A DNA stretch of 64,000 nt, taken from assembly GCA_017510825.1 (NCBI GenBank), contig JAFWMA010000012.1:45-64044 (forward strand), read 5' to 3'. Below, piece after piece: positions 1 through 64,000 of the stretch. How positions within the stretch are numbered: the first letter of the stretch is position 1; each line of letters begins with the position of its first letter. Position numbers and translations under genes: made by a program. Below the pieces are notes generated by a model. The model ran no database searches. It had not been told where the DNA came from and saw only the letters and a list, made by a program, of their open reading frames with translations. The stretch comes from Clostridia bacterium (GTDB taxonomy: Bacteria > Bacillota > Clostridia > TANB77 > CAG-508).

Positions 1-167
1 ATTGGTACTCCTATTTCACTCATTGGTATTGTTGCTAAATCTGCTATCATTATAGAAATTACAAATTCAAACGGTTGTAATTGACCTATTTCTCTTTTTC
101 CCATTAGTCTTGTTACAATTAAAACAATAACATACAGCACAATCGATCTAATATAAGTTACAAGCAT
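1..167 (-). CDS. DUF421 (YetF/YdfS-like) membrane protein, N-terminal fragment; gene continues past the left edge
   Basis: Own translation of the minus strand from ATG at 165-167: MLVTYIRSIVLYVIVLIVTRLMGKREIGQLQPFEFVISIMIADLATIPMSEIGVP. A TM helix followed by GKR-x-IGQL-x-FEFV matches the DUF421 N-terminus. GAGGAG RBS just upstream. Confidence 0.75.
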   Translation of the reverse strand, partial: MLVTYIRSIVLYVIVLIVTRLMGKREIGQLQPFEFVISIMIADLATIPMSEIGVP

Positions 168-181
168 CTTCTACTCCTCTA

Positions 182-296
182 TTTTGCAATTTGCAATTTG
201 GGACGGGCTATTTTTGCAAAACTTTTGCAGTTTGGGACGACCTTCTTCTGCAAAAGTTTTGCAAAAATAGCCCGTCCCAAATTGCAAATTGCAAAA
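182..296. repeat. Perfect 115-bp palindrome (49-nt arms, 17-nt loop)
   Basis: 182-230 is the exact reverse complement of 248-296 (checked base by base). Loop is tttgggacgaccttctt. Arms are built from TTGCAA/TTTGCAAA words around GGGACGGGC. Confidence 0.95.
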
Positions 297-317
297 AGTG
301 TAAAACTTATTTATAGT
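289..317 (+). promoter_or_regulatory. Putative sigma-A promoter for 399-770, with the -35 inside the palindrome arm
   Basis: TTGCAA (289-294), 17 nt spacer, TATAGT (312-317). Confidence 0.35.
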
Positions 318-398
318 ATGTCCAATTTAATTTTATTTATTTGTATATTTTAGCTTTTTTGGGAAATAATTAGATTATTAAATTTGGAGGCAAGTTAA

Positions 399-770
399 AT
401 GAAAATAAATAGGACTGTTCAATTTCTTGGTAGATTGTTTATTGCTATAATTATTTTAGGAATTACTGCTTTTTTCACTCCTGGTTTTGAATTAAATAAT
501 TTAGGTGTTTTGGCTATAGCTGTTTGTATATTAACTTTTGTTGATTTCTTTATCGGTAATTTTACTAGATTATTTTATCATCCTTATATGAAATTAATAA
601 TTGGATTTGTTTTAGCTTGTTTAGCACTTTACTATGTACAGTATTTTTTAATAGGTTATACTTTATCTTTAATTCCCATTGTTTTAGGTGCGATAGTTTA
701 TGGTTTAGTTGATTATATGCTACCTAATGAAGAAGACAAAAGCAAAACCAAACAGGAGCAACCTGCATAA
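399..770 (+). CDS. Small multi-pass membrane protein, family uncertain
   Basis: 123-aa ORF with GGAGG RBS (ttggaggcaagttaaATG). About four hydrophobic helices and a charged C-terminal tail. Confidence 0.7.
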   Translation: MKINRTVQFLGRLFIAIIILGITAFFTPGFELNNLGVLAIAVCILTFVDFFIGNFTRLFYHPYMKLIIGFVLACLALYYVQYFLIGYTLSLIPIVLGAIVYGLVDYMLPNEEDKSKTKQEQPA

Positions 771-886
771 ATCTCCTAATACACAAGAATATTTTGAAGT
801 TATGATTAAACATATTCATATAATTTGTAAACATAAGTTGTTTTTTGTATTATTTTGTTTCCATAATAACTTTTCAATTTATCAAC

Positions 887-953
887 TGTGGAAAACTATT
901 CATTATTAATGTACTATTTATAGTTTTCCACAAAGTTTTCCACAGTTTCCACA
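887..953. promoter_or_regulatory. Cluster of four DnaA-box-like 9-mers
   Basis: tgtggaaaa (887-895, reverse orientation), ttttccaca (924-932), ttttccaca (936-944) and gtttccaca (945-953). Three fit TTWTNCACA exactly, the fourth has one mismatch. 887-932 also forms a 13-bp inverted repeat. Confidence 0.4.
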
Positions 954-1084
954 AATATTACTTTTATATTTTATGTTGATTATTTTAGTATTTTATATGT
1001 TTTCTTTTATTTTTGTTAACCAATTCTATTTTTTTGACTACTTGTATATATGGCAATGGTATGTCAAAAATTGGTGTTCCAAAT

Positions 1085-1124
1085 TGTAAAAGTTTTGCAA
1101 AAATAGCCCGTCCCAAATTGCAAA
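1085..1124. repeat. Third (half) copy of the 182-296 palindrome arm
   Basis: tgtaaaagttttgcaaaaatagcccgtcccaaattgcaaa matches 249-288 with one mismatch. Confidence 0.9.
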
Positions 1125-1159
1125 AAAGGACGTCCTAAAATGGAAGAACGTCCCCTTTT
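1122..1159 (-). terminator. Rho-independent terminator after relA
   Basis: Minus strand reads AAAAGGGGACG-loop-CGTCCTTTTTT directly after the relA stop. Confidence 0.5.
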
Positions 1160-1166
1160 AAATATC

Positions 1167-3362
1167 TTATTTTGTTCTTTTTACTTCGTAAACACTGTCT
1201 ATTTTTCCTAGTTCTCTTACTACTTTGTTTAATAATGTTACATCTTTTACTTCAATTGTAACTTCTATTGTTGCAATTTTTTCAGCATTTGCTTTTGCTG
1301 ATATTGCTATTAGTTTTGCATCTGAATTTGCTATTACTTTAATTGTATCTGCAGTTAGTCCATCTCTATCATTAGCTAAGATTCTTATGTCTGCATTATA
1401 GGTACTATTTTCTTGATTGTTCCAATGAACTTCAATTATTCTTCCTTCATCTTTTATTAAGTCTTTAACATTTATGCAGTTCTTTCTATGAACTGTAACA
1501 CCTCTTCCTCTCGTAATATATCCTACTATTTCGTCCCCTGGTACAGGATTACAGCATTTTGAAAGCTTTACTAAACAGTTGTCAATTCCTTTTACTATTA
1601 TTCCTGTACTAGAAACTTTAGTTTTTCTTTCTTTATGAAGTTTTTCAATCTTTTCTTCTATGTTTATATTTTCTTTATTGTATTTTCTGTATTCTTCTAG
1701 TGTTCTTGCAATAATCTTCCCTTGGCCAATTGAGCCAAAACCAACTGCTGCATACATATCTTCTAATGTTTTAAATCTGTATCTTTTTAATGCAGCTTGG
1801 TAATATTTTTCTATAAATAGTTCATCATATGTCATTCCAATACGTTTTATTTCTTTTTCAATTAAGTCTTTGCCTTTTTCAATGTTATTCTTTCTTTCAT
1901 GTTTTTTAAACCATTGAAGAATTTTTGTTTTAGCATTAGAACTTTTTATAAATCTTAACCAATCTCTGCTAGGGCCTTTTGCATTATCATTTGTAACAAT
2001 ATCAACAATATCTCCATTTTTTAACTTAGTAATAATAGGCATCATCTTGCTATTAATTTTGCATCCAACCATGTGATTTCCAATTTCTGCGTGGATTAAA
2101 TATGCAAAATCAATTGGAGTGCTTCCCTTAGGTAGCGTTTTTATTTCTCCTTTTGGTGTAAAAACATATACTTCATCTTCAAATAATTCTGTTCTTAGAG
2201 TGTCCATAAATTCTTGTGGATCTTGCATATCTTTTTGCCATTCAAGGGTTTCTCTAAGCCATGATAGTTTATCTTCTGATACTGTGACATTTGCTTTTTT
2301 CCCTTTTAAAAAGCTTTGTTCTTTATATGCCCAGTGTGCAGCTATACCATATTCAGCAATTCTATGCATATTGTATGTTCTAATTTGGACCTCAAATGGT
2401 GTTCCTTTTTTTCCTATTAGTGTGGTATGTAAAGATTGATACATATTTGGTTTTGGAACAGCTATATAATCTTTAAATCTTCCAGGCATTGGTGTATATA
2501 AATCGTGAACTACTCCTAGTGCAGCATAACAGTCTTTTACTGAGTTTACCAAAATTCTAAGTGCAAATAAGTCATAAATTTGGTCTAGTGTTTTATTGTC
2601 TCTTTGCATTTTTCTGTAAATAGAATAAAGGTGTTTTGCTCTTCCAGTAACTTCAGCTACTATATGATTTTTTCTTAGATTTAGCTTTATTTCATCCATT
2701 ATTTGCTCAATAAATTTAAGTCTTTCTTCTCTTTTTTTGTCAATACCTTCAACAATTTCTCTAAATTCTTCTGGATATAGATATTTAAATGATAAATCTT
2801 CCAATTCCCATTTTAAAGAATATACACCAATTCTATTTGCTAATGGAGCATACAAGTTTATTGTTTCTGTTGAAATTGCAATTTGTCTATCTCTTTTTAA
2901 GTATTTTAGAGTTCTCATATTATGTAGTCTATCTGCTAGTTTTATTAGAATTACTCTAATATCTTTTCCCATTGCTAAAAACATTTTTCTATAATTTTCT
3001 ACTTGTTGTTCTTCACCACTTGCAAAATTAATCTTTTTTAATTTTGTTACTCCATTTACCATTTCAGCAATTTCTGTGCTAAATTCTTTTTCAACATCTT
3101 CAAAAGTCACATCTGTATCTTCTAATAAATCATGCATTAAAGCTGCGCAAATTGTTTCATCATCTAAACCTAAATCAGCTAAAATATATGCAACTTCTAT
3201 TGGATGAATTATATATGGCTCACCTGATTTTCTCTTCTGATCCCCATGATGATCAAAAGCATATTGATATGCTTTTCTTATTAACTTAGTATCACATCTT
3301 CTATTATGGCTTTTAGCAACTTGAATAATGTCATTTATTGTTCTTTGCTCCTCTTTTTTCAT
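1167..3362 (-). CDS. relA: Bifunctional (p)ppGpp synthetase/hydrolase RelA/SpoT
   Basis: 731 aa. HD hydrolase motif (HPIEVA...HDLLEDT), RelA/SpoT synthetase region (RFKDYIAVPKPNMYQSLHT), TGS and ACT-like C-terminus. GGGGGAAGG RBS. Confidence 0.95.
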   Translation of the reverse strand: MKKEEQRTINDIIQVAKSHNRRCDTKLIRKAYQYAFDHHGDQKRKSGEPYIIHPIEVAYILADLGLDDETICAALMHDLLEDTDVTFEDVEKEFSTEIAEMVNGVTKLKKINFASGEEQQVENYRKMFLAMGKDIRVILIKLADRLHNMRTLKYLKRDRQIAISTETINLYAPLANRIGVYSLKWELEDLSFKYLYPEEFREIVEGIDKKREERLKFIEQIMDEIKLNLRKNHIVAEVTGRAKHLYSIYRKMQRDNKTLDQIYDLFALRILVNSVKDCYAALGVVHDLYTPMPGRFKDYIAVPKPNMYQSLHTTLIGKKGTPFEVQIRTYNMHRIAEYGIAAHWAYKEQSFLKGKKANVTVSEDKLSWLRETLEWQKDMQDPQEFMDTLRTELFEDEVYVFTPKGEIKTLPKGSTPIDFAYLIHAEIGNHMVGCKINSKMMPIITKLKNGDIVDIVTNDNAKGPSRDWLRFIKSSNAKTKILQWFKKHERKNNIEKGKDLIEKEIKRIGMTYDELFIEKYYQAALKRYRFKTLEDMYAAVGFGSIGQGKIIARTLEEYRKYNKENINIEEKIEKLHKERKTKVSSTGIIVKGIDNCLVKLSKCCNPVPGDEIVGYITRGRGVTVHRKNCINVKDLIKDEGRIIEVHWNNQENSTYNADIRILANDRDGLTADTIKVIANSDAKLIAISAKANAEKIATIEVTIEVKDVTLLNKVVRELGKIDSVYEVKRTK

Positions 3363-3375
3363 AACCTTCCCCCTT

Positions 3376-5070
3376 TTATAGCGCTTTTCTGATATCCTTT
3401 AACACAATTTGAATTTTGTCTTTATTGTTAAATGTATTTATTTCTATATTTCCTATAATATCAATTTTATCATCAATTTGATACATATTTGCCATATCAC
3501 CCATATTAAATCCTATCGCATCTATGGATACTCTTTCATCTTGTAAAGTCATTTTTAAATGTTTACCTTCTGATAAAGTTCTAATAGCATAAATCCTTAA
3601 ATTTCTATATAAAATTATTGGCTTAGCATTTCCTTCTCCAAAAGGTTCCATAATATTTATTTCTTTAATAGCTTCTAAATCAATGTCTTTTGAAGTTATT
3701 TCTTCATCTATTTCGATTTTTTGTTGTAGCATATCTTTATCTATTTTTTCATTAGCATAATTTTCAAATTCTTGCTTGAATTTGTCTATATTTTTTGTTT
3801 TTAAGCTTAATCCTATAGCCATTCCATGTCCACCAAAATGTGTTAGGTTTTTGCTGCATTTTTCGATTGCTTCATGTAGATCAAATCCAGAAATACTTCT
3901 TCCTGATCCTCTTGCCTCATCACCTTCAATACATATTAGAATACTTGGTTTATAATATGATTCTGTTATTTTTGATGAAACTATCCCAATAATTCCGTGA
4001 TGCCAATTTTCTTTTGCTAAAACTAAACTTTTACCATTGCTATTTTCTTCAGCTTGTTCTAGAGCTTCTTTATAAATTCTTTTTTCAATTTCTTGTCTTT
4101 CTTTATTATATTCTTCTAAAGATTTTGCTAGCTTTCTAGCTTTTATTGGATCATCTGTTAGAAGTAAGTCTAGTGCATTTTCATGATGTCCCATTCTTCC
4201 ACAAGCATTTATTCTTGGAGCTATTCCAAATGAAATTGAAACTGCATCTATGTTTTTTATTCCAGCACATTTTACAATTTCTCTAATTCCCACATTTCTT
4301 AGTTGTCTTACTATCATCATTCCTAATTTTGCAATTACCCTATTTTCACTTACTAGTGGAACTATATCTGAAATTGTTCCAATGCAGGCTAAATCTAAAT
4401 TTTTTAATGCAATATTTTCATCTATATTCATTTTTATAGCTAGAGCCTGAGTTATTTTAAAAGCCACTCCACACCCAGCTAATTCCCTAAAATAATATTT
4501 ACTGTCTTTTCTTTTACAATCTATTACTGCTATTGTGTTTGGAATTTTCTCACCTGGTTCATGATGGTCTGTTATTATTACATCCATACCAAGTTCTTTT
4601 GCAAGTTCTGTTTCTTTTATTCCTGTTATACCACAATCAACTGTTATTATTAGGTTATATCCTCTCTCAGCAATTTTTCGAATAGCAGTTTCATTCATTC
4701 CATATCCTTCTGTAAGTCTGTTTGGAATGTATATATCTATGTCTAGTCCTATGTCTTTCATAAATCTTTTTAAAATTGCTGAACTTGTGATTCCGTCTGC
4801 ATCATAGTCACCATATACAATAATTTTTTCTTTTTTTTCTATTGCGGTCATTATTCTTTCAATTGCTGGTTCCATATCTGGCATTTCAAATGGATTTCCA
4901 AAGCTTTCCCTTGTTGGATTAAGAAAAGTTTCAATCTCTTCATCTGTCTTCATATTTTTGCTAGCAAGCATTGTTGAAACTAATCTACTTACATTAAACT
5001 TTTCTTCTATATATTTTTCTTTTTTTATTATATCATCTGACTTCTCTTTTTTTGTCCATATTTTACTCAT
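3376..5070 (-). CDS. recJ: Single-stranded-DNA-specific exonuclease RecJ
   Basis: 564 aa. DHH motifs (VYGDYDADGITS, TVDCGI, ITDHHEPG) and DHHA1-like GGHGMA. recJ-relA adjacency is typical of Firmicutes. Confidence 0.93.
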   Translation of the reverse strand: MSKIWTKKEKSDDIIKKEKYIEEKFNVSRLVSTMLASKNMKTDEEIETFLNPTRESFGNPFEMPDMEPAIERIMTAIEKKEKIIVYGDYDADGITSSAILKRFMKDIGLDIDIYIPNRLTEGYGMNETAIRKIAERGYNLIITVDCGITGIKETELAKELGMDVIITDHHEPGEKIPNTIAVIDCKRKDSKYYFRELAGCGVAFKITQALAIKMNIDENIALKNLDLACIGTISDIVPLVSENRVIAKLGMMIVRQLRNVGIREIVKCAGIKNIDAVSISFGIAPRINACGRMGHHENALDLLLTDDPIKARKLAKSLEEYNKERQEIEKRIYKEALEQAEENSNGKSLVLAKENWHHGIIGIVSSKITESYYKPSILICIEGDEARGSGRSISGFDLHEAIEKCSKNLTHFGGHGMAIGLSLKTKNIDKFKQEFENYANEKIDKDMLQQKIEIDEEITSKDIDLEAIKEINIMEPFGEGNAKPIILYRNLRIYAIRTLSEGKHLKMTLQDERVSIDAIGFNMGDMANMYQIDDKIDIIGNIEINTFNNKDKIQIVLKDIRKAL

Positions 5071-5149
5071 CTATTTCTCCTGTTTTTTTACAATAATTTA
5101 AGTTTTATTGCTGTATTTGTTTAATGTATATTTTACTATATATATGGTA

Positions 5150-5186
5150 AAAAAGCAAGATAGATAAAAAATCATCTTGCTTTTTA
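5150..5186. terminator. Bidirectional hairpin terminator
   Basis: aaaaaGCAAGATagataaaaaatcATCTTGCttttt, flanked by A-run and T-run. Confidence 0.55.
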
Positions 5187-5284
5187 TTTTTTGTGCTTTG
5201 ACTATATTATGAATTATTTTACTATTTATGTTAATCTAAAAGGTATGTGTCTTCGGTGACCTGTGTCCCCGGTGATCCCAAAAT

Positions 5285-5314
5285 GGGCCAAATGCTCCGT
5301 CGCCGGTGACCCAT
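5285..5314 (-). repeat. GC-rich 30-nt dispersed motif, copy a
   Basis: Minus strand ATGGGTCACCGGCGACGGAGCATTTGGCCC. Near-identical copies at 22067-22096 and 54494-54523. Confidence 0.85.
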
Positions 5315-5317
5315 TTA

Positions 5318-6817
5318 CTATTTTAGGGATACTGTACCATCATTTGCTACATTGACCCTTGACCCGGGAATGGAAACTACGACACGGCAAGCGTGACTAG
5401 GGTTGCTCCTGTTACCATCAGAAGCGCATAAGCGACCGGAACCCAAGTAGCCTGAATACACTCTACGCAAATCGAATTCAGCATCGTTCGAGAAAGCATA
5501 AACGCAACGCGAGGCAAGCCAGTAATTAGTGCCACTAGAATTAAATAGCTCCCCTCCTATTCCACTACTTCCGAAATCTCCTAATCTTGTTTTTGTTGTT
5601 TCATTATTCCCTGAATATAAATAAGTTTGGTTTACTGTTAGTGTACTTGCTGTTTTTGATGTGCTATTTATTAAATCTCCACTTATTGGTTCATAGTTAC
5701 TTGGAACTTCTTCATCATACATTGGGTTATTTGTGCTTTTGGCTACATTTCCTTCCGTTCCGTATATTTGTGGAAATTTTGTATTACTTGGTGTATATGT
5801 ATATGTTTTTGTTCCCACTTGGCCATCATTATATGTATCCTCCCTTGATGCTTGCACCATTTCTGTGTCCCAATTATAGCTACTTCCATTCATTCCTTCT
5901 GCTGCTTTTTTTATATCACTTAAATTTAATGCATGTACTCTACTGCTATCTACTCCATATCCACTTTCATTTGCAAACAACTTTGTACTTATTTCATTTA
6001 AATAATATAAACCGTTATCATATCCCCCTGCATCTTTAAATTCTACTGTTGTTCTTGTTGGCTGGCTTACTAGGTTTACTCCATTTTCATCTGCACTTAA
6101 TACATACCATTTTAAACTTTGTGTTCCTAAATTTGCTTGCGTAAATGTTTGTTCTGTTGCTCCTCCGTTTTTGTCACTTGGTATTACTACTTGTGTGCTT
6201 GTTACTGCTGGTTTGTATTCTACTTCCTGCAAGCCACTATGACTATTGATTGCCGAAATTGCTTGATCTCCCCATGGCAATCCTGGGGCAACGTAACTTG
6301 CAACTTCTATGTTTGTATAATTTTGTGGATAACTATATATTGTTTCTCCATTTGAATTTTCGAATCCTTTTACATAGTATATTGTTCTTGATTGCTCATT
6401 AATAATGTAAATATCATTTGATGATGGTGTACTACCTGGTTGAATTTCATAATTTCCTGTACCATAGCTTAGGCTTAACATATATGTTCCTGTTTTTGCG
6501 TATATTTTATTGTTTAGTTCATGTGCATTAATAATATAATATGTATTGTTATCGTTTGGGTTTATTGGTATGTTTTGCATACTACCATTATATATTGGCC
6601 CAATATCAGATATACTATCAGTTTGAGCATAAACTTGAGATACAGTTTCTGATAATATATTTAGATCGTCTTTAAATAGTGATATATCATTTACTTTTAT
6701 TATATTACTAATGTTAATTGCTGTTGGTATACTTATTAATCCTAATATTACTATTGTTATAACTAAAACTACTAATGTTATTCCTTTTTCATTATTTTTC
6801 TTATTATTCTTTTGCAT
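5318..6817 (-). CDS. Exported protein with pilin-like N-terminal anchor and a C-terminal lectin-like module of aberrant composition
   Basis: 499 aa. N-terminus MQKNNKKNNEKGITLVVLVITIVILGLIS (basic region, Gly, hydrophobic helix). C-terminus NYWLASR...RVVVSIP. AAGGGG RBS. The last 168 nt before the final 11 codons are A-depleted. Confidence 0.85.
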   Translation of the reverse strand: MQKNNKKNNEKGITLVVLVITIVILGLISIPTAINISNIIKVNDISLFKDDLNILSETVSQVYAQTDSISDIGPIYNGSMQNIPINPNDNNTYYIINAHELNNKIYAKTGTYMLSLSYGTGNYEIQPGSTPSSNDIYIINEQSRTIYYVKGFENSNGETIYSYPQNYTNIEVASYVAPGLPWGDQAISAINSHSGLQEVEYKPAVTSTQVVIPSDKNGGATEQTFTQANLGTQSLKWYVLSADENGVNLVSQPTRTTVEFKDAGGYDNGLYYLNEISTKLFANESGYGVDSSRVHALNLSDIKKAAEGMNGSSYNWDTEMVQASREDTYNDGQVGTKTYTYTPSNTKFPQIYGTEGNVAKSTNNPMYDEEVPSNYEPISGDLINSTSKTASTLTVNQTYLYSGNNETTKTRLGDFGSSGIGGELFNSSGTNYWLASRCVYAFSNDAEFDLRRVYSGYLGSGRLCASDGNRSNPSHACRVVVSIPGSRVNVANDGTVSLK

Positions 6818-6838
6818 ATTTAAAACCCCTTAATTATT

Positions 6839-7114
6839 TTATCTTTCATCACGTTCTTTTTCAAGTATTTTCTCGTTATTTCTGTTAAGAGTTGTTATAT
6901 TTCCTTCTGTACTAGGTTTTGCCGCTTTTCTTCTCTTTACATTTGGTAAAGGCCATTCTCTTTCATCTGAAAGTTTTTTACATTCATCTTCAGCTTCTTT
7001 TAGAATTTTCATTTCTTGAGAATCTGTTACAAATTCAGCATATCCAAGTTCATCAGGCACATCAACTCCTAAACGTGAATCAAGTGATTTTATTAATTTT
7101 GCTATTGTTCCCAT
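6839..7114 (-). CDS. Hypothetical 91-aa soluble protein, co-transcribed upstream of 5318-6817
   Basis: GAAGGAGG RBS, 21-nt gap to the next gene, no TM segment. Acidic N-half and basic C-half. Confidence 0.6.
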   Translation of the reverse strand: MGTIAKLIKSLDSRLGVDVPDELGYAEFVTDSQEMKILKEAEDECKKLSDEREWPLPNVKRRKAAKPSTEGNITTLNRNNEKILEKERDER

Positions 7115-7235
7115 CGTTAGGAATTCGCCTCCTTCTTTTTTTGAATAACATATATATTATATCACAACTAACAAAAAATAGCAAGAGTTTTTTACTGATT
7201 TACATAATTTTTTTATTACTTTGAACCTTATATCT

Positions 7236-7270
7236 AGGCACTTCTACATATATGCAGAAGTGCCTTTTTA
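7236..7270. terminator. Hairpin terminator after the MacB-like gene
   Basis: AGGCACTTCTacatatatgcAGAAGTGCCTttttt. Confidence 0.5.
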
Positions 7271-7289
7271 TTAATTTAGCAAATTTGTT

Positions 7290-9698
7290 TTATTCTGATC
7301 TTAGTGATTCAACTGGATCTTTTTTGCTTGCCATGCTTGCTGGTGCTGCACCTGCTAGCACAGTAAGTAACATGCTAACTAAAATCAAAATAACAGCAAT
7401 AACAGGTGTAATTTGAACAATATTATCTATTTGTGCAAAATTACTAACAATCGCATTAGCAGCAGTTGAAATTAAGTATGCAACTCCAACACCTAGTATA
7501 CCTGATGCAAATCCTTCTATCATAGTTTCCGCTCTAAATACTCTCTTAACATCTTTCTTGCTAGCACCAATTGCTCTTAAAATACCAATCTCCTTTGTTC
7601 TCTCAAGTACAGATACATATGTTATTATACCTATCATTAAACTAGATACAACAAGTGAAATAGATACCAATGCAATTAGAACTACTGAAATAACATTAAC
7701 TACACCACCTATTACATCTGTTAGGCTTTTCATTTCATCAACATAAGTAATTTTATCCTCATCTGAAGCACTGTTGTTATACTCGTCAATAAAAGCTTTT
7801 AAATCTTCTTTACTTTGAATATCTTTTGGATACATATTAATTGAATATGGGTCACTTATGTCTGCTGCGTCAATTTTTTTCAAATTGCTTTCATATGTTG
7901 CATCAATACCATCAAAAGCTACACCTGTAAATATATTTGTGTTTTTATTAGCTAATTGTTCTTTTACTATTTCTGAATTTGATGATTGATTTATTACATA
8001 TTCTGTTAAATCTGTTGTGTATCCTAAAAATCCGCTAGGAGTATTTTTATCTTTAATTTTTACAACTCCAACAACTTTTAATTCAGTTCCTTCGTTATAT
8101 AAATTATTAAGGAAGTTACTATCATTTTCTCTACTAATCCACGTATTGCCCATTTTTTGATAAAAATTTGTCGCACCAATTAATTCATATTTTTTTCCAA
8201 TTATTTGGTTGTAATCATATACAACATTTTTCTTTTCTGTTTTTTCTCCATTGCTGGCTTTTGAAAGAATTTCTGTTATTTCATCTCTGTCTTCAACATT
8301 TATAGAATACATTGTTGATAAATCTAATTCTTCGTCTTGATTTACTATTAGAACTAATTCATTATAGTTTTCAGGCATTTTACCAGATAATAATTCATAA
8401 TTATTATTTCCAAGCATCTGTCCAAATGAATTTTTAATTATCTTTGAATTGTCTGATACCAAGGAAGATAGTCCTGTTGCATTTACATCTGAATCATCTA
8501 TTGGATTAACTTTGATTATATCACCGTCTTTTGCTTTGTCAAATATATTTAAGTCTACATTATAATTGTATTGAATATTTGAAGTCATAGAATCTACTTT
8601 ACTTCTATTTTCTTCTATATACTGTTTTAACTTTTTTAAATTATTCTTCTTGGTTGATACTTTTGTACTTACAGTCATATTGCTTGCCACATCATCAATT
8701 GCAAGTAGTTTCCCATTGTGTTCTGGCTTTTTATTATCCGATAAATCAATGCTTGAACTTGATGTATCAATAATAGTTGACTCTACTTTTATTGCTTGAC
8801 TTCCAAAAGAATCTTGCTGAAGATTATTTGCGTAATTTCTAACTCCAGTTGCAAGTCCTAAAATTAATGCAATTCCAATAATACCAATGCTTCCTGCTAT
8901 TGCAGTTAAAGTAGTTCTTCCTCTTTTTGTTATCAAGTTATTTTTGCTTAAAGATAATGCTGTTAAAATTCCCATTGATTTTTTCTTTTTTTCGTCGTCC
9001 TGCTCTATTTCTTCATTGCCATCAAAAGGTTCTGTATCGTCAATTATCTTTCCATCTTTTAAGCTTACAATTCTTGTAGAGTATTCTTTTGCTAAGTCTG
9101 GGTTATGTGTAACCATTATTACAAGTTTTTCCTTAGCAACTTCCTTTAGTAAGTCCATTACTTGTACACTAGTTTCAGAGTCTAGCGCTCCAGTTGGCTC
9201 ATCTGCTAGAATTATTTCTGGATTATTTACTAATGCTCTAGCAATTGCAACCCTTTGCATTTGTCCACCTGATAGTTGAGATGGTTTCTTTTTTAAGAAT
9301 TCTCCTAGTCCAACTTTTTCTAATGCTTCTTTTGCCATTTTCTTTCTTGTCGATGCGGAAACTCCTGTTAATGTTAGAGCTAGTTCAACATTTTCAAGTA
9401 TTGTTTGGTGTGTTATTAAATTGTAGCTTTGAAAAATAAATCCTATTTTATAGTTTCTGTATGTATCCCAATCTGCATCTTTATAGTTTTTTGTACTTAC
9501 TCCATTTATTATCAAATCTCCAGTTGTGTAGTGGTCTAGTCCTCCTATTATGTTTAGTAGTGTACTTTTTCCACTACCACTTTGTCCTAAAATAGAAACA
9601 AATTCATTTTTTCTAAAGTTTATTGAAACATCATCTAGTGCTTTTTGCTCATATCCATCCATTTTATAAATTTTAGTAACATTTTTAATTTCTAACAT
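7290..9698 (-). CDS. MacB-type ABC transporter, fused ATP-binding domain and FtsX-family permease
   Basis: 802 aa. Walker A GQSGSGKST, signature LSGGQMQR, Walker B ILADEPTGALD. Then a TM helix, a large extracytoplasmic domain and a C-terminal FtsX-like 3-TM bundle. Confidence 0.9.
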   Translation of the reverse strand: MLEIKNVTKIYKMDGYEQKALDDVSINFRKNEFVSILGQSGSGKSTLLNIIGGLDHYTTGDLIINGVSTKNYKDADWDTYRNYKIGFIFQSYNLITHQTILENVELALTLTGVSASTRKKMAKEALEKVGLGEFLKKKPSQLSGGQMQRVAIARALVNNPEIILADEPTGALDSETSVQVMDLLKEVAKEKLVIMVTHNPDLAKEYSTRIVSLKDGKIIDDTEPFDGNEEIEQDDEKKKKSMGILTALSLSKNNLITKRGRTTLTAIAGSIGIIGIALILGLATGVRNYANNLQQDSFGSQAIKVESTIIDTSSSSIDLSDNKKPEHNGKLLAIDDVASNMTVSTKVSTKKNNLKKLKQYIEENRSKVDSMTSNIQYNYNVDLNIFDKAKDGDIIKVNPIDDSDVNATGLSSLVSDNSKIIKNSFGQMLGNNNYELLSGKMPENYNELVLIVNQDEELDLSTMYSINVEDRDEITEILSKASNGEKTEKKNVVYDYNQIIGKKYELIGATNFYQKMGNTWISRENDSNFLNNLYNEGTELKVVGVVKIKDKNTPSGFLGYTTDLTEYVINQSSNSEIVKEQLANKNTNIFTGVAFDGIDATYESNLKKIDAADISDPYSINMYPKDIQSKEDLKAFIDEYNNSASDEDKITYVDEMKSLTDVIGGVVNVISVVLIALVSISLVVSSLMIGIITYVSVLERTKEIGILRAIGASKKDVKRVFRAETMIEGFASGILGVGVAYLISTAANAIVSNFAQIDNIVQITPVIAVILILVSMLLTVLAGAAPASMASKKDPVESLRSE

Positions 9699-9911
9699 AA
9701 ACTTCTCCTCTCATTTTTTATGCAAAAATTATACCATATCTATTGTTGAAAAATCAACAAAAAAGAGGAACTTTAGAGATGTTATGAAATTCTCCTGATA
9801 CAATTTATAATTATTTACAATGCAAGTTATTCGTGATATAATACAAATATGTTTTTTATTCAGTTATAGTAATTATAAAAAGCTTTCAAATCAGAAAAGG
9901 AAGTGAGCGTT

Positions 9912-10454
9912 ATGGCTAATAACTCTAACCATAATATCATGCGGAAACTACCATTTAATAGAAGAATCATTTTAATTTCTTCTTTACTTACTGACATTAA
10001 ACTATTTTGGAAAATTGCAAAAGAAATTTATTCTATTATATATTTTCTTTGTGATGAATATCCGGATTTCTATGAATGGTATTGGAATAAGGAAATTCCT
10101 AGAGTGTTTAGTGGTACTAGCGAGATTGTTTTTTGTACTGTTGACAACAATATTGTTGGAATTACATTATTGAAAAAAGATTCATATGAAAGAAAAATAT
10201 GTACCATATATGTAGTTGAAAAATATCGTAGACAAAGAATTGCAACCCAAATGTTAGAGCAATCTTTTAAATACCTTGCTACTACTAAGCCTCTCATTTC
10301 AATCACAGACTATAAAGTTTATATGTTCAGATCTTTTATTCAAAAGTATGATTGGGAATTGACCCAAATTTTAAGCAAAGGGTATTACAATGCAAATTCA
10401 CGGGAATTTGTATATAACGGCTCATTACCGCACGATTTAAATACTTCTAAATAA
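9912..10454 (+). CDS. GNAT-family N-acetyltransferase (putative)
   Basis: Start moved to the ATG at 9912 (AAGGAAG RBS). Has IVGITLLKK...IYVVEKYRRQRIATQML, an acetyl-CoA-binding-like motif. TTTACA-17-TATAAT promoter near 9818-9846. Confidence 0.6.
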   Translation: MANNSNHNIMRKLPFNRRIILISSLLTDIKLFWKIAKEIYSIIYFLCDEYPDFYEWYWNKEIPRVFSGTSEIVFCTVDNNIVGITLLKKDSYERKICTIYVVEKYRRQRIATQMLEQSFKYLATTKPLISITDYKVYMFRSFIQKYDWELTQILSKGYYNANSREFVYNGSLPHDLNTSK

Positions 10455-10499
10455 AAAAACACTCTCTTAAATTCAACTGAATTTTGAGTGTGTTTTTTT
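10455..10499. terminator. Bidirectional terminator between convergent genes
   Basis: aaaaaACACTC...GAGTGTgttttttt. Confidence 0.55.
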
Positions 10500-10500
10500 A

Positions 10501-10842
10501 TTATATCTTTTTAATGCGAATTCCTAAAATTCCATATTGTTTTTGTTTTTCTGGTGTATAGAATTCTTCTAATACATCTAATAATTCTTGCTTTGTCATG
10601 GATTTATCAGCTATGATTTCTATATCAAAGTCTTCAAGTAAATCTTCAAACGTATTATATCTTAAAAGTCCTATAACTTCCACTTTCATTGTAGTATTTA
10701 GGTCAGGTTCTTTTTGAAAAATAATAGTATCACCTATATTAATTTTCTGTCTTTTTTCATCATATAATCTTAGTTCTATCCTTTTTGTACCGTTATTAAT
10801 ATATTCAAAATATTTAGGTTTTAGTTTTAAAGTATGTTTCAT
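10501..10842 (-). CDS. ASCH (PUA-like) domain protein
   Basis: 113 aa. LKLKPKYFEYINNGTKRIELRLYDEKRQKINIGDTIIF resembles the ASCH-domain N-terminus. Confidence 0.55.
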   Translation of the reverse strand: MKHTLKLKPKYFEYINNGTKRIELRLYDEKRQKINIGDTIIFQKEPDLNTTMKVEVIGLLRYNTFEDLLEDFDIEIIADKSMTKQELLDVLEEFYTPEKQKQYGILGIRIKKI

Positions 10843-10941
10843 CTCTTTACATCTCCCTTCTTAGAACACACTGCATTCAGCTACAAAATATGCAATAATT
10901 ATTGGTATCAATGCACAGTGTACTCTATAGAATTCTTAATC

Positions 10942-12462
10942 TTAATTATCTTTTTTAAAACTATTTTTATATACAATAATACCACAAGCAATAACTGCTA
11001 CTACTGCAATAACTAATATTACTATTACCCATGCAAAACTGTTTTGTTCATTATTTTCGGTATTTTCTACTTCTATAGTATTAGAACTCTGGCTTTGTAT
11101 AGTGCTTGCGCCCTTATAATTTGTAGATGTTATTGCTGTTCCATTTACATACAAAGTATGCCCATTTAAATTAATATTACTATTGTCTGTAACTTCGTTG
11201 TTTAAAGATGTAATACAGGAATCTCCTGTTAATGTTAAAGTTGATGAACTATCTAGTGTAACGTTTATTGTTTTAGCAGTATTTTCGCTATTTATTGCAC
11301 CAGAATAACTGCTTTTATTTTTTAATGAGAAATCTAGTGTGGAAATATTGTCAACTAAAATGTCCCCTTCAATTTTTTGATTTTTAGCATTTAATGTAAC
11401 ATTACCACCATTTTTACCTGAAGTTCCCCATTTTGCAGAGCTAATTTTTAAGAAGTCACCATTAGTATCATTATTTATTATTTCATTATTTTCAAGCTCA
11501 ATAACTGTGCTTGTATTTGTAACAAAAATAATTTCACCTTTATTATTAACTATTTTTGAATTTTTTGCACTAAAAGATGATGTTCCAACATCTGCATCTC
11601 CTGACATTGATTGATAAATAAATATAGACTTATATGTTTCAGAATTTCCATTTAACTTTGTATTTGTTGCTTCCATTGTTACATTATTTAAATCAACTGA
11701 ATTTTTTCCCTCAACTACAGCACCTTCTGAGGCTGTTGAAGTTAAGTTTGCATTGTTTACAGTAATATCCGCAGTTGAATAAATTACAGGGGATCCTGTT
11801 CCGTGTGATGTATAGTTTCCGCCATTTACTGTTAGAGTTCCACCACCTCTATCGCTTCTAATTGGAGCTGAAGAATTACCATCTGTTTCTGCTGTTACAT
11901 TGTTTGCAGTTAGTTTTCCTCCACCAGTTACCATTACAGCACCTGAATTATTGTTTGTTGTTTTAATATTTGTGTTTGAAATATTTATTGTTCCATTTGC
12001 GTATGCAAAAACACCATTTGCATGTGAACCACTTGTTGCAACATTACCTCCGTTAATATTTAATGTTCCTTCTTTTACTAAAACTCCTGCGTTAGTTCCA
12101 TAAAAGTCTGAATTATCTCCATCAGAGTCTCCTAATTTTGTAATTGTTGGGTTGTTTAAAGTAGATGTTCCACCTGTTACTAATAAAGAATTTTGGTTTC
12201 CTGTTGTTGAAGAATAAGTTTGCCCATTGTTAGTACTATCACTCGAAATTTCAGTTGCCCCTGTATGTGATATATTTGCACTACTTCCGCTTCCTCCTGG
12301 CTGTCCTCCATTTCCATCTGGTTTGTCCGGTGGTGCTCCCCCATTTTGACTTGACATTTCACCACTAGGTTTATCTGGTGGCATAGCAAACACCATTGCA
12401 TAATTTAGTGTTAAAGTTAAAATAATTATAATAGATAATAAAGTTTTTGATAATTTTTTCAT
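10942..12462 (-). CDS. Secreted, C-terminally membrane-anchored parallel beta-helix repeat protein (Cthe_2159-like carbohydrate-binding family?)
   Basis: Start set at the second ATG (6 nt after the AAAGGAAG RBS). Signal peptide, Gly/Pro-rich linker, repeated LT.NG/NNV.. beta-helix-like units, C-terminal TM helix. Confidence 0.7.
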   Translation of the reverse strand: MKKLSKTLLSIIIILTLTLNYAMVFAMPPDKPSGEMSSQNGGAPPDKPDGNGGQPGGSGSSANISHTGATEISSDSTNNGQTYSSTTGNQNSLLVTGGTSTLNNPTITKLGDSDGDNSDFYGTNAGVLVKEGTLNINGGNVATSGSHANGVFAYANGTINISNTNIKTTNNNSGAVMVTGGGKLTANNVTAETDGNSSAPIRSDRGGGTLTVNGGNYTSHGTGSPVIYSTADITVNNANLTSTASEGAVVEGKNSVDLNNVTMEATNTKLNGNSETYKSIFIYQSMSGDADVGTSSFSAKNSKIVNNKGEIIFVTNTSTVIELENNEIINNDTNGDFLKISSAKWGTSGKNGGNVTLNAKNQKIEGDILVDNISTLDFSLKNKSSYSGAINSENTAKTINVTLDSSSTLTLTGDSCITSLNNEVTDNSNINLNGHTLYVNGTAITSTNYKGASTIQSQSSNTIEVENTENNEQNSFAWVIVILVIAVVAVIACGIIVYKNSFKKDN

Positions 12463-12524
12463 AAGCATCTTCCTTTCTATTTTTTAATTTTTAATTAATA
12501 TATAATACAAACCTTAAAAAAACA

Positions 12525-13367
12525 TTAAAAACTTCTTCCGCCACCGCCATGCGTTGATCCACTGCTACTTGTATGTGTAGATGATGAATGTGAACTTCCA
12601 CTACTACTGCTACTACTTCCGCTTGACGACTCAACTGGTGAATATCTTCGAGTTTGTTTTACATCAATAAATCTATCAAATTCTTTTACAATTTTAAATT
12701 GCCTTGCATAATTTTCTGCCTTTTTTTGTGGTTTTAGTTTTCTCTGGTTGTAGTACCCTCTTGCAATATATATTGCTGTAATTATAATAGATATAACTAA
12801 ACTTGTAATAGTTATGGACTCAATTGTAATTATATTATTTGAACCATACTTTCCTTTTTTTGCAAAATATGAAGCTTTATCTATAAATTCTTTACAACAA
12901 TCATAATATTTTTCTTTCTTTATGTTCTTATATGTATATTCAAGAATTTTATCTATTCTAACATCATTATAAATCTCTATTGCACTTCCTGTAGTACTAA
13001 TCCACATCTTTCGTTTTTGCATATCTATCAAAAACAGCACACCACTTTTATCGTCTCCAATTCCATAATTATTATAGTCGTAAAAGTCATCTGCATATTC
13101 CATTGACGAAGCTTTATTATTATGATTAATTGTAACAATAACCATATCCATATTATATTTTTCAATATATTTTTGAACTTGTTTATATAGTTTTGTTTCT
13201 TCTTCATTTGTTAGCAATTCTGCGTCATCAATTACTTTAACAGTATTTTCAACAACTTTTGTTTTCTCCTTTGCTTGCTTCATTATAGCTTTATCAATAC
13301 TATTTGAGGCTAGGCATGATGTAGGAATAATAAAAATCACAAAAATAATTAATATCATTCTTTTCAT
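12525..13367 (-). CDS. TPM-domain protein (YdjH/YgcG-like) with C-terminal TM helix and Ser/Gly tail
   Basis: Start at the ATG overlapping the upstream stop (TAATG) behind AGGAGG. VIDDAELLTNEEETKLYKQVQKYIEKYNMDMVIVTI is a TPM-domain signature. Confidence 0.75.
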   Translation of the reverse strand: MKRMILIIFVIFIIPTSCLASNSIDKAIMKQAKEKTKVVENTVKVIDDAELLTNEEETKLYKQVQKYIEKYNMDMVIVTINHNNKASSMEYADDFYDYNNYGIGDDKSGVLFLIDMQKRKMWISTTGSAIEIYNDVRIDKILEYTYKNIKKEKYYDCCKEFIDKASYFAKKGKYGSNNIITIESITITSLVISIIITAIYIARGYYNQRKLKPQKKAENYARQFKIVKEFDRFIDVKQTRRYSPVESSSGSSSSSSGSSHSSSTHTSSSGSTHGGGGRSF

Positions 13368-14395
13368 TATAAAGCACCTCCTAATACATAGCAAAAAATA
13401 AATGTTAAAACTTCACAAATAGCAAAAAATATTGTTGATTTTTTTATAACTTGATCTACATCAATAGGAATGTTTCCAACGCATTTGCCAGTTTGTCCAT
13501 TCATAGCAAAAGTATAATACTCTTCATTATATTTAACATTTAGCATCCATACAGGCAATAGTGCATATTCAGGTCTTCCTTTAGCTATGTTTATTTTTGA
13601 ATTTTTAACTGAAATGCTAGAATACCCTGTTACTGTTTTCATAATTTCTTCTGAAATAGTATTTTCAATTCTTTCTTTTGCCCTTGAATATACATCATCT
13701 GATTTTTGGTCATATCTTTCTGCTAAAAATCCAGCTAAGTAGCTTTTATTAAATTCTTTAAAGTCCCCATATTCATATGGTTCTATAGAGTCCATAATTA
13801 TATCATTAAATTTAGTTGAACCATCAACTGGAACATCTATGAATATTTCCTCACCACTTCTGACTACATCATAAGTTTCAGTTTCAGTGTATATATAATC
13901 ACCACTACGCCAAGAATGTGTTTTTTTTCCATCGATATTAAATTCAGCAAATACATTTCCATCAAAAAGCCAGAATGGAATATAAATTCCAGTAATCTTC
14001 TCTATATTATCTTTATTGCTAAATGTTTTTGGTGCAAAAAACTTTTTTTTCACCAGATTTTTAAATGATTCTATAGCATCTTCTTTTACTGTTTTAAATG
14101 GAATAATTTTATCTGGTTTAAATTCTCCCTGAAGTCTATCTTTTATAATTGTTGTGTTCCCACAATATACACATTCAGTTGCAGTGGTATTGATATCACA
14201 TATAACTATTGCTCCGCAGTTCTTACATGTGTATTGTTCCCAATGTTCAATGCATTCGTTTTCTTCATTTTTAAATGCACTAACATCAAATGAACTTCCA
14301 CAATATTCGCAGTCCCATCTCTGACTCTTAGGATTAAACTTAACATTTGCCCCACAACTTGGGCATTTATTATCTAAGGTATCGTTACTACTCAT
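13367..14395 (-). CDS. Zinc-ribbon protein with C-terminal TM helix (B. subtilis YdjG-like)
   Basis: 342 aa. Two CxxC...CxxC ribbons (CPSCGANV..CEYCGS and CKNCGA..CVYCGN). Translationally coupled to the TPM gene. Confidence 0.7.
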   Translation of the reverse strand: MSSNDTLDNKCPSCGANVKFNPKSQRWDCEYCGSSFDVSAFKNEENECIEHWEQYTCKNCGAIVICDINTTATECVYCGNTTIIKDRLQGEFKPDKIIPFKTVKEDAIESFKNLVKKKFFAPKTFSNKDNIEKITGIYIPFWLFDGNVFAEFNIDGKKTHSWRSGDYIYTETETYDVVRSGEEIFIDVPVDGSTKFNDIIMDSIEPYEYGDFKEFNKSYLAGFLAERYDQKSDDVYSRAKERIENTISEEIMKTVTGYSSISVKNSKINIAKGRPEYALLPVWMLNVKYNEEYYTFAMNGQTGKCVGNIPIDVDQVIKKSTIFFAICEVLTFIFCYVLGGAL

Positions 14396-14650
14396 TTGTT
14401 ATCCTTTCTTTTTTTGATAAAAGCAAAAGTGTCAACTTGCTTTACTGCTTTTGCTACAATATATGTAAGAAAATCTAAATACTTATCTTGACAAGATCCA
14501 ACCTGTTTTGGGTAGGTATCATCAAAAGTATTATATAATAGATTGTCATCAATTTCAACTATTATCTGTCTATATAGCATAGATTTACAAAATGACAAAA
14601 AAATTTTTAATATGTATAATTACTATAAAACAAAAGAAAGGGGGCATCAT

Positions 14651-14869
14651 ATGCTTAAGGGAATAAAAAATCCAGTTTTATGTTTTATCATAACATTTAT
14701 TGCATATGCAATTGTATGTTTAATAGTTTGGACATTACTAGATCTTATTATATCACATAAGCCATTTACTTTTTCAGTTAGTGAAACTATTGTAAAACCA
14801 GCCATATGGTCTTTAATTTTTACTATTATTGATCAGGTTGTACTTAGTAGAAAAAATAGTAAAGAATAA
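14651..14869 (+). CDS. Small 2-TM membrane protein
   Basis: ATG at 14651 behind an AAAGGGGG RBS. The longer track ORF from 14543 lacks an RBS. Confidence 0.5.
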   Translation: MLKGIKNPVLCFIITFIAYAIVCLIVWTLLDLIISHKPFTFSVSETIVKPAIWSLIFTIIDQVVLSRKNSKE

Positions 14870-14888
14870 TATTTATAATAATAAAAAA

Positions 14889-14924
14889 ATTAGGGCACTT
14901 CTAAAAAATATGAAGTGTCCTAAT
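14889..14924. terminator. Bidirectional terminator between convergent genes
   Basis: ATTAGGGCACTTCtaaaaaatatGAAGTGTCCTAAT. Confidence 0.6.
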
Positions 14925-14945
14925 TTCTTCCTCTTATCTCCTTTT

Positions 14946-16628
14946 TTATTCAATCGCCATAAGATTATTTACAGTTTTTTTCATTGAAATTTTATTTATT
15001 ACAATTGCTAAAACTAAACTTATCAGAGTAATGCTAATACATATAAATGTCGCATTTTGCATTACAAAAGAAATATCAATATGTGATAACAATGCTAAAC
15101 AACCTATAAAAGCTACAAGTGCTATTACACCTAAAATAATTAAAACTATATTTATTATGCCAAGTTTTCTAGAAATTTCAGTTTCACTATCCCAGTTAAA
15201 GTTTGGTCTTATAGAATTCTTTAAAATCAATAAACTTATACAGATTATATTAAGAAAAAAACCAAAGCAAGCACTTAATGGGATTACCCAGCTATTTTCA
15301 ATAGATATTACTCCTAGTGTTATAGCAACTATCCCTAAGATAATTACATATAGTACACTTCCTAGTGAACAAATAGTTAAAGAAAAGTTTCTTTTACTTT
15401 TGTAATAATCAGCATAGTCAACTGGTAAAGTACGGATCATACTAATATTATCACCTTCGCGTGAAAATGCAGTCCCTGGTAAAACATTAAACCCACAAGC
15501 AAAACAAGATGCAAATAATGCAAATAGCATAAATGCAATTAACCCTTGTATGTTGCTAAAATGTAATGATACTTCTCCTAAAGAATTTTTTCCTAAAATA
15601 AATGGTAATATAAAAAGTACCGGCCAAACAAAACTCATGACAAACCCATAAATCATATATGCAGGATTTCTTTTACTACTCTTTGCTTCATAATAAGTTA
15701 ATGCTTTTTTTGCATTCTCCTTTTTTCCATTTTGTTTTAAAGCTTTTGAAACATCAATATTCTTCTTGCCAGTACTTTGCATTGAAAGTGCTGTACTAAA
15801 GTAGAAAGCTTTTACTGCAAGCGCCGCTAATATCATTATTAGTGCAGAAGTAGAAATACTAATTAGTAGTCCAGTAATGTTTCCTTCAATCATAAAACTA
15901 TTCATAAAAGATATAGTTGGAATAGCTTCTGAAATATATGAAATCACACTAAATGTTTCTGAACTATCGCCCTGCCATGTGTTGCTTATAACAATATAAG
16001 CTATTGAAATCGCAAATGAAAATATTCCACCTAGTGCTACAGTAACATCACGGTTTCTCATAACTCCAAATACTCGGAAAACAACAACAATAAGTAAAGT
16101 TGCAATTGAAATTCCAGTTATCGGCATTAAAATACTAGAGATAATAACACCTATTATAAAAGGAAGCCCAACACCTGCGTGAATACCTGCTCCTATGCAA
16201 ATTGAATTTAATGTGACAATGCTTAATCCTACAGGAAAAACAGATGCAACAGCTAATTTTGCCATTACAATTTGCGTTGCAGAAAAAGGCATTGGCAAAA
16301 GTAATTCAAGATCATCAGTTGAATAAAGCACTGTTATTGTATCTTTAATTGCAAGTATAAAACTTAAAATTAAAATTCCCAACATTAATACTTGCGCAAT
16401 TTTTTCAACCCCAGCAAATTGGCTAATAAATGGTTGAATTATGTAAGCTCCAATAGATAACCCAACAGTCACAACTATTAAACAACAATATAGTAACACT
16501 TTTACTGCTTTTGGTGATATAAGAGCCTCACTATTCCCAATAGCTGCTTTACCATTACATTTTTTTAAAACTGTAATAAGCTTTTTGGTTTTTGCTATAC
16601 TTCCTGTGGAATTATCGTTTGATATCAT
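14946..16628 (-). CDS. Large polytopic membrane protein, putative ABC exporter permease
   Basis: 560 aa with 12 or more hydrophobic helices. Start overlaps the upstream stop (TAATG). Lies in an operon with an ABC ATPase. Confidence 0.7.
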   Translation of the reverse strand: MISNDNSTGSIAKTKKLITVLKKCNGKAAIGNSEALISPKAVKVLLYCCLIVVTVGLSIGAYIIQPFISQFAGVEKIAQVLMLGILILSFILAIKDTITVLYSTDDLELLLPMPFSATQIVMAKLAVASVFPVGLSIVTLNSICIGAGIHAGVGLPFIIGVIISSILMPITGISIATLLIVVVFRVFGVMRNRDVTVALGGIFSFAISIAYIVISNTWQGDSSETFSVISYISEAIPTISFMNSFMIEGNITGLLISISTSALIMILAALAVKAFYFSTALSMQSTGKKNIDVSKALKQNGKKENAKKALTYYEAKSSKRNPAYMIYGFVMSFVWPVLFILPFILGKNSLGEVSLHFSNIQGLIAFMLFALFASCFACGFNVLPGTAFSREGDNISMIRTLPVDYADYYKSKRNFSLTICSLGSVLYVIILGIVAITLGVISIENSWVIPLSACFGFFLNIICISLLILKNSIRPNFNWDSETEISRKLGIINIVLIILGVIALVAFIGCLALLSHIDISFVMQNATFICISITLISLVLAIVINKISMKKTVNNLMAIE

Positions 16629-16954
16629 TATTTAGCCTCCTTACAGCTTTTTTTGATTACAAAATAAACTACTACCAATAATACAAGAACTCCTAAAACT
16701 ACAAATATGAAAATTTCTTCATCAAGTATTTTCATTATTCTTATTATAGAAATTATAATACAAAGTAAACCTCCCACTATATTTGAAACTGCTGATAAGA
16801 TTTTAAATCTTTTTGCTCCTTTATCAGAGTATTCTTTAATTTGTGCTTCTTCACTTTTTGATACATTTCCAGTAACAATTGTAATTATTCCTCTTATAAT
16901 ACAATAGATACCTACTCCTAAAAATACATATTGACTAATTTGACCAAATCCCAT
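16628..16954 (-). CDS. Small 3-TM membrane protein (DUF3784-like?)
   Basis: 108 aa, sits between the ATPase and the permease. AAAGGAGG RBS. Confidence 0.6.
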   Translation of the reverse strand: MGFGQISQYVFLGVGIYCIIRGIITIVTGNVSKSEEAQIKEYSDKGAKRFKILSAVSNIVGGLLCIIISIIRIMKILDEEIFIFVVLGVLVLLVVVYFVIKKSCKEAK

Positions 16955-16986
16955 AATTTTTTCCTCCTTTATTTATTATTTATTAT

Positions 16987-17712
16987 TTAATCTTTATTAT
17001 CAGTTAATTCAAGAAAAATGTTTTCTAATGATGCCTGTTCCTTGTGAGTTGCTTTTAAATCATCAAGTGTTCCTTCGTATAGCAGTTCTCCCTTTTTTAT
17101 AATACATATTTCATCACATAGTTTTTCTGCTACTTCCAACACGTGTGTTGAAAAAAATACAGTTTTACCTTTTTGAGCATGTTCACGCATCATCTTTTTT
17201 AGTTCAAATGCAGCCTGCGGATCAAGTCCTGTTAATGGTTCATCAAGTATCCACACACTTGGGTCATGAATCAGCGCTCCCATAATCATAATTTTTTGGC
17301 GCATACCATGTGAATAAGAATTAATCTGATTGCCAAGTGAATCATAAATTCCAAATCGTTTTGCATAATTTTCAATAAATTCATTTCTTTCTTCGATTGG
17401 AGTATCATAAATATCTGCCATAAAATTTAAGTATTCTAATCCGGTTAGTCTTAAAAAATGGTCAGGACTATCTGATACATATCCAAACTGGCTTTTGGCT
17501 TTTTTTGGTTCTTTAACAACATCAATTCCATTTATTAAAATTGTTCCATTTGTTGGTTTTATTACACCTGTTATTGCTTTAATTGTAGTAGATTTTCCAG
17601 CACCATTATGGCCTATGAAACCAGTAATAGCTCCATCTTTTGCAGTAAATGAAATATTTTTAACCACATCACGATTACCGTATTTTTTAGTATAATTTTT
17701 TACACTAATCAA
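16987..17712 (-). CDS. ABC transporter ATP-binding protein
   Basis: Walker A GHNGAGKST, signature YSHGMRQK, Walker B ILDEPLTGLD. TTG start behind AAAGGAG. Confidence 0.9.
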   Translation of the reverse strand: MISVKNYTKKYGNRDVVKNISFTAKDGAITGFIGHNGAGKSTTIKAITGVIKPTNGTILINGIDVVKEPKKAKSQFGYVSDSPDHFLRLTGLEYLNFMADIYDTPIEERNEFIENYAKRFGIYDSLGNQINSYSHGMRQKIMIMGALIHDPSVWILDEPLTGLDPQAAFELKKMMREHAQKGKTVFFSTHVLEVAEKLCDEICIIKKGELLYEGTLDDLKATHKEQASLENIFLELTDNKD

Positions 17713-17832
17713 TGCAATTTCTCCTTTCTTTTTTCTTTAATATGTTATGTATGTATGTTATCATATTTTTTTATTTTTTGTCAATAAATAGTTTTAATAA
17801 ATAGTGTATATGTCCATAAAAATATTCCTTAA

Positions 17833-18114
17833 TTATTTACCTTCTTTTTCAGCTGATTTAATTACTTTATTAAAATGCATAAATGTTTTTATTGTTCCCC
17901 ATGTTCCCTTTTTAGCAAAGTAGTCTTCAGTTGCTTTTTTAAACTCTTGTTCATCTATATCATATCCCATTTTGTTTGCAGTATTAATCATTGTATCATT
18001 TTTTTCTTTATCACTTCCATCCTTTTTAATCCCTCCATTTTTATAAAACTCTTTGATAAATTCATCATCTCCAAATAACTTTTTTACAAATGTGTTTGCA
18101 TTTTCCATTGACAT
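17833..18114 (-). CDS. Nif11-like domain small protein (possible peptide precursor)
   Basis: 93 aa. MSMENANTFVKKLFGDDEFIKEF...TANKMGYDIDEQEF follows the Nif11 N-terminal pattern, then a cationic amphipathic tail. AAGGAG RBS. Confidence 0.55.
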   Translation of the reverse strand: MSMENANTFVKKLFGDDEFIKEFYKNGGIKKDGSDKEKNDTMINTANKMGYDIDEQEFKKATEDYFAKKGTWGTIKTFMHFNKVIKSAEKEGK

Positions 18115-18175
18115 ATCTAAAATTCTCCTTAATTTTTAATTGTTTAATTGAGTATAAAAACTTTGTAGTATTTTA

Positions 18176-18212
18176 ACAAATGTATTATATCAAATAATAT
18201 TACATTTGTCAT
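18176..18212 (-). promoter_or_regulatory. Promoter of the Nif11-like gene, embedded in a 9-bp inverted repeat
   Basis: Minus strand ATGACA-17-TATAAT. ACAAATGTA (18176-18184) and TACATTTGT (18201-18209) bracket the -10. Confidence 0.4.
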
Positions 18213-18318
18213 TCTTTTTTTTATATATTTTTTATTCTTCTCTATTAAGAAACTTAAGTCACTATTGTTCATAAGATGTTGTCAAATGGAACTGTTACAT
18301 TTGACAACCTTTGACATC

Positions 18319-18918
18319 CTAATTATTTACCGTGTCATTTCCTTTTTCATTCATTATTTCGATATTCAATGCTTTTATATAAAAGTAGTCTTGATAAAAT
18401 GAGGTTTCATCATTTGCTTTTTCAAGAGTTCCAATTATTTTAATCCAATCTTTTTCCGCTTCTAATTCCTTGTCTATTGTACCATCTAGTTGATATTCAA
18501 TAAATGAATAACCAGCTGGGCAGAATGCACAAAGACTTGATGTTGAGTATCTTCCAACTGATGTATATGATCCATCAGTTAAATACATTCCTTCTATTTG
18601 AATTTTGCTCCCATAATAGTCTTCAGGGTTTATGTACATGTCGCTTATTGTTGTATCAAAATAGTTATCTCCTATAACCATATCAGCATTGTACTTTTCT
18701 CCATCTACTGAGTATAAAATCCCATCATCTAATTCAATTTTCTGATATTCTACATTTTTTACTGTATTCTCTGATTTTGTATTATCGTTTGTTTCATTTG
18801 TAGAATTGTTTTCACTTGTCTTATTTTCTTTGTTTTGATTTAAAGCAAAAATTCCTATTCCAATTCCAGCAATAACTATTGTAAGTAAAACAATCCATAA
18901 AATCTTCTTTTTATTCAT
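18319..18918 (-). CDS. Anchored or secreted protein with C-terminal CAFCPAG motif (DUF1980 C-domain-like?), last gene of the zinc operon
   Basis: 199 aa. N-terminal TM helix and Asn/Thr/Glu linker. IQIEGMYL...VGRYSTSSLCAFCPAGYSF...DWIKIIGTL resembles the C-domain of TIGR03943/DUF1980 proteins. Confidence 0.6.
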   Translation of the reverse strand: MNKKKILWIVLLTIVIAGIGIGIFALNQNKENKTSENNSTNETNDNTKSENTVKNVEYQKIELDDGILYSVDGEKYNADMVIGDNYFDTTISDMYINPEDYYGSKIQIEGMYLTDGSYTSVGRYSTSSLCAFCPAGYSFIEYQLDGTIDKELEAEKDWIKIIGTLEKANDETSFYQDYFYIKALNIEIMNEKGNDTVNN

Positions 18919-18932
18919 TTATACTCACTCTC

Positions 18933-19754
18933 CTATTCATGAATAATTTTTTCAATTATTGAAAATATAATAAATAAAACTAAATTAACTATTACTATCA
19001 TTGCACCTGTACTTATGTTGTAAATATATGATAAATAAATTCCTGTTAAAAATGATATTACACTTATAATTGCAGAACTTACTATTACTTTTTTAAAGGA
19101 CTTAAATATTCTCATTGATGTTAGTGCTGGAAAAATTATTATACTGCTTATTAGCATAACTCCCATCATTCTCATTCCTACTACTATTATCAATGCTGTT
19201 AGTACTGCTATAATATTAGTGTATCTTTTTGCTTTTAATCCACTTGCTTTTGCAAATTCTTCGTCAAATGTAATTGCAAATAGCTTTCTGTAGTAGATGA
19301 TAAAAAGAATAGCTACAAACAGACTAACTATTACACTTAAAATTACATCTGATTTGCTCATTGCTAAAATACTTCCAAACATAAAATTACATATGTCTGT
19401 ATTCATTCCAGTTGTTAATGAAGTTACTGCAACTCCTATTGCTAGAGCCGAGCTTGATATTAAAGCTATTGCGCTATCGCTTTTTATTTTACTATTGCTA
19501 CCTATTTTCAATAATATTATTGCTGAAATTGTTACACAAGGTATTGAAATATATAAAGGAGATGTTGCTCCAAAAGCTGTAGCAACTGTTAATACTCCAA
19601 ACCCTACGTGTGATAGCCCGTCACCAATCATACTGTATCTTTTAAGAACTAAACTAACACCTAAAAGTGAAGCACATAAGCTAATTAAAACTCCAACTAT
19701 TATTGCTCTTTGAATGAAAGTGTGACTCATCATTTCAGTTACTGTTTGAATCAT
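18933..19754 (-). CDS. znuB: Metal (zinc/manganese) ABC transporter permease, ABC-3 family
   Basis: 273 aa, 8-9 TM helices, in an operon with the ATPase and binding protein. Confidence 0.8.
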   Translation of the reverse strand: MIQTVTEMMSHTFIQRAIIVGVLISLCASLLGVSLVLKRYSMIGDGLSHVGFGVLTVATAFGATSPLYISIPCVTISAIILLKIGSNSKIKSDSAIALISSSALAIGVAVTSLTTGMNTDICNFMFGSILAMSKSDVILSVIVSLFVAILFIIYYRKLFAITFDEEFAKASGLKAKRYTNIIAVLTALIIVVGMRMMGVMLISSIIIFPALTSMRIFKSFKKVIVSSAIISVISFLTGIYLSYIYNISTGAMIVIVNLVLFIIFSIIEKIIHE

Positions 19755-20431
19755 TATTTATCACCTCCTAGTTTGAAGTTTTCTGGATTGCCGTCATAAA
19801 CAATTTCTCCATCTATTAGTTCAATAACTTTATCTGCATATTTTAACGCTCTTTCTATATCGTGTGATACCATTAAAATAGTAATATTTTCTTTCTTCTT
19901 TAGCTTGTTTAATAGTTCATAAATTTGATTAGCTATGATTGGGTCTAGACCATTTGTTGGTTCATCAAGAACTATTATCTCTTTTGTTGCACATAATGCT
20001 CTTGCAATTAGCACTCTTTGCTGTTGTCCTCCCGAAAGATCTGCAAAGCATTTATTTTTTATATCAGCTATTCCCATTTTGTTCATAATATGCATTGCAT
20101 TTTCTTTATCCTCTTTTTTATAAAAAATACTTTTTATATTATTAGATATTGTGCCTGAAAGCACAACTTCTTCTATTGTTGCAGGAAAGTTTGTTTGTAT
20201 TTTACTTTTTTGTGGTAAATATCCTATTTTAGTTGGTTTAATTATTTCTCCTGAATATCCATTGTTTAATCCTAAAATACATTTTAATAGTGTACTTTTT
20301 CCGGAACCATTTTCACCAACTATACAAGTAAAACTGGATTTTTTTACTTTTAAGTTTATATGTTTTAAAGTGTTCTTTTTAGTTGGATAACTATAGTTTA
20401 AATCCTTAATCTGAATTAAATCCATTTTCAT
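19754..20431 (-). CDS. znuC: Metal ABC transporter ATP-binding protein
   Basis: Walker A GENGSGKST, signature LSGGQQQR, Walker B VLDEPTNGLD. TAATG coupling to the permease gene. Confidence 0.85.
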   Translation of the reverse strand: MKMDLIQIKDLNYSYPTKKNTLKHINLKVKKSSFTCIVGENGSGKSTLLKCILGLNNGYSGEIIKPTKIGYLPQKSKIQTNFPATIEEVVLSGTISNNIKSIFYKKEDKENAMHIMNKMGIADIKNKCFADLSGGQQQRVLIARALCATKEIIVLDEPTNGLDPIIANQIYELLNKLKKKENITILMVSHDIERALKYADKVIELIDGEIVYDGNPENFKLGGDK

Positions 20432-20482
20432 TTTTCTCCTTAATTATTTAGTTTTAATAGTAAAAGGGATTGTAATTTTATT

Positions 20483-21496
20483 CTATTGAAGAGCTTCCTT
20501 CAAAATATCAATATTCCTCGTCATTAAGCTTACCCATGTTTCACCATTATTAAAGTCATCTAAGCTAATATTGTGTAATGATTGTATTTGCATTGCTTTT
20601 GTTCCTGTTTCATTTGCTATTGTTTGAGCAACTCTGCCAGGATTTAATTCAATATATAAAACTACTGGTATTTTATCTTCTTTTATTTTGTTTTGTAAGT
20701 ATGTAATTGTTTTAGCAGATGGCTCTGTTTCTGTACTACATCCATTAAACGCAGCACTCACTTTCAGCTTATAGTAACTGATAAAGTATTGCATGGGCAT
20801 TTTATCTGCAAATACTAATCTATCTCTTACTTTGTTATCCACAATTTCTTGAATTCTTTTATCTACCTCATTTATTTGCTCTATATATTTATTTGCATTA
20901 TCTTTATAAATGTTTGCATTTTGGCTATCCACTTTTTCCATCTCTTGTTCTAATGCATTTACCATTTTTATTGCATTTTCTGGGGATGTCCAAATATGTT
21001 CATCAAAAGCTCCCTCTCCATGTTCTTCATTATGATCATCTGCTTCTTCGTGATGTTCTTCATTATTGTTATGGTCGTGTTCATGTTCTTCTTCAGCTCC
21101 ATCAATTTCTTGTTCTTCCATTGTATTTACAAAATCTGCAATACACATTTTTTTTGTTTTATTTGTTTCTAATGAATTTAAGACTTTATCAGACCATTTT
21201 TCCATTTCTCCACCAATGTACACAAACAAATCTGATTCTTGTATTTTTATTAAATCTTGTGCTGTTGGTTCATAACTATGTGCATCTTTACCTGGTCCTA
21301 GCAAAAATGTAAGTTCAACCTCTTTGTTGTCTCCTATAATTGCTCTTAAAAAATCGTAACTTGCAAAATTACTTGCTATTAGCTTATATTTTGAATCACT
21401 GTTGTTTTTTTTGTTTCCTGCAAAAGCAAAAGCTAAAACTATGCCAACTAATATTACTATAAGTAGTATTATTAAAATTATTTTTTTCGTTTTCAC
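20483..21496 (-). CDS. znuA: Zinc ABC transporter substrate-binding protein with His/Asp/Glu-rich loop
   Basis: 337 aa. Cluster-9 SBP pattern (DAHSYEPT, DEHIWTSP) and loop EEEHEHDHNNNEEHHEEADDHNEEHGEG, typical of Zn-specific ZnuA/AdcA. GTG start behind AGGAGG. Confidence 0.85.
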   Translation of the reverse strand: MKTKKIILIILLIVILVGIVLAFAFAGNKKNNSDSKYKLIASNFASYDFLRAIIGDNKEVELTFLLGPGKDAHSYEPTAQDLIKIQESDLFVYIGGEMEKWSDKVLNSLETNKTKKMCIADFVNTMEEQEIDGAEEEHEHDHNNNEEHHEEADDHNEEHGEGAFDEHIWTSPENAIKMVNALEQEMEKVDSQNANIYKDNANKYIEQINEVDKRIQEIVDNKVRDRLVFADKMPMQYFISYYKLKVSAAFNGCSTETEPSAKTITYLQNKIKEDKIPVVLYIELNPGRVAQTIANETGTKAMQIQSLHNISLDDFNNGETWVSLMTRNIDILKEALQ

Positions 21497-21542
21497 TTAA
21501 TGTTCCTCCTTATTTATATATATTGCTATTCAAAATAAGGGT

Positions 21543-21842
21543 TTATTCATTAAATTGTACCTTTTGAAATACTAAAGATAAATGGACAAAAGCCACTATC
21601 TCCTTTTCTATTCTTGACAAAAAGAAATAGATTAAGAATCCTAATTTTAATATAACAACTAGTGCAAAAACTATGTTAATAATATTTTGGGCAATATGTA
21701 TAAGTCGACAATAAATACAATGTTGTTCATAACATGTTTCTAAATGATGTGTATCTTGTAACACTATAAGAGAACCTATAAGTGTAACAATTACAAAAAT
21801 AACTATTGCTATTTTTATAATCTTTAATGTCCTTTTGCTCAT
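21543..21842 (-). CDS. Small membrane protein with Cys/His motif, first gene of the zinc operon
   Basis: Start at the ATG (21840-21842), 8 nt after AGGAGG. Two TM helices flank DTHHLETCYEQHCIYCRLIH. Confidence 0.6.
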   Translation of the reverse strand: MSKRTLKIIKIAIVIFVIVTLIGSLIVLQDTHHLETCYEQHCIYCRLIHIAQNIINIVFALVVILKLGFLIYFFLSRIEKEIVAFVHLSLVFQKVQFNE

Positions 21843-21846
21843 ACAA

Positions 21847-21944
21847 ATCACCTCCTTTTTTATCTTTCAAAACTTCCTCTCGTAATAGGTGATATTCTCA
21901 TCATAGCACCATTTCCTATGCTGTTTCCGTCTTAATCACCTATT
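21847..21944 (-). promoter_or_regulatory. Structured 5' leader with SD / anti-SD / anti-anti-SD arrangement
   Basis: Minus strand AATAGGTGAT (21944-21935) pairs perfectly with ATCACCTATT (21893-21884). The same ATCACCT can pair with the SD GGAGGTGAT (21855-21847). Confidence 0.3.
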
Positions 21945-21996
21945 TCTTATCTTTTAATTTATTAGCTGTTTCTTTACTAGTTACAATATTTCACTT

Positions 21997-22025
21997 ATTA
22001 TACAATAAAGAGCCTATTATTTCAA
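21997..22025 (-). promoter_or_regulatory. Putative sigma-A promoter of the zinc operon
   Basis: Minus strand TTGAAA (22025-22020), 17 nt spacer, TATAAT (22002-21997). Confidence 0.45.
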
Positions 22026-22066
22026 CTAAAAATAGACTCTTCCTGCTTTTTTATTAGTTAATCATG

Positions 22067-22096
22067 TAGGTCAATTGCTCCGTCTCCGGTGACCCA
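22067..22096 (-). repeat. GC-rich 30-nt dispersed motif, copy b
   Basis: Minus strand ATGGGTCACCGGAGACGGAGCAATTGACCT. Confidence 0.85.
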
Positions 22097-22158
22097 TCTG
22101 CTTGATTTTTTCCTTCACTATCAAATGAGAAAAATAGACAAAACTACTATTAGACAAT

Positions 22159-22195
22159 AAAAAAGCTTGAAACCTATTGATTTCAAGCTTTTTTA
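22159..22195. terminator. Terminator after the tRNA operon
   Basis: AAGCTTGAAAcctattgaTTTCAAGCTT, flanked by A-run and T-run. Confidence 0.7.
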
Positions 22196-22196
22196 T

Positions 22197-22272
<76 letters not shown>

Positions 22273-22315
22273 AAATTATTTTGGACGAGCATTGCTCGCC
22301 CCTAATATAAAAAAA

Positions 22316-22393
22316 TGGCGACCCGGAACGGGCTCGAACCGTCGACCTCTAGCGTGACAGGCTAGCATTCTAAACCAACTGAACTACCGGGCC
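22316..22393 (-). tRNA. tRNA-Asp (GTC)
   Basis: Reverse complement GGCCCGGTAGTTCAGTTGGTTTAGAATGCTAGCCTGTCACGCTAGAGGTCGACGGTTCGAGCCCGTTCCGGGTCGCCA. Anticodon loop CTGTCAC. Confidence 0.92.
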
Positions 22394-22402
22394 ATATATA
22401 AA

Positions 22403-22479
22403 TGGTGGTCGCTATAGGGCTCGAACCTATGACCCCCTGCTTGTAAGGCAGGTGCTCTAGCCAACTGAGCTAAGCGACC
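22403..22479 (-). tRNA. tRNA-Val (TAC)
   Basis: Reverse complement GGTCGCTTAGCTCAGTTGGCTAGAGCACCTGCCTTACAAGCAGGGGGTCATAGGTTCGAGCCCTATAGCGACCACCA. Anticodon loop CTTACAA. Confidence 0.95.
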
Positions 22480-22498
22480 ATATTTATTTGACTTTCTT

Positions 22499-22527
22499 AG
22501 TATACTAAAAAAATTCAAAATTGTCAA
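22499..22527 (-). promoter_or_regulatory. Promoter of the tRNA-Val/Asp/Phe operon
   Basis: Minus strand TTGACA (22527-22522), 17 nt spacer, TATACT (22504-22499). Confidence 0.5.
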
Positions 22528-22546
22528 TACAATTTTGAATTTTTTT
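22507..22546. terminator. Terminator after ctp, overlapping the tRNA promoter
   Basis: ATTCAAAATTGTcaatACAATTTTGAAT with flanking A/T runs. Confidence 0.6.
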
Positions 22547-22607
22547 ATTTTTTTCGCTTAAATTCAGTTACAATTCACTGCTAATTTTTTTACTACTATC
22601 TTTTTGC

Positions 22608-23810
22608 TTAATTGTTAAGAGTGTCAATAGCCTTATTCAACTGAATATCTTCATCTTTTTTTAATTCTCCATTAAAATCATATTTTTCAGTTTCAATATC
22701 AGGTATTACTCCTTCTTTGTCTATATTATTATGGTTTGGTGTGTAGTACTTATTTGTTGTTATTTTTAAACCACTTCCATCTGATAGTCTATATAATGTT
22801 TGAATTACACCTTTTCCAAATGTCTTTTTTCCAACTACTGTTGCATTATCTGCATTTTCTTTTAATATTGCTGCCAATATTTCTGATGCACTTGCAGAAT
22901 TCTCATTTACCAGAACTGCTGTTTTCATTGTAATCTCTTTATCTCTATCAGCTTTTGTAATTTCTTCTTTTTTATTTTTATCTTCTTCAATTAATAAATT
23001 CTTTCCTTTTTCAGAGAAATAGTCTCCAATTTCCACAGCTTCTTTTGCAACGCCTCCACCATTATTTCTCATATCAATAACTAATGATTTCATTCCTTCA
23101 TTTAATAACTTATCATAACTTTCTTTGAATTCTTTAGATACATCTCCATCAAAGGTTGATATATATATATATCCAATATTGTTATCTATCATTTTGCTTT
23201 GAACACTTTTAATTACTATCTTCTCTCTAGTAATATCTTTTGTTATTTCTTCACCATCTCTATCAAATACTATTTTAACTTTTGTTCCAGCTTTTCCCTC
23301 AATCATGTTAGCAATATTATCAAAGTCATCTGCTGTTATTTCTTTATCTTCAACTTTTTTTATTACATCATTATCTTTTACACCTGATTTTTGTGCTGGG
23401 GAATCTTCTATTACTCTATGTACTTTTATTGTATTTTTTTCTTTATCTTTTGACATATAAATACCAATTCCAACGTAACTTCCTAGTGTATCTTCTGTGT
23501 ACTTTTTCATTTCTTCTTTGGTAAAATATTGACTGTAGTCATCATCTAGTCCAGCGACAAATCCTTTTACTGCATATTCTTTTAGAGTATCGTCATTTAC
23601 TTCTCCCACAAAGCTATTATCTATCTTCTGTCTTATTTGTTTCAACTTTGATGTTAATGCATCTTCTGACAAAGCTTTTCCAATGACTTCTTCCCCTGAT
23701 GCTTCTTTATTCTCAATTTTTCCATATTGCCATAGAGCTGTAACTGTAAAAGTAACTAAAGCTGTGATTATTATTGTCATTAGTGTAGTTAAAATATTTT
23801 TTCTCTTCAT
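22608..23810 (-). CDS. S41 carboxy-terminal processing protease (CtpA/CtpB type)
   Basis: 400 aa. TM anchor, PDZ segment, DMRNNGGG and ENSASASEI motifs, TFGKG. Confidence 0.9.
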   Translation of the reverse strand: MKRKNILTTLMTIIITALVTFTVTALWQYGKIENKEASGEEVIGKALSEDALTSKLKQIRQKIDNSFVGEVNDDTLKEYAVKGFVAGLDDDYSQYFTKEEMKKYTEDTLGSYVGIGIYMSKDKEKNTIKVHRVIEDSPAQKSGVKDNDVIKKVEDKEITADDFDNIANMIEGKAGTKVKIVFDRDGEEITKDITREKIVIKSVQSKMIDNNIGYIYISTFDGDVSKEFKESYDKLLNEGMKSLVIDMRNNGGGVAKEAVEIGDYFSEKGKNLLIEEDKNKKEEITKADRDKEITMKTAVLVNENSASASEILAAILKENADNATVVGKKTFGKGVIQTLYRLSDGSGLKITTNKYYTPNHNNIDKEGVIPDIETEKYDFNGELKKDEDIQLNKAIDTLNN

Positions 23811-23857
23811 TGAAACTATTCCTTTCTGAAAAAGATTAACTTATTTAATTATTATTC

Positions 23858-25150
23858 TTAATTTTCATTTTCTGTTGTTTGTGTTTCAGGTGCTCCTGTA
23901 TTTGCTGATAGATATTTTTTAGGATCAGTTGGAATCCCATTTTCTCTCACTTCAAAGTGCACATGTGGTCCTGTTGAATTTCCTGTTGATCCCATTTTCA
24001 TTATTTCTTGTCCTTGCGTTACTTGACTACCAACTGATAGCTCTGGAATAAATGCACTTCCATGTCCATATAAGGTTACGACTTTCTTTCCATCTGCAGT
24101 TGTTCCATGGTCTACCATAACAGCATTTCCATATCCACCCATCCATGCATAGTAAATAATAACTCCGTTTGCAGCTGCATAAATTGGATCCCCTGTTCTT
24201 CCACCTATGTCAATTCCATCGTGACTTTTAACAATTCCTTGGATTGGATGCAGTCTACTTCCAAATTGTGAAGTAATATATGAACTAGCAAGTGTTGGCC
24301 AAATCATAATTCCACCACTATATTGTAGTTCATATGTAGATGTTGTAATTGATGATTGTATTAAATTATTAATTTCTTCTTGTTGATTTTTGTAATCATC
24401 AATTTTAGCTATAATACTTTTTTCACTGTCATCTAAACTTGCTTTTTCATTTTCTAGTATTGTTTTTGTATTTGCTAAAATAACGGATTGTTTTTCTGCG
24501 TTATTCTTAGTAATTTTCATGTTTACCTTTTTTTCATTTAACTCATTTGAGAGTTTTGTGATTTGCTGTTTTTGTGAATTTAGCTTTTCAAGTGATTTTG
24601 TATCATATGAGGTAACGGTTTCTATCATAAAATAGTTTGAAATAAACTCTATTACATCCTTTGAGCCTAATAATACATCTAAATAATTTGAAGACCCTTT
24701 TTTATACATTTCAACAAGTCTTTTTCTTAGTAGTTTGTCTTTTCTATTATATTGACTTTCAACAATAGATAATTGCTTTTCTATTTCATTTACTTGTTCT
24801 TGTAGTTGCTGATATTGCCCTTTTACTTCATCAACTTGCTTTTGATATTGAGAAATTTTATCTTGTAAATTTTGTATATTTACTACTTTATTTGATAATT
24901 CACCTTGTACATATGTTAATTGGTTGTTAGCTGTTGCAAGCTGTTCTTGCACTTGATTCTTTTGTTCTTGAAGTGTTAATGTTTTTATGCTATTGTTACT
25001 TGCCTCATTCGTCGTTTCATTCGTCGTTTCATTTGTTGTTTCATTTGTCATTTCATCTGCTGTTTCATTTTCCTCTGCAAAAATAACATTAGAAAAAGAG
25101 AGGATTATTAATATAATCATTGTCGCATAAAATATCTTTTGTTTATTCAT
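23858..25150 (-). CDS. M23 (LytM) peptidase with N-terminal coiled coil, EnvC-like
   Basis: 430 aa. Signal peptide, long Q/E/K coiled coil, C-terminal HDGIDI...GSTGNSTGPHVHFEV. Confidence 0.88.
   Translation of the reverse strand: MNKQKIFYATMIILIILSFSNVIFAEENETADEMTNETTNETTNETTNEASNNSIKTLTLQEQKNQVQEQLATANNQLTYVQGELSNKVVNIQNLQDKISQYQKQVDEVKGQYQQLQEQVNEIEKQLSIVESQYNRKDKLLRKRLVEMYKKGSSNYLDVLLGSKDVIEFISNYFMIETVTSYDTKSLEKLNSQKQQITKLSNELNEKKVNMKITKNNAEKQSVILANTKTILENEKASLDDSEKSIIAKIDDYKNQQEEINNLIQSSITTSTYELQYSGGIMIWPTLASSYITSQFGSRLHPIQGIVKSHDGIDIGGRTGDPIYAAANGVIIYYAWMGGYGNAVMVDHGTTADGKKVVTLYGHGSAFIPELSVGSQVTQGQEIMKMGSTGNSTGPHVHFEVRENGIPTDPKKYLSANTGAPETQTTENEN
25006..25065 (-). repeat. In-frame 12-nt tandem repeat (about 5 units) encoding (T/M)NET repeats
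   Basis: cattcgtcgttt x2, catttgttgttt, catttgtcattt, catctgctgttt. Protein reads MTNETTNETTNETTNEASN. Confidence 0.85.
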
Positions 25151-25184
25151 GATTTATTATTTTCCTCCCTTTCCGTATAATAAA

Positions 25185-26420
25185 CTATAATGGTAAGTAT
25201 CCTAGTGGATCCACTCTATTTCCTGAACCATTTCCTCCACTTCTTACTTCAAAGTGTAGGTGTGGTCCTGTTGAAACTCCAGTGTTACCTGATACTGCAA
25301 TTTGCTGTCCTCTTGAAACAGTTGAACCAGAACTTACATTAAATGATGATAAATGTCCATAACAAGTGTATAATTCACCTTTAGCTTTATGCCAAATCAT
25401 TATGAAATTTCCATATCCTGACCAGTATGATGCAACAAGTACAACTCCTGCTTCTGCTGCGTAAACTGGTTGATAGCTTGCTCCAATGTCAATGGCTCCA
25501 TGATTTGTTGAAGCCCCTGCTGTTGGAGCAGATCTTCTTCCAAAATAAGATGTTATGTATGAATATGAACAATATCTTGAAGGTAGTGGCCATCCTAATG
25601 CTCCTGATGAATTGTTGGAATATCCACCTCCTCCTGAAGAACTTGATCCCCCTGAAGAACTTGAGTTTGAACTTGAACTTGCCGCTGCTGCGGCTTTTGC
25701 TGCTGCCGCTTGCCTTTTGATTTCTGCATCTGCACTTGCTATTGCATTATTAAATTTTTCTATTTCACTTTGTTTTTCTTTTTCATCAGCACTTAATTGA
25801 CTAACTTTTGCATCTTTCTCTGATTTTTTTTCAGCTAAGACTATATTTTTTGCTTCTTTTTCAGTTTTGACAGTATCTACTTCTGTTTTCTTTTCTTCTA
25901 GTTCTTTTTTATCATTTTCAATAACTGTTTTTTGTTCTGTTATTTCATTTATTAAGTTTGTATCTGCATCGGTTATCTCTTTCACTGCATCATAGCTAGC
26001 AATCATATCTATGTAGTTTGTTGAACCTAGTAATACATCTAAATATTTAATACTTCCGTTTTTGTACATTGCAACAAGCCTTGTTTTTAATAGTTCTTTT
26101 TTTTGTTTTATGTTTTCCTCTTTTTCTTTTATTTCATTTTCTTTGCCTGAAATTGATTCATTAAGCTCATTTAATTGAGCTTCTAATTCACTAACTTCAG
26201 CCTGTATTGCACTTAATTGACTTGTTAATTCTTCGACCTCGTCCATTGTTGATTTTTTTTCACTCTGAATGTTATTTAGCTCAGTCTCAGCTTTGTTTTT
26301 ACCTTGTTGAGCATCACTTTTTTTACTATTCAAAGAGTCGACGCTTTCCGCTAGTACTTTAATATTATATGTACTTATTAATAAAACTATTAGTAAGACA
26401 CACAGTATTTTTTTCCTCAT
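25185..26420 (-). CDS. Second M23 peptidase with coiled coil, EnvC-like paralogue
   Basis: Start at the second ATG (GAAAGGA RBS). Coiled coil, Ala/Ser/Gly linker, HGAIDI...GNTGVSTGPHLHFEV. Confidence 0.88.
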   Translation of the reverse strand: MRKKILCVLLIVLLISTYNIKVLAESVDSLNSKKSDAQQGKNKAETELNNIQSEKKSTMDEVEELTSQLSAIQAEVSELEAQLNELNESISGKENEIKEKEENIKQKKELLKTRLVAMYKNGSIKYLDVLLGSTNYIDMIASYDAVKEITDADTNLINEITEQKTVIENDKKELEEKKTEVDTVKTEKEAKNIVLAEKKSEKDAKVSQLSADEKEKQSEIEKFNNAIASADAEIKRQAAAAKAAAAASSSSNSSSSGGSSSSGGGGYSNNSSGALGWPLPSRYCSYSYITSYFGRRSAPTAGASTNHGAIDIGASYQPVYAAEAGVVLVASYWSGYGNFIMIWHKAKGELYTCYGHLSSFNVSSGSTVSRGQQIAVSGNTGVSTGPHLHFEVRSGGNGSGNRVDPLGYLPL

Positions 26421-26517
26421 CTTAATATCCTTTCTCATTTTTCACTATGTCTATGTTTTAAAAAATTTGAATATTTATTCATTTATTTTTTTAATTGTTT
26501 TTTGTCAAGCTGTAAAA

Positions 26518-27438
26518 CTATACTTTTAGGTATTTTCTCATAGAAATCATACTTCCAAGAACTCCAATAACAGTTCCTAAAATTATATATACTATTAAAA
26601 CTCTTAGTATTAATTCTGAAAATCCATAAAGTGAAATTGTTAATGATTTTATTACTGATGATTCAAGTACTCTATCTAATACTGCATTGTAAGATAATGC
26701 AACTATTCCTATTGTGACAAATGCTGAAATAATACCTATAATTATACCCTCTACAATAAATGGTCCTCTAATGAAACTATTGGTTGCTCCAACATATTTC
26801 ATAATTGATATTTCTCTTCTTCTAGCATAAACTGTTAGTTTTATTGTATAAACTATAATAAATATTGAAATTACAATTAATAAACTCAACAGAACTAGTG
26901 TTACTGTTTGAATTGACTGTGCAACTTTGGAAAGATTTGCAATAGTATCATTGTCTGTACTTATCTCATCTACGCCATCTAAATCTAGTATCTTTTCTTG
27001 CACTTTTGAATTTTGTGTTAAATCTGTTAGTGTTACAAAATATGATGCTGGAAAAGGATTATCCTCATCATATCCGGCCATTAAATCTTGATGATCTCCT
27101 AATATTGATTTCATTGATGCTAAGGCATCTTCTTTTGAATAGAATGTTACTGTACTAACATTATCAATCTGTTGAATTTTAACTTTTAAATCATCAATTT
27201 GTGTTTCTGTGGCATCATCATTAATTATTACTCTCATTCCTTGTTGATTTTCAACTTGTTTCATAACATAGTTGACATTTTCTCCAAGAAGATAGAATAC
27301 ACCAAACATAAACATAGTTGCACACATAATTATTATTGATGCACCAGTCATTTTTTTCTGTTTAAATACACTTTTAAAACCTTCGGCTATTAAATATCCA
27401 ATACTATTATATCTCACCGTCATACCCACCTTTTTCAT
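26518..27438 (-). CDS. ftsX: Cell-division ABC transporter permease-like protein FtsX
   Basis: 306 aa. TM1, extracytoplasmic domain, 3 C-terminal TM helices. The start may be the internal ATG at 27423 (AAGGTGGG RBS), overlapping the ftsE end. Confidence 0.9.
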   Translation of the reverse strand: MKKVGMTVRYNSIGYLIAEGFKSVFKQKKMTGASIIIMCATMFMFGVFYLLGENVNYVMKQVENQQGMRVIINDDATETQIDDLKVKIQQIDNVSTVTFYSKEDALASMKSILGDHQDLMAGYDEDNPFPASYFVTLTDLTQNSKVQEKILDLDGVDEISTDNDTIANLSKVAQSIQTVTLVLLSLLIVISIFIIVYTIKLTVYARRREISIMKYVGATNSFIRGPFIVEGIIIGIISAFVTIGIVALSYNAVLDRVLESSVIKSLTISLYGFSELILRVLIVYIILGTVIGVLGSMISMRKYLKV

Positions 27439-28093
27439 CTCTTATTATATTACCTTTATCAATGCGAATAACTCTTTTATTCATTCTGTCAACGATGTCT
27501 TTAGCATGTGTCGCTACAACTACTGTTGTACCTCTTAAATTAATGTCATTTAAAAGTCCCATTATATCCCATGCTGTGTTTGGATCTAAGTTTCCAGTTG
27601 GCTCATCCGCAATCAGCATAGAAGGGTTGTTTACTATTGCTCTTGCTAGTGCAACTCTTTGTTGTTCACCACCTGATAATTCATTTGGATATACTTTTGC
27701 TTTATCGCTTAATCCAACAAGTGATAAAACCATAGGTACCTGTCTTCTAACATGCTTTGGAGTAGCTTTTACAACATACATTGCAAATGCAACATTCTCA
27801 TAAACAGTTTTGTCTGGTAATAATCTAAAATCTTGAAAAACCACGCCCATACTTCTACGTAAATATGGGACTTTGCTTGGTTTTAAAAATGTAGTATCTT
27901 TTCCATTAATAATAATTTTACCTGATGTTGGCTCTTCTTCTTTTAGAATAAGTTTTATCATTGTTGATTTTCCTGACCCTGAGCTTCCAACTAAAAAAGC
28001 AAATTCACCTTTGTTTATTTTGAAAGTTGCATTGTGAATTGCTGCATTATCGCTTGAATTGTACTTTTTGCTTACATTTCTAAATTCAATCAT
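27407..28093 (-). CDS. ftsE: Cell-division ATP-binding protein FtsE
   Basis: 228 aa. GSSGSGKST, LSGGEQQRVALARA, LIADEPTGNLD. Confidence 0.93.
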   Translation of the reverse strand: MIEFRNVSKKYNSSDNAAIHNATFKINKGEFAFLVGSSGSGKSTMIKLILKEEEPTSGKIIINGKDTTFLKPSKVPYLRRSMGVVFQDFRLLPDKTVYENVAFAMYVVKATPKHVRRQVPMVLSLVGLSDKAKVYPNELSGGEQQRVALARAIVNNPSMLIADEPTGNLDPNTAWDIMGLLNDINLRGTTVVVATHAKDIVDRMNKRVIRIDKGNIIRDEKGGYDGEI

Positions 28094-28315
28094 ATTTTTT
28101 TCCTTCCAGTATTTTCTATTTTTACATAAGTTTTAGGCTATACTTTATACATTATATATCATAACAATAAATTATTTTATTTTCAAGTATTTTTTGAAAT
28201 TTTTTTGTAGAATTTTCGTGAAATTTCTGTAAATATTTTATTCTAATTTTTTGTAATTTTTATAATACTTATATTTCCATTTGCCAATACTATACATTTA
28301 ATTTAGGTATAAATT

Positions 28316-28352
28316 AAAACCAGAAAATCCTAGTTAATATAAGATTTTCTGG
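28316..28352 (-). terminator. Terminator after 28428-29426
   Basis: Minus strand CCAGAAAATCttatattaactagGATTTTCTGGTTTTAATTT. Confidence 0.6.
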
Positions 28353-28427
28353 CTTAATTAAAGGCTCTATTAATTAGTTACTTTTAGGTGTGAATTATAA
28401 CTTTTTACCATTAAATATCATATTTAA

Positions 28428-29426
28428 TTATCTATTATTCTTAAATAGTTTAGGCTTTTCATCTAGTGTTTCTATTGCTTGAATTGTATTTTTATATTGC
28501 ATAAAGAAAATATTTTTATCATTTAAAATAATGCTGTTTTCTAAATCCTTTATTAATGTGTTTATTATTTCGATGCTAGGTCTTCTTATATCTTTCTCAT
28601 CAATAATATCATACATTTTTGAAAAATATTTTTTTGCATTTGTAATGCTTTCATTTATTTCTTTCCATTTATTTTCTTCATTTGCTAGTGTGTATGCATT
28701 TAAAATTGCAACCTTTGTGTTATACAAGGTTATAATAGCTGAATCCTGTGTTATTCTTAGTAAATAGTTTGGTAATTGTACATAAATATTATTTAGGTTT
28801 ACTAATGTGCTATTCTTATCTTTAGAATTAATTGACTGGGCTACACCATTTAGAGCAATATTAAATTTGTTAATTTGTTCCTCTTTTACTCCAATTTGTT
28901 TCAAATCCATATTAATAGTTGGCCATGTCGAGTATAAATTTTCATATATATATGTTACTTCATCCCAATTTATATCATCATTATTGGTTTCTGTTAAAGA
29001 ATTTGTTGCAACTGATTGAGATACGCTAATACTATCTTTGTCTTCTTCTTTTTTTGTTCCACTTGTTTCTGATTTTTTCTCTCCTTCTTCTGAATTTTTA
29101 ACTTCATTTTTTTCTTCTTCTTGATTTTCATCTTTTGATTGATTACTATCTTCTTTACTTTCCGATTTTTTTTTCTCTCCTTCAGATTTGTTTATTGATT
29201 TTGTAAATACTTTATATCTAGCTACTGTAATATTATTTAACTTATTCATTGCTTCAATAACACATGAATCAACAAAATCTATTTCACTCATTATCTTTGA
29301 GTTTAAATCTATGTTTTGGTCTTCATTTTTAAAAGCGTAAGTTTTCATATATATTAGTATTCCTGATAAAACGATACATATTGTCGTTAATACTATTGCC
29401 AAAATTTTAAAAAGTTTTTTTTTCAT
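28428..29426 (-). CDS. Membrane-anchored protein with Lys/Glu/Ser-rich linker, unknown function
   Basis: 332 aa. N-terminal TM helix, about 90-aa low-complexity acidic/basic region, helical C-domain. GAAAGGA RBS. Confidence 0.65.
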   Translation of the reverse strand: MKKKLFKILAIVLTTICIVLSGILIYMKTYAFKNEDQNIDLNSKIMSEIDFVDSCVIEAMNKLNNITVARYKVFTKSINKSEGEKKKSESKEDSNQSKDENQEEEKNEVKNSEEGEKKSETSGTKKEEDKDSISVSQSVATNSLTETNNDDINWDEVTYIYENLYSTWPTINMDLKQIGVKEEQINKFNIALNGVAQSINSKDKNSTLVNLNNIYVQLPNYLLRITQDSAIITLYNTKVAILNAYTLANEENKWKEINESITNAKKYFSKMYDIIDEKDIRRPSIEIINTLIKDLENSIILNDKNIFFMQYKNTIQAIETLDEKPKLFKNNR

Positions 29427-29448
29427 ATCATTATTATTCCTTTCAAAT

Positions 29449-29479
29449 AAAACATCTCATTCATATTATGAGATGTTTT
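29449..29479. terminator. Hairpin after gpsA
   Basis: AAAACATCTCATtcatattATGAGATGTTTT. Confidence 0.5.
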
Positions 29480-29487
29480 AGTTAATT

Positions 29488-30477
29488 CTATTCATTTTCA
29501 TATTTTAAGTTTCTTGTCATCAATTTTTTTGCTGCTTCTTGTGCTGTTAAACCGTTAAATAATACTTCATTTGCTGAATTTACGATTGGCATTTCAACAT
29601 TATATTTTTCAGCTAATTTTTTAGCAATTTGAATATTATCAATACTCTCTATTGTAGCTTTTATTTCATTTCTGGTTTCCTCTATCGTAAGCCCTTTTGC
29701 GATAAGTTTTCCTGCTCTTCTATTCCTGCTTTCATCACTTGAACAAGTTAGAATTAAGTCTCCTAGTCCTGATAGTCCAAAAAAGGTTTCACTTTTCCCA
29801 CCCATTTTCACTCCTAATCTTGATATTTCTGCTAATCCTCTTGTCATTAAAGCAGCTTGTGAGTTTGTTCCAAAATTTAATCCAACAGCAACTCCAATGC
29901 AAAATGCAATAATATTTTTTAGTGCTCCTCCAACTTCTACTCCAATTACATCTGTTGATTTATAAATTCTCATAGTTTCATCTGATAAGAACTCAGATAT
30001 TTCTTGAAGTAATATTTTATCCTCTGATGCTAACAGTATTGCGGTTGGAATATGTGATGCAACTTCTATAGCAAAACTTGGTCCAGATAAAACTGCAGTT
30101 TTAACATTTGGAAGTTCTTCTTTAAACACTGTATCTAATGTAGTAAGCGATTCTTCTTCCAATCCTTTTGAACAAATTATAACTGGTTTATTAAATACAT
30201 AATCCTTATATTGTTTAAATGTTTCTCTAGCAAATTTTGATGGGGTTACATGAAAAATATAGTTTGCATTTTCCACAACATCTTTAATACTATTTGAACA
30301 TGTAACTTTTGGGTTTATTTCAATTCCTTGCATTAACTCGCTTCTATGTTCTAGGTTGATTAAATCTTTTTCTTTTTGCGTAAATGACCAAACCTTTACA
30401 TTGTTCCCTAATATGGCCATATGATTAGCTAAGGCTAGTCCCCAACTTCCACTTCCAATTACAGCTACATTTTTCAT
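29488..30477 (-). CDS. gpsA: NAD(P)H-dependent glycerol-3-phosphate dehydrogenase
   Basis: 329 aa. GSGSWG Rossmann motif, GALKN, der-plsY-gpsA synteny. Confidence 0.93.
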   Translation of the reverse strand: MKNVAVIGSGSWGLALANHMAILGNNVKVWSFTQKEKDLINLEHRSELMQGIEINPKVTCSNSIKDVVENANYIFHVTPSKFARETFKQYKDYVFNKPVIICSKGLEEESLTTLDTVFKEELPNVKTAVLSGPSFAIEVASHIPTAILLASEDKILLQEISEFLSDETMRIYKSTDVIGVEVGGALKNIIAFCIGVAVGLNFGTNSQAALMTRGLAEISRLGVKMGGKSETFFGLSGLGDLILTCSSDESRNRRAGKLIAKGLTIEETRNEIKATIESIDNIQIAKKLAEKYNVEMPIVNSANEVLFNGLTAQEAAKKLMTRNLKYENE

Positions 30478-30571
30478 TTTTTGAATCCTTTCTTTTTATA
30501 GTATAGCTTACGCTCTTTATTTTTTCTTTGTACTTTTTAACTGTATTCTTAAAATAGCAAACTCACCTTGT

Positions 30572-31204
30572 TTATAATTTTAGTTTATTTTCTTTTCCTT
30601 CCATAATTCTTTTTATATTTTCTCTGTGATTAAATGAAACTATTAGTGCCATTATTAATCCAAAAATAATATAACTAAAGTGATCTCCTTCAACTATATA
30701 GTTCTGCTGTATAAATATGCATAGTATTGGAAATAGAATAGCTGCTGAAACTGAACCTAATGATACTATTTTTGTTATTGCCATTATTATTAATGCAAAT
30801 ATTAAACATATTAATCCAATTTTCCAGTTAAATACTAGAAGAACTCCTAAAGCTGTTGCAACTCCTTTTCCGCCTTTAAATTCAAAAAAAATCGGGAATG
30901 TATGACCTATAACAACAAATATTCCTGCAAATTCTGCAAGTGTTGCTTTTGTATGGTCATCAACATTGAACATATTTCCTATCATAATTGCAAAAAAAAC
31001 TGCAATTACGCCTTTTAAAATATCACAAATCAATGTAATGATTGCAACTTTTTTGCCTGCTGTCCTTAAAACATTTGTTGATCCTGCGTTTCCGCTTCCT
31101 CTTTTTCTTACATCAAATCCTGCAAATTTTTTTGTAAATAATACGGAAAAACTAATACTTCCAATTAAATAAGATGCTACTATTACTATAATAAAACTAA
31201 TCAT
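30572..31204 (-). CDS. plsY: Glycerol-3-phosphate acyltransferase PlsY
   Basis: 210 aa. GSGNAGSTN and FKGGKGVAT motifs. Confidence 0.93.
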   Translation of the reverse strand: MISFIIVIVASYLIGSISFSVLFTKKFAGFDVRKRGSGNAGSTNVLRTAGKKVAIITLICDILKGVIAVFFAIMIGNMFNVDDHTKATLAEFAGIFVVIGHTFPIFFEFKGGKGVATALGVLLVFNWKIGLICLIFALIIMAITKIVSLGSVSAAILFPILCIFIQQNYIVEGDHFSYIIFGLIMALIVSFNHRENIKRIMEGKENKLKL

Positions 31205-31222
31205 TTTGTTCTCCTTTCAATC

Positions 31223-31310
31223 AATGATTTGCAAATAAAGATGCCCCTTTTTTGGCAAATTCTAATTTCGCTAATATTTTCGTTTTTAGATTTGGAATTT
31301 GCAAATCATT
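31223..31310. promoter_or_regulatory. Pair of ATTTGCAAAT palindromes forming a 14-bp inverted repeat between der and plsY
   Basis: AATGATTTGCAAAT (31223-31236) and ATTTGCAAATCATT (31297-31310). Confidence 0.4.
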
Positions 31311-31323
31311 AGCTACTCATGTT

Positions 31324-32652
31324 TTAATCATTATCATATTTACTTTTTCTTTCTCTTATAAGAATTCTTATTGGTGTTCCTTTAAATCCAAATTCTTGTC
31401 TTAATTTGTTTACTATATATCTTTGATATGAGAAATGAAACAATTTCTTACTGTTTACAAATACTGCAAATGTAGGTGGTTTTATCCCAATCTGTGTTAT
31501 ATAAAAAACTTTTAGTCTTCTTCCTTTATCTGTAGGTGGTTGAACCATTGATACCGCTTCTGCTAGCATATCATTTAAAACAGCAGTTGATAATTTTAAT
31601 TCGTTGTACTTATTGACTTCGTTAATCATTTCAAATAATTTCTCTACTCTTTTTCCTGTTTTAGCTGAAATAAATATAATTGGTGCATATTCTAAATATG
31701 ATAGTTTTTGATATACTTCTTTTTGATATTTTTCCAATGTTCCATTTTCTTTATCGTATTCATCCCATTTATTAATTGCAATTATTATTGCTCTTCCTGC
31801 CTCATGAGCCTTTCCAGCAATTTTTGCATCTTGCTCTGTTACACCATCATTTGCATCAATCATAAGAATGCATACATCTGCTCTTTCTATTGATATATCT
31901 GTTCTTATCACACTATATTTTTCTATTCTTTCTTCAATTTTGCTATGTCTTCTTAATCCTGCTGTATCAATAAATACATATTTTCCATGTTCATTTTCAA
32001 ATTTAGAGTCTATTGCATCTCTAGTAGTTCCAGCAATATCACTTACTATAAGTCTATTTTCTCCAAGAATTTTATTTATTAATGATGATTTTCCCACATT
32101 AGGCTTTCCTATCACGGCAACTTTTATTTCATTATCTTCTTCTTTTTCGATACTTTCTGGAAGTTCATCATAAATCACATCTAGCAAGTCTCCAATTCCT
32201 CTTCGATTTCCTGCTGAAATTGGATGTGGTTCTCCAATTCCTAAATTATAAAATTCATAAATTTCATTTTCATATTTTTTAAAGTCATCTACTTTGTTAC
32301 AAACTAGAATAATATTCTTTTTTGCTTTTTTTAGAATAAGAGCGATATCCTTATCTGTAGATGTTATTCCCGTTTTTATATCTGTTATAAACACAACAAC
32401 ATCAGCCATTTCAATAGCAAGCTGTGCTTGAAGTTTCATTTGCTCTGATATTGTGTCTGTTGCTTCTTCTTCAATTCCACCTGTGTCTATTAATGTAAAT
32501 GACTTATCCTTCCATGTTGTATCACCATAAATTCTATCTCTAGTTACTCCTGGTGTATCTTCCACTATAGATTTTCTTTCTCCTATTAGATAATTAAATA
32601 ATGTTGATTTACCAACATTTGGTTTGCCAATTATAGCAACTACTGGTTTCAT
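31324..32652 (-). CDS. der: Ribosome-biogenesis GTPase Der (EngA)
   Basis: 442 aa. Two GTPase domains (GKPNVGKST and GKPNVGKSS, DTGG/DTAG, NKVD/NKWD) plus a KH-like C-terminus. Confidence 0.95.
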   Translation of the reverse strand: MKPVVAIIGKPNVGKSTLFNYLIGERKSIVEDTPGVTRDRIYGDTTWKDKSFTLIDTGGIEEEATDTISEQMKLQAQLAIEMADVVVFITDIKTGITSTDKDIALILKKAKKNIILVCNKVDDFKKYENEIYEFYNLGIGEPHPISAGNRRGIGDLLDVIYDELPESIEKEEDNEIKVAVIGKPNVGKSSLINKILGENRLIVSDIAGTTRDAIDSKFENEHGKYVFIDTAGLRRHSKIEERIEKYSVIRTDISIERADVCILMIDANDGVTEQDAKIAGKAHEAGRAIIIAINKWDEYDKENGTLEKYQKEVYQKLSYLEYAPIIFISAKTGKRVEKLFEMINEVNKYNELKLSTAVLNDMLAEAVSMVQPPTDKGRRLKVFYITQIGIKPPTFAVFVNSKKLFHFSYQRYIVNKLRQEFGFKGTPIRILIRERKSKYDND

Positions 32653-32741
32653 TTTTCATTTTCCTTTTTGATAATAGGGTTAAATATTATATACTATCTA
32701 TACCCATTTTTTATATTCCTTTTACCTTTATATTGTACTAC

Positions 32742-32767
32742 AAAAAATAGAGTTTTTCAACTCTATT
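32742..32767 (-). terminator. Terminator ending the surface-protein cluster
   Basis: Minus strand AATAGAGTTgaaaAACTCTATTTTTTG. Confidence 0.6.
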
Positions 32768-33000
32768 TAATTTAGTATATTTCTATCAAAATTTTCAGTC
32801 ATTTGATCTACTTCATTTGATTCTTCTAGTTTGTCTGTGTACAAGGCATTTATCATTTCCTCCGTTTGTTCTGTAGGATTGTTTTCTTCAAAAAGTAATA
32901 CTGTTGTTCCAGTTAATATCATCATAACAACAATTATTATAACTAAAATAGCTAATGTAATTCCTCTTTCATTTATATTATTTCTTCCCTTGTTTTTCAT
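32767..33000 (-). CDS. 77-aa pilin-like (class III signal-like) mini-protein
   Basis: MKNKGRNNINERGITLAILVIIIVVMMILTG... shares the N-E-[KR]-G-I-T-L motif with 5318-6817. GAAAGGA RBS. Confidence 0.65.
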   Translation of the reverse strand: MKNKGRNNINERGITLAILVIIIVVMMILTGTTVLLFEENNPTEQTEEMINALYTDKLEESNEVDQMTENFDRNILN

Positions 33001-33098
33001 AAATTATTCCTTTCAATTATATTAGTTTTTCTAGTTATATTTTTATCACAACTAAAAGCTAAAGTCAATCAAAAATTGTAATATTATAAATGTTTGTG

Positions 33099-33410
33099 CT
33101 ATTCTATATTATTAATTATATTTTGACTTTCATTTATTTCTATTGTATTATTTTCTATTGTATTTTTTACTATGTTATTTTCTACTTTGTTCACAACCTC
33201 GGTTATGTTTTCTTCTTTATTATTGATTTTTTCTATTGCTTCTATTGTAATATTATCTTTCAAATTAGATTCTTTTTTTGATTCTGTATTTATCAGTTCC
33301 TTTCGGCTTTGAGTATTTAGCTTTGTTGTTTCTATTTCCTTTTTAGTGTTTACATATTCTTCCAAACTTTCTTTTAAAGTTAAGTATCCGGGGTTTTGTT
33401 TCTCCTTCAT
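33099..33410 (-). CDS. Probably the out-of-frame C-terminal continuation of 33343-34692, not an independent gene
   Basis: Reads ...NPGYLTLKE. Removing one C from the CCCC run (33390-33393) fuses it to the upstream ORF as ...DEGETKPGYLTLKE... Confidence 0.35.
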   Translation of the reverse strand: MKEKQNPGYLTLKESLEEYVNTKKEIETTKLNTQSRKELINTESKKESNLKDNITIEAIEKINNKEENITEVVNKVENNIVKNTIENNTIEINESQNIINNIE

Positions 33411-34692
33411 CTATTCTAGCATATTCTTTATCTGTTTTATTCCACTGGTATGTTGTTCCTTTCCCTCCAATTAAATTACAATCATTTGAAAACATTATGT
33501 CTGAACTCTCAACCTGTTCAGTTTTCCATTCATTTCCAACAATTATTGTTGTTAAATTGCTACAACAATAAAACATTCCTTTCATTTTTTTAGTCTTTTT
33601 TGTATTAAATGATGATAAATCTATTCTTTGTATTTTAGAACATCTACTAAATAAATCTTCCATTTCAATAACATTGCTTGTGTTAAAACCTTGCAAGTTA
33701 ATTGTTTCTAAATTACTACACCAACAAAACATTGAGTTTATGTCAACAATATTACTTGTGTCAAAGTTTTGTAGATTAAGTGTTTTTAATTTATGACAAC
33801 TTAAAAACATCATTCCCATTTTAGTAACTTTTCGTGTATCAAAATTTGATACATCTATAGACTCAAGATTATTACAGTTTCCAAACATAGCCCACATACT
33901 GGTAACATTTGAAGTATCAAAGTTACTAACATCTATGTTTTGTAATTTGTTGCAGTTGTAGAACATATCTACCATACTAATTACATTTTTTGTATCTAAA
34001 CTTGTGACATTAATATTAGTTAAGTTCTTACAATTACTAAACATTGATTGCATATATTTAACTTGGCTTGTATTTATTTTTTGCACATCTTCTATTTCAT
34101 TTATATTTTCACCCATAAAAAACCAATATGAAGTAAATTCTTTTGGCTTTATTTCATTTAAAACTTTAACCTTTTTTGTATTGCTTAAAACTTCTTCCCA
34201 CATCGGTTTATTGTTTTGATTTTTTAATTGATATTCATTATTATCTTGATTAAAAAAATCATTAATAAGTGTTCCTGAGTATGTAAACTCTGGCGTTGGG
34301 TTTAATAGTAAAAAATCCCCTTCTCCATCATTATCTGTATCATAGTATTTTGCATATACTCCGTAGGGTTTAAAAAAATATGTTACTGTAATGTCCTCGT
34401 CTGTTATTATTCCTGAAGTATTTCCACTTGTACTTTCTAAAAAGTATTCTCTAATATTTGGCACTGTTGTATTATACATTTGTCCTGATTTTAAATTCTC
34501 AATTTTAAAACTATCTATTACTGAGTTGTCTTTTGGATTTACACAGTTTATTGTTACAGTATATATTTTTTCAATATTAAGTTCTCCTATTTTTAATGCG
34601 CTATTTTCAATATATTTTCCATACGCTTTATTTGTTATCACAATTAAAAACATTATAATAACTATGCTGATTATTGTAAGCTTTTTTTTCAT
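33343..34692 (-). CDS. BspA/DUF285-type leucine-rich-repeat surface protein with MucBP-like N-domain (apparently frameshifted at the 3' end)
   Basis: 449 aa. Signal peptide, then about 8 repeats of F..C..L..I.[VL]..F[DN]T..V..M..MF. Confidence 0.85.
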   Translation of the reverse strand: MKKKLTIISIVIIMFLIVITNKAYGKYIENSALKIGELNIEKIYTVTINCVNPKDNSVIDSFKIENLKSGQMYNTTVPNIREYFLESTSGNTSGIITDEDITVTYFFKPYGVYAKYYDTDNDGEGDFLLLNPTPEFTYSGTLINDFFNQDNNEYQLKNQNNKPMWEEVLSNTKKVKVLNEIKPKEFTSYWFFMGENINEIEDVQKINTSQVKYMQSMFSNCKNLTNINVTSLDTKNVISMVDMFYNCNKLQNIDVSNFDTSNVTSMWAMFGNCNNLESIDVSNFDTRKVTKMGMMFLSCHKLKTLNLQNFDTSNIVDINSMFCWCSNLETINLQGFNTSNVIEMEDLFSRCSKIQRIDLSSFNTKKTKKMKGMFYCCSNLTTIIVGNEWKTEQVESSDIMFSNDCNLIGGKGTTYQWNKTDKEYARIDEGETKPRILNFKRKFGRICKH

Positions 34693-34738
34693 CTTTCTTC
34701 CTTTCTTTGTTAGTTTATTTCTTCTTTTTTATGTTCTT

Positions 34739-35236
34739 CTATATTCTATTGCTGTATGACTCTATTTTTATTTGAATTTCATCTTGTATATTGCAATCAT
34801 GTTCAACCGAATCTATATGAATTTTATAATAATCTTCACTTCCAATGACTCCATCAATATTTATTTCATCTGTTCTATTGTTTTCTAAATTTAGTTGGTT
34901 TTCATTTGTTCTTTCTTCATTAGTTGAATACAAATTATATTTTATATGATTTATAGAGTCGTTATTTTTTGTTTGTATTTCTATAGTATATTTTTGACTA
35001 ATATCACTTACTTGATTATTGATATCATAGTTTTTTACTCTAAAATAGTAATCTAAGTTTTTAGTTTCTTCTGTAATTATTAAATTGTTTTGTGATATAT
35101 TTTCTATTTCTAATATTGGTTTTGCAATTGATATTTCTGTGTTTCCTATTACTTTAGTTTTATTTTTGGCTAAAACTATGTTTACTGTTGTTAATATCAC
35201 TATCAATAGTGTAAACATTATAATTTTTCTTTTCAT
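34739..35236 (-). CDS. Small secreted protein, unknown function
   Basis: 165 aa, signal peptide, beta-rich Asn/Ile composition. AAAGGAAA RBS. Confidence 0.65.
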   Translation of the reverse strand: MKRKIIMFTLLIVILTTVNIVLAKNKTKVIGNTEISIAKPILEIENISQNNLIITEETKNLDYYFRVKNYDINNQVSDISQKYTIEIQTKNNDSINHIKYNLYSTNEERTNENQLNLENNRTDEINIDGVIGSEDYYKIHIDSVEHDCNIQDEIQIKIESYSNRI

Positions 35237-35331
35237 ATATTTCCTTTCTTTAGATTTGTTATATTATTATGAATTATTAGAGGTAGTTTTTATTTATAAA
35301 TCTTTATTTTTCTTTTACTTTTTTATAGAAA

Positions 35332-35925
35332 TTATGCAGGTCTAACTTGAGTTCCTGTTACTTCCACTAAAAATGTGAAATCGTAAGCATTTTTACCCTC
35401 TTGAGTATCTATTGCATCATTTTCTTCTATTGACTTTCCGTTATTTGTTGTTTCATAATCCCAGAACCATTGAACAGTTTTTGTAACTGTTTTATCTTGA
35501 GTTCCTGCATCAAAACTTCCAGATAAAGCTTTTCCTAATTCATAGAATGTTTTGTAAACATTATCTCCTACTTTAAAATATAAGTTTGTAGGTTTGTTGT
35601 GAATTTCTGGAAATTCAACTTTATAATTAACTCCTGTTTCAGTTCCAGTTGCATCAATATCTATATTAAATGTCCCAGATGTACCGGGTGCAATTTTTCC
35701 ATTTGCTATTTTTTCTGCATTATAGTTTTCTCTCCCTAAAACAAATGTACCAAAATCTTCATCTTCGCCATTTGCTAGGAAAGACCATTTTGCTACTTCA
35801 ATTTTTCCATTTCCAGTTACTTTTGTTACATATTTTGCATATGCTATTCCTCCTATTGCTGAGGCTGTTATTATTAATGCACTTGAAATTATTAGTGCCT
35901 TACTTTTTAATTTATTTTTATTCAT
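35332..35925 (-). CDS. Secreted TasA-operon-like protein (candidate SipW substrate), paralogue of 36362-37057
   Basis: ATG at 35925 behind AAAGGAG. Signal ends GGIAYAKY. Shares KI.PGTSG.F.I.ID...NYKV.F.E..NKP.NL.F...W.W.YE...D..DTQ with the LPRTG protein. Confidence 0.75.
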   Translation of the reverse strand: MNKNKLKSKALIISSALIITASAIGGIAYAKYVTKVTGNGKIEVAKWSFLANGEDEDFGTFVLGRENYNAEKIANGKIAPGTSGTFNIDIDATGTETGVNYKVEFPEIHNKPTNLYFKVGDNVYKTFYELGKALSGSFDAGTQDKTVTKTVQWFWDYETTNNGKSIEENDAIDTQEGKNAYDFTFLVEVTGTQVRPA

Positions 35926-36012
35926 ATATGCTCCTTTCAAAAACTACCTCCATTTATATAAATATTATTAAGAATAATAATATTTAACTAATTTGAGTTA
36001 CTACAAATGTAG

Positions 36013-36387
36013 CTAAAAAATATGTATTATTTTCCCGATAATTTCATTTTTTGAAATTTCTTTATCTTTACTGTTGTTATTGTCTCCTTTGCAAATTACA
36101 TTATTGTCTTTAATTTCTTCTACTCTGTGACATACTAGTGTATCTTCATTTTTGTAAAGAACAATATCTCCTTCAGTTATATCTTTTGATTCTTTCATAA
36201 GAATTCTGTCTCCTATATTTATTGTAGGTTCCATACTTCCTGATGCAATTTGAAATATAGAATAACCAAATAAGGTTCCATATTCTTTCTTTTGAATGGT
36301 AATTTGAAATATGTATATTAGTGCTAGTATTAATACTAATACTGAAATAATCGTAAATAAATTAATTAATATTTTTATAATTTTCAA
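36013..36387 (-). CDS. sipW: Signal peptidase I, archaeal/ER (SipW) type
   Basis: 124 aa. TM anchor, SGSMEP catalytic Ser box, CHRV His box, KGDNN box. TTG start. Confidence 0.85.
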   Translation of the reverse strand: MKIIKILINLFTIISVLVLILALIYIFQITIQKKEYGTLFGYSIFQIASGSMEPTINIGDRILMKESKDITEGDIVLYKNEDTLVCHRVEEIKDNNVICKGDNNNSKDKEISKNEIIGKIIHIF

Positions 36388-45456: not shown

Positions 45457-46602
45457 TTATATTTTTTCAATTCTATTTAACTCATAATCAAAGAAGGAAT
45501 TGTATGTACTAAAAAATAAATTTCTTGGTAGTTTATCTATACTTTGAATATTCTCTGAACTAATGCTGTTTGTAATTTTTCCTTTGTAGTTATTAAAAAA
45601 AGTTATTCCTTTTTTGTAATTATTAATTTCCACTTTGAATCCTCTTTGTGGATATAGTAATTCAGTTCCTGTCTCATCTCTAGTGTATTTTAAATAGTCT
45701 GGATATAATTCAGTAAGATTTTTTAAGAATTCATCATAGTTTTTCTTTTCATTTAATTCTGTTACTAAATCAGAAAATGCTTTATTATCTTCTTCTTTTT
45801 CTTTTTCGTATTTATATATTGATATTTCTCCTTGACAAAAGAATACATAAAAGTTATTAGTTTTATATCCGATAAGCATTTCAGCATCTTCATTTTCAAA
45901 TTCTGGAGCACCTAAGATTTTTTTTATTTCTCTGTTTGATAATCCAGTTTTTATTCCCTCAAAAACTTCATCTTGGTATTTTTTTGTAAATACAAAGTTG
46001 AATATTTTGGTGTTTATTGTTCTTAAGTAGTATCCTTTTTCGTTGTAATAATCATAGTCGTTTTCATGTTTATCGGCAGTTCCAAGAATTTCTCTTGACT
46101 GAGCTCTACCCCAATCATTTTTTATTAGAGTATTTAAAACTTCTGATTTAATATTTAATTTTATTTGTTTTTCTTCTTTTCTTTTAGATAGTTTTGCAAT
46201 TTCTGTTTCAAAATAATTATTTGAGCCATTTATTGTGTATGATACTTTTTTTTCATTTTCCTTTATATTGATAAATATATTATTTTTTTCGTCAATAAGT
46301 CTAAATACTTTTCCTTGCATTTTCGTAGATACAGCCTTTATTAGTGTTTCGTAATAATATTGGTTACTAATTAGGTTTTTGTCATCTATTGGCATTGTTT
46401 TCAGTCCTATCACTATATCAGTATCTATTCCTTCTTCACTTGATGTGTATTCACCATAGTAAATGCAATCTAAAGATTCAATTATTTCTTTCAATCCTTC
46501 TGTTGGTTGTTTTTTATATAAAAAATATCCAATAATAAAAAATAGTAATATTAATACAATTGCTATAATAATTATTTTTCTTATATTATGTTTTTTTTTC
46601 AA
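45457..46602 (-). CDS. Membrane-anchored protein, unknown function
   Basis: 381 aa, one N-terminal TM helix. TTG start 5 nt after AGGAGG. Confidence 0.6.
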   Translation of the reverse strand: MKKKHNIRKIIIIAIVLILLFFIIGYFLYKKQPTEGLKEIIESLDCIYYGEYTSSEEGIDTDIVIGLKTMPIDDKNLISNQYYYETLIKAVSTKMQGKVFRLIDEKNNIFINIKENEKKVSYTINGSNNYFETEIAKLSKRKEEKQIKLNIKSEVLNTLIKNDWGRAQSREILGTADKHENDYDYYNEKGYYLRTINTKIFNFVFTKKYQDEVFEGIKTGLSNREIKKILGAPEFENEDAEMLIGYKTNNFYVFFCQGEISIYKYEKEKEEDNKAFSDLVTELNEKKNYDEFLKNLTELYPDYLKYTRDETGTELLYPQRGFKVEINNYKKGITFFNNYKGKITNSISSENIQSIDKLPRNLFFSTYNSFFDYELNRIEKI

Positions 46603-46725
46603 ATTTTTCCTCCTATTGTTTTTTTATTTAGTACTTTTCCATTTTTATAATAACATAAAAAACATTTTTTGTATATATTTTTTTATTTTTTTGTATCAAA
46701 AATATCTTTAATTATTTTTGGTTGT

Positions 46726-46753
46726 AAAAAAAGATAGGAGTAAATTCCTATCT
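46726..46753 (-). terminator. Terminator after secG-like gene
   Basis: Minus strand AGATAGGAatttacTCCTATCTTTTTTT. Confidence 0.6.
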
Positions 46754-46784
46754 AATGTAATTTATAATATTAAAAAATTCAACA

Positions 46785-47027
46785 TTAAACTAAATAGCAT
46801 ACAAGAGTTGTTGCTACTGTTAATATTCCAAATAGAACAGAAATAATAATTGTTCTTTTTTGTATTTTCCCTGCTCTTGTTCTACTCTTATTTTTTTCAA
46901 ATCTTGGATTTTCGTATGTATCATCTAATGATTTTTCGTTATCCTTTGATTGCATAGTAGTTATTAATATTAATACTAAACAAACAATAATATATACAAC
47001 TAACAATACGTTTTTTAGAATATCCAT
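46785..47027 (-). CDS. secG: Preprotein translocase subunit SecG (probable)
   Basis: 80 aa, two TM helices. TMQSK after TM1 and F.K.K.R....I.KRT..ISVLF resemble B. subtilis SecG. Confidence 0.6.
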   Translation of the reverse strand: MDILKNVLLVVYIIVCLVLILITTMQSKDNEKSLDDTYENPRFEKNKSRTRAGKIQKRTIIISVLFGILTVATTLVCYLV

Positions 47028-47079
47028 TTCTATTTTCCTTCCTTATTCTCAATGTGACTTATTAATTTTAACATATTTC

Positions 47080-47108
47080 AAAAAAAAAATCAAGCCTTTA
47101 GGCTTGAT
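47080..47108 (-). terminator. Terminator after rny
   Basis: Minus strand ATCAAGCCtaaaGGCTTGATTTTTTTTTT. Confidence 0.7.
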
Positions 47109-47109
47109 T

Positions 47110-48651
47110 TTATTTTGCATAATCAATTACTCTTTTTTCTCTAATGACATTAATCTTAATTTGTCCAGGATAATCCATCTCATCTTCAACTCTTTTAGCA
47201 ATATCCCTTGCCATTATTACTGTTTCGTCATCTGAAACTTTTTCGGGTGTTACTATAATTCTGATTTCTCTACCTGCTTGAATTGCATATGATTTTTCAA
47301 CTCCTTCAAATGAATCTGCAATTGATTCAAGTTGTTCTAATCTCTTAATATATGCTTCAAGTGTTTCTCTTCTTGCTCCAGGTCTTGATGCTGAGATTGC
47401 ATCAGCAGCTTGAATTAGATATGCTTCAGGAGTTTCACCTTCAACATCTCCATGGTGTGCTTCTACAGCATTAATTACTTTAGCATTTTCTTTATATTTT
47501 TTAAGAATTTCAACACCTATTTCAACATGGGTTCCTTCCATATCGTGATCTAATGCTTTTCCTAAATCATGCAATAATCCTGCTCTTGCAGCAAGTTTAG
47601 CATCTAATCCTAATTCTTCTGCCATTATTCTAGCAAGATTAGAAACTTCTATTGAATGCATTAAAACGTTTTGACCATAACTTGTCCTAAATTTTAATTT
47701 TCCAAGTAAATTGATAATGTCTGGATGAATATTCATTACTCCAGTCTCCATTGTTGCTCTTTCACCTTCTTCTTTAATGGTTTTAGCAAGTTCTTCTTTT
47801 GCTTTTTCAACCATTTCTTCAATTTTAGCGGGATGAATTCGTCCATCATCAATCAATTTTTGAAGTGCTATTTTTGCGACTTCTCTTCTTAATGAATCAA
47901 AACCTGAAATAACTACAGATTCTGGAGTGTCATCTATTACAAAATCAACACCTGTAAGTGTTTCTAATGCTTTAATGTTACGACCTTCTCTACCAATTAT
48001 CCTTCCTTTCATATCATCATTTGGTAGTGATACGATAGAAACTGTAGATTCAGCAGTATGGTCTGCTGCACATTTTTGAATTGCATATGTAATTATTTTT
48101 CTAGCTGTTTCATCAGATTTTTCTTTAATTTGATCTTCCATTTTCTTGATTCTTTCAGCTTTTTCAGAAACTAATCTTTCATCAACATTTTTTAGTAATT
48201 CTTTTTTAGCTTCTTCAGCACTTAATCTTGCAATTCTCTCTAATTCGTCTAATTGTGAATCTTTAAGTTTCTCAACTTCAGCTTTTGCTTCCTCAATTTC
48301 ATTTTCTCTAATGTCTAGATTTTTCTCTCTTTGTTCTGCTTTGTAAATTTTTTGGTCTAAATTTTCTTCCTTTTTAATAAGTCTTTTTTCTTGACGTTGA
48401 ACATCACTTCTTCTTTCTCTAATCTCTTCATCTAATTCATTTCTGCTTTGAATTATGTCTTCTTTAGCTTTTACTATTACTTCTTTTTTAGTATTTTCTG
48501 CTTCTTTATTTGCATTCTCCAAAATTCTTTGTGCCTCTTTTTCTGCACTTTCAATTTTTGTTTCTGCTGTTTTCTTTCTTAACGTATAGCCTACAAATAA
48601 AAATAATATTGCTGAGACTAGAAAAATAGTGATATAAATTACAATTTCCAT
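47110..48651 (-). CDS. rny: Ribonuclease Y
   Basis: 513 aa. N-terminal TM helix, coiled coil, KH domain ([11 protein letters not shown]), HD domain (HSIEV...LLHDLGKA). Confidence 0.95.
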
Positions 48652-48769
48652 AATTAATACACCTCTTTCTATTTAGTTTTCAATGTACAAATATATATAA
48701 CTCTTTTTATAAATATTCTACATTATATATTTTATTATTATTTAAACAATATGTCAAGTGTATATGCGA

Positions 48770-48801
48770 AAAAACACTGAATTATTATTTCAGTGTTTTT
48801 T
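48770..48801 (-). terminator. Terminator after xerD
   Basis: Minus strand AAACACTGAAataataaTTCAGTGTTTTTT. Confidence 0.65.
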
Positions 48802-48802
48802 T

Positions 48803-49684
48803 CTAAGCTCTTGGATGAGCTTTATTATATATATCTTTTAGTTCTGAAGTTTCAAATTTTGAATAAATTTGTGTTGAAGAAATATCTGTGTGACCTAGCA
48901 TAACTTGAATTGATTTCAAATCTGCTCCATTTTGCAATAAGTGGGTTGCAAATGAATGTCTTAAAATGTGTGGTGTTATTTCTTTATCAATATGAGCTTT
49001 TTCTTTGTAGTATTTAACTATTTTCCAGAAGCCTTGTCTAGTTAATCTAGTTCCATTCATATTCACAAATAAAGCTTTATTTGAATCATCTTTTAACAAA
49101 ATTGGTCTTGCTTGTTCAATATATTCTTTAAGTGCCTTTTCAGCAAGTCCACCTAAAGGTACTGTTCTCTCTTTCCTTCCACTAGAACATGTTACTGTTC
49201 CCTCTTTAAAATTTATATCATCAATATTTAAATCTATTATTTCAGTAACTTTCATGCCAGTTGCATATGCAAATTCAAGCATAGCTTTATCTCTAATTCC
49301 TTTTAAATCAACATCTTTTGGTTGTTCTAAAAGTAGTTCTACTTCATCTGATGTTAGTACAGCGGGAACCTTTTTTTCTATTTTGGGTGATTGTAATCCA
49401 GAAGTTGGATTAACTTTTACCTTTTTAGTTTTAACTAAAAATTGATAGAAAGATCTGATACTAGCTAAACTCCTAGAAATAGTAGACGTCTTCTTACCTT
49501 TTTTCTTTAATTCTTTTAAGTATTTTTTTATATCTTCATTAGTAACCTTTAGATAATTTATATCTTTTTCTTTCAAATACTCTTTATATTGTGTAATATC
49601 CCTTTTATATGATTGTACAGTGTTATTTGATAGTTTCTTATCATTTTGTAAAAAGTCTAAAAAAAGTTTAATCTGCTTTTCCAT
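48803..49684 (-). CDS. xerD: Tyrosine recombinase XerD/RipX type
   Basis: 293 aa. SAM-like N-domain. Catalytic R...HILRHSFATHLL...LGH...TQIY. Confidence 0.88.
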   Translation of the reverse strand: MEKQIKLFLDFLQNDKKLSNNTVQSYKRDITQYKEYLKEKDINYLKVTNEDIKKYLKELKKKGKKTSTISRSLASIRSFYQFLVKTKKVKVNPTSGLQSPKIEKKVPAVLTSDEVELLLEQPKDVDLKGIRDKAMLEFAYATGMKVTEIIDLNIDDINFKEGTVTCSSGRKERTVPLGGLAEKALKEYIEQARPILLKDDSNKALFVNMNGTRLTRQGFWKIVKYYKEKAHIDKEITPHILRHSFATHLLQNGADLKSIQVMLGHTDISSTQIYSKFETSELKDIYNKAHPRA

Positions 49685-49784
49685 TCTGCACCCCTATCTC
49701 TAAAAATTTACATAAATAATTTAATTAAGTTATATCAAATTATTTAAAAAAAGTAAAGGGTTTTTACTTTAATTTTTTATTTTT

Positions 49785-50390
49785 TTAAAAATAGTTATTT
49801 AGCATTAAAAAAAGATTTGTACTTAAAAATGTTTTTATTAGTGATGAGAGAATTGAGCTAAATATTATTAGCATAAAAACTATTATGTATTTTATTAGCG
49901 AAATGTTTTTAGTTCTGCTTTTTATTATTTGATTGTAGTTATTGATGCAAAAAATACCTGTAAAAATAATTGTTGGAATAAATATTATTTCACTGAGCAG
50001 TATTAAAGAAATATTGAATACTATTCCTTTTCCCATTCCCAGTATTAATATTACGCTTGAAATTGCATATCCTAGTGAAAATCCTTTATAGCCAATTAAA
50101 ATAGAAGTACTTAGTTTTCTCCATATTGATAAAGAAAGAATTATAAGAATTCCTATAAATTTTATATTATTAGATATTGAGTGTTTTAGTAATAAACCAT
50201 AATTTATGTTGTTTTGTTCTTTAATATTTCTACTAAATTCAATTAGATAATTATTAATTTTTTCTTTGTTTTCTATATTTAAATTATTAACTGCTATTAT
50301 TCCGATTGTCACTCCTATAATAAAAACAAGCATATAATATAAATATGATTTGTAGTTTTCTTTAAAGTGATTTTCAATTGTTTCTTTCAT
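49785..50390 (-). CDS. spoIIM: Stage II sporulation protein M
   Basis: Start at ATG 50390 (GGAAGGA RBS). About 201 aa, 5 TM helices. xerD-spoIIM neighbourhood as in Bacilli. Confidence 0.75.
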   Translation of the reverse strand: MKETIENHFKENYKSYLYYMLVFIIGVTIGIIAVNNLNIENKEKINNYLIEFSRNIKEQNNINYGLLLKHSISNNIKFIGILIILSLSIWRKLSTSILIGYKGFSLGYAISSVILILGMGKGIVFNISLILLSEIIFIPTIIFTGIFCINNYNQIIKSRTKNISLIKYIIVFMLIIFSSILSSLIKTFLSTNLFLMLNNYF

Positions 50391-50508
50391 TTTATTATCC
50401 TTCCATATCTTAGTCACTAAATCAGATTGTTTTTTAAACTAACTTCTCATTTTTTTCTACATAATATCTATGTGATAATAAAAATTATAGAACAATCTAA
50501 GTCAAATT

Positions 50509-50784
50509 TTATTTTAAATTATTAAAATCATTTATAGCCATTTTATATGTTTTTAGTATTTCAATTCCACTAATATAATTTAATGTGTCTATTATTTCAT
50601 TTACATCTTTCATTTGACTCTCAGTTAATTCTTTTTTTAGTTTTTTTTCAATTTTTTCAATTTTATCCATTTGCTCAATATATTCATCATCATTATTTCT
50701 TAAATCTTTAGCCATATTGTTTATTCTTTTATAAACAAAATCATCAAATTCTTTATTAAATACATTTGTATCGGGTAGTTTCAT
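50509..50784 (-). CDS. Hypothetical 91-aa helical protein
   Basis: GAGGAA RBS, charged and helical, no family recognised. Confidence 0.55.
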   Translation of the reverse strand: MKLPDTNVFNKEFDDFVYKRINNMAKDLRNNDDEYIEQMDKIEKIEKKLKKELTESQMKDVNEIIDTLNYISGIEILKTYKMAINDFNNLK

Positions 50785-50962
50785 ATTTCCTCATTTCTTT
50801 CTTTACTTTGGTCGTTTATTATTTTTCTAATTATATATCAATATACATTATAAAGCAATATTTTTGTATTTATTAGTATTGTTTTGTTATAGCTATATAT
50901 TTTTTAGGACTAATAATAATTTTGAATTAATTTTATAATAATATATTGAAGGAGTATGTACT

Positions 50963-51169
50963 ATGGTTAGATTTAAAGTTAAAGAATTATTAGAAAAACA
51001 TAAAATGTCTAGATATAAATTAAGACAATACTCTGATTTCACTTATGAAAGAGTAAATCAGTTTTATTTTAATACTGCAAAAAGTATTAAAGTTGAAGAG
51101 ATAAATATTTTATGTGAAATATTTAACTGTAATGTTTCGGATTTAATTGAGTTTAAATATGATAAATGA
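50963..51169 (+). CDS. XRE-family helix-turn-helix transcriptional regulator
   Basis: 68 aa. LLEKHKMSRYKLRQYSD...INILCEIFNCNVSDLIEF is the Cro/C1 HTH pattern. GAAGGAG RBS. Confidence 0.75.
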   Translation: MVRFKVKELLEKHKMSRYKLRQYSDFTYERVNQFYFNTAKSIKVEEINILCEIFNCNVSDLIEFKYDK

Positions 51170-51374
51170 TTTTATTTTATCATTATATTGTTTTGTATAT
51201 TTGATTTCATCAATATTTGTAAAGAATATTAATATTAGATTTTCTATATTTAATATTCTTTATATTCTTTACAAATAATCAATTGTTATTCTTATTATAT
51301 AGTAATTGTATTATTTCGTCAATATTTTTATATAAAAAAAATCATATTTATTTTGTCCAATAATATATTTAACT

Positions 51375-52403
51375 ATGAAGTTTTTTATATTTTTTAAAAG
51401 AAATCTAATATCTTTTTCATTTGTATTGTTTGTTTTTCTTTTAGTAGCTTTTTCAAATAGTACCTTTTATGCTACTAAAAATGGACTTACTCTTTGGGCT
51501 AATAGTGTTGTTCCTTCTCTGTTCCCTTTTTTAGTTGCTGTGGAGTTGTTAAATCATACTAGTGTAGTTTATTATTTAAGTGTTTTACTTGATAAATATA
51601 TGAAACCTTTATTTAATTTGCCTGGGATCTCTGCGTACCCATTTATTATGGGACTTTTAAGTGGGTATCCTATTGGAGCTAAGATTGTTTGTGATTTGTA
51701 TGATAACGACTTCTGCACAAAAGAAGAAGCTGAAAGAATGTTGAGCTTTACTAACAACTCTGGTCCATTATTTATTATTGGAACTGTTGGTATTTCTTTT
51801 TATTCAAATTCTACTATTGGAATAATTTTGCTTATAACTCATGTTTTAGCTTCAATTACGGTTGGTATTGTTACAGGGATCTTTTCTAAATCTGGAAATA
51901 CAATATATAGAAATAAAAATTTAGGAAATATTCATAATTCTGCTGATATTTCTGTTTCAAATTTAGGTGAAATTTTAGGCTTAGCAATTATTAATTCTAT
52001 TAAAAATATTTTAGTTATAGGTGGTTTTGTAACTTTGTTTTCTGTTATTACAACTTTATTAGAAAAAACTCATTGTATAAGCATTGTATCTAATACTATT
52101 TCATCTATATCTAAATTGGATTCAAGTATAGTCTCTTCGTTTATATCTGGAATTGTTGAATTTACTAATGGATTGAGCAAATTATCTAGTATTCATATTA
52201 AAAACATTTCTTTAATTTTTGTATTGTCTGCTTTTATTATTGGATTTGGTGGTATATCTGTATCTCTCCAAGTTCTTAGTATAATTAGCAAACATAATTT
52301 GTCTATAAAAAAATACCTGCTTGGCAAGCTTATGCAAGCTACTTTAGCAGGACTGTATACTTTTTTAATTTTATTAATTCCTATTTTTAATTTTGATATC
52401 TGA
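51375..52403 (+). CDS. Nucleoside-recognition (Gate) domain membrane protein, YlbJ-like sporulation protein
   Basis: 342 aa, polytopic. GLTLWANSVVPSLFPFLV and GLLSGYPIGAK resemble YlbJ. Confidence 0.6.
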   Translation: MKFFIFFKRNLISFSFVLFVFLLVAFSNSTFYATKNGLTLWANSVVPSLFPFLVAVELLNHTSVVYYLSVLLDKYMKPLFNLPGISAYPFIMGLLSGYPIGAKIVCDLYDNDFCTKEEAERMLSFTNNSGPLFIIGTVGISFYSNSTIGIILLITHVLASITVGIVTGIFSKSGNTIYRNKNLGNIHNSADISVSNLGEILGLAIINSIKNILVIGGFVTLFSVITTLLEKTHCISIVSNTISSISKLDSSIVSSFISGIVEFTNGLSKLSSIHIKNISLIFVLSAFIIGFGGISVSLQVLSIISKHNLSIKKYLLGKLMQATLAGLYTFLILLIPIFNFDI

Positions 52404-52588
52404 TAACTTTGGGAAATGGTGATGTGTTATTTTTTCAATGATTTTGAAAAATAGCAAGTCCTCATTTCTATTGATTTTACTGGTGTTTCACTAATTATTT
52501 AAGAATGAACACGAGTAGTGTTTAGTACGGTATCCCAATAATTGTGTCTGGGTTGTACTAAAATGAGATTTTTGTTACGTCCCCATTC

Positions 52589-52612
52589 AAAAAAATTCCC
52601 GGTTTTCCGGGA
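52589..52612 (-). terminator. Terminator after tRNA-Met
   Basis: Minus strand TCCCGGaaaaCCGGGAATTTTTTT. Confidence 0.75.
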
Positions 52613-52617
52613 TTAGG

Positions 52618-52693
52618 TGGTAGCGATGGGGAGGATCGAACTCTCGACCTTTCGGGTATGAACCGAACGCTCTAGCCAGCTGAGCTACATCGC
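52618..52693 (-). tRNA. tRNA-Met (CAT), elongator-like
   Basis: Reverse complement GGCGATGTAGCTCAGCTGGCTAGAGCGTTCGGTTCATACCCGAAAGGTCGAGAGTTCGATCCTCCCCATCGCTACCA. Anticodon loop TTCATAC. One A-C mismatch in the T-stem by my folding. Confidence 0.85.
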
Positions 52694-52709
52694 CATATAT
52701 AACAGTATT

Positions 52710-52739
52710 TATTATACAATAATTTTGTATAACTTGTCA
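52710..52739 (-). promoter_or_regulatory. Promoter of tRNA-Met
   Basis: Minus strand TTGACA (52739-52734), 18 nt spacer, TATAAT (52715-52710). Confidence 0.5.
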
Positions 52740-52819
52740 ATGATTTTTCTGATTTTTAGTTGTAATTTTTGCAATTTAGTGATATATTTATTTTAAAGAT
52801 TTTATTTGGGAGGTTTATT

Positions 52820-53536
52820 ATGACACCACATAATGAAGCTGAATTAGGTGATATTGCCAAAACTGTGCTTATGCCCGGTGATCCACTTCGTGCTAAGTAT
52901 ATTGCTGAAAACTTTTTAGAAAATGCAAAACTTGTTAATTCAGTAAGAAATATGCTAACTTATACTGGTACTTATAAAGGTAAAGAATTTACAATTTTTC
53001 CATCAGGGATGGGAATGCCTAGTATGGGAATATATTGTTATGAGCTTTTTAAATTTTATAATGTTGAGAATATTATTAGGATTGGTACTTGTGGTGCTTA
53101 TACTGAAGAACTAAATTTATTAGATACGATTTTAGTTGATAACAGCTTTACACCTGGGAATTTTTCTTTAGTGTTAACTGGAGATGATGAGCATATTTCT
53201 GCATCTAGTACTTTAATAAATAGAATAATACTAGAAACTGCTAAATTACATAATATTGAAATAGTTCAAGGTAATACATTATGTAGCGAGGTGTTTGATT
53301 ATTATTGTGAATTTGATAAGTTCTTTAGTTTAATTCCTAGAGATTTAAATATTATTGCTCCTGAAATGGAGGCTTATGCATTGTTTAGTACTGCACAGCT
53401 ATTTAATAAAAATGCTTCTTGCTTACTTTCTGTTGTAGATTCTCATTATAAAGAACAATCTGTTACTTCTGAACAACGTGAAAAATCTTTAAATGATATG
53501 ATAGTAATTGCTTTAGATTCTGGATTAAAATTATAA
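52820..53536 (+). CDS. deoD: Purine nucleoside phosphorylase, DeoD type
   Basis: ATG at 52820 behind GGGAGG. MTPHNEAELGDIAKTVLMPGDPLRAKYIAENFL...GMGMPS matches the DeoD N-terminus. 238 aa. Confidence 0.9.
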   Translation: MTPHNEAELGDIAKTVLMPGDPLRAKYIAENFLENAKLVNSVRNMLTYTGTYKGKEFTIFPSGMGMPSMGIYCYELFKFYNVENIIRIGTCGAYTEELNLLDTILVDNSFTPGNFSLVLTGDDEHISASSTLINRIILETAKLHNIEIVQGNTLCSEVFDYYCEFDKFFSLIPRDLNIIAPEMEAYALFSTAQLFNKNASCLLSVVDSHYKEQSVTSEQREKSLNDMIVIALDSGLKL

Positions 53537-53538
53537 AT

Positions 53539-53580
53539 AAAAGTATCCAATACGATTTACTTTACTATTGGATACTTTTT
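53539..53580. terminator. Bidirectional terminator between deoD and dapA
   Basis: AGTATCCAATacgatttactttactATTGGATACT with A/T flanks. Confidence 0.65.
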
Positions 53581-53591
53581 GTTCTATGTTT

Positions 53592-54476
53592 CTATTTGTT
53601 GAATTTTTCTATTTCTTGTTTTATTATTTTTTTACTTGTTTCTGTTGGCTCTGTTAGTGGTAGTCTTGGTTTTCCAAAATCAAATCCAACTTCTTTTAGT
53701 GCGAATTTAACTGGTGTTGGATTTACTTCACAAAATAATGCATTAATTAATGGAATTGCTTTTATTTGCATTTCTCCTGCTTTTTTGAAGTCTCCATCAA
53801 AATATGTTTTGCACATTTCGTGTGTATATTTAGGCTCTATGTTTGATAATACAGAAATTACTCCAATGCCTCCTAATGATAGTATTGGAATTACTTGATC
53901 ATCATTTCCTGAGTATATAGATAAGTTATCTTCACATAGATTTATTATTTTAGCTATTTGAGACAAATCTCCACTTGCTTCTTTTATTGCTACTATATTT
54001 TCTACTTTCGATAGTTCTTTAGCTGTTTCTGGTTCAATGTTAACCCCGGTTCTACTCTTTACACTATACATTACTATTGGTAGTTTTGTTTCGTTGGCAA
54101 TGGTTTTATAATGTTCAATTAATCCTAACTGTGTAGTTTTATTGTAGTATGGTGTAACTACTAAAGCTCCATCACATCCTATGCTTTCTGCATATTTTGT
54201 CATTTCAACTGCTGATTTTGTATTATTTGAACCTGTTCCAGCTATTACTGGAACTCTTCCATTAGATTTTTCTACTACAAATTTAATAGCTTCTTTTCTT
54301 TCTTGCTCAGTCATTGTTGATGATTCTCCTGTTGTTCCACATACTATAAGTGAATCTACATCATTTTTTATTTGGTCTTCTATCATTTTTCCAAATATTT
54401 CATAGTTTACTTCATTATTTTTGTCAAATGGGGTTGCTAATGCTGTTCCACATCCTTTAAAAATTGCTTTTTTCAT
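53592..54476 (-). CDS. dapA: 4-hydroxy-tetrahydrodipicolinate synthase
   Basis: 294 aa. GCGTALATPF, VCGTTGES, YNKT, and the catalytic-Lys region AIKEASG. Confidence 0.93.
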   Translation of the reverse strand: MKKAIFKGCGTALATPFDKNNEVNYEIFGKMIEDQIKNDVDSLIVCGTTGESSTMTEQERKEAIKFVVEKSNGRVPVIAGTGSNNTKSAVEMTKYAESIGCDGALVVTPYYNKTTQLGLIEHYKTIANETKLPIVMYSVKSRTGVNIEPETAKELSKVENIVAIKEASGDLSQIAKIINLCEDNLSIYSGNDDQVIPILSLGGIGVISVLSNIEPKYTHEMCKTYFDGDFKKAGEMQIKAIPLINALFCEVNPTPVKFALKEVGFDFGKPRLPLTEPTETSKKIIKQEIEKFNK

Positions 54477-54493
54477 ATTTACCTCCTAAATTT

Positions 54494-54523
54494 GGGTCAA
54501 ATGCTCCGTCCCCAGTGGCCCAT
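54494..54523 (-). repeat. GC-rich 30-nt dispersed motif, copy c (asd-dapA spacer)
   Basis: Minus strand ATGGGCCACTGGGGACGGAGCATTTGACCC. Its ATG overlaps the asd stop as TAATG. Confidence 0.85.
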
Positions 54524-55566
54524 TATTTTTCTAACAATTTTTTCAAAATTTGTATTGCATTTGTTGCAGCTCCTTTTCTAATATTATCTGCAACAATCCA
54601 CAAATTTACTCCAGATTTAACACTTTCATCTCTTCTTATTCTTCCAACATAAACTTCATTATGTCCACTTACTTCTGTTGATATTGGATAAGATTTTTCA
54701 TCTTTTCCATCTATTACTACAATTCCTTCAAAGTTTCTCAATGTTTGTTTTAATTCTTCTAATTCAAAATCTTTTTCAAGTTCAACATTTACACTTTCAC
54801 AATGTGAATTAAATATCGGCACTCTTACTGCAGTTGCTGTAACAGGCAAATCTGCGTGTTTTAAAATCTTTCTTGTTTCATTCACCATTTTCATTTCTTC
54901 TCTTGTATATCCGTTTTCTTCAAATACATCTATATGTGGCAAACAATTGTTGAATATAGGATATGGGAATTTTTTTAAATCATATTGCTCTGAACCTGCA
55001 ATATTAATATTATCAAATTCATCTTTTTTTTCTCTGTAGTTTTCTGTTCCATTTTCTAAGTCTTCTACTCCATATCTTCCTGCTCCTGAGACAGCTTGAT
55101 ATGTTGAATAAACTATTCTTTTAATTATGTATTTATCATCTAGTGCCTTTAAAGGTACCACTGCTTGTATTGTAGAACAATTTGGGTTTGCAATTATTCC
55201 TTTATTATTTGTTATTTCTTCAGGGTTCACTTCTGGCACAACTAGTGGAACATCTTTATCCATTCTAAAAGCATTGCTATTATCAATTACAACACAACCA
55301 TGTTTTGCTGCAATTGGAGAAAATTGCTTTGATGTAGCCCCTCCAGCTGAGAATATTGCATAGTCAATATGCTCGTCAAAAGAATGTTCTGTTAATTCTT
55401 GTACTTCATATTCATTACCAATGAACTTTATTTTTTTTCCTGCAGACCTAGCTGAAGCCATTAATATGTATTCATCAATTGGTAATTTTTCTTCTTCAAG
55501 GACTTTTAAAACTGTTCTGCCAACGACTCCTGTCACGCCTACAACAGCAACTCTAACTTTTTTCAT
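54523..55566 (-). CDS. asd: Aspartate-semialdehyde dehydrogenase
   Basis: 347 aa. VGVTGVVG Rossmann motif, NPNCSTI active-site Cys, QAVSGAG. Confidence 0.93.
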   Translation of the reverse strand: MKKVRVAVVGVTGVVGRTVLKVLEEEKLPIDEYILMASARSAGKKIKFIGNEYEVQELTEHSFDEHIDYAIFSAGGATSKQFSPIAAKHGCVVIDNSNAFRMDKDVPLVVPEVNPEEITNNKGIIANPNCSTIQAVVPLKALDDKYIIKRIVYSTYQAVSGAGRYGVEDLENGTENYREKKDEFDNINIAGSEQYDLKKFPYPIFNNCLPHIDVFEENGYTREEMKMVNETRKILKHADLPVTATAVRVPIFNSHCESVNVELEKDFELEELKQTLRNFEGIVVIDGKDEKSYPISTEVSGHNEVYVGRIRRDESVKSGVNLWIVADNIRKGAATNAIQILKKLLEK

Positions 55567-55804
55567 AAAATTAAATCACTCTCCTTCCCTCAATATATTC
55601 ATAATTATTATATACAATAATTATGAATTATAATAGTTTTTTTGGTTGCTTCTTATCTTTTTTTTATACCTTAATAAAATAATATTTTTTCTTAATTGCT
55701 TATATGCATATTATTTTACTATATTTAGAGTTCAAAAGCAAGAAATTTTAAAAATTCTCATCTTGTTATTATTTCTCTCATTCAGCCCCATATTTAGTAG
55801 CGTC

Positions 55805-55836
55805 GTGCCAAATTTTATGAAATAAAATTTAGTCAC
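55805..55836. repeat. AT-rich perfect hairpin, copy 1 of a dispersed element
   Basis: GTGCCAAATTTTATgaaATAAAATTTAGTCAC. A second copy lies at 61273-61304. Confidence 0.8.
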
Positions 55837-55849
55837 ATTATAATTTTAT

Positions 55850-55878
55850 ATAATAGGAAAGTAGAAATTTCCTATTAT
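55850..55878. repeat. 11-bp perfect hairpin
   Basis: ATAATAGGAAAgtagaaaTTTCCTATTAT. The word tatataataggaaagt recurs at 60608-60623. Confidence 0.75.
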
Positions 55879-55881
55879 GTT

Positions 55882-55916
55882 AAAAAGACTAGGAAAGAAA
55901 GCCCTAGTCTTTTTTG
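55882..55916. terminator. Terminator after mscL
   Basis: aaaaAGACTAGGaaagaaagcCCTAGTCTtttttt. Confidence 0.7.
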
Positions 55917-55991
55917 TGTGCAAATTGTAATGATATATCAATTATATAATACTTTTTATTCTGTCAATATTTAATATTTTTTTATCCAAAA

Positions 55992-56456
55992 TTATTTGCT
56001 TTGTTTTTTTAGTAAGTCTCTAATTTCTTCAAGTAGGACAACTTCTTCTGATTTTTTTTCTTCTTCTTCCTCTTCTTTCTCTTCTTCTTCTTTTTTGATT
56101 TTGCTTGTAATCCCATTAATTATTTTTATAAAAATGAATATACAGAATGCTACTATTAAGAAATCTAAAATGTTTTGGATAAATGCTCCATACATTATTT
56201 TAGCATCTAATACGTCTATGCTTAGGTGTGTAAAGTCTAATCCTCCAATCAACATACCTATTATAGGCATCAATATATCATTTACTAATGATGTTACAAT
56301 TTTCCCAAAAGCTCCACCAATGATGACACCAACTGCTAGGTCTACTACGTCTCCTCTCATTATAAACTCTTTAAATTCTGATGTTGTTTTTCCTAATTTC
56401 TTTTTTGCTTCTTTTTTAGCTTTTTTTAATTCTTCTTTATCAATAGTTTTTGCCAT
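55992..56456 (-). CDS. mscL: Large-conductance mechanosensitive channel MscL with extended charged termini
   Basis: 154 aa. [27 protein letters not shown] core. Lys-rich N-extension and [13 protein letters not shown]-tail. Confidence 0.9.
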
Positions 56457-56608
56457 TTTTATTACTCCTTTTCTCTTATTTTATAAAAAATCAATATTAC
56501 TAATTTTTACTAATTCTTATTAAAGTTTTACTCTAATCTTATGATTCATCTTTAAAATCCATAAAATTCAGCTTTGTTTCAAAAGCTCTGTCCTTATTGA
56601 CTCACTAT

Positions 56609-56848
56609 CTAAATCAATTTAATGACTTCCCTCAAATCTTTAACACTTTGTCCATTTGGTATTTTTAATACTTCAAATTTTGAAATTGAATTTCCAAATT
56701 GTATTTCTATTATATCCCCAACTTTTACTTCATAGCTTGGTTTAGCTATTTTATCATTAACTTTAACTCGTCCATTATCAGCTGCTTGGTTTGCAACTGT
56801 TCTTCTTTTAATAACTTTTGTTACTTTTAGAAACTTGTCTAGTCTCAT
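56609..56848 (-). CDS. S4-domain RNA-binding protein (Hsp15/YabO-RqcP-like)
   Basis: 79 aa. MRLDKFLKVTKVIKRRTVANQAADNGRVKVN is an S4 motif. AGGAGGGG RBS, 11 nt after the addA stop. Confidence 0.75.
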   Translation of the reverse strand: MRLDKFLKVTKVIKRRTVANQAADNGRVKVNDKIAKPSYEVKVGDIIEIQFGNSISKFEVLKIPNGQSVKDLREVIKLI

Positions 56849-56859
56849 ACCCCTCCTTT

Positions 56860-59800
56860 CTATATTTTAATTAATTTATTTAAAAAAGTTGAATATATAC
56901 AACATTTTTTTACATCTCTTTTTAGCGCTCTTTTTAACGCTACTTTGTATATTTCTAATTGATTTATATATCTTTGTTTTAGAATCTCCTCATTTACTCC
57001 TTGGTCTGTTTTATAATCAACTAATATTAGCTCATTGTTTTGATTTATATAATATAAATCAATTACTCCTTGTACTAAAACAGATTCTCCTGTATTTTTG
57101 TATTTTATGTTGATGTAAAATGGTGTTTCCTTATGGGTTTCTATTGCATTTTTTAAATCTTTAAATAGTGGTGTTTTTATATATTCCTCTATTATTTTTT
57201 GATTGTTTTTTAAAAAATCTTTTTCTTCTTTGTTAACTTTTAAATTATCTATTGTTGAATTAACATCTTCATTTTCAAGTTTTTGCAGAACTAAGTGAAT
57301 TAAAGTTCCTTTTTCTGCAGGTGTTAAATTTTTATCTTGTTCATTGAAATCCAAGTTCAGCGGTATAATTTCTTTTTCTGTTACTCTGTCATCTAGCATA
57401 AATATTTCATCATTTTTAATTTTTATTTTACAATTTTTTAATGCTGTTACAGATGTTTTGCTTGGTGCTTCAACCAATATACTATAATTATAGTTCCATT
57501 TTAACAATTTGTCAATTTCTTCAAACTTTATTCTATCTATTTTTCTATCAATTTCGTCTCTATTTTCATTTTCTATTTTCTCTTCATATTTAATTTCACT
57601 TTTAGGTATTATTTCTAAATTAAGATTCAATTTTTTATCTGTTTTATATACTAATTCTATCCAATCAATAAATCTATTATATTTTTCCACTAGATTGTTG
57701 TTTAGTTTGTTAATCGAACCTTTTCCATGGTATTTTTCTACCTCAGATTCTTTTTCATTTAGTTTCTTTTGAACATTTTGATCTGCTCCTATTATTATTA
57801 ATTTATCTTTTGCCCTTGTAAGTGCAACATATAATATTCTCATTTCTTCCGATACTAGCTCTTTTTTTGCTTTAATATTTATTGCATCCTTTGTTAGTGT
57901 TGGATATTCTATTCCATCATCTATGTAGTTAATTCCAATTCCTATATCTTGGTCATAAATTATTTTAGTTTTCATATCTTGTTCATTAAATCTTTTTTCT
58001 ACACCACATAGTATCACTACTGGAAATTCAAGTCCCTTACTTTTGTGAATGCTCATTATTCTTACAACATCGTCTTTTTCTCCTATTATCTTTGCTGCTA
58101 TCAAATTTGAAGAGCTTTTTGAGGCAACTTTTTCAATAAATCCTATAAAATTAAATAGTCCTTTAAAACTTATTTTTTCATATTCTTTTGCTTTTTCAAA
58201 TAGCTTTCTTAAATTAGCTTGTCTTAGTTTACCATTTGGCATTAGTCTAACAAAGTGATAATATCCTGTTTCAGAGTATATTTTCCATATTAATTCATCT
58301 AATGGAATTTCATTTTGTAGCATTCTGAATTCATCTATTTTGTTTAAAAAATCTTTTACTTTATTTCCTAATTCATTATTATCGTTTGATGTTTCAACTA
58401 GTGCATTATAATAGTTTCCTTCTTTTTTGTTTAGTCTAATTTCAATTAGTTCGTTGTCATTAAATCCTCCAATTGGAGAACGTAGAACGGAAACTAATGG
58501 AATATCTTGAAGTGGATTGTCTATGATTTTTAGTAATGAAATAATAGTGTCAATTTCAATTGATTCTAAGTATTCAGAAGTTGCGTCTGAAAATACTGGA
58601 ATTCCTGCTTCTAATAATTCTTTTTCATAAACTGCTCCTACAGTTCCAGGGCTTCTTAATAAAATTGCAATGTCCTTATAATCAATTCCTTCATTGTGTA
58701 ATTCTTTAATCTTTTTACATGCTAGTCTTGCTTCTAGTGTTGCATTATCAACAACTCCTATTTCTTCTTCTCTTTCTTCATCTTTCTCATCGCTTTCTTT
58801 TGTTTCAATTATATACATTTCAGATTTACAGTCTATTTTAGCTTTTTCTTCCTTTTCAACATAGTTCAAGTATTCGTCTTCATTATACTCAATTTCTCCC
58901 AATTGCTTACTCATTATATTTTGAAATATCACATTACTAAAGTTTAACACTTCTTCTCTGCTTCTGAAGTTTTTATATAGTTGAATTTTTGTATCATCTT
59001 TTATCTCGTTATCATTTTTTATTAAATCATATTTTTCATATTTTTCTATAAATAAATCAGGTCTCGCCTGTCTAAATCTATATATACTTTGCTTAACATC
59101 TCCTACCATGAATAAATTGTTTCCGCTAGATATAGCACTCAGTATACTCTCTTGAATCAAGTTGCTATCTTGATATTCATCAATTAGTATTTCATTAAAA
59201 TCATTTTGTTTTGCAATTTCCGTTTTCTTTCCTTGTTTATCTATTAATAAATTTAATGCTGTATGTTCTATATCTGAAAAGTCTACAACATTTCTTTCTT
59301 TTTTCTTACTTGAAAATCCTTCTTCAAATTCTAATAGAAGTCTTTCTATTTTTTTTAATGTAAAATACATTTTCTTTATGTCACTTATTGATTCGTTTGA
59401 ATTATAAATAAATAATGACTTTTTTATTTGTTTTTCAAACACTTTTTTTACTTCATCTCTAATTCCTTTTGCCTTTTCTTTTAATTCAATTTCATCTTGT
59501 TCTAATTTCCTTTTAGCAGACCATGGATTGAACACTTTTGAATTTATTCCTAAGAATGCTTTATCCCATGTACTAAAATCAATGCTTTTTAAATCATTGA
59601 TGTCTTCATTGATTAACTCATATGGTTTCATTAAATTGCTATTTCCATATAACATTTTTTTTGCTCTTTCCAAGCTTATAATAGAATCATCAATTAGTTG
59701 TTTTGCTCTATCTATAATTATTTTTCCCCACTTGGTTTGAGCAAAATCTTCAACTTCTACATTGTAATCTTCTACTGCTTGGTTAATCCATTTATGTGGA

Positions 59801-60348
59801 TATGGTATGCTACTGGTAAAATCAAATAGTTTTAGAATAATATTTTTTAGAGGTTCATCATCTTTATATATTGTATATTTGTTTAGTAAATCTAAAAAAT
59901 CTTCGTTTTGTAATTCATAATTATTCTCAAATACTTCCTCAATCGCCTCTTGTTTTAATATCTCTATTTCAGCTGGGTCGCCAACTCTAAAGTTAGCACT
60001 CATTCCTATTTCAAAAAAATTATTTCTTATTACATCTAAGCAAAAAGAAGAAATTGTTGAGATATGTGCTTGGTTTATTAAGTTTACTTGTTTTTGTAAA
60101 TGCACATCATTAGGATTTTTATCAATCTCATCATATAATGCTTTTAGTAATCTTTCTTTCATTTCGCTTGCTGCGGCATTAGTAAAAGTTACAATAAGTA
60201 ATTTGTCTATGTCTATTTTTTTCATTATTATTTTATTAATAATTCTTGCAACCAATACTGTTGTTTTTCCACTACCAGCAGCTGCTGAAACTAAGATGTT
60301 TGCTCCATCATTCTCTATTGCCTGTGTTTGCTCTTTCGTAAACCCCAT
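56860..60348 (-). CDS. addA: ATP-dependent helicase/nuclease AddA (UvrD-type helicase plus PD-(D/E)XK nuclease)
   Basis: 1162 aa. FTKEQTQAIENDGANILVSAAAGSGKTTVLV N-terminus, helicase motifs, C-terminal GVIDLYY...LVDYKTD nuclease motif. Confidence 0.88.
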   Translation of the reverse strand: MGFTKEQTQAIENDGANILVSAAAGSGKTTVLVARIINKIIMKKIDIDKLLIVTFTNAAASEMKERLLKALYDEIDKNPNDVHLQKQVNLINQAHISTISSFCLDVIRNNFFEIGMSANFRVGDPAEIEILKQEAIEEVFENNYELQNEDFLDLLNKYTIYKDDEPLKNIILKLFDFTSSIPYPHKWINQAVEDYNVEVEDFAQTKWGKIIIDRAKQLIDDSIISLERAKKMLYGNSNLMKPYELINEDINDLKSIDFSTWDKAFLGINSKVFNPWSAKRKLEQDEIELKEKAKGIRDEVKKVFEKQIKKSLFIYNSNESISDIKKMYFTLKKIERLLLEFEEGFSSKKKERNVVDFSDIEHTALNLLIDKQGKKTEIAKQNDFNEILIDEYQDSNLIQESILSAISSGNNLFMVGDVKQSIYRFRQARPDLFIEKYEKYDLIKNDNEIKDDTKIQLYKNFRSREEVLNFSNVIFQNIMSKQLGEIEYNEDEYLNYVEKEEKAKIDCKSEMYIIETKESDEKDEEREEEIGVVDNATLEARLACKKIKELHNEGIDYKDIAILLRSPGTVGAVYEKELLEAGIPVFSDATSEYLESIEIDTIISLLKIIDNPLQDIPLVSVLRSPIGGFNDNELIEIRLNKKEGNYYNALVETSNDNNELGNKVKDFLNKIDEFRMLQNEIPLDELIWKIYSETGYYHFVRLMPNGKLRQANLRKLFEKAKEYEKISFKGLFNFIGFIEKVASKSSSNLIAAKIIGEKDDVVRIMSIHKSKGLEFPVVILCGVEKRFNEQDMKTKIIYDQDIGIGINYIDDGIEYPTLTKDAINIKAKKELVSEEMRILYVALTRAKDKLIIIGADQNVQKKLNEKESEVEKYHGKGSINKLNNNLVEKYNRFIDWIELVYKTDKKLNLNLEIIPKSEIKYEEKIENENRDEIDRKIDRIKFEEIDKLLKWNYNYSILVEAPSKTSVTALKNCKIKIKNDEIFMLDDRVTEKEIIPLNLDFNEQDKNLTPAEKGTLIHLVLQKLENEDVNSTIDNLKVNKEEKDFLKNNQKIIEEYIKTPLFKDLKNAIETHKETPFYINIKYKNTGESVLVQGVIDLYYINQNNELILVDYKTDQGVNEEILKQRYINQLEIYKVALKRALKRDVKKCCIYSTFLNKLIKI

Positions 60349-60438
60349 TTTTTTATAATTCCTTTCTTAAAACTGATGTGAATTCTATGCTAGTATTTTA
60401 TATTCAAAAATAAAATATGTCAAATTTTAAATAAACAC

Positions 60439-60467
60439 TAGACAAATTCGTTTTTTTAATGTATAAT
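60439..60467 (+). promoter_or_regulatory. Orphan sigma-A-like promoter
   Basis: TAGACA (60439-60444), 17 nt spacer, TATAAT (60462-60467). No plus-strand ORF follows before the terminators. Confidence 0.4.
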
Positions 60468-60472
60468 AATAT

Positions 60473-60608
60473 ATATATTCCTTATTATTTTTAGGAATAT
60501 ATGTTCCTTTTTTATAAATCGACTAAGTCTGAATGTTTTCACATTCAGACTTTTTTTGTTACAATTCACAGCTAACTTAATTTAGCCGTGAACAGTAACC
60601 TTTTTTTT
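60473..60608 (+). ncRNA. Candidate small RNA or leader: one 10-bp hairpin plus two tandem intrinsic terminators
   Basis: ATATATTCCT-10 nt-AGGAATATAT (60473-60502). AGTCTGAATGTtttcACATTCAGACT plus T7 (60526-60557). GTTACAATTCACAGCTAA-6 nt-TTAGCCGTGAACAGTAAC plus T8 (60558-60608). Confidence 0.3.
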
Positions 60609-60640
60609 ATATAATAGGAAAGTTTTTGTTTTAAAACTAC

Positions 60641-60669
60641 TTGCAAAAAACTCTATTTCAATATATAAT
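60641..60669 (+). promoter_or_regulatory. Putative hpf promoter
   Basis: TTGCAA (60641-60646), 17 nt spacer, TATAAT (60664-60669). Confidence 0.45.
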
Positions 60670-60704
60670 AATCATATATAATCAAACTTTTAAAGGAGGA
60701 AATT

Positions 60705-61238
60705 ATGAATATAAATTTTATTGGAAAAGATTTTGAACTTACTGATGCTATTAAAAACTATATTGATGAAAAAGTAGGTAAATTATCAAAATACATTGGT
60801 GATGAATTTGAAGCAACGGCAACATTAAAAATGGAAGGAGCTAAACAAGTAGCTGAAATAAGAGTTACGGCAACAGGTTGTTTATATAAAGCAGTTACTG
60901 CAAGTAAAGATTTATATGCTTCTATTGATAAAGATATTGATATTTTGGAAGGTCAAATTAGAAAAACAAAAGCTAAAAAAGACAAGCAAAATAAATCTGA
61001 GTCAATTAGATTTTCAGAAAATCAAAAAGCATCTAATGATGCCGATAGTGATGGACAAATTATTAAATCTATTTTGTATAGTATTAAGCCAATTACTGAA
61101 GAAGATGCCATGCTCATTCTAAAATCTGATAGTAAAAACAAATTTTTACCATTTATAAATGTTAATACAAATAAAGTTAATGTTGTTTATAAACTTAAAG
61201 ATGGTAATAATTTTGGAATATTAGAACCAGAAGATTAA
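60705..61238 (+). CDS. hpf: Ribosome hibernation-promoting factor, long form
   Basis: 177 aa. S30AE/YfiA N-domain (INFIGKDFELTDAIKNYI), linker, C-terminal dimerisation domain (KPITEEDA...F.N). AAGGAGG RBS. Confidence 0.92.
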   Translation: MNINFIGKDFELTDAIKNYIDEKVGKLSKYIGDEFEATATLKMEGAKQVAEIRVTATGCLYKAVTASKDLYASIDKDIDILEGQIRKTKAKKDKQNKSESIRFSENQKASNDADSDGQIIKSILYSIKPITEEDAMLILKSDSKNKFLPFINVNTNKVNVVYKLKDGNNFGILEPED

Positions 61239-61266
61239 AAAAACGACCTAAAGGGTCGTTTTTTAT
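61238..61266. terminator. Terminator after hpf
   Basis: aaaaaACGACCtaaagGGTCGTttttt. Confidence 0.75.
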
Positions 61267-61272
61267 ATAATA

Positions 61273-61304
61273 CGACTAAATTTTATGAAATAAAATTTAG
61301 CACG
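61273..61304. repeat. AT-rich hairpin, copy 2 of the dispersed element
   Basis: CGACTAAATTTTATgaaATAAAATTTAGCACG. Flanks also align with the reverse complement of 55760-55850. Confidence 0.8.
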
Positions 61305-61381
61305 ATGAACAATTAAACGCGGACTTTGCAGAGAGTATTTGCTTTTTCAATTATATTAGTGCCCGCTATTGTCCTTTATAA

Positions 61382-61750
61382 TTAATCTTCTTTTTTTGTT
61401 GCTTTTTTAGTGTTTTTTACTGCTGTCTTTTGTGTTGCTGTTTTTTTAGTCGTAGTTTTGGTGGTAGTTTCTTTTTCAGCTTTTTTAGTTGTTGGTTTAG
61501 CAACTAATTTCTTTTCTAATCTTGATTTTTTTCTTGATGCAGCATTCTTAGAAATTACACCTTTAGAACTAGCATGGTCTATTGCTTTTTTAGCTGCTGA
61601 TAATAGTTCAAATGAATCCTTGCTTTCTTCATTATTAGCTGCTTCATACTTTTTTATTGCTGTTTTATATTTAGTTCTAATTATACTATTATTCAATGTC
61701 TTTTTTTCTGAAACTTTAACTCTTTTTATTGCTGATTTAATGTTTGGCAT
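61382..61750 (-). CDS. rpsT: 30S ribosomal protein S20 with about 35-aa Lys/Thr-rich C-terminal extension
   Basis: MPNIKSAIKRVKVSEKKTLNN... is a canonical S20 start. 122 aa, compared with about 85-90 aa as I recall for typical S20. Confidence 0.92.
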   Translation of the reverse strand: MPNIKSAIKRVKVSEKKTLNNSIIRTKYKTAIKKYEAANNEESKDSFELLSAAKKAIDHASSKGVISKNAASRKKSRLEKKLVAKPTTKKAEKETTTKTTTKKTATQKTAVKNTKKATKKED

Positions 61751-61843
61751 TTTTGCACCTCCTCTTAGTGATTTCTAATAGACTTAAATATTATACCATT
61801 TTTTTTCGATTAGTGCAAGTTTTTTTTGATAATTTTCTTAATT

Positions 61844-62509
61844 TTATTGGTTTTGTTCTTCCTCTCTTGCCCATATTACTAGCCTTTGGCTTGAATCCTC
61901 TAAACAAGTAGATAGTGAGATTTCTCTCTTCCCAGCTGTATCTCTAGTAAAGTAGTCTAAGTCTTCTGCAGATGTTTCATAAATGTTATAAATTATATAT
62001 TTAATTTTTAAGTCGTCATTATCTGTAACATATACTGGGTCTCCTTTAGATAATTTATTTAAGTTAGAGAAAAATAAGCCATTCTTGCTGTTATGTCCCA
62101 TAATCACAGTGTTTCCAACTTTATTCAAAGTACCATAGTTTATACCAACTGCAACTTTCATTGATGCATCAGTTGCTCTATCTAATATTGGATATCTTAA
62201 ATTTATTTTAGGAATCTCTAATATTCCATCCATTGTAAATCCTTTATATGTTTTTTTAGCTAATTTGCTGTTATCTCCAGCATAATTTGATATATCTAAA
62301 TCATTAACATTTAGCGATACATCTCCTACGGTATTTGTTTTATTTTTGCTTCTATCAGTAATAAAATCGTCAACTGCTTCTCCTGCTTCTTTATTAGTGT
62401 TATATTGTTGGTATATAGTAAATCCCCATACACCTAAGCCAACTACTAATATTACTGCACTTATTATTAATACAATATTTAAAACCTTACTATACTTTTT
62501 ATCAATCAT
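61844..62509 (-). CDS. Sortase (membrane-anchored transpeptidase)
   Basis: 221 aa. N-terminal TM helix, VIMGHN His box, ISLSTC catalytic Cys box, downstream Arg (RLVIWARE). Confidence 0.85.
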   Translation of the reverse strand: MIDKKYSKVLNIVLIISAVILVVGLGVWGFTIYQQYNTNKEAGEAVDDFITDRSKNKTNTVGDVSLNVNDLDISNYAGDNSKLAKKTYKGFTMDGILEIPKINLRYPILDRATDASMKVAVGINYGTLNKVGNTVIMGHNSKNGLFFSNLNKLSKGDPVYVTDNDDLKIKYIIYNIYETSAEDLDYFTRDTAGKREISLSTCLEDSSQRLVIWAREEEQNQ

Positions 62510-62527
62510 TTTTTCTCCTCCTATTTC

Positions 62528-62872
62528 TTATCTTGTTGGAAGTTTAGTTCCTCCTAATATGTGGTAATGTAAATGTTTTACTGCTTGTCCACCATCTTCT
62601 CCAATATTTGTTAGGACTCTAAATCCGTTTTTGTTTAGTCCTTTTTCTATTGCAATTTTCTTAATTATTTTATTAACGTGAATTATTAAATCGGTATCAT
62701 CTAATTCCATATAATTATCAATATGTGTTTTTGGAATTACTAATATATGAATTGGAGCAATTGGATTTATATCATTAAATGCGATTACTCTTTCATCTTC
62801 ATATACTTTAGTTGAAGGTATCTCTCCTTTAACTATCTTGCAAAAAATACAATCTTCATTCAAATTCTTCAC
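62528..62872 (-). CDS. HIT-family (Hint-like) nucleotide hydrolase
   Basis: CIFCKI start and HLHYHILGG histidine triad. The real start may be the TTG at 62863. Confidence 0.88.
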   Translation of the reverse strand: MKNLNEDCIFCKIVKGEIPSTKVYEDERVIAFNDINPIAPIHILVIPKTHIDNYMELDDTDLIIHVNKIIKKIAIEKGLNKNGFRVLTNIGEDGGQAVKHLHYHILGGTKLPTR

Positions 62873-62886
62873 CTCTCTTTATATTT

Positions 62887-64000
62887 TTATATTAAAACTG
62901 CTTTTATCCTCCTAACTCCAGCTGAACTAGCTTCTTCTTTTTTTATTTTAAATTCTCCTAGTTCTGAAGTTCTTGTTACATGTGGACCTCCACATATTTC
63001 TTTTGATACATCTCCTATTGAGTAAACTTTAACTATATCCGGATATCTTTCTATAAACATACATTCAGCACCTGATTTTATTGCATCTTCTTTTTTCATT
63101 TCAGTGTTAGTTACTATTAAGTCTTCTTTAATCCATTTATTAACTAACTCTTCTGTTGCTTTTTTCTCTTCTGGAGTTAGCTTGTGATCACAGCTAAAGT
63201 CAAATCTCATTCTTTCTGATGTAATGTTTGAGCCTCTTTGATGACAGTCTTTATTTACTGTTATTTTTAATGCAGCATTTAGTAAATGAGTTGCTGTGTG
63301 ATATTTTGTTTCCATTTCTCCAGATGATGCAAGTCCACCTTTGAATTTCTGTTCACTTCCTGCTCTTGATTTATTTTGATGTTCTTTGAATAATTGTTGT
63401 ATTTCATCCATATTAACTTTCATTTCATTTTCGGTTGCTAAATCTTTTGTAACTTCAGGTGGAAATCCATAAGTTTCATACAATTTAAAAATACTTTTAC
63501 TATCAATTGTATCCTTTCCTTCAGATTTAATTTTTGCTATTACTTTATTAAACTCTTTTTCTCCTCTGGATAGAGTTTTAATAAATTTATCTTTTTCTTC
63601 AGTAATAATTTTTTTTATTTGTTCTTTTTTATCATTTAAATATGGATATAATTCATTTAGAGAATTAATGTTTAATTCAATCAGATTTGTTAGTTCATTT
63701 AGATCAATTTCAAGCTTATTCATATGTCTTGTCATTCTTCTAATTAGCCTTCTTAAAATATATCCTCTGTCAATATTACTTGGCTTTTCTCCATCAGCAG
63801 CTATCATTATACTAGCTCTTAGATGTTCTGTTGCTATTCTTCTACTTTCAATTATGTCTTTTTTAGATAATTTTTTAAGTTCATCCATCACAGGTTTAAA
63901 TAGTTCAGTTTCAAATGGATCGCTTTTTCCTTCTAATAAAAAAGTTATTCTTTCTAGTCCCATTCCTGTGTCAACATTGTGTTGTTTTAATTTTGAATAG
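62887..64000 (-). CDS. alaS: Alanine--tRNA ligase-like protein, C-terminal 358+ aa (5' end outside the window); lacks a C-Ala domain
   Basis: GLERITFLLEG (class II motif region), RGYILRRLIRR, editing-domain HTATHLL...ICGGPHV...GVRRIKAV. Stop follows immediately after. Confidence 0.75.
   Translation of the reverse strand, partial: YSKLKQHNVDTGMGLERITFLLEGKSDPFETELFKPVMDELKKLSKKDIIESRRIATEHLRASIMIAADGEKPSNIDRGYILRRLIRRMTRHMNKLEIDLNELTNLIELNINSLNELYPYLNDKKEQIKKIITEEKDKFIKTLSRGEKEFNKVIAKIKSEGKDTIDSKSIFKLYETYGFPPEVTKDLATENEMKVNMDEIQQLFKEHQNKSRAGSEQKFKGGLASSGEMETKYHTATHLLNAALKITVNKDCHQRGSNITSERMRFDFSCDHKLTPEEKKATEELVNKWIKEDLIVTNTEMKKEDAIKSGAECMFIERYPDIVKVYSIGDVSKEICGGPHVTRTSELGEFKIKKEEASSAGVRRIKAVLI

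Follow-up and report, generated by a model that had tools for sequence, protein, structure and literature searches.

The locus studied here raises the question of whether an adenine-poor block at the 3' end of a gene for an exported, pilin-like protein represents a variable region (VR) that belongs to a diversity-generating retroelement (DGR) and, if so, where the template and the enzyme that rewrote it lie. In a DGR, the RNA of a template repeat (TR) is copied by a reverse transcriptase (RT), the template adenines are misread at random and the resulting cDNA overwrites the VR. In nearly all known cases of targeted hypermutation by retroelements, target, template and enzyme are co-located, and nearly all of these cases involve C-type lectin folds. 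An earlier note, made from the sequence alone, had read the block as a DGR variable region. We analysed the gene, its relatives and its surroundings in the window (the whole 64-kb stretch of DNA under analysis), and the coordinates of the features are collected in Table 1.

Table 1. Features of the pilin-like gene, its adenine-poor block and the adjacent hairpin (positions in the window).
Feature	Position	Strand	Basis or description
Pilin-like surface-protein gene	5318..6817	minus	499 aa, exported; ORF list, translation, exact database match
Stop codon TAG of the pilin-like gene	5318-5320	minus	
Prepilin-type N-terminus (residues 1-33)	6719..6817	minus	Family profile vs PDB pilin N-termini
N-terminal module (residues 1-185)	6263..6817	minus	Common to P0018, the syntenic orthologue of a sister species
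C-terminal module (residues 186-499, 314 aa)	5321..6262	minus	Relatives P0002 and P0003
A-poor block, read as a DGR-type VR	5354..5521	minus	Composition, codon statistics, four-copy DNA comparison
5' scaffold of VR (WLASRCVYA)	5494..5521	minus	Nearly A-free; four copies identical bar one C/T site
Hypervariable core of VR	5390..5493	minus	Encodes FSNDAEFDLRRVYSGYLGSGRLCASDGNRSNPSHA; 45/104 positions vary among three copies
3' scaffold of VR (CRVVVSIPGSRV)	5354..5389	minus	Four copies identical; 0/36 positions vary
Imperfect hairpin AAATGGGTCA-CCG-GCGA-CGG-AGCATT-TGGCCCATTT	5281..5316	minus	DNA fold -8.7 kcal/mol, z = -2.3

Architecture of the pilin-like gene

The protein encoded by the gene was a 100% match to MBR3325082.1 (IKG14_03445), an entry derived from the MAG of a Clostridia bacterium whose locus tags (IKG14_) also cover the protein MBR3324769.1. 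The gene is carried by a rumen Clostridia genome with a GC content of 28%. The protein alone had no Pfam or NCBIfam match, and PF07963 (N_methyl) did not match it on its own at E <= 0.01; of the 84 members of its protein family, 48 did match PF07963 (E <= 1). By eye, the N-terminus consists of a basic leader with a final Gly (MQKNNKKNNEKG) followed by a hydrophobic helix (ITLVVLVITIVILGLISIPTA), with Val at position +5 where the usual residue is Glu. A family profile compared with the PDB matched the N-terminus of geopilin (E 0.0036), with weaker matches to MshA and PilA, and a profile search of PDB sequences returned pilin N-termini only. No pilus machinery genes were found in the 64-kb window.

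The two modules of the protein have different relatives. P0018 displayed 81% identity to the protein across 36% of the query and has the same neighbours as the window gene (ABC/FtsX, a 91-aa ORF, then RecJ and RelA), with a C-terminal part of another kind, FGE-type. The N-terminal module is thus shared with a protein whose C-terminal part is FGE-type, indicating that the window gene is a chimera of two pilin-like families. The C-terminal module has 72-77% identity over the aligned stretches to P0002 and P0003, both encoded at other chromosomal loci. Samples of the sister species (SAMN15830014, -19 and -24) contain four or more of the paralogues, among them P0002, P0006, P0008 and P0018.

Composition of the adenine-poor block

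Read from 5521 to 5354, the 56 codons of the block specify WLASRCVYAFSNDAEFDLRRVYSGYLGSGRLCASDGNRSNPSHACRVVVSIPGSRV, with 6 A, 19 C, 22 T and 9 G in the third position. These numbers reproduce exactly the hand counts of the earlier note, and 6 of the 11 codons between the block and the stop have A in the third position. The A content was 15.5% in the block compared to 44.7% in the rest of the gene, and the GC content 52% compared to ~31%. Across the minus strand of the window, no other stretch of 168 nt contained as little A (z = -4.4), the runner-up being a tRNA cluster. Codons without any A made up 35 of the 56 compared to 18.5% of the 16,654 codons in 47 other ORFs, codons ending in C made up 19 of the 56 (34%) compared to 7.5% in the same ORFs, and the block ranked first for A-freeness among 14,513 windows of 56 codons. 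The unusual choices for Arg, Ser, Ala and Gly that had been pointed out in the block were confirmed by the codon usage of the genome, in which the favoured codons account for 1-6% of their amino acid (Arg: CGT 4%, CGC 1%; Ser: TCG 2%, TCC 3%; Ala: GCC 3%; Gly: GGC 6%). The stretch YSGYLGSGRLCASDGNRSNPSHAC, described previously as NNY-rich, has NNY codons at 20 of 24 positions. The block is 168 nt long and lies at the 3' end of the ORF, 33 nt ahead of the stop, in agreement with the location and length (~100-170 nt) of the VR in DGR targets.

One explanation for such a block, also named in the earlier note, would be that a higher-GC donor supplied the 3' end, through horizontal transfer or gene conversion and with no retroelement involved. 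This would fit the chimeric gene, whose N-terminal 185 aa resemble P0018 and whose C-terminal 314 aa resemble paralogues elsewhere, and a GC content in the block that is foreign to the genome. However, the junction lies near residue 185, away from the block, and the 314-aa module is itself AT-rich bar its last 168 nt. Relatives on contigs just as rich in A+T carry the A-poor block too. Of 21 metagenomic relatives on such contigs, most were A-poor at the VR spot, with an A fraction of 0.16-0.27 in 16 of the 21 and up to 0.38 in the rest, compared to 0.36-0.45 for the contigs, and none of the collections searched contained a donor with the block inside uniformly GC-rich DNA. A donor would also leave unexplained why A in particular is avoided and why, as described below, fixed positions vary through all four bases. 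These observations contradict a higher-GC origin, and we consider it extremely improbable.

Comparison of copies at dispersed loci

Four copies of the block from four chromosomal loci were compared, consisting of the window, L012 (flanked by topA and a CmpB gene), L010 (flanked by thioredoxin and rlmN) and L057. The L057 copy is located upstream of a metallophosphoesterase-like gene, assigned by eye with no family search. The four-copy alignment contained 117 invariant positions, with A at 9 of them, and 51 variable positions at which the bases were nearly uniformly represented (A 58, G 64, C 42, T 40); in this genome, A makes up 45% of the coding strand. Variation among copies was thus confined to fixed positions and ran through all four bases, as in DGR targets. 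Thirty-odd relatives retain YWLASRCVYA and the 3' scaffold, with ~25 codons in between that differ freely.

The scaffold ends varied at 1 of 64 positions compared to 35 of 132 in the flanks (three copies: window, L012 and L010; Fisher p = 3e-6). The same three genes are 79-83% identical overall, and when only synonymous changes were counted the scaffold ends differed at 1 of 40 sites compared to 73 of 365 elsewhere in the gene. Scaffold ends that are near-identical while the genes around them differ by 17-21% indicate recent overwriting from near-identical templates. The synonymous site at 5390 runs through T, G and C (GCT, GCG, GCC). Third codon positions made up 14 of the 51 variable sites, a count that speaks against the DGR reading unless some template codons were NNA or the templates differ between genomes. 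The G+C-rich end of the 3' scaffold (CCCGGGTCAAGGGTC) is a candidate homing-initiation (IMH) end.

The block is very probably the VR of a DGR target gene, as the earlier note had proposed, and the fixed scaffold, the ~25 free codons, the four-base sites and the A-avoiding invariant positions all support this reading. Retrohoming would be the process that made the pattern. Scaffold codons without A would pass adenine mutagenesis unaltered, and ~25 codons, mostly derived from AAY, would be randomised with the third position staying C or T. At the C-terminal end of the prepilin-type protein, along a beta-sheet face and a loop, randomised and fixed residues would alternate. Misreading of the TR adenines would explain both the A-free scaffold and the randomised codons ending in C or T.

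Ordinary diversifying selection on a binding surface, combined with an unrelated local codon bias and no template mutagenesis, could also be considered, as richness in Tyr, Ser, Gly, Asn and Asp is usual in binding sites and the VR shows only a modest excess of change in some lineages. The conserved scaffold residues, however, use the rarest codons of the genome (CGT, TCG, GCC, TGC), all of them A-free, and at synonymous sites the scaffold has changed less than the remainder of the gene. Selection also leaves the synonymous site at 5390 unexplained, and this account is very unlikely.

Search for a template repeat and a reverse transcriptase

No TR was detected in the 64-kb window by an A-tolerant ungapped sliding scan and a repeat search, the best non-self match being noise, and none across the 57 loci compared (blastn or per-locus scans). 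A search with an invariant 19-mer yielded two chance matches among GTDB genomes, whereas IMG/VR and the JGI metagenomes yielded no match. These three sets do not contain copies of the VR itself either, indicating that the lineage is absent from them and that their negative results weigh little. Phage records had no match by protein or DNA. The possibility that a TR had been translated as a spurious ORF was addressed with a profile of the C-terminal 89 aa that included a synthetic Asn-rich template peptide; it returned ordinary family fragments only, and the short matches from a representative-sequence search were fragments of family members too.

No DGR RT was identified in the window (Pfam on 40 ORFs; scan for YxDD/GxxxSQ motifs) or in the DNA around 11 related loci (at most 10 kb on either side), and neither a repeat nor an RT motif was found in the 21 metagenomic relatives. 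The earlier note had reported no second copy of the block, no RT and no Avd-like gene in the 64 kb, and all three statements were upheld. The sole RT-like (RVT_1) ORF, at L027 (16041-16769), was rejected as a DGR RT since it is a group II intron fragment whose best match is to maturase positions 205-255, and it is joined to a VR-like domain of another kind. The genome of the window also has a VR-like gene of the FGE type that is interrupted by a group II intron fragment.

Targets at a distance from their element are known, with 45 of 372 DGRs having non-adjacent targets, some more than 100 kb off (PMC5758913). We lean slightly towards a template located elsewhere in the genome, with the window gene as a remote target; a template recently lost, which would leave the VR an orphan, is a lesser possibility.

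Invariance and decayed copies

The protein and DNA of the gene were identical in nine assemblies from several run series, with a background that was 99.99-100% identical, and the 90% cluster of the protein has a single member. The nine assemblies represent one clone, with 0-2 SNPs per 16.8 kb. No variation between near-identical genomes, which would indicate ongoing diversification, was seen in these nine one-clone assemblies. The earlier note had named an invariant sequence, in combination with the lack of an RT or TR anywhere in the genome, as the case against a variable region, and invariance was what we found within this clone. Four loci (L031, L033, L034, L051) were considered as proof of activity through near-identical backbones with differing VRs, and were rejected because they are just 80-87% identical overall.

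Several copies appeared to have decayed. P0123 (same genome), P0022 and P0025 lack the A-poor composition, and P0008 carries point changes in the scaffold; such copies are expected once homing stops. Another paralogue in the same genome has been shortened to 77 aa. In another lineage, the VR changed no faster than the backbone (P0013 compared to P0017). With the last 120 aa as query, only 77 clusters were retrieved among 1.84 billion representatives.

Part of this evidence agrees with a fossil VR, that is, a block once rewritten by a DGR whose element has since gone and which is now a fixed coding region. The invariance in the nine assemblies and the single-member cluster are consistent with it, as are the lack of an RT or TR at any of the related loci, the loss of the signature in P0123, the 77-aa paralogue, the FGE-type VR-like gene broken by a group II intron fragment and the comparison of P0013 with P0017. 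Against it, the scaffold ends match those of copies in other genomes in spite of the 17-21% divergence of the genes, and the codons of the block remain A-poor and C-ending, with no drift, in a genome of 28% GC. Both observations indicate a recent last round of homing. The nine assemblies, moreover, being one clone, sample little evolutionary time. We regard a fossil as a possibility of some substance that falls short of being probable.

Predicted fold of the C-terminal module

The model of the 314-aa C-terminal module had a pLDDT of 97.1 and a pTM of 0.94, and a model of the last 120 aa a pLDDT of 86.5. Along the models, variable and conserved residues alternate on three predicted beta-strands and then in a loop. 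The best Foldseek match of the 314-aa model in the PDB had an E-value of 6.8e-3 and a TM-score of 0.28, and neither model had a PDB match at E <= 0.001. Matches in BFVD were weak throughout (best E 1.6e-3 for the 314-aa model). The C-type-lectin/FGE fold predicted in the earlier note was not borne out, as no lectin, FGE, Mtd or TvpA entry was among the best 50 PDB matches of either model and hhalign against the FGE-type C-termini of sister proteins gave a probability of 0.4%.

A phage protein annotated as DUF6273 was among the weak BFVD matches (E 0.67, TM ~0.26) and is a lead only. The DUF6273 domain ends in a similar W-L-R-S ... R-P motif. DUF6273 was absent from the 25 Pfam families that were commonest across the 84 relatives of the family. 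For the window protein itself, Pfam gave no match at E <= 1.

Hairpin downstream of the stop codon

An imperfect hairpin is located directly 3' of the stop, ~38 nt past the A-poor block, and overlaps a 34-nt dispersed motif. The motif also occurs 3' of the stop in P0002 and P0003, is degraded in P0008, and has no match to an Rfam family. Two further occurrences in the window (22069-22102 and 54495-54528) are remote from any VR. Downstream of the stop, three of the four copies folded into a hairpin, with a loop of GGGA in L012 and a perfect 17-bp hairpin (z = -6.3) in L010. In DGR targets, a hairpin with a GC stem of 7-10 bp and a GRNA loop is found 4-34 bp past the VR (PMC3240598); the hairpin of the window is weak and its loop (GCGA) is outside the published consensus. 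It may be a target-recognition hairpin, or an unrelated intergenic element.

Discussion

Our verdict is that the block is a DGR-type VR on an undescribed scaffold, and that the gene is either a remote target or one recently orphaned. The protein is likely an adhesin, at the cell surface or associated with a pilus, with a variable face for binding. A close likeness is to the DGR and TvpA proteins of Treponema denticola, a cellular rather than phage system in which paralogous surface proteins at dispersed loci have an A-poor scaffold and C-terminal VRs served by one unlinked template (PMC4891356, PMC5758913). For Treponema, however, surveys in the literature describe a TR beside the RT, a target located by the cassette and VRs on a C-type lectin fold of the formylglycine-enzyme type, whereas no template, RT or lectin fold was found here; the Treponema targets also have a lipoprotein signal and the window family a prepilin-type signal. 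Mtd of the Bordetella phage BPP-1, the prototype of DGRs, resembles our gene in having the VR in the last ~130-170 nt, codons of the AAY type, a G+C-rich 3' end and a hairpin soon after the VR (PMC3240598). That element belongs to a phage, its target is beside avd-TR-brt and, in its hairpin, a GC stem of 8 bp carries a GAAA loop, in contrast to the hairpin of the window, which lies ~38 nt past the block, is imperfect, has another loop and shares a motif with other sites in the genome.

DGRs that act on the tip adhesins of type V pili in Bacteroides (bioRxiv 10.1101/2024.11.15.621889) are likewise gut-associated and diversify the binding end of pilus-associated proteins. These are type V pili of Bacteroidota, whereas the window protein has an N-terminus of the type IV or type II-secretion prepilin kind and belongs to a Gram-positive spore former; the text of that report does not mention type IV pili, Clostridia or Firmicutes. 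A G-type (GspG) pilin domain is listed in a table among the rare VR-holding proteins of a survey of cassettes that include an RT (PMC11661182), which is a precedent for a VR in a prepilin-type protein, with no family, fold or remote arrangement given there.

A broader proposal, which we put forward with doubt and as unlikely in its entirety, is that the gene belongs to a small undescribed prepilin-type family of gut and rumen Clostridia that carries residues randomised by a DGR, on a scaffold that resembles neither C-type lectins nor immunoglobulins, and whose many copies, single among housekeeping genes, are all rewritten in trans by one unlinked retroelement. If one unlinked retroelement does act in trans, metagenome surveys that need an RT on the same contig would miss the arrangement; the largest DGR survey states that targets away from the RT are undetectable by its approach (PMC8144416). 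The present locus shows that the target by itself, through its composition and the comparison of paralogues, can suffice to recognise such a case. The rare domain may be a new scaffold that tolerates massive variation and, if the template exists, several pilin-like adhesins would be diversified at once from a single template.

Composition of the 3' block

The gene for the 499-aa protein ends in a block (window 5354-5521) with 15.5% A and 52% GC, compared to 44.7% A and about 31% GC in the remainder of the gene. The switch is abrupt, running from the Trp codon at 5521 to 5354, and bears out the A-avoidance described in an earlier note; a recount of third positions in the block (A 6, C 19, T 22, G 9) and of A-ending codons after it (6 of 11) matched that note exactly. 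The block is the lowest-A 168-nt stretch on the minus strand of the window (z = -4.4), with only the tRNA cluster coming near. Codons without A made up 35 of 56 compared to 18.5% in 47 other window ORFs, C-ending codons made up 19 of 56 compared to 7.5%, and the block came first among 14,513 56-codon windows. Elsewhere in the window CGT, CGC, TCG, TCC, GCC and GGC each account for 1-6% of the codons of their own amino acid.

Features of the window and of related loci
Feature	Location	Strand	Remarks
499-aa protein gene	5318-6817	-	ORF translation
34-nt motif GGGTCACCGGCGACGGAGCATTTGGCCC	5286-5319		just past the stop codon of gene 5318-6817; imperfect hairpin
Dispersed 34-nt intergenic motif ATGGGYCACYGGNGACGGAGCAWTTGRCC	5286-5319, 22069-22102, 54495-54528		three sites
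Dispersed motif, locus L012	11161-11180
Dispersed motif, locus L057	after stop 1487-1489		two copies
Dispersed motif, locus L010	8521-8550	-
77-aa ORF (MKNKGRNNINERGITLAILVIIIVVMMIL...)	32767-33000	-	between DUF285 protein and Der; prepilin-like N-terminus only
Family protein P0002			between topoisomerase I and CmpB gene
Family protein P0006			between thioredoxin and rlmN
Family protein P0008			between ruvX and rpsJ

Comparison of copies

Across about 35 close homologues, YWLASRCVYA and CRVVVSIPGSRVNV..DGTVTLK were kept while roughly 25 intervening codons differed freely. Comparison of four DNA copies (the window, L012, L010 and L057, the last upstream of a metallophosphoesterase-like gene) gave 117 invariant positions, with A at only 9, and 51 variable positions at which base use was nearly even (A 58, G 64, C 42, T 40); the synonymous site at 5390 read GCT, GCG and GCC in three copies. 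In the alignment of the window, L012 and L010, with a whole-gene identity of 79-83%, the scaffold ends flanking the hypervariable core (28 + 36 nt; 5494-5521 and 5354-5389) contained 1 variable position in 64 compared to 35 in 132 for the flanks (Fisher p = 3e-6), and this C/T site remained the only one when L057 was added. Among codons for the same amino acid, synonymous changes numbered 1/40 in the scaffold and 73/365 in the remainder of the module. In 21 metagenomic relatives from AT-rich contigs (A 0.36-0.45), most of them A-poor at the block position, A there was 0.16-0.27 in 16 and up to 0.38 in the rest.

A diversity-generating retroelement (DGR) copies its template repeat (TR) with adenine-specific misincorporation and then overwrites a variable region (VR), which predicts A-poor invariant sites, variable sites using all four bases and a conserved scaffold. 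No other mechanism known to us would disfavor A in conserved codons. Block 5354-5521 is probably a genuine DGR-type VR, and a TR copied with errors at its adenines would give the product that overwrites it.

Fold and domain structure of the protein

The C-type-lectin or FGE-like fold expected in the earlier note was not recovered. At E <= 0.001 the PDB offered no match for the model of residues 186-499 (pLDDT 97.1, pTM 0.94) or for that of the last 120 residues (pLDDT 86.5); the best hit was an IgA peptidase of Thomasclavelia ramosa (E 6.8e-3, TM 0.28), the remainder being noise, and no C-type lectin, FGE, Mtd or TvpA was among the top 50. BFVD matches were weak and included a DUF6273 protein, and the FGE-type domains of sister proteins scored a probability of 0.4% in hhalign. 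In the predicted model, variable residues alternate with fixed ones on three long beta-strands and a loop. The domain belongs to a small family, the last 120 aa retrieving 77 clusters (E <= 0.001) from 1.84 billion representatives.

The protein starts like a prepilin: a basic leader that ends in Gly precedes a hydrophobic helix. Pilin N-termini in the PDB were matched by the family profile (geopilin, E 0.0036) and PF07963 was found in 48 of 84 relatives; the window protein itself, with Val at +5, fell below the prepilin threshold. Residues 1-185 match P0018, the syntenic orthologue in a sister species with an FGE-type C-terminal part, and residues 186-499 match paralogues at other loci, indicating that the gene is a chimera. 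The sister-species syntenic gene (L052, 11380-11575) shares the N-terminal 180 aa, its FGE-type C-terminus is rich in NNC codons (TAC AGC TAC ACC AAC GTC ...) and its differences from its cluster mate P0126 are concentrated in the last 55 residues; this sequence comparison suggests that hypervariable ends of a second class exist in the lineage. P0173 (119 aa, 15 contigs) combines, by eye, an integrase-type N-terminus with a YWLASRCV...RPLVSL domain, which suggests a mobile-element insertion into a family member of another lineage.

Host and neighborhood

The window protein is identical to MBR3325082.1 (IKG14_03445) from a "Clostridia bacterium" MAG and was present on 17 contigs in ENA and Logan assemblies, the ENA ones bearing XIEF21 in their record names. 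The window comes from the chromosome of a low-GC spore former in the Clostridia. Pfam placed RecJ, RelA/SpoT and ABC/FtsX transporter genes beside gene 5318-6817, with germination, SpoIIP, RNase Y, Der, AddA-type helicase and similar genes farther off. A tandem paralogous pair of PcsB-like M23 peptidase genes (23858-25150 and 25185-26438) shares a 112-nt stretch at 71% identity and adjoins FtsE/FtsX and a CtpB-like S41 protease. At 182-296, a 17-nt spacer separates the arms of a perfect 49-nt inverted repeat; a third copy lies 840 nt away (1076-1124), with the copies on either side of a small holin-like gene (399-770). Contig L001 carries the first 196 nt of the window again 4 kb onward, and assembly L002 ends there, marking the repeat at the window start as an assembly break point.

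The motif downstream of the gene folds into a hairpin with a loop of four bases (-8.7 kcal/mol, z = -2.3), and in the dispersed form short complementary arms enclose a center of GCGA, GAGA or GGGA. The motif lies after the stop codon in P0002 and P0003, with a degraded form after P0008 and a perfect 17-bp hairpin (z = -6.3) in its place at P0006. No Rfam family matched it. DGR targets are reported to require, 4-34 bp past the VR, a GC-rich hairpin whose loop is GRNA (PMC3240598). The fit is loose, and the window motif is also present away from VR genes, behind a tRNA gene and in the gap separating asd from dapA.

Search for a template and reverse transcriptase

No second copy of the block was found in the 64-kb window by repeat search and sliding comparison, no reverse transcriptase (RT) among 40 window ORFs scanned with Pfam and no window ORF with a YxDD motif preceded by GxxxSQ, in agreement with the absence of both noted earlier. 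RTs were also absent from the available flanking DNA, up to 10 kb a side, of P0002, P0006, P0008, P0003, P0007, P0022, P0025, P0039 and P0060, each solitary among housekeeping genes. The family is therefore multi-copy and dispersed, a single sample (ERZ28655101) having contributed four of these paralogues. A TR captured as a spurious ORF was not found in protein searches. GTDB genomes, IMG/VR, JGI metagenomes and GenBank phages contained no template and not even VR copies, indicating that the lineage is not in these collections.

An ORF weakly matching RVT_1 is found 5 kb from P0123 (IKG14_01805), a second paralogue in the same MAG. The ORF consists of part of a group II intron maturase (TIGR04416 positions 205-255) joined to a different C-terminus, FGE-like and with an A-poor block of its own. 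At this locus (L027 15790-16770, downstream of IKG14_01805) a GTGCG start resembling a group II intron 5' end precedes the fusion ORF, whose maturase part lies around YADD and whose last ~150 nt are GC-rich. Apparently this is another VR-like block of the same genome, distinct from 5354-5521 and lying in a disrupted gene.

Extant or lost element

The block was 100% identical in nine assemblies, with flanks 99.99-100% identical over 5-17 kb, so these represent one clone; no diversification was visible in the consensus sequences of this clone, and the 90% cluster of the window protein has a single member. This invariance would also be expected of a recent orphan whose element has been lost, a reading we consider possible but doubtful. 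Decay is also seen in the lineage: P0123 has ordinary AT-rich codons at the block position, P0008 has point changes in the scaffold, the VRs of P0013 and P0017 diverge no more than elsewhere, and the 77-aa ORF, at a position where a related genome (L017) has the full-length paralogue P0022, seems to be a family member in truncated form. A long-dead element, however, is argued against by the window scaffold, still identical to copies in other genomes, and by the rare C-ending, A-free codons, which show no drift in a genome of 28% GC. On balance we lean towards the block being a remote target of an extant element.

Relation to known systems

In one survey, 45 of 372 DGRs had non-adjacent targets, which in ten DGRs lay more than 100 kb away, Treponema being the extreme (PMC5758913), and the largest metagenome survey was by design unable to detect remote targets (PMC8144416). 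A G-type pilin domain is a single entry in a table of rare VR-holding domains (PMC11661182), and in Bacteroides DGRs target type V pilus adhesins (bioRxiv 10.1101/2024.11.15.621889). In the literature we found no description of the window protein family or its fold as a DGR scaffold, or of pilin-like DGR targets that are all unlinked. Remote DGR targets as such are already established; this probable VR, its template unseen, lies on an undescribed scaffold.
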